Positions 1 through 57,490 are shown, counted from the whole stretch's first letter. The stretch: 57,490 nucleotides of DNA, filler included, from Platydemus manokwari (GCA_037951405.1; 5 parts of 5 records of this genome joined end to end with filler, not necessarily neighbours in it); one strand, 5' to 3'. A program made the numbers and translations. The notes: generated from the letters alone by a model not told the origin.

Positions 1-268
1 TAATAATAACAATAATAATAATTATTATTAGTTATTATTAAATAAATGTGATATTTATAATGAAATAATATTAATTAATTTAATAAATATTAATCAAATA
101 AATTAATATTTATCATTTTCTAAACTACAATTAAAATTATTAATTAATATATATTATTAAAAAAATTAATATAAATCAAATTAATAAGAATTTAGTGTTT
201 TAAAAATAATAATTAAGAACAATTAATTTAATTAATTAAATTTTCATTCATTTAATCAAATTAATTAC

Positions 269-1131
269 TTTTGAACATTGCCACGTTTGTGAACACTGAA
301 CCTGTTTCGAATGCTCTCCACACAAGCAATTCTTTAAAACCATTGTTTCACAATGACCACAATTGTTGTGACACATCTTATCGCAAATATGGATCTTACA
401 ATCCAACATTTTGCCACAGATCTTTTCACACGACCAGAACCGTTGACTACATCTATGAGAAACAATTGTCAGTGAATCATTCATTATTAATTCATCGATG
501 AACCTGATAGCTGATCGGATCTCTTTGCCACAATAACAAGCTGCATTGTGCAACATTTTCGGACATGGTGGGCAAGGCCCTCGATGACACAATTCCAAAC
601 ATGTATCACCACAATATGGTTTCAAATATTTCCCACATCGATCACCACATGAATGTGGTTGAAGCCAGTGATTAAGTTTCGGATCGGATGTCTGGTTTTT
701 TCATTATAAATTATATTTTAATGACTTCGGAACTTTATTACTTTTCCACAATAGCATAAATATTTATTGGGAGCTTCATCGTTTGGATATTCATTGCGAC
801 ATTTTGGACATGACCAATGATCAACATCTTTCATTAACTTATTTAATCTATTTATCGCGCTTGTATAACCTTCTGATAGGTCCAAACTATCTTGTTCTTC
901 AGTTAAAATTCTTTCTTTGCAATTACGATATTGTGAAATCCAATCATTAATGCAAACCAAATGATATTCGCAATAACATGTAGAGCAACTCCATATCTAT
1001 TATTAATTAATTCAATTAAAGTTTAACAACACCAAACAGATATCAAATGATTATATTAACGGAAAAAAAATTACCGCATCTTGATTGGAAATACTTTCCA
1101 AGCAAATAATACAAATATCATCAAAATCCAT
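269..1131 (-). CDS. NFXL1: NF-X1-type zinc finger protein NFXL1, 5' portion; exons 1131-1075, 996-742, 691-504, 452-269; continues left of the window
   Basis: Spliced translation MDFDDICIICLESISNQDA/IWSCSTCYCEYHLVCINDW...WSCPKCR...YLCYCGK/TSDPKLNHWLQPHSCGDRCGK...CLELCHRGPCPPCPK...WSCEKICGKMLDCKIHICDKMCH gives a RING/PHD-like finger followed by NF-X1 repeats. GT-AG introns are in consistent phase. The start codon is uncertain. Confidence 0.88.
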
Positions 1132-1849
1132 AAAATTTCACAATCTGCTAATGTATAATTAAATCTACTTTCTATAAAAAAATAAAATGATTATTTGATT
1201 AATGATTAAATGATTAAATTGCAAACTGTAAATTGAAGAGTTAAAAAATTCAAAGATTGCACGTTATAAAATTGAAAAAAATAAACAACCGAATATTAAT
1301 AAAAAATACTTATAATTCAAAATTTATGAATTAATTAGTTTAGAAATTATTATAGTATTTTCAATAAATTTCTTAAAAATTTTATTTAATATTTTAATAA
1401 TATTTTAATCCTATAATTCAAAGGAATGTACAATTTAAATATATCGGCTTTTTTGCATAAATTAACTCTGTTTAGTCTATTAAATCTATTAAATTTAAAT
1501 TAATAAGGCAATTATTAACAGTCATCTTCACTTTTCATGACCAAATAAATGTAATGAAATGTATATTTGCTAATTACTGTTCGTTTAACACCGTTTTAAT
1601 ACATCATCTATCTGTGCACAACATCTAATAAGTAAGGGTATTTTTGTATTTATATACTAGTATTTACTTCCAAACAATCAAAACTGAAATTAATATTGAC
1701 TTAAGCAATAAATAATTGAGAAAAACAGAATGTAATGTTTGAACAGAAAAATTGCGAGTTGAGCAACGACAGCCAAACATTTTTCGAATTTCAAATCTAT
1801 TAATAGAAGTTTGAAGTGGAAAATACATCCATTCTTAAATATCAATTTT

Positions 1850-2420
1850 ACTGATTATTATTGATTGAAATTAACTAATGAGCCTGTGTCCTTTTAATTA
1901 GCATTGAAATTTATAAAATTTATAAGCAACAATCTAATTATGCAGTAATAAAAGAAACTATTTTGTGCTAATTTGTAAACATAACATATTGATGAGGGAA
2001 GTTCACTCTCTGAGAGCAGCGAATGAGAGAAGCAAATTACTTGCAAATTTTAATTGATTTGTTAAATAAATTAGATGAATATTAGTGAAATTCATCTTGG
2101 AAATTCATCAATGTCATGGAAAAATTAAAATATTTCTGACAATTATAAACATAAATAATGGTTTCGGATATAATAAAGCAGGAAGTTCCAAGTGAAAATT
2201 TAATAATTTATCCTAAATTATTTACAATATAAAATAGCTTACAAGATTTTCAGAAATTCGCGTGACATTATTTAATAATTTGAATATATTTTGATAATTT
2301 ATGTACCATTAAAATAATAATTTAAAAGAATTTTACACAAGTTTGATCACATTATTTTTGCAAAAAGTATAAATAAATTTTCTGTAAATGGAAAAGAGCT
2401 TCTAACAAGGATAGAAAAAA
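1850..2420 (+). mobile_element. Highly decayed hAT (Buster/SPIN/GTF2IRD2-like) transposase fragment
   Basis: Stop-interrupted fragments LALKFIKFISNN..KKLFCANL, ILIDLLNKLDEY and INVMEKLKYF...SENLIIYPKL resemble Buster-type motifs in the expected order. Confidence 0.4.
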
Positions 2421-2449
2421 TCAGAAACTAAATAATAATCCATAGATAT

Positions 2450-2950
2450 TAATTCCTATTACCAATCGATAAACAACGCTCGTAACAAAAAAGTTTATTA
2501 CTGGAAACACAGAAACACTTTAAGGCAATATAAAAATCTATTAATGATTTATGATTAATACACTCCTTCAAAATTGTTGCAAAAACTTTTCAACGTGGTG
2601 AGACAAAGCCCGATAGTAGTATTAAAAGACGTGTCATATTGATTCTTGATTTTATAGAATAACTCGCTCACTTAGTTCACCCTAAGAACTCTTTAGTTAT
2701 TAGCTGGTAGAATATCTTCGGGCTTTATTCTAAATAGCAATAATTGAACGGCTTTGGCTTCAAGCATTTTTGTCTGCAAAGTAACTTCTTCCAATAGTTT
2801 CAGTGAATTAATTGGCGATGGCTTGGATTATGTAATGCCGTTTCTACTCTATTTTATCTTCAGATAGATGTGGCTTATTATTTATGTTTGTTCATTATTT
2901 GCTTTGTGTGGATAATTTAACATTTATTGAGGGAATTCCTTAAGAATATT
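2450..2950 (-). mobile_element. Decayed hAT (Ac/ZBED-like) transposase C-terminal fragment
   Basis: Fragments LKLLEEVTLQ, LLLSGFVSPR*K (compare LDPRFK) and IALKCFCVSSNKLFCYERCLSIG (compare dimerisation motif LAxKYLCxPATSxxxERxFS). Confidence 0.4.
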
Positions 2951-4469
2951 GAATCCACTAGTTAATTCTGTATGGATAATTTATTTAAATAATGCTGAAA
3001 TATTTTATTCATATTCATCCTAAAATGCATGCTGTATTAAAATAAATGGGTAATTATTTATTCTAATTATTGTGGTATTTTCCGAGAAATCGTAATTGGC
3101 GTTTGTATAAAATATAAAAAATTTATAAAAAAATACACATTCAACTTGATTAAAACTGGCATAGGCATCATTTACAGCAATTTTTGTGTTAAAAGTTACA
3201 ATGATGTACTATACAATATACACTTTGAACTTCCCACTATTTTTTTTTATTTTTTTTCAGATGCAGATGAGTAGACTGTTACTAGATGTTAAGTCGTGAA
3301 TATGGTGGAGGACTTCGTTGCTATTGATAATTTGTGGACACTACTATCGGGATCTTCGATCAATTTTGAGTTTTGGAGGGTCGTCATATATTGATTGTCA
3401 TCTGTTAAGTATTGCATATTCAGTGTTGAATTTGGAGTTCGTTGAGTGAAACATCTCCCTGGCGTAGATATCTGAGCTGTTTTTGAATATACCAGAGGTG
3501 CATAGAATTCCGGTGACAAACTGATCGGTCATGCTTGAGCTTCTGGAGAAAGGAGAAAGAGGGTTCCATTGCTGAAAGATGATTATATATTTCGGTGGGG
3601 ACACTTTCGCTATAACAAATGGTCCAATGCTCGATGTTCAGGTTCAGAATGCTCTCAGAAATTGTGTTGCTAGATGTAGCTGATGAGTCTGAATGTAAAC
3701 ACATATAACAAGGTATGTAGAGATTCTAATCCAGAGAATAATTGCAAGTATTATATGGACTGTAGCTCTTTCTGCGAGGATCTTCGAATATTTATCTTTA
3801 TTTCTTGAAGTGTCACATTTTTTTATTTTGATGATTTACCTCCAGTTTCATGAACCTGTATTTGTGGTGATTTGATAAGTTCTATTTCATCAAATTACCT
3901 TAACGTTATTTAATAATCCATTAAAAATACACCGAGTAATTGAAAGCAAGGGAATTGTTGGATATCTGTATATATCCATAGAAACATACAAATGTATATA
4001 ATACATAAAATTATAAATAAAATCAAATTAAAATTTTAACAATTCTTACTGTAGGCGAAAATAATTTTAACATAAATATTATTAATACACGTTGCCATGA
4101 AAGCTGTAGGAGTAACCTTGGTAATTTGAATTAAAATTTAAGATCACCATGGAAACGCAGGAAATTTCTATAATTAATAAATAATGAATAATAACACCCA
4201 CAAACGCCCACAACCCAAAGTAGTTTTTAAACAATTTTGACACAAAATTTAAGTGAAGGCACATTCATCATACTAAGATCTATCGTATAATATTGAATTT
4301 GCATTGGAATCAATTGAAATTTTCATTATCTACAAATTTGGAATTTACATATTCGCAAGGAGCTTTTGATTTTGATAGTACTAATTTCAGTGGATTGATT
4401 ACTTCGGACTTACAAAGGTAATTATTATTTTGCACATCCTTAATTGTCTTTCATCAATCTACAATAGGA

Positions 4470-4910
4470 TATTAGTTAAATGTAATAATTAATACTATTT
4501 CACAAAGTCTAAGCAGAATTTATCGGAGTCTAAATTCAAATTTTCGTTATTTTACAAATCGGAGTAGGAGTCAGTTAGACTCTGCCGATTTGTCATACAA
4601 TCCTTCAAGTCACAACACTTTCACTTTTAAAATCACAGTGTATATTGTTACTTATTGAATCGTTAATAAAAGTATTCCATCGTTTATATTTTGTTATTTA
4701 TTAAATAGCAACATGCATCTAATTCTCTATTAGGAGTCAGATACTTGATGGAAACATCAATAATCAGCTTCTAACTAACTATTACTATTTAACTGTTTTG
4801 AATAATCGAGAATACCTTGTTGATTTAAATCTAAACTCGTCACTTAATTGAATTCGATCAGAATTAGTTATTCTTCCAAAATATTGTAATAGGAAATCCA
4901 ATAATATTAA
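4470..4910. repeat. Dispersed repeat, copy 1 (diverged direct copy at about 40450-40815)
   Basis: Colinear shared blocks: ttcacaaagtctaa[g/a]cagaattt, gtcaca[a/g]cact...cttttaaaat, aacatcaat[a/t]atcagcttctaact, gagaata..t.gttgat. Confidence 0.7.
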
Positions 4911-5586
4911 TTAATATAATTTTTTTTGCTACTAAAAATTTAGAATCTATAATTGAAGACTTCACGGGAGGCCATATAATCAATGAAATTTGTAATAATG
5001 TCAGACTTAAGTTGCAAAATAAACAGGCATTTAACACTTTATTTAGTAAAATAAATGTAATTTATAATATGAAGATAGGACCTTGAACAAGAATGAATAA
5101 AAACCTATCTATATGTTCTTCGATACATTTAGTTTAAGTTATATTTCATTTAGATTAAAATATTTTTAAAATATACATTATTTGAAAATAATAAAACTTT
5201 CAGTTTTATGAAATTCCAGCTTTTCTACATAACACATTTTAATAATAATCCTTCGCCTTAAAATAGTTATGCTTGTTACATCTAAATACTTGATATTTAA
5301 CGGGCTTAATATTACCTCAAAATCTACGAAATGTATTTCAATATACCTGATCTTGTTAAATTGTGATATTTTATAAGTTTAATAAAGTTTATGATAGAAA
5401 TAAAAAATTACGGATGCATAACTTTATCACACAAAAAAGATTATAGCGTGATTCTTTTGGAATGAAAATTTTTGATTGCATATACCTTCGTGCAATTCAA
5501 TAGGCTGATTTATTTTGTTTTATTAATTAATATTAATTATTTTTGGACACTTAATTCAAATTAATAATTTGTATTAAATTGTGACG

Positions 5587-7845
5587 ATGAGTGATTCGAT
5601 ATCGTCAGATTATGATGATGATGACAATTGGATGTTAGATTTGGAAACAACTTTATTAGGTAAGATTTTTGCAATTCAATGTTAATTAATATAAATAACT
5701 CATTAAGAAAATTGCGATTTTTTTAAATTGAGAAGTATATGTAAAGATAGACCAATTCCATCTCATTTGAGAAATGAAGTATGGAAAATTTGCCTGAATA
5801 TTAATCCACAAATTGATCATTTAGAAAATTTTAATGATTTATTTGATTTACCAAATCAAGATATACTTCATGAAAATTGTTGTGAATTTGTCGGAACATT
5901 ACCAAAAGATTTGTTTGTCAATAGTATTGGATTTATCAGTGACATTGAAATAATATTAACATATTTCAGCAGAACATATAAGTGTAACTACGAAGAAAAT
6001 AACGGCTGGCTTTCAATATTGAGAATTTTGTGTTGCGAATTAAAGCTAACTAAAAGAGGTGATCTGTATAATTATTTTTCAGCTATTTGCCATCGATTCT
6101 TACCAAGTTCATCTGTGTTAAATGGTGAGATATTTTCAGTCTTTCGATTACTTTTGCAATATCACGATCCGGAATTGTGTTCATTTCTTGATACACATCG
6201 GATAACTCCGGATTTATATGCCTACAATTGGTTTACATCAATATTCAGTTCTCATATTGCAATTGAAGCTCTCGTCAAATTGTGGGACATTTATTTTCTC
6301 GTTGCCGATCCATTCTTGATGTTCTATCTGGGATTGATTGTCATTCTGAATTTGAAAGATTCGTTGTTGGAAATGAGAGGTTGTGAAAAGCAAACGATTC
6401 TCAATAAAATCCAATCGACAATACGTTTGATTTCCAAAGATGATGTTGAAGATTTCTACAATTTAGCCCAACATTACGTTGTCATGACACCAAAATCATT
6501 CAGTTGTAAATTTTGTCCCATTCTATTCGGCAATGCCCATAAAGATAACGAAATACAGACACTGTTAGACTCATTGTGCATGCCAATAAGTATTCACGAG
6601 CTCCTGGAATCGAAAAGTCCCGATATCAATTTACATTCAATGAAATATTTCCTGGTAGATTGCCGGCCCGCTGACCAATATAATGCTGGCCATCTACCAT
6701 CGGCATATTTTCTCGATTCGAGTCTCATTATTTCTAGTCCCAGCAATGATTTCCAAACGTCTCTCAATGCTCTCTTATTGACTCAACAGCAAGCACTGGA
6801 ATTCAACTCGGAATCGGCTGGCGAACATATTTGCTTTCTCGGCAGCGGCAATCAAGAAGAAGACCAAATCGTCAATATGGTCGTCGCCCAATTCTTGCAA
6901 AAAATGACTAAATACGTCAGCATGGTGTATGGTGGTTATCGAGCGATCCATGAGGTTCTTGGTCCGCAATGTGACTACTTTTTCACTGGGCATGATTTCT
7001 CAAAATGCTTAGTCTGTGTCGGTACGGCGAATTATTCGCTTACGAATTCCGACTCTCATTATTCGCGAACAATTAATTTCAATTTCGACAAACATGCCAT
7101 GGATCTCGACAATGGTGTCACCGTTGAACAGAACAAAACAATGGATAAATTCTTGACGAGATTCTCGTCAGCATTCAAAATTAATTCATCCAAATTCAAG
7201 GTGAAACTGTCGAATTATGTGAAAAATAACGAATCTGATGTCGACAACAAACCGTCAGCACCTCCTCCCAAACGCCATTACAATAAAAATCAATCGAAAA
7301 ACACGAAAACCTATCGCAATACGGGCAATATATTCAGTATCGATGATGATGGCGATCACGATACCAGTTGCGATATTCGCGGCGATACATTCGAAATCAA
7401 TCAGAATCATGAAGAAACGGCCGAATCGTCACCGGAAATGATCAATCTCGATTTATGGATGAAAAAACCCGATGTGATCGCCGTTTACGATTGTTGCATC
7501 ATTGACGAATCGCGAGCTCTACAACCAGGCCATCTATTGTTGACGCATACGAATTTGTTCGTTTTGAAAAAGTCCGCCTCGAAATTCGATGCGATCAATA
7601 TGTTTTTGGGACGAAATGCCAATTTGTTACCGCAAAACATGGTGAGCATTTATCGTCGGCGAGTGTTGAGTTCTGTGGTCAAGATCACGTCGAAACGGAA
7701 ATATCCGGAATGTTTGACATTTCATTATCTGATGAATGACGGATCGACAATTGAACAGGATCAATATGTCATCGATAAAGCTGGTGAAGCTGCCAAACAG
7801 ATCAAGATCCAAGTCCAGAAAATGATCGATGAAGAAGCTCAATAG
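5587..7845 (+). CDS. TBC1D23: TBC1 domain family member 23 (TBC, rhodanese and C-terminal PH-like domains); exons 5587-5659 and 5708-7845
   Basis: Exon 1 MSDS...WMLDLETTLL joins through a 48-nt GT-AG intron to the 705-aa ORF. Motifs: RLLLQYHDPELCSFLD, FLVDCRPADQYNAGHLPSA, GEHICFLGSG, VVKITSKRKYPECLTFHY. Confidence 0.96.
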
Positions 7846-10736
7846 TTGAAGCGCGTTATTTTTTCTGATTTCCAAAAAATCATTATTTTTTTTTGCGGGC
7901 AGAAATTCATTTGGTGAGGTGTTGGATTCGAATCCATCGGAAGCTTTAACTCGTATTTAATTCGGCCTTTTTATTATTATTATTATTCTTATTAATGATT
8001 CAAAGATTTCTTTATATTCTATATTACTATCAAAAGCTTGATAAAAACTTTCATGATTTTAATGTTTTGTAAACTTTTCACGCTGATTGGTTGACGCTTT
8101 TTGTCGTTTTGTGATCGATTACGTAACACACATGTAATACAATTGTGAGAGAATTATTCATTCGTACCCATTCAGTGTTCTTTGTTCGATGATGACGGTG
8201 TGCGTGAGCGTGAGTGTGTGTGTTTGTTTGCTTTTACACATTACTGATTTTTATTTCTTTGCCGGACAACACACATGTCGAATTATAATGAGTAAACAAA
8301 ACCGAATCGAATGTCTAATTTTTGGTCTATGAAATACATTATATGCATTCTGGTGAATTTTCCTTGATACCGTTCTACTCATATTTGTTTGGAATTTATT
8401 GAAATTATACTTTTGGAATTGATTTTTTATGCTTGAATTGGATTTTTTCAATTTCCCCTAATGCGAATTTCCATTAAATGTGTTCTGTGAACATTAAAAG
8501 TGTTTTATTATGTTCATGATGCATTGGAAAATATTGATGGACAGTTAAGCAAATTATCATTTGACATTATATCCATTTTGATTTACATAGCAAGCCATTT
8601 TCATCTGAATAGTGTGATAATGTGATGGTGTTGGGGATATGCCACTATTTCGGAATGCGCTTTCAACAATCAATATATGATACCTTGTATTGAAAATAGT
8701 GATATCTTGAAATAGTAATCTCAATTTTCAAAAATAATAAATCTGAAAATATTGTGGTGTTGAAAGGAAATATTTGAAAACCGTGACTTTATTTTATGCT
8801 CGATATCACATCAGATGCGATTAAATATCAATTGACTCGTCTCATCTTGTAATTTTAACCAAACTTAGTGTTATATGGTTATTTGTTAATATTTGATGAT
8901 ATCTGTTTTCAATAAAATTGATTATTGTGATATATCGATTTTACATCGTCATCTGATATATGCTAACCAAATATCATAATGATAATAATAATCACACATT
9001 GCAGCATAAAAACTTGGAATCAAATTGCAATTTATTTATAACATCCCAATTGTTTGCAAAATCGATAAATGATTAGCTACCTTGACCGAAAACCAAGATG
9101 AAAACTGTACTGAGAAAAATTATTTTACAATGTTATTCCAATTGATCACCCAGACAACGAACATATTTTAGAATCTGAAATTATTTGTGTTTCAAAATAT
9201 TCATTGGTTGAATTTTTTTCTGGATTAATTAGCTTAAAAATTGTTTAAAACTTTTTTATTGAATAATTTTTCGAATGATCAATTATTTAATATCATCAAC
9301 TCATTTGAATTCTTACAATATTTCTGCTTAAGATAACAGATAAACTGTAGATTTTAATCTGGTTTTACTTAATATTATTATTATACAGTCAGGTCCACTT
9401 AAGTCTGATTTGATTGGAATACCACAATTCACATGATTTATGTCAAAAATATTGCTTTTGCTGTATTATTTTGTTTATCGTTGATTTAATATAGAATATA
9501 AATAAATGATTTTTCATTTCATCGTTATAACAGTAGTTTATGTGCACTTTCTTCTTTTTATTCCAGTATTCTTTAACAAACTGGATGATATTTTATTTTT
9601 TTCGTATGTCTTCATCTGCAATTTGCGCTTTTTAGTCATTATGAATGGATGAAATAATCATTAAAAGTGTAATCATGTAAGGCTTCTAAAGCAATCGCAG
9701 AATTTAAAGCAAAGAAAACTCCAATTATATATTTTTAAGAGTGTATCTATTAAAACACAGTATTTATCAAATTGATGATTACAGTTGAATAGGATTATTA
9801 TCGAATTTCTATTAAAACAACGAACTGACGGGTGAATGTACTTAACATGTAAAAAATCAATACATACGCATGTACACAACAGCAACAATAGCAACGAGAT
9901 AATGAAGAACACGACTAATTCATACGACTTAAGTTGTATATTTTATATGTATTATATAAATAAATATCCGAATTTTTGAAAGCACCGTGACATAGGTCTT
10001 AACCTGAGATATCTCGATCCGACTAAAGAGGGCTTGATTGTATTATATTAAAAATATAAGGCAAAACATTAAATACTTTATTTTCAATTAATCGATATTT
10101 TGATCGAAATTTTCATCAATCAAATTGAAAATAAAAATACTTAGTCTTCTTTAATAGTTTTAATATAATATTTAGACAAGATTCAGTGTACAAATTCATG
10201 CAAAAGTTTTTCTCCTTACACTGCAAATACAAGATTATCTCACTCTGAATTGTTCATCGAAATTTATTCAGCTTAACATTTAATGAAAACAATTTCAAAT
10301 AACTTCTCAATCGTATATCAACAGTAAATATAATATATTATTTACAAACTGTCTCTGTGAAAATGTACACTCTATTGTTGGCATGAAATGTGTTGCTTTT
10401 GTGGAAAATTTGTATTTACAGAAAAATATTTGTCATTCGACATAAAATGTTTTCTTTTATTTATTTCAAACAACAATTCACAATTTTAAATGTCTGGGAA
10501 TTTTTTCTCTCTTCTCATATTATTCAATAAAAAGTCACCTAAAAAACATTTTCTACCTTGTTTTGAAGTCGGAAAAATAATTTCTCGAGTTAGATCTAAT
10601 TTCAATAACTATGTTTGCAAATGGAATTCTATTAATAATGATGAAATAATAATTGAAAAAAATATATTATTCATTCAACATTTAATAAAACAAACCAAAA
10701 CAAATTTCATTTTCTTTTTTTTTAAATTTTCTTTAG

Positions 10737-10860
10737 AAAATTCAAAACAACAGAGAAACAAACATTACAACCAGTTCAGCGTGAAAATTCTGAGCTGATG
10801 AACAGTAATTGCGTCAAGCAGAAAGCATATTTGAGAAATTTGATGCCTCGCTTCGTTTCG
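10737..10860 (+). CDS. Possible internal coding exon of an unidentified gene, next to a contig gap
   Basis: Strong polypyrimidine acceptor (ttttctttag), donor gtatga, and an open frame KFKTTEKQTLQPVQRENSELMNSNCVKQKAYLRNLMPRFVS. No family recognised. Confidence 0.3.
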
Positions 10861-10895
10861 GTATGATAAGTTGTCATTGCAACAGCTTGTAAATT

Positions 10896-10995
10896 NNNNN
10901 NNNNNNNNNNNNNNNNNNNNNNNNNNNNNNNNNNNNNNNTTAATTAATTAANNNNNNNNNNNNNNNNNNNNNNNNNNNNNNNNNNNNNNNNNNNN
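10896..10995. other. Assembly gap with artificial six-frame-stop linker
   Basis: N44-TTAATTAATTAA-N44, identical at four sites. Confidence 0.97.
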
Positions 10996-11099
10996 GTTTC
11001 AATTTATTTTCGTGTTTATAACCATATAATTAATCAGTTATACTAATAATTCAACAATAATAATTGGGAAAAAGCCTTAATGTATACTAATAAAGACCG

Positions 11100-13060
11100 G
11101 GTTAAACATCTTGTCGACCAGTATACTCAATTTCTTTTTTTAAAGAAAAAATACTTCGTTAGAGATATTTTTAGACTAACCTCATTGATTCGATGAAAAG
11201 CTCTTTCAAAGCTTTCATTCTGTTCAATGACCATCCTTCTAAATATCAGAATATCATCTCCAATTTTCAGTCTCCAATAAGACATTTATGAGTTTCTGAA
11301 AAGTCGCAATTGTTGAGCATAATTCAAATGGCTCATTGTACAACATCAAATATTTCTTCGGAATTCAGTTTAGGAAAAATTGGTCTGGACCTAGTTGCAT
11401 TTAGATTCCTATAATCTACACATATTCTAGTCTCTCCGTCCATTTTGTGACTAGAAATATTGGGAAATTCCACGCTGAATTACTTGGACTTGTAGTGTTT
11501 CATTACAACATTCCATCTATAAGGTGTTTATCTTAAAATGAAATTCGCATTTTTAAGACCTCCGGACCTGTACTGAAACCATATTTGTATTTCGATAGAA
11601 CCCTCATAAGATTATTCTTAACCACATGATCCGGTTTATCATCTAACTTCTGTACAATGTTTTTAATAACTCATCTAGTCTACTTTTTTTATTTTAGGAA
11701 CGTAAATTATACAATTCAACTTAATTTCCAACGCTATCCTTCTTTATTTCATTTATTTCTTCTATCCTACCTAAATTCATTTCAGTATAAACCTTCTTAA
11801 TACTATCTCCAATTTGCTTCAGCCTTGCCAAAATACATCCGTTATTTGCTTTTAGCAATGAAACGACTATCATCATTTATCTCTTCTCTATATTTCTCTT
11901 ATCTACTACAAAAAATACTCCAGAAAACTATCCGCTTTTCGGATATTTTTGCCCACAACCATAGCTTTTACAAAGTAATCACCATCTTCCAACAGCACAT
12001 CATTAGCTAATATTACTCGTAAATTATTCTAAAACTTTGCCTCTGCCTTCGTCGCATTCCGACCCTCGAACTTGCATCTAACAATTTAAAGAATCTATTT
12101 GGGTTTTAGAAACAATACAATAATTACTTGGTACAACTGAAATTCCATCATTCTTCATATAACGTATTCCAGCAAAGCATTCTTAGAATAGTTTTGGAGC
12201 TACATCAAAATATTGAAATTATTCTTCTGTGCCAATTACAACTATTACATAAACCTATCCTGAGAGACTTATTATTGATCCATTTGCACATCCAATCATG
12301 TTAGGACATCTCCGGGTTTTGATTAGAATCGGCATTTTTCATTACTCTATTGAATAATTCTTCGCTTATCACATTAAGTTCAGATCTCGTGACAAAGAGT
12401 ATCTTCACTTTCTCATTTTCAATCTTGCAATCGATCATTGGTTTATTTTTGCCTTTTCCGGTCTTCAGTTATAACCGTATCTGGTTTTGTCACATTCCGC
12501 TTGGCTTAGCTGCTTGCCCATTCATAAAATAGGCAAAATTGTCTTAAATTGAATTGAATTGATTGTCCCTCGACTTTCTTGGTTTCCCTTGTTTCCAGTC
12601 ACTCATATTCAGCATATTAAAATCTTTCTCTGAAAGATTATCTAAGATCCAGACCTTGTCCTCTTCTAATGTGATGCTTCTTTCTTCGGTATTTGAATAT
12701 TTCACACCCTTGACATCTCTACGACAGAAACTTTGCAGAAAGGAACCACAACGTCAGAAATATTAATGAATCTTACAAAAATGAGCATATTATCCTTCTT
12801 GTTTACACTTGAAACAAACTATGTCCTCTATTGATCTCTCTTAAGATTTTATTTTTGAAAACTTTCGACAGTCTTTTAATTTAGTAATATATTGCTTGAG
12901 CCTTTAAATCTTAGCATTTAATTTTCGAATTTTATTTTTTTCATCTGATTTTATGTGATTCAGATCACATGACATATACAAATCCTAGGATTCTGATTTC
13001 AAGATATCCGTTTCTTCCTGGGTAAGTCTGACAGCTTCATCTATATTCTTGGGATTCAAT
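11100..13060 (-). mobile_element. Decayed Ty3/gypsy LTR retrotransposon (gag-protease-RT)
   Basis: Zinc knuckle CFKCKQEG*YAHFC (~12775-12817), protease KILFVTRSELNVISEE (DTG degraded) and GCANGS, RT fragments SPSNSAWNFPIFLV, DGETRICVDYRNLN, GDDILIF and LKISLTKYFFLKKEIEY. Many stops and frameshifts. Confidence 0.9.
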
Positions 13061-13259
13061 TGCTCTTATTAAAAAGCCTTTTGATGAATAATTAATTGAA
13101 TGTACTTATTAATAAGCACCAAGAATAACTCTCTACGGATTTTTAATTTTCATAAACAATATTAATATCCAAAGTAATTTTATCATCTTTATCTCAGATG
13201 TTGGGAAATTAAACGTTTCCATAAATTATAAATTATACTTTTTCACAAAGTGCGATTTC

Positions 13260-13745
13260 AATATAAGCCTTTTTAAATAATAAATAAATTTTTAAAGAAA
13301 TAAAACAATAGACTTTGATTGAAAAATTTTAAAGTTATTTTGAGCACAACTAAAGAATCCCTAGATATGTTTTGATTAAAATAATAAGTCAATTTAATAT
13401 CATACTGGAGATGACGGAAAATCTGTTTTGCTAATGGGTTATTAGAACTTTAAAAAGTATTATGTTAAAAATCACAAATAGGATGATAATCTATAACGAA
13501 GTATAATTAATAAATATAATAATAAAATGCATTCAAGTATGGGTGTTATTCTTGTGGACCCAAGTAAAAATTCTGAAATTATACTGATAACAAAAATGAT
13601 GATGGAATTTCTAGTTCGAATATAAAACCGAAATTTAAAATTTTCAACAGAATAATAATTTTTAAATTTAAAAGAATATTTGAAAAATGATATACAACAA
13701 AATATTCAGAAGAAATATTTATCATTTGTTCGACAAATAGATTAA
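13260..13745 (+). mobile_element. Polinton/Maverick-type retroviral-like integrase remnant
   Basis: YHTG..KSV, IRTLKS, IINKYNNKMHSSMG and IKPKFKIFNRIIIFKFKRIFEK*YTTKYSEEIFII (13622-13726) match the Polinton integrase C-terminal signature KPKFKxGDxVRIxKxKxIFEKGYTxNWSEEIF. Confidence 0.8.
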
Positions 13746-14247
13746 AATAATGAAAAGTTTTTGAAATTTTTAGTAAACTAAATTGATTAAAACAAATTTT
13801 TCACATAAATTTTGATTTTTGTAGGTCAATTGTAGTAATAATAGGAATTGGTATAATTATTGTAGTTCCATTTCCAACTAGAAATTTGAAGGGAAATAAA
13901 TTGACCTGAGGTAGCTCAAGGGGTAGATAAGAAATCAAAATTAAAATCGAAATAATATTCGAAAGGGTATTTAAGTTTAAAACCTCAGAATTAAAAATAT
14001 TTTATATTATCTAATTATTAGGGTTTTACTTTCTTAAAATAATTTGATTAAATTTTTAAATAGGCGTAATGTGCATGTTTCACATAGGATTCTTTTACCA
14101 AGAAGTCCATTCACTTACAAATCTGACAAAATTAAAGGCGGATATTTAGAACCTCGTCATTTATAGACACGTTTATCAAACTTGATCTTTCAACTATAGA
14201 TCTTGTGAGTAACAACACCACTTTACTAATTTACCCTGCTGAATATT

Positions 14248-14607
14248 TGAAGTCAGAGGAAACTCTGATGGAGGACCACCGCGGTTCTGACGTGCAAATC
14301 AATCGTCGGACATGAGTATTGGAGCGAAATACTAATCGAACCACCTAGTAGTTGGTTCCCTCAGGATAGCTGGCATTCATTGATTTGTAGTTATACCTGG
14401 TAAAGCGAATGATTAGAGGTATTGGGGACTAAATGTTCTCAACTTAATCTTAAACTTTGTGCGTATACATGTGGGCCATTTTTAGTAAGCAGATCTGGCG
14501 ATGTGGGATGAACCAAATATCTAGTTAAAGTGCCTAACATCAAGCTCATGAGAAACTAGAAAAGGTGTTGATAAAGACAGCAAGACGGTGGACATGGAGG
14601 TCGTCAT

Positions 14608-14641
<34 letters not shown>

Positions 14642-15814
14642 TCAACCAGCCCTGAAAATGGATAGCGCTGTAGCGTGAGACCTATACTTGATCGATATCG
14701 CAAGTCGTTTCCTAGTAAATGATGAGTACGCGATACCGTGTAGAAGGGTGCCATGGCTGCTACGAAGGTACTGGCGTAAGTCGGACTGAAGTGGTTATGG
14801 GTACCGATCTTGGTAGTAATAGCAAGTAAGATCCTTGAAGACTGAAGTGGAGAAGGGTTCCATGTGAACAGTATTTAAACATGGATTAGTCGGTCCTAAG
14901 CGATTTGGTAATTCAGTTATCAGAATGAGATGATTGACAGAAAATTAACTGCAACCTCCTGAAGCGAATGTGAATCAGGTTAACATTCCTGAACTTGAAA
15001 ACGGAAATTTGGTTGTTCGGAAAATTCAAGTGGTAACACAAGCGATCTCAGAGACGTCATCAGGTGTTTCTGGAAGAGTTCTCTTCTCTTTGTATACAGA
15101 ACTATGTCCCTAGAATCAGGTTATCTGGATAAAGGGATGTGAAATCTCAAAAGCACCGCGGTTTTGTGGTGTCCGAAGTGCCCCTGATGGCCCTTGAAAT
15201 TTTGTGAGAGCACCAATAAATTTCGTTTCAAGACTCACCTATATCTACAGCAGGTCTTCAAAGTGAGCAGTATATAGCTTTAGAACAATGTTGGTAAGGG
15301 AAGTCGGCAAATTTGATCCGTACCTTCTGTAAAAGGATTGGCTCTAGGACCTGGTATGATGGGCTTAATCAAGACATTGATTGGATTGAAATTGAGCTGT
15401 TTGAATCTGGTGATTTGGGTTTTGGATTTCTTAAATCCGATTACCGGAGTTGAAGTGGAACTTTTTCGACTTAGTTGATTTGTGAGTTTTCGGATTCATG
15501 GTCGTCATTGTACAATTAACGGTCAACTCAGAACTGGCTTGAACTAAAGGAATCCGATTGTCTAATTTAAAAAAAGCGTTGCGATGGCTGGTGAACGGCT
15601 TTGACGAAACGTGATTTCTGCCCATTGTTATGAATATCAAAGTGAAAAAATTAAAATAAGCTCTAGTTAACGGCAGGAGTAACTATGGCTCTCTTCAGGT
15701 AGCAAAATGCCTAGTCATCTAATCAATAACGTGCATGCATGGATTAACGAGATTCCTGTTTACTATCTAGCGAAACTACAACAAAAGGAACGGGCTTGGA
15801 ATGTATAGCGGAGG

Positions 15815-15845
<31 letters not shown>

Positions 15846-16600
15846 AACTTTGTAGGGGGGATATTAGAGGTGTAGTATAGGTGGGAGATCTTCACGGGTC
15901 AAAAATGAAATACCACTACTCTGATAGTTTCTTTACTTACTCAGTAATGCAGCGCATTTGGCTTCGGTCAATTTGTGAGCGATTATCGGATGCTCTTGAC
16001 CTGTTTTGAGGACAGTGTCAGATGGGTGATTTGACTGGTGCGATACATCCAAGGTGAGCTCAACCAAAACAAAAACCTGGTGTAGACTAAAAGGGGAAAA
16101 GCTTATTTGATTTTGATTTTCAGTATGAATACAGACCGTTAAAGTGAGGCCTTTTAATTTTCCATTCAGAGTCAGAAGCAAGAGGTGTCAGAAAAGTTAC
16201 CACATGGATAACTGGCTTGTGGCAGCTAAGCGTCCATAGCGACGTTGTTTTTTGATCCTTCGATGTCGGCTATTCCTATCATTGCAAAGCAGAATTTGCA
16301 AAGCTATGGATTGTTCACCCACTAATAGGGAACGTGATCTGGGTTTAGACCGTCGTGAGACAGGTTAATTATATCCTACTTCATGTAATGTTATCATTGC
16401 ATTGGTAATTCTGATTTGTACGAGAGGAACTGCAGATTCGGATCACTGGTAAATGTGCTTGATCGAAAGGTCATTGGCACGAAGTTACCATCCGAGAAAT
16501 TAAGAAGACACGCTTCTAAGTCTGAATCTCACCCAGATGTAATGATAATTTAGTGTATACCTTGTAATTCGGCAATGATATTATCGGGTATGTAGTTGTT
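14248..16600 (+). pseudogene. 28S (LSU) rRNA pseudogene, 5'-truncated or deleted, orphan (no 18S or 5.8S nearby)
   Basis: Colinear conserved LSU blocks: gaggaaactctg..gcggttctgacgtgcaaatc, ccgctaaggagtgtgtaacaactcacctgccgaatc, gaagaagaccctgttgagcttgactctag, tttgatccttcgatgtcggct, gggtttagaccgtcgtgagacaggtta, and sarcin-ricin-like gtacgagaggaac. Multiple deletions and substitutions fall in normally invariant cores. The 3' end is approximate. Confidence 0.95.
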
Positions 16601-18538
16601 TCGGCAACTCGTTCTCGATGTTGCTTAGCCATATACTTGAACTTTAACTGCGAGAATCTGAACTTCATTCCCATCTGACGCGATGATTTGGGCCTATATG
16701 GTTCATTCATCAAAAATGAATGTAACTCAACAACAATAACATCAAACGGACAGTTAAATCTTGCTGTTCACGATGTATGTATATGTATATATTGTAAGTT
16801 AATTAATATATCTTAAAACTAATGTATATAATCGAGTTAGATTATATATTTCACTAACAGCAATGGACATGTTGTTACATTGATAATGAAATTACAAAAC
16901 AAATGAGAAGACATAATTTATTTATCACATAAATAATATACCAACAAGACAGCAATTATATCTATTATATTCAGTATGTAACAAACTATAATTATTAATA
17001 TCTTTCGTAAATAATGAATAGTAACATATAAGGTAATAAAAGCCAATATTTCATAATAATAAAACTGGAAAACTTGACGTGGACTTGTGAGATTTCATGA
17101 CACCTGCAATTTTCATTTTAATTTTTCTTCTATTTTATTTTCATCAATCATACAGTAATATTTTCATTTTCAACTTCAATTCATATTCATCATATTTTTA
17201 ACTCAGAACTTTTCCAAACATATTTTATAAATGTCTTTCTTCATTCAGTTCTTCAACATATTTCATCATTTTCCATACATAATCAATCCATTTATTCCAA
17301 TGTACCCTATCAAAATTTTTCAGCTTTTACTAACTAATAATAATAACCATTTAAATTCCAAAACGAATAGCTAACAGTTATTACTTGAAACCTTATTATT
17401 TCAGCATACAAATTTAAAATGAGTTTTTCGTTAATTTTTTGTTAAATAATGATTGGAAATGGAATATGGATTTCGAATGTTTTTATTATATTATAAAAAA
17501 TACCTGTATGAATAAAAAGGTCAATACTGCTCCTGTCTTCATGCTAACTATCTTATTTATGTTTCGTTATTTAATATTTTACACAACAAATACACAGCAA
17601 CAATTACCCGATGACATTTATGCACATATCTAATGTTTAGCAATGAGACCTGTAAATCATATTGATTTTTAAATTCTTATCTATTTTGACCATGATTTCA
17701 AAAATGACTTTATCCCAGTAGTATCTCCCTTATCATTAATGCACCGGTTCATAATGCTATTTATTATAAGTTTTTCTATCTTATACGCAAAAAATTTTAA
17801 AAAAAACTAAATTTTCGTTGTTGCTGGGTACTCTTATTTTTACGTTGAAATTCTATTTATAATTTTCATATTTTACTTTATTTAATTTCTATATTTTTCA
17901 TTTCTTAATGGATGAATTTTTAAAAAATTAATTTAAGAATATGGAAACGCGGTTTCTTTGTTGCTTCGATTATTAAAACAAATAGTAAAGTCAAAGAAAT
18001 TAAATATTTAAAGATATATTATTCAGCATAGTGAATCTCTATTAGAAACTGTTATTCGTAAGAAAAATCAAAAACAACTTTTAATTAAAATCTCAAATAA
18101 ATTTAGAAAGTATTTGAATTTAAGAATAACAAAATAATAAAATATATTATCGATGTCAGGCTGATTCCGGTACATTTGGAGAATCAATCGAGCATTCTTA
18201 TTATTTATCCCTGTTATAATAATCATCAGGGATAGTATTTAGAGTATAAAATGAAACTTGTAACTTATAATTTAAATTACTAATCTCAAACTTTATGGTA
18301 AGTTTCCATTACTCACTGAACAAGTGGAATTAAGGTTTATTAAAGATATATTCTTCATTAAAAAAGTGTCAATTAGAAGAATGATATTTTGGCTCTCTTC
18401 ATTTCATAGGAACTAAAATTCAATTTTACAGTATGATTAAGCTGCTTTCAAACTTTGAAGATCTCACGCTTTTTTTATCTTCAATTTATAATTTAAACAT
18501 CCCACGCTTTTTCTTCATCTTCAATTTAGAATTTAAAT

Positions 18539-18565
18539 CAGGGGTCTCCAAAGTACAGCACGCCA
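18539..18565 (+). mobile_element. Isolated hAT (Charlie/Buster-like) terminal inverted repeat
   Basis: caggggtctccaaagtacagcacgc preceded by attTAaat. No partner TIR found. Confidence 0.35.
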
Positions 18566-19740
18566 AGCTTACTATGAAACACACGAACATTATGACAAAA
18601 ATCCTGCTACAGGTCACGGTTATCTAATGAACATTTAAATGACTTATTAATGATTTCAACTACTCATTTTGAACCACAATTTTTGTAAACCTATCATAGT
18701 TTTGGTCCTCCAAATTTTAAAAAATCAGCAATTATCGATTTTAAAAGTCAAAATATTACTTTCTTGAAACAAATGCATAATTTATAAAATTGTAAAAAAT
18801 AACTTGATTAATTATGTTAAACAAGACTCCGAAATCATCATCTGAAAAAATAGATTAAAAATTAATGATTTTCTAGATCACATAAAACATGTCATTGTTA
18901 TTCTTTTAAAAAATTAATTCTTCAATTGCTTAACTTTTGTTTGTTTTTTCGAGCTATTTTTATTCTCGATATAATAATACAACATTTTAAATTAAATAAT
19001 ATCTCGTAATATTTGGAAAATCAATCAAATTTTATCAAATTTTTGTCTTCGGTTTAATTCTGATAATTTGATCAAGAACAGTTGAATCGAAATTATTATC
19101 GGAAAACATTTCAATACCATCCCAGTGACACCCAATATCAATATCACATAAAGCCGATTATAAACGCGACTACATAACATTATGTTATTAAAATGCTCGC
19201 CATTCAAGTATAATAGAGGCAGACATCTTGTCAAATGTTTTCAACATTCATTTATCAATATTCAGTCTGTAGTATCTACCTATGGAGAAGACAAGTATTG
19301 ATTGATAAAATCAATACAACAACATTTCGGCAATCACTTGTGGAAAATCATAAATTCCAAATTTTTGAGCTTTCTTGCATTTCGTTTATAAAAATAATTT
19401 AACATTACTAAACAAGTCAGGATTTCGATAAATCGACTTCCATTAACTAGAATCGTTTTTCAATTATCAGGTTTGAAAAACAAACAATACAAATAGAGCT
19501 TCTTTAATTCTTTAGAAATGTCTATTAAATACAAAAGACTCGTGGAAACAATGATACTCTCGAATACTCGAAAATTTAAAAAAATTAAATTTAGATTACC
19601 GAAAGATCTCATTAAATATATATTGGAGGTTCTTTTAATTAAAAGAAATAATAATGCCTTATTATTTAAACATAGTGTTTATAATTAAGTAAATCACCAT
19701 TTAAATACATTAGGTTATATTGGAATCAATAATTTAGAAA

Positions 19741-20737
19741 TCACGAAATTATTCGGAGTCCTCCATCAAGTCTAATGACTCCACCATTCAACATTGGATT
19801 CTCAATAATGACTTGTACTATATGAGCGAATTCATCTGGATGACCAAGGCGCTTCGGAAATGGAACAGATGCGATTCTTACATTTATTAAATCTTGAGAA
19901 AAGTTTTGAAACATTGGGGTGGAGAAAAGTCTTGAAATTCGTTTTGTAAATATTTTTATAAATCATAACATCATTCACCAGGAGCAATTGCCATTACTCT
20001 AATGCCTAATCCAGCCAAATCTCTAGCCAATGGTAATGTCATACCAGCAACAGCTGCTTTGCTAACCGAGTAGGCAAGTAAAACCTTATATCCGTCATAT
20101 GCCAAAATGCTGGCCTTGTTTATTATAATCCCTCTTTGATTGTTTTCATTTGGCTCATTGTTTTGGAAAAGCGAGCAACATAATCTAATCATATTTAACG
20201 TGCCAGTTGTGTTGACCTAATATAAATTATTATATGATGTTAATATCACACATATTTATACTTTCAAAACTCGTTCAAACTCATCTAATGAATGAGGTGT
20301 CTGACTTTCTATATCGAAGGTGGTCTGATGAATGCTAATCCCAGCACAATTAACCAGAATATCGAGTTTCTTAGCTGTTTTTTCGATTACTTCCACAGCT
20401 TTCTTGACATCAAGTTTACATGATACCTTGATAGAAAACTTAAATGACAATTTTATTCATTCACATACATCAGTCTTGATAAAATAACAATTATTCGGTA
20501 ATTCATTCGGTTCGTTTAAATCAATAATAGCTACAATGCATCCCAATTTCGATAATCTATTCGATTTTATCAATAAGAAAATATTAATTTAAACCACCTG
20601 CTAACAGTAGCAAAACCTAAACCCGATGAACCGCCTGTAACTGCTCCAGATAATCCCTGCAAATTATCGATTTATAAAATATTTATTGGATTAGAATTTC
20701 ATACTTTTAATGAGGATATAACTTTGGATGAAGTCAT
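19741..20737 (-). CDS. HSD17B10: 3-hydroxyacyl-CoA dehydrogenase type-2-like SDR (HSD17B10/scully family); exons 20737-20705, 20656-20598, 20556-20469, 20426-20262, 20216-19979, ~19931-19741; last acceptor anomalous, possibly a pseudogene
   Basis: [40 protein letters not shown] (YxxxK), [36 protein letters not shown] and [18 protein letters not shown]. Introns are 41-48 nt. Confidence 0.92.
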
Positions 20738-22539
20738 CAATATGAAAGAGTTCTTTTGTAAAAGACTTATAAAGAGAGTCGTTTAATAATGAATGATTCA
20801 TTATGATCTATTGTTATTAATATTGAAATACCAAAGTTATTCAACGCAAACAATGATGGAGCCTGGTAATAAATCAGGTGTAACAATCAATAAAATGTGT
20901 GTTTGCATAAATTATCACATTTTAAGATAACCAAGTGATTGAGACTAAAAATTAGCGAGGAGGTAAATTGTTTTTCTTAAGCTGGGTTTGGTGATTGTTA
21001 GTAACATAGCTGTTATGTGTCGTTTCCTGTTTTTCATAATTATCATTGTCAATAAATTATATGGATGCTAGCTTTAGCCATTAGCAATAATATATTATGT
21101 TAGAACTTTTAATGATATGTCAACGATTTGGTTCTGATTGAAGCATAAGCCAAAAATAGTAATAAATTATTACTGATCAATAATTCTTATTTTTAGATAT
21201 TTTTAAACTGTTGGAATTCGACGGAAAATATTAAATGTGTGCAAGGTTTGGCATCACCTCTGTAAAATTTCAGAACACGACATCAAAACATTTCATAGAT
21301 TTCTTCAAATTACAAGTAAACCCAATCATACATCGATTCCAATGACAAACTGTCATAGTAGAAAGTCCTGTGGACGATATTGGACATTGACAATAAATAC
21401 TCTTTGAGTGGTTTCTATAACTCATCTGTTTGGAATGCGACCTTTTTCAATGCATTGATTTTCTTTAGTATCACCAACATTAGTTTTATATCTCTATAAA
21501 TCAGCAACTTGGTCGGTCACTGATAAATACAGACTCGGTGTCAGGTTTTGTTCTCGAGAGCACAGTATCATTGGAAATACGTAACCCCTTGAAGTAAAAC
21601 TAAATGTATTTTCACATAATTTTCAGTTTGTTCATTCATTTCATTTTATTCATTATGTTTACTCTTCTCAATCCAAATTTAAAAGCATTCTTAGTAATCG
21701 TACGAATGCCGAAATTTTTCATTATATTATGGAACAAACCTTTTATCAGTTTTGATCTTGTAAATTCTTGTTTATTACATTTCAGTTCGAATTTCTGTTT
21801 CGTGAATTTTTCATGTTGGACTTGTTATCTCATAGGTATTTTAGAGAGATGAATTTACTTTCATGTTCCTGATTCACCAACAGATTTTAAATGATCGATA
21901 ATGCAGTCATGTCTTGACTACTTTACTCAGTATTTCAAGAATTCTATAAAGTATTTTGTTTATGATGTTAATAATATATATATTAAGAGTTTTAATAAAT
22001 TAACATCGACATGACGACAAAATCTTCCATCTTGAAAATGCCATCAATGAATAGTATTGTTTGATAGAACTGAGGCAATGAATAAAGTGTCATAAAGATT
22101 ATGCAATCATTATTGGTTGAACACAGTGCTAAATATCAATTGATATCAATTCTACAAATAACGCCTGTTAATGATAGCTGGGTTTTGACAACCAAATACA
22201 TAAATATCAATGAATTCATATGACAATCGTGTACTTTATATTAAAATTATCAACCAGCTATCATAACCTGAGCCAATCATTAATTAATAATCTTGATAAA
22301 TGTTAGTTATACATAAATAGTAAATAAAATAAATTCTGAAGAACTAAATCATCGAAACAATTTATCAAATTGACTAATGAAAGGACTGGATGAAATCAAT
22401 TGATAACGAAAAGATTTGTATTATTTTCAAAGAAAAGAAACTATTTTATCAAATTATATTATAATCAACCTCAACAACAGCTCTATGAGTATTTTTCTCT
22501 TTGTTTTCTGTAATTTATTTTCATTCTTATATTATTAAA

Positions 22540-23420
22540 TACATGCAAGACTTCGAGTTTGTTGCGCTGCAAAATTAACATCTTTGTATTCATTTAAATT
22601 TATTTCGGCAGTTGTCGAAGGATTTATAATATCTAAATCTTCTTTTCTAATTTCATGTTTAGATTTCGAAATAATTCGGGCAACTAAGGAACTTCGTTCA
22701 ATTTTTTGTAAAGAATTTGATCGGAAAATATTTTGGGGATTTTTTTATTTATGACTCCCAATTTATTTAATTGTTACAAAAGAGGATAGTTTTGAATTTC
22801 CACTTGTTGAATGTTGAACAATGATTTTGAAAGTATGAAGTGAAGTTATATAATAAAAATATATTATAATTATATATTGCTGTACAATTTTTATTTCTGA
22901 AATTTTTTTGTATAGTCCATTTTTCATCATAATTGAAGGAGCTAGTGGTATTGCCATCAGTTGCAGGAACAAATACTTATTGCAATTACGAGTTGCTTAT
23001 TCTCCAAGTGGAATATTTCACATTTTTTATTGAGGGTTTTGAATTTATATAGAGAGTATTATGTAGTTAAATTTCATTAGATTATATTTTCTTTAAAGAA
23101 CTTTTCGATTTGTTCAAAAACAGATTTTTGCAATAATAATTTTATAAATTATTTTAATTTTTTTTAAATTCAATATTGGCCATCAGTTTTATTATCTTTA
23201 TTTTGATTAAAACATTATTCCGTAGATTACAGCAAATAATTCATAACAATTATTTATTATTTTACAATTACATCTCTGGAAATAATGGGTCTATTATTTG
23301 ATTTTTAATGAAAATTAATTATTTGTATTATTTTTGGTTTTCCAATCTTTCTTTTAACAATGGAATCTTAGTTTCGATAAACTTATTACTAGATGATTTT
23401 CAGAGGTTTTTTCATAGCTC
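22540..23420 (-). mobile_element. Very decayed Penelope-like retroelement RT fragment (tentative)
   Basis: Ordered fragments GKPKI..NRPIIS, MAIPLAPSIM (compare MGSPLAP), ITSLHTFKIIVQHSTSGNSKLSSF (compare LNSLHPxIKFTxExExNGKLPF) and SLVARIISKSKHEIRKEDLDII. Confidence 0.4.
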
Positions 23421-24052
23421 TAGGCTAGGTTATCAATGGTACGGGTATATCTCATCATGATTTCGGTTGTTATTTTATTTCTAATAAATATACTAAAAAA
23501 ATCTTGTTAATTAATTTGATAAATAAATTATTATACCTTTATTTAAAAATATTAAGAAAAAATTATGGGTAATGTTTTTCTTTTCTCAAGATTTCTATAA
23601 AAAGAATACATGTTAACGAAAAATTCTTTAGGTTAACGTGGAAATATCTAGATGATCTAGTATTATTAACTGCATTGTCTTTGTGTCTCATATATCTTCC
23701 TAATAGATCTATAACATATATGAAAAAGTATTTACTTTATAATCCTACTTATTAAATGTGACACTCGTTGTGTGATGTTCCTTTTATTTCTGAATGCCGG
23801 AAATTATCCAGTGCTTTGTAAAAAATCTGAATATATAGTGTTTGAATTTGTATAGATTGGTGAGGACTTCGAATTCAAGAGATACCAATTTACATATGTT
23901 TGAAATATTTCCAAACCATTATTTAGAAAATTCAATAATAATCACACATTGTGAGAGAAAAGATGCATTTAACTCTTCTATATATAATTAGCATCATACA
24001 ATTAAATCATTTCGATTTGGAAGTTCAATTATTTGTTACAGTTAAAAGAATT

Positions 24053-24152
24053 NNNNNNNNNNNNNNNNNNNNNNNNNNNNNNNNNNNNNNNNNNNNTTAA
24101 TTAATTAANNNNNNNNNNNNNNNNNNNNNNNNNNNNNNNNNNNNNNNNNNNN
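24053..24152. other. Assembly gap with artificial linker
   Basis: N44-TTAATTAATTAA-N44. Confidence 0.97.
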
Positions 24153-24207
24153 GGTTGGGAAAAAAAAAAAAAAAAAAAAAAAAAAATAATAATAAACTAC
24201 TAAACAA

Positions 24208-24290
24208 GACCCCGGTGGCCGAGTAGTTAATGAACTCGCCTGCTAACCAGATGATCGGGAGTTTAAACCCTAATTATCTAATCGGGGCTA
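24208..24290 (+). repeat. tRNA-derived element (SINE head or tRNA pseudogene)
   Basis: A-box-like tggccgagtag, loop ctGCTaa and B-box-like gagtttaaaccc at tRNA spacing. The cloverleaf is imperfect. Confidence 0.5.
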
Positions 24291-24483
24291 TCAGCAACCC
24301 AAAAAGGGTAGTTGATCAAACCAACTGGGTCTCAGCAACACGGACAACAGTTACATTAGAACCAGCATAACTATTCAGTTTTCACAAATACAAAAAAGTG
24401 CCAACATAGCAGCACAGTGTTCCCGTCATTACATCAAAGCTATCCCAGCTGTTCAGAGAACTCACAATAATATCGGAGCCAGT

Positions 24484-24625
24484 GTAATAGATGAATGCTC
24501 AGTAACTGTAGAATGTTCAGTAATTGATAAATGTTCAGTAGTCGATAAATCTTCAGCAATTTATAAATGCTCAGTAATTGATCAATGTTCAGTAATTGAT
24601 GAATGTTCAGTAATTGCTAAATCTA
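24484..24625. repeat. Degenerate 18-bp tandem repeat, about 8 copies (consensus cagtaattgataaatgtt)
   Basis: Units read directly: cagtaactgtagaatgtt, cagtaattgataaatgtt, cagtagtcgataaatctt, cagcaatttataaatgct, cagtaattgatcaatgtt, cagtaattgatgaatgtt. Confidence 0.9.
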
Positions 24626-24665
24626 AAATCTGATGACAGGTTATAGGAAATGAATCTAATGTACG

Positions 24666-25931
24666 TTACTGATTGTGATATAAAATGGTCCAAAATGCTG
24701 CATTCACGCAAACGAACATCAATGGAAATAGAAAAGAGGCTATTCTGTCAACATCTCTTGGTTTTAACCAATATTTTTTATTTAATTTTCCTTGATTATT
24801 ATTTATTTTGCTTATTTTCCCATTATTTTCACTTATTTCTCCATTTGATTCTTTTAATTGTTTCAAATTGAGCGATTCGATACAATTATAAAATTCTGCT
24901 TTTAATATCTTTTTGAATTTCGATGAATCTGCCTTTTTATCTTGAAATACTGCCATTTGATTGACTATTGCATACTCAACCAATGATAATATTATAAAAG
25001 ATAAACAAATAGTCATCCAAATATCTTTGTAATTCATGTAAGCAAGTTGTGGAAGAGAAGAATTCAATTTTGACCATTGATCCATAATTGTAAGTAGTGT
25101 TAATAGGCAGAATGGAACTCGAGCTGGAGCAGCTCTGTAATCAATGAAAAATGAAACCCAACTGATAATAACAATCAACGCAGAGGGTAAGAATGTGAAT
25201 ATTACATAGTATATAAAGTTTCTTTTGAAATCCAACTGAACTATCAATACCGTGAAATTTTTATCAAATTTCGGATAAGAATTATTTACCCTAGCCGTAA
25301 TGCTAGGAGAATTAAAACTAGAATTGTAAAATTCAATAAGTTTTATACTCTCGTTAGGATTATCATACCACCAACTGAGTTTCAAATCATCCGACGAGTA
25401 TCCTAAACTTCCAAGTTCCACGTAACATGTTTGGGAGTCGAGAGGAAATCTCCACAAATCAAACGTACAATAAAAGTAAAATTGTTCTGTTTTACTGTAA
25501 ATTATTGTTCCATTCGGATAAAGCTGCATAAATGTAGACGGGTTGTTCAATGTAGATCGTGATTTCAAGTTATTAAAATGAATATCGGGAACCCAGATTT
25601 TTGATTTCAAATTAACAATGGATATCGAATCAAATGATTCATTCAACACAAGTCTTCTGTCAGTCCATTTCATAATCAATGTTAAACCGACATGGAAGTT
25701 ATTTTCAATTTCACTTATCTCTCCTAGAACATTGAAGACAATTTGAACTTTAATTGCTAGTTCTTGATCAGTACCATTTGTATCGATACCAAATTGATCT
25801 ATTGGTCGAATGGTTTTAAGGTAAGAAATATTTTTCATATGATCTTCTAATTTTAACTCTAGATTGTCTTTCAGAGATTTGATGTTCAAGATTCTAATAA
25901 TGGAAACAACTGCGAGAAAGATTAATTTCAT
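24666..25931 (-). CDS. Cys-loop ligand-gated ion channel subunit, anion-selective (GABA/glycine/GluCl-like superfamily), single exon
   Basis: Signal-peptide-like N-terminus, WTDRRL, IWVPDIHF, Cys loop CTFDLWRFPLDSQTC (C-x13-C), M1 LPSALIVIISWVSFFI, PAR motif AAPARV, M3 DIWMTICLSFIILSLVEYAIVN and M4 DRIASFLFP. Confidence 0.95.
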   Translation of the reverse strand: MKLIFLAVVSIIRILNIKSLKDNLELKLEDHMKNISYLKTIRPIDQFGIDTNGTDQELAIKVQIVFNVLGEISEIENNFHVGLTLIMKWTDRRLVLNESFDSISIVNLKSKIWVPDIHFNNLKSRSTLNNPSTFMQLYPNGTIIYSKTEQFYFYCTFDLWRFPLDSQTCYVELGSLGYSSDDLKLSWWYDNPNESIKLIEFYNSSFNSPSITARVNNSYPKFDKNFTVLIVQLDFKRNFIYYVIFTFLPSALIVIISWVSFFIDYRAAPARVPFCLLTLLTIMDQWSKLNSSLPQLAYMNYKDIWMTICLSFIILSLVEYAIVNQMAVFQDKKADSSKFKKILKAEFYNCIESLNLKQLKESNGEISENNGKISKINNNQGKLNKKYWLKPRDVDRIASFLFPLMFVCVNAAFWTILYHNQ

Positions 25932-26457
25932 TGCGATTCACCTATTGTTGAACTGTCGTATAAATAAATTAAACTTATCAAATTACTTATATAATGCTTA
26001 TGCGCTTAGATTTTGATAATGCATATTAACCAAGATTTTGGACTGAAGTGTAAGAAAGTTATAATAATAATAATGATTTATTTTTTTTTGCCGAACCATT
26101 TAATTTTCTTATTTGATTTAAATTTTTTTTAATTCTTTTAAATATAAACTCATCAGATTTAATATTTTGATCAATATGAATCGTCACTGTTTAAGATAAA
26201 TTTATTTCAATTTTTGCACGGCAATAATTTATTATTTTACAAACTTTTAATCCAAAAAGAATTTAATTTTAATTTTTTAAAACATTTTTATTAATCAATA
26301 AAATGGAGAGAAGACATACATAATTCTTTTGAGTTATACTAATCTGGAGAATAGGATTTCAAAGAAACTAAGAGTGCCCAACAGCCGTAGTGAACAATAT
26401 AATTCAAAAACCCATTTACCTTCCTACCTATTTTGGAATATCTTGTCGTGTTAATTA

Positions 26458-26634
26458 TATAGATCAGGCCGATGCGTCATATACTCTAATTATATATTAT
26501 CATTTTATATAATCATATCATTATCTATTATCATTATTTTTTCTTTATTTCTTTTTATATATTTGATATTCAGTCATTCGCTAGCTTTTATCGCTCACTC
26601 TATAGGATAAAAAATAGACTGGCCTATATCTGTA
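26458..26634. mobile_element. Possible degenerate TA-flanked MITE
   Basis: Left end tatagatcaggccga versus reverse complement of the right end tacagatataggccag; imperfect match. Confidence 0.3.
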
Positions 26635-29249
26635 ATAATTACAAAATAAAAAATTTAAAAAATATAAAAAAATTACAATTAATAATCTTAATAACAGAAT
26701 GAAAAATAACAAAAAGAAAAGAAACTAGATGAAATTGGTGATTTGAGTTTTCAAAATTATTCCAGTTTTTAAATCACATGAAAAATAAAAAAAGATCTTG
26801 AATAAATAAATAAAAATAATGAAAATGGAATGGAAACAATAATGAAACGATAATGAAATGACAATTCCAGATATTTATAAAAATTAATTTTGCAAAAGTA
26901 TTTTCTATTCATTAGAATAAATATTTTTTTATCATATTTAAAACCTTTATTATCATATTTTAAATCCTAACTGAGAAGAACAATTTTTGGTTTTAAAAAT
27001 TTATTAATGATAGAAAAATTAAAATTTTTTTGCTATATGATCAAATCTTCGCATATATTTAGAGTCACTAAGACCAATATTTAAATAATTGCCATTCATC
27101 CCTCTAGAGTCATCGAAGCTTCATAAGAATACATCTTCCTCTAACTGTTGATCCTGCCTTCAGTCAAAGTTTAAATCCATATGATATCCCGTATCACAAA
27201 GCTGTTTCGAACTGAAAAGGCAAAATAGTTTAAAAATAAAATCCCCTGACCGGATTCAAAACTTGAATGTAAAAAGAAGAAAGACAAGAAAGAATATGAA
27301 TAACACTGGGATAAAGCTCTAATAATAAAAAGTCATTCTGAACGCAGACTTGATCATAAAAAGTGGATAAGTACCTTATAAATACTTATTATAATAATAG
27401 TTATACTGGTCATTAGCTTTATGCTTTTAAATAAGGAATTGCAACCACAAAATATAAAAAGCCACTGTAAAACACGACATCTAATCTACCAAGTTAATAA
27501 AATTATAAAAACAATAAAAAATACAATCCTATAAACTATATGTACCATGTTATTTAACTATATCCGAGTCTATGCTTATACTTCTTATATCTCTTAACCA
27601 CATGAAGAAATCCAATATATGCATGTCATTTGGACTGCAGAGAAATCTGTGAGATAGCATTTGTTGAGTCTATTTATTGTAGAGCAAAGCAAATCTTACT
27701 CCAAAAGACAAGTGGATCACCAAGATTTATTATTTATTACAATGAACAATCTCTTTGTGTACAACAATAAAACACAAGGTTCGAGCCCTTAAATTAAAAT
27801 GGACCTACTCCTGGCCTTACTACTACTACTACGACACAAAATAGTCCAAGAGTTCATAAATGCTGTTACGTACGATCAGCATTTTCTAATAATTTACATC
27901 TTACCAATATTCCGAATAGCTATTCTAGATTATCTAATACAACGTCATTCTAACGATACTCTGATTTACTATTCTCAAATATCTCAATCTATTTTTTTAA
28001 CACTGTAATGATGCTTGGGAATTCTGTCCTCGAATATCACAAATTAATTGAAAACAAAAGAAATAACCCGAATTAACTCGCTTTATTGACTTTATTGAAA
28101 TCAATTCCAATATTGACAATCCTAATGGGAATCGTCTACATAATTTTACTAGCCCCACTGTGCAGTAAATTTTCTGCTATTGGCTCTACTATGCCTCGTC
28201 TGTAAATATCAATAATCAATAATTTCCTACTTCGGAAATTATTGACTATTTCTAATGATTTTATTAAAAAAGACAAACTAAACTATTTAAATAATTAATT
28301 TTATTATTTATTTATCATATTATTTTACTTTAATATTTATTTTTATTTGGTGGGCTTTTCGCATATGTGTGCATGACTTTGTGCATGTAGTGTCAGGAAG
28401 AGAGAAAGAAAAGAGAAAAGCCAGATAAACACAAAAAGTTCAAAAATTAAATAGAAGACTATACAGTAGATAGTTAATGGATTTGTTGTTGTTTAAAGTC
28501 CAGTGGATCAGGCAGAATCAGTGAGTCAAAGGGCTTACCAATGACTTGAGAGATAGATGTGAAAAGACTTCTTAAATACTGTAACGATTAAAAATGTGGC
28601 AAAGTCCGATAATGACTATAATTGGAATCTCACTTTCCCAAGGATTTAACATTGACGACATCAAAAATTACGCGATGACTGTTGGTAGAACAGAGCAATT
28701 CACCTACCACACGATATTTCACTCAAATGAGCTCACGATTAAGAAAAAAATATTTTCGGATTCACAGGGCAACTTCATATCAAGCAAAACAATCATTTTC
28801 CTCTTATTGATTATAATGTCAGTACAGAGACTTGTGTCCACTTTAATAGGTCTAATGTCAATGTCAACATTGAATCCATGATTACGCAGAAACTCATGTG
28901 GAATGTCTAGAAGTAGACAGTTGCTGCACAATGCTTCAGAATATGAGCAGTAGTCTATACACATATATTGCAACGGATAGAATTCAAGTCTTTTCCCATT
29001 TTTATCTGGAAGGCTCGATATCTCAATTGCAAATTTATGTTTCAAGCACGCAACACAAATTTCCAAACATTGTCAGAGACAAGCAAATCTTTCATCAAAA
29101 CATTCGATCGAGAGGATTGACAAAACGAAGAAAAAAGACCGCCCTGTGACTTTATAACGGTCTATCATTTTGGATGAATTTTGCTGACCTTAAACAAATT
29201 AAAAACGTTATGTATATTTTTTGAACATTTCTATTTTTACTTATATTTT

Positions 29250-29644
29250 AATCCTGGGCCTCATGTCGTTACAATGATAAAGTTGGATATAGAAGAGCTT
29301 GGCTGGGATGTTCTTCCCATCCTCCTTATTAGCCCGACGTAGCCCAAACAAATTTTCATTTTTTCCGCTTCATGTCGAACCATCTTTCTGGTCTCACATT
29401 TGAAAACGAAGAAGCAATTTGCATTGAAGAATTTTTAGACCAAAAATCACCAAGCCCCTTCAACCGTGGGATTGACAAACGACCAGAATGGTGGAAGGAC
29501 GTGATAGATTGAGATTGAGATATTTGTTTTTTATAATAATTTTAAAAATTCATTTTGTTATCAGGAATTTTTTGCATGGTTTTTATTCTTGATCAGTATG
29601 CATTCATAATTGTAAAAACCGCTCGAACTCATGCACCAACCCAA
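29250..29644 (+). mobile_element. mariner transposon 3' remnant with right TIR
   Basis: PHV...ELGWDVLP/PPY*PDVAQTNFHFFRFMSNHLSG..FENEE..FNRGIDKRPEWWKDVID contains the degraded YSPDLAP motif. It ends in a mariner-type TIR aaaaaccgctcgaactcatgcaccaacccaa followed by TA. Confidence 0.92.
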
Positions 29645-31249
29645 TATTAAAGTTAAATTGCAGGTTGAGTTGGTAAGAGAAAAGAAGTTGCATAAACTGA
29701 TTATTCAAACAGGTTCACGACAGTAAAGATGTGAGAGCAGATTTTATACTTTTCACCTGATTAGAGGGAGAAGAAATTACAGGTTTATGACTTAAATTAC
29801 CACTAATATTTACAAGCGGATCTATTAAGCAAGAAAAAATTCGTATAAAGGAAATAGTATTAATAAGAAATATACATTTTACAATTACAGCCCAAACATG
29901 TTGAGAAGGCGAATAAGACAGGCTCAAAAGACCATGAAGCAGTGAAATCCTAGTTTACTAAAATACTAAAATACAGAAATTAGTACTGATCCTATCTCTA
30001 AGAAATTTAGTATTAACAAAATTTATAAAGACATCTGTACATTTTGAGCAACCACAGATCCTGGTTTACAAAGCATTCTGATTTTATTTAAATGAACCTC
30101 CAGATTTAGATGAATAAGTAGTGAGATATTTAACAGTAGAACGCGCTTGCTTGGGAAAATAGCTATGTATGTGATCAGCTATACGTGCACAGTGATGCAG
30201 TGCAGACGTCATCCTTGCCATAAAAGGCAAAATTCAGCACCACTCCAATGAACAAAGTTTTCCTTGCACACATTCTTGTCAAATATATGATTTTATTGAA
30301 GATCATAGTAAAGCCTCCTTGCACACGCATTTCAGTCTGAACAAGCACACTTTGTTCAATTAGGAGTAGTTTTATAAGAACAAAAATTATGAACTATTTT
30401 CTAATGTGTCTTATGTTTTTCGTTTCGAAGTCTTCGTTGCTACAAGTGCGTTTTGTAGAAGATAATGATAGGTTACTTAGAGCAGTAAGTGTTGTCCTTG
30501 TAGCATTCTACTGTTTCTTAACTTCTGCATTCTTTGTAGTATTCTTCTCAACTGTTAAGATATGGCATTGATGGAAGTCAATTAAATCATATTACCTAAT
30601 GCTATATATAGTCTGTCGAGTAGGTCACATTTTATTTTGCAAATTATGATTAATTTATAGCTTCGATTCCGCGATATTAACAATTTGAGATTTAATAAAG
30701 CTTTTATTTTAATTAACATAAGCAATTTTCGGGGTGGAGCCAGAGTAGGATCATTTGATTTGTTCTCAGTCGATGTAGTCTGAACATTTTGTTTAACTTT
30801 ATCGATTGCCTTAATAGGTCTATAATTTTTCCTCGGTGACTTTGAATATTAGCGGCGGAGCACAATCATAGCTTTCATTGGATGAAATGCGCTTGTTTTT
30901 GACATGCATTTCATCCGCAATTTCAAAGTCAAATTTTTCAGAATTATTAGCGCTCACATTATTAAATTGAGCAGCCAATTCTCCAATACAAAATATATCT
31001 AGATTAGGATGCTGGTACCATAAATCAAAATTAGGTGAAAATCGGTTGGCTGGCAATCCTTTTTTATTTGATATTTTCTATCTCAAGTTCCAACTGCATT
31101 TATTGATTTTCGATAATAGGGATTTATATAAAGGATTATATTATGTTCTGTTTAACGAAAGTAAAGATGATTTATATTTTTCTCCAGAAGGTTATAAACA
31201 ACTAATTATTGATTATATTAGCAATTATGTCTTCGGAATCTAATAAAAG

Positions 31250-31590
31250 ATTTGGTGTAAATGAAATAGATCAAGTTAAATCTATAATTAGAACAGGAGG
31301 ATTTCAATAGATTCCAATCTAAATTTTTAGCAGATAATAATGTAAAAGTAGATCATACAGTACTCTTTATATGATGCCGTGTAACTTTTTATATAATAAA
31401 TAAAGACTTAAAATCTTTTAAATTTAGTTTAGAAGCAATTCCTTAATTAATATTGCAAATTATGATGAGCACGGTTTTTAGTATTCTATATTAGTTCCTT
31501 TATATCCTATTGATGGTAAGAGAAATCCAAATAGACCAAGTCATTAGACAGAACATTTTAATGAATTAATTCTAGAAGGAATAACATAAT
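31250..31590 (+). mobile_element. Polinton/adintovirus-type protein-primed PolB N-terminal region remnant
   Basis: 31443-31587 reads LINIANYDEHGF*YSILVPLYPIDGKRNPNRPSH*TEHFNELILEGIT, resembling the motif INIxNxDxxCFxWSILAxLxP...NPxRxSxYxxxxNELNxxGIxFP. Confidence 0.65.
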
Positions 31591-33385
31591 TTGATTTTTT
31601 TAATTTTATTTTTAATTATTTAATTTTGTTATTACCAATTATCTGAATAAAATTGAAGTTATTCTCCGTGTATTCATTTTCATCTTTGTATTCTACTATT
31701 ATATATCTCGGTTTATTTTACATTAAAGATCCTTGCCAGTTATATATTGATCCATTTGGAATATTTATAAAATTTGATCATCTGTTTAAATAATTTAACA
31801 TAACAGATTTATTGGTATTTTAAACTTTCTAATAAACTTAATTCGCTCTATGGATTTAAAGTTAATTCTGGCATATAAAATTTCAATTATTTAATGGTCA
31901 ATTTTCCTTCTCCTTTTGTCCAGTAAAATATTATCTTATCAAATATATTTATATTTAAAGTTAACCTAATCATCATTAGATATAACAATCCATTATAACT
32001 TTTTAAAAATTCAAATAAATGTTTTAAAGGAAATAAATCTGTGAATTTTTAAATTAAATAAAGCTTTCCTTCTTTTACAACCTTTATTGTCTTTATTTGG
32101 AGCTTCTTTAATTGTATCAGTTTTGCAACCCATTAATTTTCCGATTTCTTCATTTACTTTATCTAAAAAAATAAAATTCAGTAAACCAGTTATTTCTCCA
32201 AAACTTTTAATTTCATGAGTTCTAATTGCCAATCTCATAAAGTTAAATAAATTTTGGAAATAAATTGTTTTCTAAAGTTATATTATGATCAATATTATTT
32301 ATTATTCCTTGCCTATATTCGTCTCTACCAGTTATCATACTCGTAAGCAATCTATCACTTAACATTCATCATTGTGTTGTCTCAGGGTAATCTTATCTTC
32401 CAGTTTACAAAGACTAAGATAAAGAATAAAATAATTATTGTCATGCATAAGTATCAAAATTCAAAATAAGCGAATATTAAATATTGTCAAAAATCAAATC
32501 ACGGCAAAAATCAAATGTTATTGTTTTATTATTGATATGGAATTTGTATAATGTATTGAAGTTGAAGATGATCAATTTGGGATTTATGGAATGGATATAT
32601 GTTTGACGATGAGGACGATTTGAAGATTGATTTGCAGGTTGGTTTGCGAGTTGATCAATGTTCGTTTGAGTATTTGAATATATTTGTCGATGATGAAGAC
32701 GATGAAGGTTTATCCTCAACATCATTACATGAACGCTACCGAATTTTCAGAGAAATGTCAGAGTAGGTCAGAAAAGCATTATAAAAACTCCAAACTCCTC
32801 TATACCTACATTTTACAATTGGTAAAGTGCCTTGTCGGTCATTATTTAGAAACTGAATCGAAATTTATATCACCAAATTTGATTATATAACCCCAACAAT
32901 GTTTCTTAAAATGATAAGAACATTTACTTAATTCATATCTGTAATAATCCAAAAATGTCTTCTAATTTTTAAATTATAAATAAATCAGTTCTTTCGACGT
33001 AAAAATATCTGTCTAAATTCAACAATTCAGGAATATAACAGAAAGATATTTGAGCATTGTTTAATTTCACTAATTGTTGGACATTATCATAGTTAAGATA
33101 ATATTTATAATCTCAAGTATTATCAATATTTATTGACAATATTTATTATCAATATTTTATAAATTAATTTAGAATATTATTTTGTGAAAATAATTCTTAT
33201 AAAAATTTTTAAATAAGAGCTACTGTAAATTTATGACCATTTATTCTTTTGATAAAGATTACTTCCAACTTCTAATTATAATGATTAATTAATTAATTTA
33301 AAAGTTACCAATGGTTTCACGATTTTTATCATTTTTTAATTTTATTCTGTGAAAATATCCTAAATGTAAAATAATTAAACAATTC

Positions 33386-33485
33386 NNNNNNNNNNNNNNN
33401 NNNNNNNNNNNNNNNNNNNNNNNNNNNNNTTAATTAATTAANNNNNNNNNNNNNNNNNNNNNNNNNNNNNNNNNNNNNNNNNNNN
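33386..33485. other. Assembly gap with artificial linker
   Basis: N44-TTAATTAATTAA-N44. Confidence 0.97.
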
Positions 33486-33823
33486 TGAAAGATATAAATC
33501 TTGAATGGGAATGTCATATAGAGCAGTAAATTACATGGGGTGAAAATGAAAATTAAGTAGTTATGATTTAATTGAATGGAAAAAATACATATTTGCTTTG
33601 TAGGGTGATAATACTTAATCTATTTTGGGGTTTCCTATAGATGGTGACAGTACATAATTTGACTAGGTTATGAATTAATAATATGTTGGATTATTTTAAG
33701 TAATATGACCAATAAAATGCAAAATATTTGGTTTCGCTATTGGATTATATTAAAATTTTACTTAAATTTGAGTCACTTACTCTAGAAGGCATCATCTGAA
33801 TAAAGAACATTAAAATAATAGTA

Positions 33824-34010
33824 CAGTCAAACCTGTTTTTGTGCTGTAGATAGGGACCGCAGAAAAAGAACCGCACAAAAAAATATTCAAAAACTTCATA
33901 AATAGATATAAGAAATAATTTTTCAAAGCATAGTAAAGAATTTTTTTTATGCGGTAGAGGCACAAAAAAAAAGCGCATAAAAAAAGACCGCACAAAAACA
34001 GGTTTGACTC
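33824..34010. mobile_element. pogo/Tigger-type MITE (187 bp)
   Basis: TIRs cagtcaaacctgtttttgtgc and gcacaaaaacaggtttgactc match at 20 of 21 positions. TA flanks both sides. Internal ccgca-A-rich subrepeats. Confidence 0.88.
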
Positions 34011-35439
34011 TAATAATAATAATGACAAAATCAATTCAAACACTATATTGAAATGAACAGGAATAAACAACAAATTTTAATTCAACCCAATTGACATTTT
34101 TAAATAACTAATATTTCTCATTATATTTAATAAGTATGATAAAAATCAACAAAATAAAAACAGTGGGGGATAATAAATTTTTAGATATATTTGTCGAAAG
34201 TGATTCAACAGGTGCCATGATGTCTGGAATGTATCTGATATTAATAAAAATAACAATTGTCAGAAATAATAGATGGATAGTGGTACTTCTTCTTTGAAAC
34301 GAATATCTTTTGTTCTCTAATTAATAATTTCGAAATCCATGAGCCCCTTTGAATGGCAATAATGTTTGAGTCATTTGTTATACAGACGGGTTATTCATAG
34401 CTTTGCTTAATTATCATCAACATAATTTTTTTGTTTTATATCAAATAGTTCCTTTGTTATTGGGATTAGAGTCCAAATCATATTATTCATTCAATTTTGC
34501 TTGCTTTGTTCTCTCTACATTGCTTCATTGATTGACATAATGTTTGTTTTATCAGATTGAATCGATAGCTAATAAATATTTCGACTAATTATTTACTTTA
34601 TTTTCGGGTCTTTGACAATTTGTCTGAAATGAATTTTTGTTTTTTTCATTTTGTATTTTTAAATTTAATTTTTATATTTATATTGCTTTATACGTGGGCT
34701 TATAGTCATTGGTTTTGGGAATATCAGTTTGTATTTTATGGAATTATTTTATTTTATATTTTAGGTTTATTTTTGTCGATACCGAACACATCACATATCC
34801 GATTCCAACATCACTGCAATATATTTTTTACCAGCTAGGTAAGTTCAATTATATTTCTTATTGAAAATTTAGTCTGTTTAAATTTGAGGATTCAATGGAA
34901 AAATTCATTTATACGATTTTCGTAACTTATTTATTAATGTTAACAAATCAAACATTTTAAAACAAATTTTCAGAGAGCTTATATTGCTAATCTTAACCAC
35001 ACACGCACACACACATTACTCGATGTTAATTTTTTTAATAATTTAATAAAATTTCAAAATTTTTTTTTAATTTTTGAAATTATCATTAAATAATTAAAAT
35101 TATTTAATTAAATTTTTTAATTAAATTATTATTGAATTTGTTGGTTTAAATTTTCCAACCTTGAATGATTATCTATTATTGGTCTTTTGTGATATTTAAT
35201 TGTGTTTGGTGATGAGCCGAGTTTGCAATTCATCGTGATTTAAATTAAAATTTTCAGTATTGAGCATCAGTTGACAATCGAACATTTGTTTTAACATTTT
35301 TCAGAATTTACTGTGTATATTCAAAAGATTTTTGTCAATTGGAATTTACAAGATGAACTGATTAGGGAATTTCATTATAGGAACAGTCATATTGGGATAT
35401 TTGTCGGTGGGAATCAGCTGTGTCTAACCATGGGAAATT

Positions 35440-35575
35440 TGTTAATGAGAGTTTACAGGTGACTGAATAGCGATACAATACCTATTTGTTCCAAGCCCAA
35501 ATTCACACCTCAGTCCTACTTAAATAGATTACCTGAGGAACTCTTTGTTTTGGTTGACCAGAGAATCTTCAAGCA
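35440..35575 (+). mobile_element. Short gypsy pol fragment (pre-RT region)
   Basis: LNSDTIPICSKPKFTPQSYLNRLPEELFVLVDQRIFK resembles LKxDAxPxxxKPRxxPxxxxxxVxxELxxLVxQGII. Confidence 0.4.
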
Positions 35576-36189
35576 AAAATACTTTCTAAACTGTTATTAT
35601 TAATTTTTTGTATGCGATTATTTCTTCTATATTTGATAACCATTTTATTTTGGATTTATATATCAGTAAATCTGTCGATTTTCTAAATTATCAAGTTTTG
35701 ATTTTTGTTTATATTTTCTGATAAGTCAATTTTCTTAAGTAATTCTAATTTATTCTGATTTTAAATTGTATTATTAACGTGACTAATATTCAGGACAATG
35801 TTTTATTTGTTTATCAGATATGCCATAAGTCCGTATTGTATTGATATGGAATGCAAAACCATACTTTAATCTTCTCTAAAATCGATACTCATATTCTTGT
35901 AGTTAGAATTCTCTAAAATACTCGGAGAAACCTTCTAATAATAGGAGTTCTTTGCAAATTATATCAATATCAATGTTGTGCTTTGCAGTTTTCTCAGCAA
36001 AATTGCTCGATAAAATGGTTTTTTCTGTATCGGATGACATGTTTTATCAGAATATATGATGATTGTTTCAAAAAAGATATTTATAATTACTTAAAATCTT
36101 TTGTCATTAAAACTGTACTAATACTTTCCAATTATATGTATTATTTGAAGTTATTTATGAAAAAATAATTAAAAAATTCTATAATATTT

Positions 36190-39100
36190 TAATAATAAAC
36201 AAGCAAAAACAATTTTAAAAAATTACAATATATTTTAGAATTACAAGAATTTAAACTAATTTTCTCGTATAGTTCCAGAGAAGTTTCATCTTTTAAGTTT
36301 GATTTGAAGAAAATATCTTTGATAAAGGTATATTCAAAATTGTAAAGCTTACCAAAAGGATGTCTTAATAAATTAAGTACATTAGGTGGAAAATGAAGAA
36401 AGATTTTTATTTTGTACTTTGACATTTCAAGAGGAACGAAGTGCGAAATGCATAAAAGACTACCAATAGGTTTAGCAGAAACATTAATAAAAGCAGATAC
36501 AATTTTTAGCATAAAGCAGATGATTTGTAACATTATACCATCATCATCTAATGGGCAATATTGATCGGAACACCAGTATTAGAGGAAAACTAAAAAAATT
36601 AATTTGTGGAAATGTTACTTCATAAATTTAAATAATTATTTTAACGGAAATGAGCATCCGAAGTTTATAGCGACATTCTAATTACTCACGGGCATTGATA
36701 GATATTCAACAAATTGATAGGGGTAAATGCTCATTGAGAAACAAGTGTCTAGTATGTGGACAAAGATGCCATATTTTCTGTGATTGTCACTTGCCGTGTG
36801 GCCAAATCCAAGGCCAGGATAGCAAATTTATGAATTTATGACGATTATGATTAACACAATCCACGAGGTAGATAATTAAAAGGCCAGTACCAATACGTTA
36901 CTTACATTTTGTCAATGAATGAAGATCAATAAGAAGTGATGATAGCAATAATTGAAATTTGATTTGATCCATTGGAGGAATGAGCTTATAGAATGAGGCA
37001 TGATGTCAGTTAATAATGATGAAATGTGGTCTGAGGTGCTTCCATTAACCTAATTAATGAAGGGTGTTGGAAGAAAATTCGAAGTCCAAGTTTGAAATCA
37101 AGCGGAATGATGCTGAGTTGAGAACTCTACAAACGAAAAAGAGGTTGCTTCAAAAGAACATGATCTTTGAAAAAACAAGGAAAGAATCTTTGACATTATC
37201 ATTGTAAGAAGTATTTTTTCTTCATTTATCTGAGACACGTATATCATAAATTCATTCGAAATTCGACTAACAGAGAACAACACAATCTATTCATGAAAGC
37301 AGAGTTTTTGGATGATGATCAAATTAGATTTGTAATTTGAGTATATCAGTTGGACAAAGGTAGTAGGTAGGAAAATTAATAAAGCAATACGTTTGAATCT
37401 TCATGATGTAAAAATTTGATTGAGAAAAACGGCGTTTATGTCACAAGATACAAACGACTGGAAATATCTCGAAACTCGATGCATTTTGAGAAGAAAATTA
37501 AAGAATTACTTTCGGATTTGCGTGGATAGTAATTATTAAGTTATTTAAGAACTCGTGTAACTCACCGCTAGTTTGCACTTGTAAGAATTTTTGTAAGTTA
37601 AATGGAATCACCAAAATATTTATTTTTCCAATGATTGATATTCACTTTTATTCTACTAAACTCGGAAACACGTACTACCAAGTTGAGCTTGTCGAAAACT
37701 CACAGAATGTTACAGCTTTTAGCACAAAGACTTCTATTTTAGTTGGATATAGCTCCAGTAGTGTTTTAAAAATTAATGCATCCTCTACTAAATGATTTTT
37801 TATTAAAAGCTGTTGTTGTCCACCTCGATGAAACATTTATATATAGCAAAGTAAAGGAATAACACATATCTGTTTGAGCGCATTGAAGATAAATCCAGAT
37901 AAATGTTTTTTCGTCAGTGACTTAGTAAGCAAATATTGAATGAAAATAGCACTGATAAAATTATTCAAATCACAAATGCTCAAAAAACACAAAGCACATC
38001 AAAGTTAAGATTATTTTATGGTCTAAGATGATATTAGAGAAATTTTATCAAGGACTATGCAAAGATAGCATCACCTCTGTATGCTTAGATACTTGGAAAT
38101 AATAAAGCTTTACAATGGATCCAAAAAGGTTTTATGAAATAGGAGACAACTGAGACAGCATTCTCGAGAAACGAAACATGTTTCATTGATTCAGACGCAA
38201 GTTTTTGAGCACTTGATGTATTGATAAGTCAGATTACAGTAAAGTAATCATAGTTTATGGATCGCGGTGATTGACGAGCCACGAAAAGGATTACTTTGTA
38301 ACATGGAAAGAAATTTCAGCCATTTAGGATTATGTTATGCATTCCAAACAATATTTGTATGGGAAGAAAATTTTTTACGTGCGTTCATCGAATCTTCCCC
38401 ACGGGTCATCAAGTTTATATATGAATTGCCATGCTACTTACGAAGAAAAAGATATTCTCATATACAAGATAATTTCAATTGCGCTTTCATATTTGTAACT
38501 ATAAAGAAAGTTCTAAAAAAATGTGAGTTGTGAAAAAATAAAGTGATCAAAGCAGAACAAAAAGTACTTCTATCGTGACACAGTTCAGAATTTCTAGAAA
38601 AATTGTACCTGATATTTCTCACATGAACAAAGTTTAAAATAACAAAAGATACATAATTTTTATCATAGACGGATTTATAAGGCTTGTAACCTTAACTGCT
38701 TTTATTTGAAAGGATGAAAATACCATTTTTCATAAAATCCTCAATTCTAGGATTTATCGTTTTGAAAAACTAAAAACATTTTGTCAGATAGAGATAAAGA
38801 GCTTGCAGACCAATTTATAATAAAAAGAATGTGCTATGTTTGATACTCACCAGGAATTTATCAATACCAATCAAACGAATTGGCAAAATTAGTCATTCGC
38901 ACATTAACAGAAGTGATAGTGATGTGAAAAGGGATATGCAATGAGTGAAATTGAATATTATATCATCTCTTCTCCACATGATTTTCGATAATTCTATTCT
39001 TTTGAAATCGATTTTAGACAGATAGTTTGTCTCCACTTTAAAAGAGACTACAAAGACTTACCGAAGGACATCTTGAGGATAATGGTGCGCACAAAATATT

Positions 39101-39350
39101 GATGGACGGCTTATAAGATGTATGCTATGGATATCAAAAAGAGGACATCTAGAATTCAAAGTTGGCGATAAATTGGTTATCAGTACGAATGCTTGTACAA
39201 AATTTAAGATTTTAAGTAATAACGTCAAGTGGAGATTCAATTTCCAAATATAATCAAGCTCAGATAGATCGAATGGGTAAAGAAGTGGTTTTAAACTAAA
39301 GTGGAAGAGAGTCACTGTATTGCTAGATAGACCAATATTAATCATGAAGA
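36190..39350 (+). mobile_element. Decayed Ty3/gypsy LTR retrotransposon internal region (gag-RT-RNase H-integrase)
   Basis: Zinc knuckle CLVCGQRCHIFCDC (~36746); RT FRICVD, TAFST, AVVVHLDETFIYSK, LKINPDKCFF and RNFIKDYAKIASPL; RNase H FIDSDASF; integrase YIIFIIDGFIR, LSDRDKE, QSNELAKLVIRTL and FKVGDK. Domain order is gypsy-type. Boundaries approximate. Confidence 0.92.
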
Positions 39351-40449
39351 AAATTAAAAATTGATAAATAATACAGTAAAAACCACTATAAATACAAACA
39401 CCTCAGTGAGAGTGGACAACAAAAATTTCTAAAAATTTAATTTAGCTAAATCTGAAATTTTTAGAGAATAATTTTTTCATTCAAATGTGATATATTTGTA
39501 ACGAGTTTTTGATCGAGATTAGAATCTACCTTTATAGAATATTTGCGTGTTGGTGGACAAATATTCTTAGAGATTTTAGAGAATTGTGACAACCGAAATC
39601 TGATTATCATTAGAGATAAAAAATATATATTTATAGTTTTGAAGATACTCTTCCGCACAGTAATTGTAGTATTGTATTTTAAAATCTGACAAGAGACAGA
39701 TAGGAATAAAAGAAATCCGTTTATGTAATAATTTAAAGATCAATTCATCAAGTAATCCAAAATCCAGGATTGCTATGTTGTGGCTAAAAAATCATGCGGA
39801 ACCCGGTGGGATTTTAATGCGTTGACAGGCAATAAATTTTGACGCACTATTGCTGTCAGGATAAAATCGATCGGAGAATATTAATTATATCATAATTAGT
39901 TATAATTAGTATATAAAGTATAAATAGTTGAAAAATATTATATAAAATTACAAAATTTTGTTTATATTCACTTCACTGTAAGTATGTTCGTAATATTTCA
40001 TTTTACGTTATGTTTCCACGTTTTACAGTGCGAAAGTGCGTACGCACTAGGCTACCCCTTTTAAATAGATTTTATGTTTTAAATTATTTGTTTTAATCAG
40101 ATTAACATTATTATTTCATTTTGTTTTAACTCTGTATTCATTTAGCTATAAACAGCTTAAATAAAATAAGAAAAGAAAAATTTTCTCACAATTTTGGTCG
40201 ATTTAAAGCTCAGTAAATTTTCTTCATTTAATCTGAATAATTAACTATTTTCATAGGTATGTGGTTTTTCTTTAAATTCATTATTTTGATGTTTTCGTTA
40301 TGGTTTCTTGATTAGTGAATGAGAACACCAGAATTATTCCTTGCAGGATTGATAATTAATGTATGATTAATATCTAATTCAACTCCAATTTTTTACTGAA
40401 TCATTATAACCATTATTTTTATCCTTCTTAACTTATTCACAAGGAGATT

Positions 40450-40815
40450 AGTTGTGAAATATTGATAAGACCCGCTTCACAAAGTCTAAACAGAATTTGT
40501 TGGATAATTAGCCAATCTTTATTACTCTTTAGGTCACAGCACTACTGCTTTTAAAATTACTCATGGTACATTTGTTAATTATTATTATTATATAAGTATT
40601 ATGTTGTTTGTTGTTATTTATTTATATTAGCCCCAAGCACCTAGTTATCTGTTAGTTGTAAGATCCTTGGTGGAACATCAATTATCAGCTTCTAACTTAT
40701 TAGCGATTTGAATCATTGGAGAATATCTAGTTGATATTGGATTGAATTACATCACGTGATTATATTACATCAAATTTTTAGTTTCGAAAAGATTCTGGAT
40801 TATAGAAATAATTAT
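40450..40815. repeat. Dispersed repeat, copy 2 (homologous to about 4470-4910)
   Basis: Same colinear blocks as copy 1. Minus-strand QILFRLCEAGL hints at a retroelement origin. Confidence 0.65.
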
Positions 40816-40821
40816 AGAACG

Positions 40822-41378
40822 TGTTGGGATATTAACAACAATTTGAATCTACAAATCTATATTAACCAAAATAGTACACTCAGAATCTCAATAATAACAA
40901 TAACAAATTTTTATGTAATTCACAACGAAAATCAGTCAAGATGGTGTCAGCGCCTGAAGGTTAAAAACAGAATAAAGAGTAATCAGAAAGACTGATTACT
41001 AAAATCGCACATAAGCTAAGCATTGAGATTACCGACCAAAACAGACCGGCAAGAATCCGTGGAATTTAACCTCTCTTATAGACTAATCGGGTGTGTCTGC
41101 TTGATGTCACAGATCTTCATTTTCAACTCGCTAAATTTGTTTGTGGATTGATTTACTTGAGATTTTCCTTATATCTCTTATGTCATTGACGGATATTTAA
41201 GTTTGCTGCCGTTTGTAGGTACGTACCTGTCGTTTCTTAGATTCTAAATATTGATTATTATAAGAACGAGTCTGATTAGTTAACAGCACGAGTGTTTATC
41301 GGTTTGTGTGTATTGACCTTTTTTAGGGGTTTTCTTGGTTCTAGGGACCCTTTTGACTAATTTGTGATGTACCCAACA
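40822..41378 (-). mobile_element. Solo LTR-like element, copy A
   Basis: Begins tgttggg and ends cccaaca (TG...CA with a 7-bp terminal inverted repeat). Aligns in reverse complement along its length to 45489-46035. Confidence 0.8.
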
Positions 41379-42406
41379 GATGCGTGGATAGGCTTAAATT
41401 GCAATATTCCCTTTCATGTAATCTTAACAGAATATGATAAATTTACAAAGCAAATATAATTCCAAAATCATTTAATCATCAAATATGGCCTACTTCTGAA
41501 ATACTCAATGTTGATTTGCAATTGCTATCTTACCTTTTATATCAATAAAATCTTATCAATTTTAGAAAAAAAACAGTTTTAGTTTTAACTCAAAAATATT
41601 ATTTATTTTTTTCGACATATCAAAAATGACTGGACTTTGTTTGTCATATCATCGGATTAACTGTTAATTTTTCTGGAAAATATAGACAGGCTGGTTATTT
41701 ACTCAGATAATAAATAAAATGATAATGCACGAGATGATGAAAAAATAACCATCAGTTTTCGGTCATACGGTGCATAGAAAAAGAAAAAGATATCAGATTA
41801 CAATTAAGAAGCATGGTTTGATAAATAAAGAATCAAAAATGTAATTCAAACCCATAACACCTAGAAGCAGACGCCCGGTCTAAAAAGAGCTAATAGTGAC
41901 CTGGGATAAGAAAAACTGGTGCGTGGATCTAGATGCATGAGGTCAAAATAGAATCAATTTCAAATTCTTTCTTGTATTGAAAATCAATCCAAACCCAAAG
42001 ACATTCATAATTTAATACTTTTTGATACACACTGACTTGATGTTTGCATTGATCTTTAAAACATTGGTGATCTTTCATGAATTATAATTTTTATTATCTT
42101 TGAACAGAATATTTGTAATCCATCTTTTGAACAGAAAATTGTGAAAATAAAGTGCCCAGAATAGTAATTATAAAAATACATTATTATTTATATAAATTTA
42201 ATTATTTTAAATGAAAATGAAAATTCGAAACAGAAAAATTATTAGAATAAATTGTTCATGTTAAATAATTTTAATGAAATTTAGCTCATAGTAATTTATA
42301 TTGTCAAAGAACTTTTAATAATAAAGTTTGGTACTTGTGTATTATCGTCAACGCTGTATATATTATTATTATTTATATATTGATTTATATATTGATTGAT
42401 AATTTA

Positions 42407-42506
42407 NNNNNNNNNNNNNNNNNNNNNNNNNNNNNNNNNNNNNNNNNNNNTTAATTAATTAANNNNNNNNNNNNNNNNNNNNNNNNNNNNNNNNNNNNNN
42501 NNNNNN
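42407..42506. other. Assembly gap with artificial linker
   Basis: N44-TTAATTAATTAA-N44. Confidence 0.97.
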
Positions 42507-43110
42507 AATGATTTGCTACAGCACACACACAAGTGTTTACATCTGGTGTCAAATTCCGGTTATTAAGTTATAGACCCAATATATATATAATCGGAATATT
42601 AAATTCATATCTTAAAAATCATTATCATCATTTTAAAATTCTATTATATATGTTATTGATCGAATTATAAAATATAAATATTTCTTTTCAAAGCTTATAA
42701 AATAATTACAATTTCATGAAATGATTGATGTGGTGATGAAATTTATTTTCATAAAATTTTCCTATGAATTGTTTCAAACAAAATCAATTACAAAACATTA
42801 ATGCTTACTGTGGGCGAAATCTAGATTTGAATCCGTATTTAGTTGAAAATTCAGATCATTGATAACTGAAGCAACATAAATTTACTGAGCTAGTTTTGTT
42901 GCTAATTTGTCTTCACTTTCTCTATGCACAAGAAATTAAAATTAATTATTTTTTTCCAACGAAAATAAATATAATAATATATTTTTATTCCATTTCATCA
43001 TTAAGGGGAAAAAATTGAATTTTATTTTTCTATTCAGTGTGGGCAATGTTTTTCTTTTTTTCTCAGTTGATAAATAGCTTAAGAAGAAAATGTTATTTGT
43101 TGTCACATAG

Positions 43111-43610
43111 AAATTCCAAGGGAAACATAGATGGAAAATTTCCAAAAATACCGGATGTCGCTGTTTGGCAGAATGACAACCGGAAACGCTCCATTTTAAA
43201 ATTTGATAGAAAAAAATATCAATATCAAGAATACCGATATTTGAATTAGTACTTGCATATTGATAAAGTTTATTTAAATCATTAAGAGGAATCCAAAAAC
43301 AAGAAAAAAATTGTAAATCAATACAGATTTATTAACGATTGAAGCTTTTTTTTGAAAAAAAAGTAATTAATTCTATAATCGTTCAGATTATAGTTAAATC
43401 CAAATCATTTCAATTATGGATTTCTATAATATTAGACTTCGGTTTTTGTTCAGTAATTATCATCGAAGTCATATTCATTTTTTTTCCTTTTCAAAAAATA
43501 ATTTCCTCAGCTGTCCACAGAATGATAATCCTCAAGATTTTGTGAAAAAGAATTTCCTAAATTTGAATAAAATATGCTGCAGATCCAGACGAACTAATTT
43601 TAAATTTTAA
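43111..43610 (+). CDS. Possible last two exons (43111-43248, 43511-43610) of an unidentified gene
   Basis: Acceptors cacatag and ttcctcag with donor gtactt give a phase-compatible join: RNSKGNIDGKFPKIPDVAVWQNDNRKRSILKFDRKKYQYQEYRYLNYCPQNDNPQDFVKKNFLNLNKICCRSRRTNFKF*. Confidence 0.3.
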
Positions 43611-45488
43611 ATTAGTTTTTTGCCATCATATAGTTTTGTGAATACACATTGGTTGTCATTTTAATCCTTAACGGAGATATGAAAAGATTTATAAAAATAA
43701 GTAAATGAAATTTAATTTGCATTTAATAAATTATTTGTTTCCGAACAAAAGATTGATAAAAACAAAACCGCCAAAATGGAATTTTATTGACTGAATTTGA
43801 TGTTTTCCACTCATTAGGTATCACCATTGTTTATGATATGGCTCCAGTTATGATTCATGTTTACAATCATTCCATAGGCCGCATTTTGTGTTTGTTGTTT
43901 TATTATTTTTTATTATTTCAAATGAGCTGAAAGTTTTGTTGTTAAAACTGTCTTTCATTAAAAGGAAATGGAGAACCGTTTCGTAATTAGATTTTTTTCC
44001 ACCTATGGGCTGAATGTTAAATTGGCATTCACTATTCTGCCGACAGAAATTTTCTGTTGACAAAAAAAAATTCCATAGGAGAAAGAATTTGTGAGAAAAT
44101 ATTTTTGTAATATTTCCCAATTAATTTTCGTTAGATTTACTGAAAAAAAAGTATTCCATTATTTGGATAGCGTTCGAAATGAAGAAATTTGAAAATTCTA
44201 AACCGGATCGATGAGAATATGCATGATATCTGATTTAATGGTTTTTTGTTCAGATTACCGACAAATTCGAAAATAAATTTCCAACTCACTAGATTTATTC
44301 GTTGATGTTTTTAGTTCAATTTGTTCAAGAAATGATTCCATTTTCTTCACATCTGTCTTAAAAAATTATATTTATAAAATGAGTTGGTGTGAATAAATTT
44401 TGAATTCACGACATTTCATTTCTAAATAAGAAAAACTATAATCGGATTTTAAATAAATGTGCTTAAAATTTGTTTTCATAAATGAAAACTGAGTTTTTAA
44501 GCATATTTTTTTTCTCTGTACAAGTTGAGACTATGCTGTTGAACTGAAACAACTGACAGTGTGAAAGCAATTATGTCAAGTATAATAAAAATTTAAGATC
44601 TAAAATTACACGACTTTGTCTATTTTAATATCACTTTCTGCGACATTCAGTACACTTAAAATTGCAAAACTGAAAACTATGGACACCCTTATTTAATCTG
44701 AGAAAGTTTTTTTTTAATTTTTCTAACCATTCTTTGTTTTATCCTAACTGTGACATACAATATAATTTTTAGTCCGACACTATTTACTTCAGATTTAATT
44801 TCTAAATCCGTTGAAATATCAAATAATATCGCAAACAGAAAAGTAAAAATTAAAATTTATTTGTTTTAAAAATCACACGCGTTTCTTCCAATATTCAAAC
44901 AAAACTAATTTTTATCTAACTAGAAATGATGGCCCGCATTATTTTTTCTAAAATAATAAGATTTTTAAAGACCAATATTATCAGTCTCTAACTGCAAATT
45001 CACAAGCTTTCTCGGAAGAATAATGTATGTAAACATGGGAATTTCGAAATCTTTTCATTACCCATAAGGCCATATGAAATTTATGGTCAGTGAACTTTGT
45101 GAAATCGTGCACTGTCCATATTCTGGTAAGTATTTGTAAAAATTGAAACGTGTTTACTTACCTTTGTTGGAGCAACCATGAGATGGCCAGACTAAATGAC
45201 TCTACGTGTGTTAAAACGGGGATGTTCAGACACCTGGGCCAGGTCTGCTTAACCTGCCAAGAGATCAAAATATTCATGGCAATCAATTCAATCTCAAGCC
45301 TTACCAATAGATCTATGATAAACTATGGGCATCTGTGTAAATATTTGACATTTCTAACTTCCTGCGTATTTACCTATTGTATCTTCAGTCTATTCAAAAT
45401 GTATTATCAATGTGCATTTTAATAATCAGAAATGTATTGGTGTTGATAATATAAAATGTTTATATTCTTGTGAATGCTCAATTACATA

Positions 45489-46035
45489 TGTTGTGTATAT
45501 CGCAAATCAATCATAATGGTCCCAAGGACCAATGGAAAACCATTAAAAGGGTCAATACACACAAACTTGATAAACACACGTGCTGTTAACCAATCAGATT
45601 CGTTCTAATGTTAATCCATATTTAGAAGCTAAGAATCGACAGGCACATGCCTACAAACGGCATCAAGCTCAAATATCCCCCAATGACATAAGAAATTTGA
45701 GGAAGATCTCAAGTAAATCAACCAACGAATAAATTTAGCGAATTGAAAACGAACGACATCTAGCAGACACACTCGATGGGTATATAAAAAGGCTGAACTC
45801 CAAGGAATTTTGCCAGTCTTTTTGGTCGGTAACTTTTGTGCTCTTTTATTACTCTTTATTCTGTGTTTGACTTTTGAGCGATGATCCCATCTTGAGTGAT
45901 TTTCTTTGTGATTTGTTTAAAGAATTGTTATTGTTATTATTGAGGTGTAAAGAATTGTCATTGTTATTATTGAGGTTTCGAGTGTATTATTTTGGTTAAT
46001 ATAGCTTTGTAGATTCAAATTGTTGTTTAATAACA
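45489..46035 (+). mobile_element. Solo LTR-like element, copy B
   Basis: Starts tgttgtg, ends near taaca, has a TATA box tatataaaa at 45781, and is the inverted homologue of 40822-41378. Internal ~30-bp duplication of aagaattgt.attgttattattgagg. Right boundary approximate. Confidence 0.78.
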
Positions 46036-46942
46036 TAAAATAAACAACTGTCATAACACAATATCAATTTGTGTTTATGTGTTATTTATGTCATACTTAT
46101 TATTAATATGTTTAAATCACACGACTTGTATATCTAACAATATAACTAAAGAAATTTCCGTGTAATCGCATGTGAATTCTATTATATATATAAATTGAAT
46201 TATTAGGAATGAATTGCTGGTCATGTATCATTTCTGCCATCAATTCAACTTTTATTTGTATGGTATTAAATTCACAATATAAACATAATTCCCAAACTCC
46301 GGCTTTTCAATTGTTAAGCTTTTGTGTTAATTAATTTTGCGACATGGTGAATTCTCAATATTTATAAGTTTTATATTTACTTGGTAATCTAATCTACTGA
46401 CGTATTATCACCAATTTAATACTCTTCTATTTTTATTTAATGAATTTAATTAATCCACATCATGACATCCAATACAGTGCTTCCAATTTTTTTTTAATTA
46501 CTGAACATTTCAACACGTATGTTAGAGTTGTCAATAAATGTTAAGAATTATTTTATTTTCTTATTTCAAAATAAATGGTTTAAGATTACATTTTGGTATC
46601 AGGATTTTTATTTTTTTATGAAAAATATTTCAATTTCACAATATTACGTGTATCAGGAAAAGGACAAAATATTTTAATTTTTAATTGATCAATATTGCGA
46701 CAGAAGTATTATTCTTTAATCTATATTATTTAAATTAGGCTTATTCAACTTAATTATATCTTTATTTTGATTTGTAAATTAACTTCAATAATTAGTTTAT
46801 TTTCAGTAACAAATTTATAAAAATTATGAGAACATAAATAATTCAAGTTATAAATTCTAGTCATATATAGAGTAAAATATAGGTTATTTATTGTTTAAAA
46901 CTAATATTTAAGAAAAACTATTTAAAATTTGATAAATACTTT

Positions 46943-47279
46943 ATGCCTTCTAGGGCTTGCCAAAGTATAAGAGAAGAATTAAAATTTTGTTTATTGTTGA
47001 GTGATTGTCATAGAAAGGTTTTTAAATTAGTATTTAATTGTTAATATTTAATTCAATTTTCATTAAAATTAGGAAAAGAAAACGCTTTTTGGGTGTCTAC
47101 AACCTGATAATAGAAAGTATATTTCTGATGAATGTCATGGATACCAGCTTGCCTTGTACAATTGCAAAAGAGAAATTGTAAATATATTATTTTATAATTA
47201 ATTTATTCAATATTTTTTCCTTTAGCTCGACATGCGAAATCGATTTAGAGGAAGAAAGTACATGGAAGTTGAAAAATAG
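46943..47279 (+). CDS. COA5: Cytochrome c oxidase assembly factor 5 (PET191 family), 77 aa; exons 46943-47017, 47073-47177, 47226-47279
   Basis: Spliced product MPSRACQSIREELKFCLLLSDCHRKEKKTLFGCLQPDNRKYISDECHGYQLALYNCKREILDMRNRFRGRKYMEVEK* has the twin CX9C-type cysteine pattern, CLLxSDC and the diagnostic CKRxxLDxRxRFRGRK. Two phase-0 GT-AG introns (55 and 48 nt). Absent from the ORF track. Confidence 0.95.
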
Positions 47280-47784
47280 ACCATCTATATTTGTGACTGT
47301 TGGTACAACTAGTTTTGATGAACTTGTTGGCGTTTTTAATAAACATGATTTTCAAAATATAGTATTAAGTCTTGGTTATCGGAGAGTTGTGTTTCAGATT
47401 GGCAGAGGAACTATTATTCCTGAATCATGTAGTGACCTTATTTATGAATATTTTACATTTAAAAGTAACCTGCAAGAAGAATTCGATAATGCTAATCTTA
47501 TAGTCAGTCATGCCGGTGCTGGAACGTGTTTAGAAGTTTGTAAAGCTTCTATTCGTTTGGTAGTGGTTGTTAATGATAAATTAATGCACAATCATCAAAC
47601 AGAATTAGCGCTGAAGTTGCAGGAACGTGGGCATTGCATTTTCTCAACCTGTTGCGAACTTCCTTCGTTTTTTCAATCAAATACCTCCACCCTAGCTTCT
47701 CATGTTAATTTTGATGATGTTTTCTCAAAGTTTGAAACTGATTACTATCATAATGTAGCAAAAGCAATTGCTGGAATGTTTTAA
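47128..47784 (+). CDS. ALG13: UDP-N-acetylglucosamine transferase subunit ALG13 (GT28 C-terminal domain only); proposed exons 47128 (or 47137)-47177 and 47226-47784, overlapping COA5 in the +1 frame
   Basis: IFVTVGTTSFDELV, FQIGRG, LIVSHAGAGTCLE and VVVVNDKLMHNHQTELALKL. Identity is secure, but the start is inferred: the only in-frame AUGs upstream of the conserved N-terminus are at 47128 and 47137 inside COA5 exon 2. Confidence 0.93.
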
Positions 47785-47811
47785 AAATATAATTTATTGA
47801 TGATCACTTAT

Positions 47812-47817
47812 AATAAA
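47812..47817 (+). terminator. Candidate polyadenylation signal for the COA5-ALG13 transcript
   Basis: AATAAA 27 nt after the ALG13 stop, with T-rich sequence downstream. Confidence 0.55.
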
Positions 47818-50800
47818 ATGAAATCAAAAGAATTGATTTCATTGAATTTATTTGATTTGTAAAAATTGCAAATTTTTTAAAATCGATTTGGTGATCGGAA
47901 ATCATAACTTTGTATAATCAATTTTTGTAGAATGTTTTACTGATTTATTACGACCTGGCACTTTTAAAAGTAGTAAAGTTACTAAGAGATGGAAGAATAA
48001 CTTAATTCAATATGTGGAAGATAAGAAGAATGTCATTAAAAAAATTGCATCCACGCATCAACTTCTATGACCATCGAAAGAAAATTCATATTTTTGTTTA
48101 ATTTGGATGATTTGCCAATTCAAATATGAATAAAGAGATGGAATTGTTATCAATCAATATTCGATTTTAGTTATTTCAAGCTAAGGCAGTTTCTACGCGG
48201 AAGGCAGAGGTAGTGCGAAAGAAAGAAGAGGAAATTCGGTGTAAACGACTTATGAGAACGAAAGATATCGCATGATAAGTTTGGGGAAAAAGTAAACAGG
48301 GACTTTGGAAAAGATGGACTCAGCATAGAATAATGAGAACAAAAAAGGAAGAGAAGAGGATAGTGAAAAGACGAAAAAACATGATGATCTAGGTGACTAA
48401 AGAAAACAATGTAATTCAATTTTAGATATATAAACAATAACTATAACAATTTATTTTTGTACAACTTTCTTTATTGGACGAATTTTGATATACAATTTAT
48501 ACATGAGCAAATGGTTCGTTTGGTTATTAATTTTAAAAGAGATAAGATGAGAAAGGAAAATAAGTTTTGCTCCGAGATAGAACAATAGAAAGTATTGATT
48601 TTACTAAATGCAAAAATATTTGAGAATAATTCAAACTACTCTTCTCTTATGATTAACGAAGCGTCCACCGGAACATATCGACGACATTTTGACAATGTAA
48701 TCCTATAACCAAACAATCTAAAGTTCGGTTCACGAAAAACTACAGTTGCATATATTGACCAAGATGAAAAACATACATTAGCCACCCTATTCTCTGCAGC
48801 CAAACAAGCACATTTAAAAGAAAAATGTATCTTTGCACCTCAAAGAAACAGCTTAGAGTTTATCTTGGAGATGTCGGAACCCATTAGACTGGATCCTCGC
48901 CCAGTCATGGAAGTATATCAGTGTGAGTCACACATTGCTTTTGAACAAATCGAATTTCTTCAAACTCCCATCACATTAATTATCCAACTAGAATTCGATA
49001 ATATTTCAAATATCCCCAGTATTGTTACCTCTCCTTCACTGGACAAATACTTGAATGGGGTGAAATGAGAAGAAAAACTATTTTCATCGCTACCAGAACG
49101 GTAGGCAATGCTATAAAACTTAATATTGATGTGGTTACACTAGCAGTAGCAGTGATTACCACCCTTGAGTATCAAGGACTGGTTGTCATAAACTCACGAG
49201 TCAAGCCTCGTTATTTCGTGGAACACAGACGGACTTGCACAATAAATTGGATGAAATATACTGCTGTGAAAGATTGTAGGTGTTTCATATAGAACTTCGA
49301 TGGGGTTCAAATTAAAAATGTAAATTTTGTAAAAATTTATTGATCAACACTTAAAACAATCAAAAGATTTTACAATAATTATCACTCTATAATCTCTAAC
49401 TTATCTCCAGACAGTTAAGGTCGTTGCTGAGTTTTCGCTCGGTTATATAATAAAAATAATATTTAAAATATAAATAACAAAAACTAATAAAACAACACAG
49501 TAAAATATATTTGATTAATAAGCAAAGGATTTCAAAATTTTTCACGATAATTACAGCTCTATTGTGTAAGTAAAGGTACCCTCTAGCAAAAGTATAGAGC
49601 ATGCCGCTTATGTATCCTGGCAAGCACCTCTCAAAAAATAAAGTGGGGAACCAGTAAAGTGTGCTAAATTAATTTCACACTGTATTAAACAAGTCAATGA
49701 AAATAGTAGATTGATACATCCTCATTGAATACAAAAAGCAGAAATTTTAGGAATGTTAAAAATCTCACCAGATCGCTTTGTCGGTATAAGAGACCTCGAA
49801 AGATCAAAACGCAAGGCAGTTCACGGATTAGTAAGCCTTAATCAACTCAAGTTATGCACAGTTTTTAGAAAATTAATCCAAACATGAAATGACAAAGTTC
49901 CACGAACTGAGAACAGCTAACACTGTGGAAAAAATAAGACACATCTATTTGAAAATCGAAGATAAGTGACTGCACCATTTCTGCCCGATAATAACGGCAC
50001 TAAAATTTTTTAAATAAATCATGAAGGAATAAATATGTGGCATAGACGAAGAAACTGCAATGATAGCTTTAAATCAATTGACTAACTGATATATCAAATA
50101 TTAAGCATATGTAATGATGAAGGAGAACCCAAATTTGTAGATAAAAAAATCGATCTTAACCAACGAAAGTATCAGAATAAACGAAAAGCTCCCGAAAACC
50201 TCATATCCCTTGAAAAAAGATGATGACATATTACAGCTATTTAGGACACGTGTAAAAAAACTAGTATAATCCCATCGATTGTTTCACTAACCTCAAGGTC
50301 ATTTCAAAATTCAATAAAAATCCAAAAACAGGATTCGCATCATACTCAAAAATAGAATAACAACAAAAGTTATTAAAAAAAAATAGTTGCGTTGATTCAA
50401 AATAGTAAAACATGATACTAAGCATAGGATGTTGCTAAAAATAGCGACATGACTCAAAACACACATGCATGACAGAAATTGAAGCAATATATAAACGAGA
50501 GTCAATAGTCTCTTCACACACAATATTTTGAGCACATAGACCGCACGATCTCTACTTTTATATTTATGGTACTGAGCTTATACAATAAAATTTTATATTA
50601 TCTTATAAAATTGTAAAATTATTTCAATTAATCAAATATATTTTGTTGTTTGGCATTGTTTTATTTTATAATTAGTACTTATGTTTAATATATTATTTGA
50701 TAATATCAGATGATTAAATTACAACTACCACTGTTATCTTTTGGAAGTTAAAGATATCAAAAAACCATATGATCACAAATAATATCTCATCTTTAACAAC

Positions 50801-51380
50801 TGCAGATAACAGATGACCTTAATTTTACTTCACTTTTGGTTCTTATTAGAATTTTCTAAAATATAATTTTCTTATAATTTTCATTGAACACTAGGGTTTT
50901 TCTCGCATGGAATTTGATTACCCCATAACTTACCAGAAGATGATGAACACAATTTAGAAGAAACACTAATCAAGATATAATAGACCTATATAGTAATAAA
51001 GAGTCTTTGAATATCAATTCTTCTATAGCTTGTGTAGACAAGGCCTTAATATTAATATTAAGTTCAAAATTAACACCTGTAAAAAAAATAGGATTAGTTA
51101 TAATATTGATTTTTCAATAAAATTCTCTTTGATCTCAAAAAATTATAATAATATAATTATTTAAAATGATTCGTACAAGTAAACTTGAATAATTCGACAA
51201 ATTCTACAAAACATCAAATAATTTTAATATCATAAATACATTTATTTATTTTAAAGTATTGTTATAATATTAATTCAATTTTGGCAGCAATATAAAATTT
51301 TTATATGTTATATCAGGATAATTTTTCCGAAATTTTTGGACTATTTATTTCTAATTAATGTTTTAGACTGATATTTTAAG

Positions 51381-54300
51381 ATGCGATATATTAAAAAGAG
51401 GAGTTTCAATTTCATTGTATTATATTGGTAAGTACTATATATATAGTTTAAGCAATAAAATATATAATACATTTATATAATACATATAATTTCGTTTAGT
51501 TGCAATATCCTCCTGGGTTACTGTCCACTGACATTAAAACAAATTCCAGGTATTATTTTAAATATTTTGATAATTTTCAGTGGTATAATATAATTGATTT
51601 CCAAGAAATAATTATCCAGTTCCTATTGACATTGTTTACACTTGGGTCAATGGATCAGATTCGAGATTAATAAGTCAACTCAATTATTATAAATCAAATT
51701 TATATCTGGACAGGTTTACAAATTATTTAATATTTTACAATATCCAAATTGTATTTTATTTCAGAAATTTTGATTCTGGTGTTGACGTCAGAAAGTAATT
51801 ATTAGTAGTAATATATTAATAGATATATAATATTATCATTCGATTGAAAGATAAAATTCACGCTGATAGATGCTCGGTTATCAGTTTATGATTGTATATC
51901 AATTGAGTGAATGTTGTTTGTAGCGTGATTATTGATCATTGTAATAATATGATTATGTGTGTGTGCCAGGATATGGAAGCCACTGATGAAACATGTTGGT
52001 GTGCATTGTAATCATTCATTAAAATTCGAGCGTCACGAACCACTTATTTACATGCAAACATCTTTAGTCGACAGCTTAAATGAAATTTTTCATTATCAAT
52101 CATTTAATTCTGAGTATTTTTTCACTTGACAAATGACACGTGCTCACAGTGTTGTTTGATATTCTACTAACGGCAGCATTAAAAATCGCGGTTTTTTTTA
52201 TTTTTCTTTAATCACCAATATTTATGAATAATTTCTTTTATTGACTCACGTGTTAATCTCCTTAATAACACAAGTCCATGATAATGAAATGTAAACACTT
52301 AACAATTATTAATAATATTTTTTATTAAATAATAATAATAATAAATATTATAATTATTCAATAATAATAATAATAGAGTTTATGTTAATAATAATGGTAT
52401 AAATGTGATTATATATAAAGGATTCGCTCTTTCATATAAACAACTAGGCTACAAATGGCCTAATAAAAATGATATAAATGAAAAAATATTTAATTATATC
52501 TTTTGATTTTCGTGATTTTATATATATCCATAAGAAATAAATGTTGGACAGTACGAAATATTAGTTCTAAGCTTTAATATGGGTGTTATATTTTTCATAG
52601 ATTGTACCGAGTGACCACGTTGTTATAATATATTGAATCGATATTATAGATTTCACTGTCCATTTGAGTTATGTGGCTTCAATGATCATTTTCTTGTCTC
52701 ACCTTTACCTGCCATTGAGATAAATAGAAAGAGTTTCATCAATTCTCTAACAGAAACTCTACGAAAAAAGCTTAACATCACCACAATCAAGTTGCGTCTC
52801 ATTCGGATTGCTAGTCAATCAACGTATTCTAGAAAATCTGGATTCGTCTTCAAATCATCTCATTCTATTTCGAGTGGAGTGAACATTCTCCTAGTTTTCC
52901 ATTGATTAATTGAATTTTTCAGATCTTTTTTTTAATCATTCTGAATTTACTCTACCTCTACCAGGTTATTCTGATGTCGTGATTTCTGAAATCTTTATTG
53001 TACGTATCGTATTTTTTTGTATCAATTGGATTTTCTTTTTGATTTAGGCATCGACCAATGAAAAGATGGGATATCCAGTTTCCGATCATGTTTTCATATC
53101 GGGATTTCCCGAGATACGTGATGCTCAAAGTGAAGACATATGGCGCAAAGCCACCTTAAAAATGCTTCCTAATGACACTACAATGGTAAGATCTGGATGG
53201 AATATTGATTTTAAGTTTTAATTATTGAAAATTATTTATTTTCTGATTATTTTTTATTCATTTTTATTCATTGTTAACTGACATTTTATAAATGACAGCT
53301 GATATTTTATGAATAACATCATTTATCAAGTGATAATAATCGATATATAATATAATATTAATAATAATTTTAATAATAACAATTATGATAAAAGTGCATA
53401 ATAAACTGATATGGAATTAAAATGGAATTATAACAGATTCCCATAGCGAAGCGATAAGTAGTAATGAAATTAAGTTAACCGAACGTGAATCAGCACCGAT
53501 TAATGAGTGAATTATAGAATGGTCCACTCAAGCCTCTAATCGACACAGTTGTCATAGAAACAAGCCTGCCAATACCTGCCGAAATATCAATATTTCGGTC
53601 ATGATGCTTTGATAATTCTAAATAATTTTATAATCAAGAATTTTATTATTATTATTAATTTATATTTGAAATCAAATCACATAATAGTTATAACCAGTTT
53701 CATATTTTCGATTTGTGGATAGTTTCTTCAATTCAGAGCTCTCAATATAACTTAGTGATTTGCTAGTAGTCTTGATGCATCTTGAATCATTCAATGAATT
53801 AATAATCTTGTTTGGAATTTCAGAGATACTATTTCTAGCTGGTTGGGAAAACTCCAAAAAATAAATCCAATTTAAAGCTTAATTTCAATTTGAATTTCAT
53901 GCTTATATGTCTGTGCTTCCATCACTGGAATGCTACTAAATTATCAAGTTAAATTTCATTTCTTTAAATAATTATTCTTGTTATGGAAAAGCTACCGTTT
54001 GGTAAAATAGTCGATCTGGAAATGTATTATTTGATAAATATAAAATTAATCGAATTTTAAAATCAATATTTATAATTGTATATGTATTACTTTTAACATT
54101 ATGACTTATTTGCAGTTGCGCTATGATTTTTCGCAGTATCTTATTTTATCAAATAGGTTAAAGCCTCTGCAACTAGTTTCCTTATCGGACTACCTTCAAC
54201 CATGACTGCCGATGTATTTAATCAAACATTCAATGTTTCATCATTGGCTCCAGATCTATTAATTTCTAAGTCGATATTAATTATCGATATCGGCCTTGTT

Positions 54301-57108
54301 TCTGTTCTATCTGATCTATCGGAATCACGATTTCAGGACAATGATGTAAGTGATATTTCGATGATTTTTCCTACCAATATCTGCATCTCAGGAACTGAAA
54401 TATTCTCTGCGATCATTGAGTAAATTCGTTCGATTTTTCCGTCATATATTTATTGTAACAAATGGTCAAATTCCATCCTGGCTCAACAGCGATCATCCTG
54501 GAATCACTGTTTGTGATGATTTAAAATCGAATTGTATTCATTTTTTCCATGTATTTCAATAGGTCATCTCTCATTGGGACATTTTTCCTAATAAGACTGA
54601 TTTACCCACATTCAATTCGGCTGCCATTGAAGCTCAGTTGCATAACATTCCTAATCTCGCTCCTCATTTTATATATCTCAACGATGATGTTTTCTTTGGC
54701 AAAGAGATTTATCCGGAAGACTTTTATTCTCCAAGCACCGGATATAAAGTAAAGATTGGTCATTATTTATGATTCATTTGTTAGTGTTGTGGCATAATTT
54801 GTTGATGATTTCAGAAATATTGATTAATTTTATAGCTTATTTCTTTCACGAGAAGTTGATGCTTGATTAGAAATAACGAAATTGTTATTGTGAAATGAAT
54901 GACATATTTGTCCAATCAGATTCATTTGAAAAAAATCAATCAATCACAGAATTATTGTAGATTATTTCATATCATATATGACAGGGGTGGCCAACCGGTC
55001 TATCTTGAAGCCAATTGTAGTCGATTGCGTGAGATGTTATTCAAATGAAAAGTCGATCTTACGTACACAAAAGTTGGCCACCTCTGATATATGATATGTA
55101 TATAAATTGTGTGTGAATACCATGAAACCATTAGAATATTCGATAAATGCCAGTAACGATATACGATATTATATAATTATTCGAATCCTTTAACATTTGC
55201 GAAACATGCACCAAATTTAGAGCTCAACAATCAAAGAGTTCAATGAAGAAAATAAGAAAATTTTGTAGGCAAGAATTAATTAGAAAATATGTCAATTTAT
55301 TGACGAAAATTCATAAATATTGGTCGCAAAAACGTTGGAAATTTAAGTTTTTTTCTGAAAGTTTTTATGTTTAAAGTTAAGAAAAGGGATTCTAAAATAA
55401 AATTTTAAATTATGTTGAGTGTATTGCAAAAATCTATATAGTTTATTTAATTATATTCAAAATACCTTTAGATTTGATTATTTGAAAAACAGATCAAATT
55501 AGGTTAATTTAACCAGGTGAAAATTAACGAGGATTCCATTTTTTAATATTAGAATTAAATTGAGATATACATTAAATTTTTACAATTATTTGATAAAAAA
55601 AAACAAGTAATATTAGATTATTAAATATGTCACGAGTTTCCTAAGTTTGTTTATAATTAAATAAATTTAAATTTACAAAATCAAAAATCATGTAGGAGTA
55701 TTGTGATATTAATTTGGAATAAAAAAAATATATTCAGTTCTTATGCGAAATCGTAAAAAGTGAGATATTAACTGAATTATACGAATAAATCAGACATGGG
55801 AATTATATATGAAATTGTGCTATAAAACCACGTCATGCGCGAAAATTTATTATTATGAAAATAGATAAAAAGACTCCTTTTTAACTCAAGCCGTTTTTTA
55901 GTGAGTCAGAATTGATAGGGCATGACCAGGAATTGGTTTTATTTTTAAATCCATTAACATTGTTGTATTGAAGTGTACGATTTCTCTCAGGTGTATTTGG
56001 GGTGGTCTGTCCCGAACTGTGTAGATTCTTGTCCGAGCTCTTGGCTAGGAGATGGATACTGTGATCATGACTGCAATGTTGCCGAATGTCAATGGGATTC
56101 TGGTGATTGCATAAAATCTGGAGGCAAACCCGGCATGGTGAACTTTGTCCAAAATATTAATAACAGCCTTCTACAACATGATAATCTTCGATCAGTCTTA
56201 TCAGAACTGGACAGTGTGTCCTGTAGCCATGGTTGCAATAGTAACTGGCTAGCTGATCGATATTGTGATCAGGCTTGCAATGTCAAAAACTGTGGATTTG
56301 ATTTAGGAGACTGTGGTGACGTGAATATTTTTAGTCTACCACGTACCAATATTACACAGGATCGAGGCCAATTGGTAATTGTCGCTAATGGTGAGCCTTT
56401 ACGCTTTTATCCTGAATGATGTTGATTGTTTCGCCTGTCACGGTGGAGAAATTATACAGTTTTATTATAATATTATTTTTGGATTATGGATTATCTTTTT
56501 TCATTTTGTCCTTTCTCTTCTGTAATGCTCTGAGTATCGTCGATTTATATCGAAATAATAAATGGAACTGTATTAATGTTTGTTAATCATTTTGTTAATT
56601 TTTGGATTAATTTTCTTGAGTAATTGTGTTGGATAATTATGCTGTTTAATATAATTATATCAAAAATGAATAATTTTGATCATTTCTTAGGCACTCGAGT
56701 TTTTGTGATTGGACTGCAAAATGTAATCAGTACAAGTGATATTGTTTCTCAGGCAACAATCGATGATGTTAAAGAGATATTTGCTTCTAGTTACGCTGTC
56801 AAATATCGATTTATTATCATTATTTTCAATTATTTGGACTCGTGTAAAGAATGTTTTAATAAATCAGATCAAATTGTCAGACTGAATTTAACATTGTCGA
56901 GCTCTATTAATAATTCCACGAAAAATGTTGATTTGTTGTCAAAGCTATTTGTTTTTTTATTTTCATAATTTTAGATTCTAGTGAACTTGGTCCTTAATTC
57001 TCATGATTTACATATCAATGTATCAACAATCAAAAGTATTAGATCAACGAAACCCGCTACAACATCGCCTTTAATCAATTTAGCTACGAGCCCAGTTCGA
57101 GACATCGA
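51381..57108 (+). CDS. GNPTAB: GlcNAc-1-phosphotransferase alpha/beta precursor, 5' half; well-supported exons include 51620-51713, ~54157-54345, 54392-54508, 54563-54748, 55991-56390; continues right of the window
   Basis: Stealth CR1 VPIDIVYTWVNGSD; CR2 SRFQDND/ELKYSLRSL..RHIFIVTNGQIPSWLN../LPTFNSAAIEAQLHNIPNLAPHFIYLNDDVFFG; two LNR/Notch repeats (CPSSWLGDGYCDHDCNVAECQWDSGDC and CNSNWLADRYCDQACNVKNCGFDLGDC). The first exons are tentative. Confidence 0.95.
54982..55086. mobile_element. hAT (Buster/Charlie-type) MITE, 105 bp, in a GNPTAB intron
   Basis: TIRs caggggtggccaac and gttggccacctctg match at 13 of 14 positions. Perfect 8-bp target-site duplication atatatga at 54974-54981 and 55087-55094. 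Confidence 0.95.
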
Positions 57109-57490
57109 GTATTCCATTGATTTTTAATATTTATGATTTTTTTTTGGTTTATGGATTATTGATTTTTAAACATTGCCGATTTTTAAATATCATTAGTAGA
57201 TTTCAATATGATTTCTGTTTATTAAAATATTAAGTATTCAAGCAAAAGGTATAATTTTCAAAAATATCTTTCATTTAAGTTTATCTCTTCATCGACGGGT
57301 TTTTATCTTAACTGAATTCTTATATTTTGAAATCAATCGGGAAATATTATTGATTTTCTTTCATTTGTTTTTGAATTTAATTGAATGAAATAATTTAATG
57401 GCAAAATGTTTCGATTTTATTTTTTGCAATTAATCAACTTTCGTGATTTTTTATAATTTTTTCACATTTTTACGCTATTACCATTAACAT

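Follow-up and report, generated by a model that had tools for sequence, protein, structure and literature searches.

The window (the whole stretch of DNA analysed, 57,490 nucleotides with filler) carries on its plus strand, between 46943 and 47817, two genes that are read in different frames and share part of their sequence. The first is a three-exon gene whose protein places it in the COA5/Pet191 family (PF10203) of mitochondrial assembly factors; its spliced product has 77 amino acids and stops at the TAG at 47277-47279. The second is the N-glycosylation gene ALG13, whose frame is +1 relative to COA5 and stays open from the acceptor at 47226 to the TAA at 47782-47784. A search with ALG13 found only three close relatives, at 56-59% identity: L001 (a Logan contig), L002/L003 (a soil contig) and P0001 (a gene model present only in UniParc). 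The features of the locus are the following.

46943-47017, plus strand: COA5 exon 1, by direct reading of the sequence; start AUG at 46943, exon peptide matching Pet191_N
47018-47072, plus strand: COA5 intron 1, 55 nt, GT..AG; L002 has an intron at the same position
47073-47177, plus strand: COA5 exon 2, exon peptides matching Pet191_N
47128-47139, plus strand: two AUGs in the ALG13 (+1) frame, 47128 in a weak context and 47137 with G at both -3 and +4; third-frame AUG at 47132
47178-47225, plus strand: COA5 intron 2, 48 nt, GT..AG, crossed also by the candidate extended ALG13 frame; same position in L002 and in a further contig, L090
47226-47279, plus strand: COA5 exon 3, with the stop TAG at 47277-47279
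47249-47250, plus strand: candidate alternative or trans-splice acceptor AG (putative), within TTTAGAG and preceding the ALG13-frame GAA at 47251
47269-47271, plus strand: UUG, first start-like ALG13 codon, aligned with the ALG13 AUG of L002; 8 nt before the COA5 stop
47281-47784, plus strand: conserved core of ALG13, beyond the COA5 stop; IFVTVGTT begins at 47287, terminal TAA at 47782-47784
47338-47343, plus strand: second AATAAA, within ALG13 (codons N-K) and 59 nt past the COA5 stop; not kept in L001 or L002
47812-47817, plus strand: AATAAA, probable poly(A) signal of the COA5-ALG13 unit, 28 nt beyond the ALG13 stop
ALG13 frame from the exon 2 AUGs: predicted N-terminal extension peptides MDTSLPCTIAK and FSTCEIDLEEESTWK

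The COA5 and ALG13 genes

The earlier note on this DNA had described a complete three-exon COA5 ORF ending at 47279 inside the ALG13 frame, and both direct reading and matches to the Pet191_N profile bear this out. The exon peptides of the window reach 21.6 bits (profile positions 1-22) and 19.1 bits (positions 25-56), individually under the cut-off of 24.4 bits; the intronless orthologue in L001, which is 77% identical to the COA5 of the window (tblastn), scores 71.9 bits (E 5e-20, profile positions 2-67). The spliced product contains C6, C16, C22, C33, C46 and C56 and the C-terminal DMRNRFRGRK, and the conserved cysteines and the RFRG(R/K)K motif are common to COA5 of the window, L001, L002, Macrostomum lignano and other COA5 proteins. 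The context of the COA5 start codon, tactttATGc, is weak: position -3 is T and position +4 a pyrimidine. The COA5 AUG of L002 likewise has T at -3 and a pyrimidine at +4; that of Macrostomum, where the COA5 and ALG13 ORFs do not overlap, has A at -3. The sequence piece is AT-rich (22-34% GC). Codons 10-16 of COA5 (EELKFCL; window 46970-46993, L001:28-51, L002:1077-1100) are nearly identical in nucleotides across the three species, GAAGAATT(A/G)AAATTTTGTTTA, even though L001 is GC-richer; this may be chance or codon bias.

The ALG13 product matches PF04101 (Glyco_tran_28_C) with 71.5 bits (E 1.1e-19; curated cut-off 22 bits) and the yeast Alg13 structures 2KS6/2JZC with E ~3e-11, and it is ~50% identical to named ALG13 proteins. 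Its GTT, SHAGAGT and NHQxEL motifs are invariant. With an intact ORF (171 codons from the TTG at 47269, 185 in-frame codons from the acceptor at 47226) and the family-invariant residues kept, the gene looks functional. A ciliate-type genetic code was ruled out, because ALG13 ends at the same residue with TAA (window, L002) and with TGA (L001).

There is no in-frame ATG for ALG13 between the acceptor at 47226 and IFVTVGTT (I at 47287), as had been claimed. The usual ALG13 AUG, a few residues before FVTVGTT, is present in L002, P0001, Macrostomum and L090 and absent in the window, where the first start-like codon is the TTG at 47269, with A at -3. The earlier note had also named a base error hiding an AUG near 47272-47285 as a point to check. 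Sequencing-run searches gave a single run with the locus, a DNA run that may be the source sample, and no RNA run; a contig of the DNA run covers 47093-49403 with zero differences from the window, and the TTG is therefore uncontested in that run.

Read on the spliced RNA, the +1 frame is also open across the 48-nt intron, from exon 3 back to the ATGs at 47128 and 47137 in COA5 exon 2. As a consequence 104 spliced nucleotides can be read in two frames (47128-47177 and 47226-47279, 50 + 54 nt), which agrees with the estimate of about 100 in the earlier note. Its statement that the frame is closed by a TAA in exon 1 holds as to closure, but the nearest upstream stop is a TGA at 46998-47000, and two TAAs lie farther upstream. 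Likewise, the one AATAAA that it placed just after ALG13 exists but is accompanied by the second, internal one, which could in principle yield an mRNA with COA5 only.

Downstream of the pair, on the plus strand between 51598 and 57400, lie exons of a GNPTAB-like (GlcNAc-1-phosphotransferase) gene: Stealth CR1 at 51598-51795 (E 1e-11), more Stealth-like exons at ~54365-54769 and two LNR/Notch-type cysteine repeats at 55958-56416. These exons suggest an animal genome. At 45500-46035 and 49386-49500 the contig depth of the DNA run rises up to ~44,000, against ~14 over the genes, and variant letters and internal joints are numerous there; the COA5-ALG13 pair is thus flanked by a highly abundant repeat family. 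No Rfam family, SL RNA included, was found in the 15-kb piece that holds the locus. A bacterial promoter and terminator scan, irrelevant to a eukaryote, gave nothing.

The pairing in close and distant relatives

Conserved overlap in relatives had been proposed as a check, and the same overlapping layout was found in all three close relatives. On the ALG13 tree they group with the window with full support, on a long branch, and Macrostomum and P0085 stand nearest to this clade, without firm branching. In L001, L002/L003 and P0001 alike, the homologous COA5 'DEC' codons, 36 codons ahead of (I/V)FVTVGTT, contain an AUG in the ALG13 frame. The three relatives differ in what follows it. In L001, COA5 is without introns and is overlapped directly by the +1-frame ALG13, which has no AUG of its own; near-cognate start codons are also absent at the homologous place, the sole candidate being an AUA just before FVTVGTT. 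In L002/L003 both COA5 introns are found at the positions of the window, with the same upstream AUG and the same open +1 frame, and ALG13 has its own AUG within ATGAAGAATAA, exactly where the window has TTG; it overlaps the COA5 stop, the overlap of COA5 stop and ALG13 start being 11 nt. The P0001 model begins with the upstream AUG, and further Met residues lie inside it close to the core. An ALG13 AUG at or near the position of the window UUG is hence found in two of the three relatives (L002, P0001).

The L001 contig, lacking both COA5 introns, could well be a processed RNA with both ORFs; alternatively it is genomic DNA of a species that lost the introns, which would count against this point for co-transcription. 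The gene caller read the ALG13 stop TGA of L001 as W after '...EAMF' and so produced a 280-aa protein (P0003, L001:735-968), an annotation artefact. The L002/L003 contig is 100% identical over 1371 nt in two soil metagenomes (JGI 3300031718, ENA ERZ27256860), and its presence in two unrelated soil surveys indicates that this clade member is a soil animal. A metagenome scan with the ALG13 alignment returned the same soil contig as its sole close relative. The runs tied to contigs L001, L089 and L090 are SRR21676451, SRR30276804 and DRR639838.

In the protein collections searched we found no COA5 protein of the window clade, and a word-indexed protein search with COA5 gave no candidates; exact protein look-ups for P0001 and for the M. 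lignano models P0121 and P0271 gave no contigs. Standard gene finders are unable to call both COA5 and ALG13: the only protein on record from the one annotated genome of the clade, P0001, is an ALG13 model into which part of COA5 has been taken up. As gene finders miss one of the pair, such genomes may seem to lack ALG13 or COA5 through an annotation artefact.

Outside this clade, COA5 lies just upstream of ALG13 on the same strand in Macrostomum lignano, in a Macrostomum relative (L089) and in L090. The M. lignano genome has COA5 as a single exon with its own AUG and stop, and ALG13 1-2.4 kb downstream on the same strand. The best HMMER-scan match to COA5 was an in-frame COA5-ALG13 fusion model of M. 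lignano. In P0121 and P0271, COA5 is spliced in frame to the ALG13 exon, with the donor five codons ahead of the COA5 stop and the acceptor ~55 nt ahead of the ALG13 AUG; NCBI annotates ALG13 alone (P0278). The UniProt/WormBase models A0A1I8GDK6 and A0A1I8G3E7 fuse the two genes (L086:1960-2005 and 2940-3003, donor AA/GTTCTC). The M. lignano fusion would be a minor isoform that really exists or else an artefact, a chimera arising from an operon. In L089, a spacer of 11 nt separates COA5 from ALG13, and the ALG13 intron known in M. lignano is missing; for this reason the contig looks like a processed RNA carrying both ORFs. L090 starts in an intron at the position of intron 2 of the window and continues with COA5 exon 3, its stop, 3 nt and the ALG13 AUG. 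In the three clear cases (L002, L089, L090), the distance from COA5 stop to ALG13 start ranges from -11 to +11 nt, which would suit termination-reinitiation or trans-splicing as well.

COA5 was absent within 10 kb of ALG13 in a tardigrade and a nemertean, and from the flanks of 79 more distant metagenomic ALG13 loci (0/79). Kept in the lineages above and absent from these, the linkage appears to be old and lineage-restricted; its nearest named carrier is a flatworm. On this distribution the pairing is evidently not chance. A series is visible, from separate cistrons (M. lignano) through spacings of 3-11 nt and an 11-nt overlap with an AUG to an overlap in which the AUG is lost.

Routes to an ALG13 start

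The earlier note had read the locus as one bicistronic, dual-coding mRNA. The part of this reading that concerns the locus itself stands, as the pair is a conserved, tight unit on one strand, with overlapping ORFs and with the features expected of leaky scanning; a single mature mRNA in this genome and the use of the exon 2 AUGs we infer from them. On the spliced RNA the AUGs lie at positions 1 (COA5, T at -3), 131 (+1 frame), 135 and 140 (+1 frame, strong context), so that the AUG at 47128 is the second on the RNA. Between the COA5 AUG and the +1 AUG, all three frames are free of AUGs in the window, in L002 and in the available part of L001. In these three sequences the +1 frame has 2-3 stops in the ~42 codons before the exon 2 AUG and none in the 34-35 codons after it, a stretch over which the +2 frame has 2-4. 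A +1 frame that is stop-free after its AUG, the lack of an intervening AUG and the weak COA5 AUG together favour the exon 2 AUGs.

We tentatively favour, at a little less than an even chance, the reading that COA5-ALG13 is an inherited co-transcribed unit and that ALG13 is made from the spliced RNA of COA5, through leaky scanning to 47128 or 47137. A tight COA5-ALG13 unit would have become overlapped in this lineage. Some scanning ribosomes would then bypass the weak COA5 AUG at 46943 and start in the +1 frame within COA5 exon 2, at the next AUG (47128) or at the stronger one (47137). Translation would cross the exon 2/exon 3 junction into ALG13 and add an N-terminal extension of 33-36 residues. 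Selection would have kept the +1 frame open, the extended ALG13 presumably still working, and the original ALG13 AUG, now dispensable, would have been lost in the window, where it decayed to the UUG at 47269, and in L001. That ALG13, an essential enzyme of N-glycan precursor synthesis, is obligatorily initiated inside a COA5 exon, in the other frame and across a splice junction, with dual coding selected clade-wide and derived from an older flatworm-type operon, is a larger claim, which we regard as possible but short of probable.

We estimated how often the +1 frame would be open by chance, keeping the COA5 protein fixed and resampling synonymous codons from the ALG13 codon usage of each species. 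The probabilities were 0.21, 0.13 and 0.74, with a product of ~0.02 if the lineages are independent. This speaks for the exon 2 start, but the statistic is modest and the three sequences are not fully independent. Other observations temper the reading. Reduced synonymous variation in the overlap, which had been suggested as a further check, did not appear: COA5 showed no excess synonymous-site conservation there, with third positions at 0.59-0.71 in the overlap vs 0.50-0.62 before it. Nor did we see sequence constraint proper to the N-terminal extension of ALG13, which is poorly conserved. The AUG at 47128 stands in a weak context and is partly forced by the COA5 residues D-E; both points count against the exon 2 start, as does the fact that L002 and P0001 keep their own AUG, so that the upstream AUG is not needed there.

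The own AUG of L002 leads to the first alternative, termination followed by reinitiation. Ribosomes that have finished COA5 at 47277-47279 would restart at the near-cognate UUG at 47269, and the open upstream frame would be incidental. COA5 stop and ALG13 start are always close (11-nt overlap in L002, 3-nt gap in L090, 11-nt gap in L089), the TTG of the window aligns exactly with the ATG of L002 and the COA5 ORF is short (77 codons). UUG is normally inefficient as a start codon. Moreover, L001 offers no near-cognate codon at the homologous place, having only the AUA before FVTVGTT; no distinctive RNA structure exists around or after the COA5 stop (z = -0.12, 100 nt against shuffles); and the 34-35 stop-free +1 codons in three species are left unexplained. 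Cellular cases of coupled termination-reinitiation on overlapping ORFs are described (PMC3923131), and nematode ribosome footprints are reported to show UUG as the commonest non-AUG start (PMC9851317). We consider this alternative unlikely.

The nearest identifiable organism with the same linkage, M. lignano, is a flatworm, and this brings in spliced-leader trans-splicing. The COA5-ALG13 operon would be resolved by addition of a leader, and the leader itself would supply the ALG13 AUG, provided that the animal is a flatworm, in which case its leader should end in AUG. The 35-nt leader of M. lignano ends in ...TTGCATG, ~30% of its genes being trans-spliced and 15% lying in operons (PMC8629364), and more than 40 S. 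mansoni cDNAs need the leader AUG (PMC9851317). Flatworm acceptors are often common to cis- and trans-splicing, and operons give rise to chimeric gene models (PMC12582326). Here the leader could join at AGAG/GAA (47250/47251, giving M-EESTWK...) or at AAG/TTG (47268/47269, giving M-LKNRPS...), either of which would make a monocistronic ALG13 mRNA. The AGs at 47250 and 47268 are the only in-frame ones upstream of the ALG13 core, and both are weak acceptors. The window, L001 and L002 all have the in-frame AGAG, but it is forced by the COA5 residues R-F-R-G, and its AG, with G at -3, lacks a pyrimidine tract. A better acceptor (TTTAG/) lies two bases upstream, but it is in the wrong frame and leads to a stop after 7 codons, and a leader AUG at the true exon 3 acceptor would be in the COA5 frame. 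There is no room for a COA5 poly(A) site before the acceptor, and the open +1 frame in exon 2 is again left without explanation. We think this route quite improbable.

ALG13 could also be made as a fusion with COA5, either by use of another 3' splice site, which would join exon 2 to 47251 and so shift the acceptor by 25 nt, or through a +1 frameshift at AAA-UAG-A (47274-47280). Both routes land in the ALG13 frame by arithmetic, and the in-frame chimeras P0121 and P0271 provide a precedent of sorts; these may be operon artefacts of the kind in PMC12582326. M. lignano COA5 has its own genomic stop, and the NCBI model (P0278) has ALG13 alone. For a programmed +1 frameshift one would look for a conserved shift site and a stimulatory element, but the codons at the candidate site vary by species (AAA-UAG, AAA-UGA, GAA-UAA) and the same z value of -0.12 shows no stimulatory structure after the COA5 stop, so that programmed frameshifting is not indicated here. 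Such a protein would furthermore join an intermembrane-space protein to a cytosolic enzyme with no obvious rationale. Our view is that a fusion is very unlikely.

Finally, it is most improbable that this ALG13 copy was recently disabled by loss of its start codon, or is redundant with a copy elsewhere, the overlap then having no consequence for expression: the canonical ATG is indeed missing and the genome was inspected over the 15-kb piece only, but the ORF is intact despite a genome of 25-30% GC, with all family-invariant residues kept, the second AUG-less lineage (L001) is equally intact and the sequence is confirmed by the independent contig build of the DNA run.

Known systems of the same kind

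A differently framed overlap of two ancient, functionally unrelated nuclear genes is rare in animals, and here it is conserved across several lineages. What is distinctive is the combination of such a conserved overlap with a lost downstream start codon, which makes the locus a natural system for asking by what means the second cistron of an operon remains translated while the operon becomes compact, whether by leaky scanning, by reinitiation or by a leader-donated AUG. Literature searches in our library gave no paper that joins COA5 or PET191 with ALG13 as an operon or bicistronic gene, and the supplements of the flatworm operon paper mention neither COA5 nor ALG13.

The overlap can be set beside human dual-coding genes such as POLG/POLGARF and SLC35A4 (PMC10742948, PMC12183330), in which two frames are read on one stretch of mRNA, as predicted here, with access by leaky scanning or reinitiation. 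In those genes one product is young or lineage-restricted; in contrast, COA5 and ALG13 are both ancient and unrelated and came to overlap later. Coupled termination-reinitiation, as at viral UAAUG-type junctions and in cellular cases (PMC3923131), resembles the pair in that stop and start lie within ~11 nt in L002, L089 and L090 and that the first ORF is short. It differs in that the window and L001 have no AUG at the junction and no tethering motif or structure was found, and a conserved open upstream frame is not part of that mechanism.

Closer are the flatworm operons. COA5-ALG13 is a same-strand pair with essentially no intergenic space, its linkage is common to Macrostomum and it is conserved between species, with a gap of 3 nt in L090 and 11 nt in L089 and overlapping ORFs in the window clade. 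Such pairs give rise to chimeric gene models, and a downstream gene without an AUG is the very situation in which a leader AUG serves as initiator; use of the 3'-terminal AUG of the leader in flatworms is reported in PMC12582326, PMC8629364 and PMC9851317 (and Cheng et al. 2006 as cited there). The S. mansoni operons analysed have a spacer of at least 5 bp, with a median of 99 bp (PMC12582326). Unlike in these operons, the COA5 and ALG13 cistrons overlap, and so no poly(A) site or spacer separates them, and no good in-frame acceptor is visible.

MOCS2A/MOCS2B is an animal bicistronic mRNA with overlapping frames, the second ORF being reached by leaky scanning. Like MOCS2, the present locus has a small upstream and a larger downstream ORF in different frames of a presumed single transcription unit, a weak first AUG with no intervening AUG, and two conserved housekeeping proteins as products. 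The two MOCS2 proteins are subunits of one enzyme, whereas COA5 and ALG13 belong to unrelated pathways and compartments. Also unlike MOCS2, the predicted downstream start falls within the upstream coding sequence, at a depth of 104 nt and with an intron to cross, the ancestral AUG of the downstream gene has been lost, and translation from one mRNA is a prediction here. By analogy, then, COA5-ALG13 would work like an overlapping bicistronic gene of the MOCS2A/B type or like a compacted flatworm operon, both of which are known kinds.
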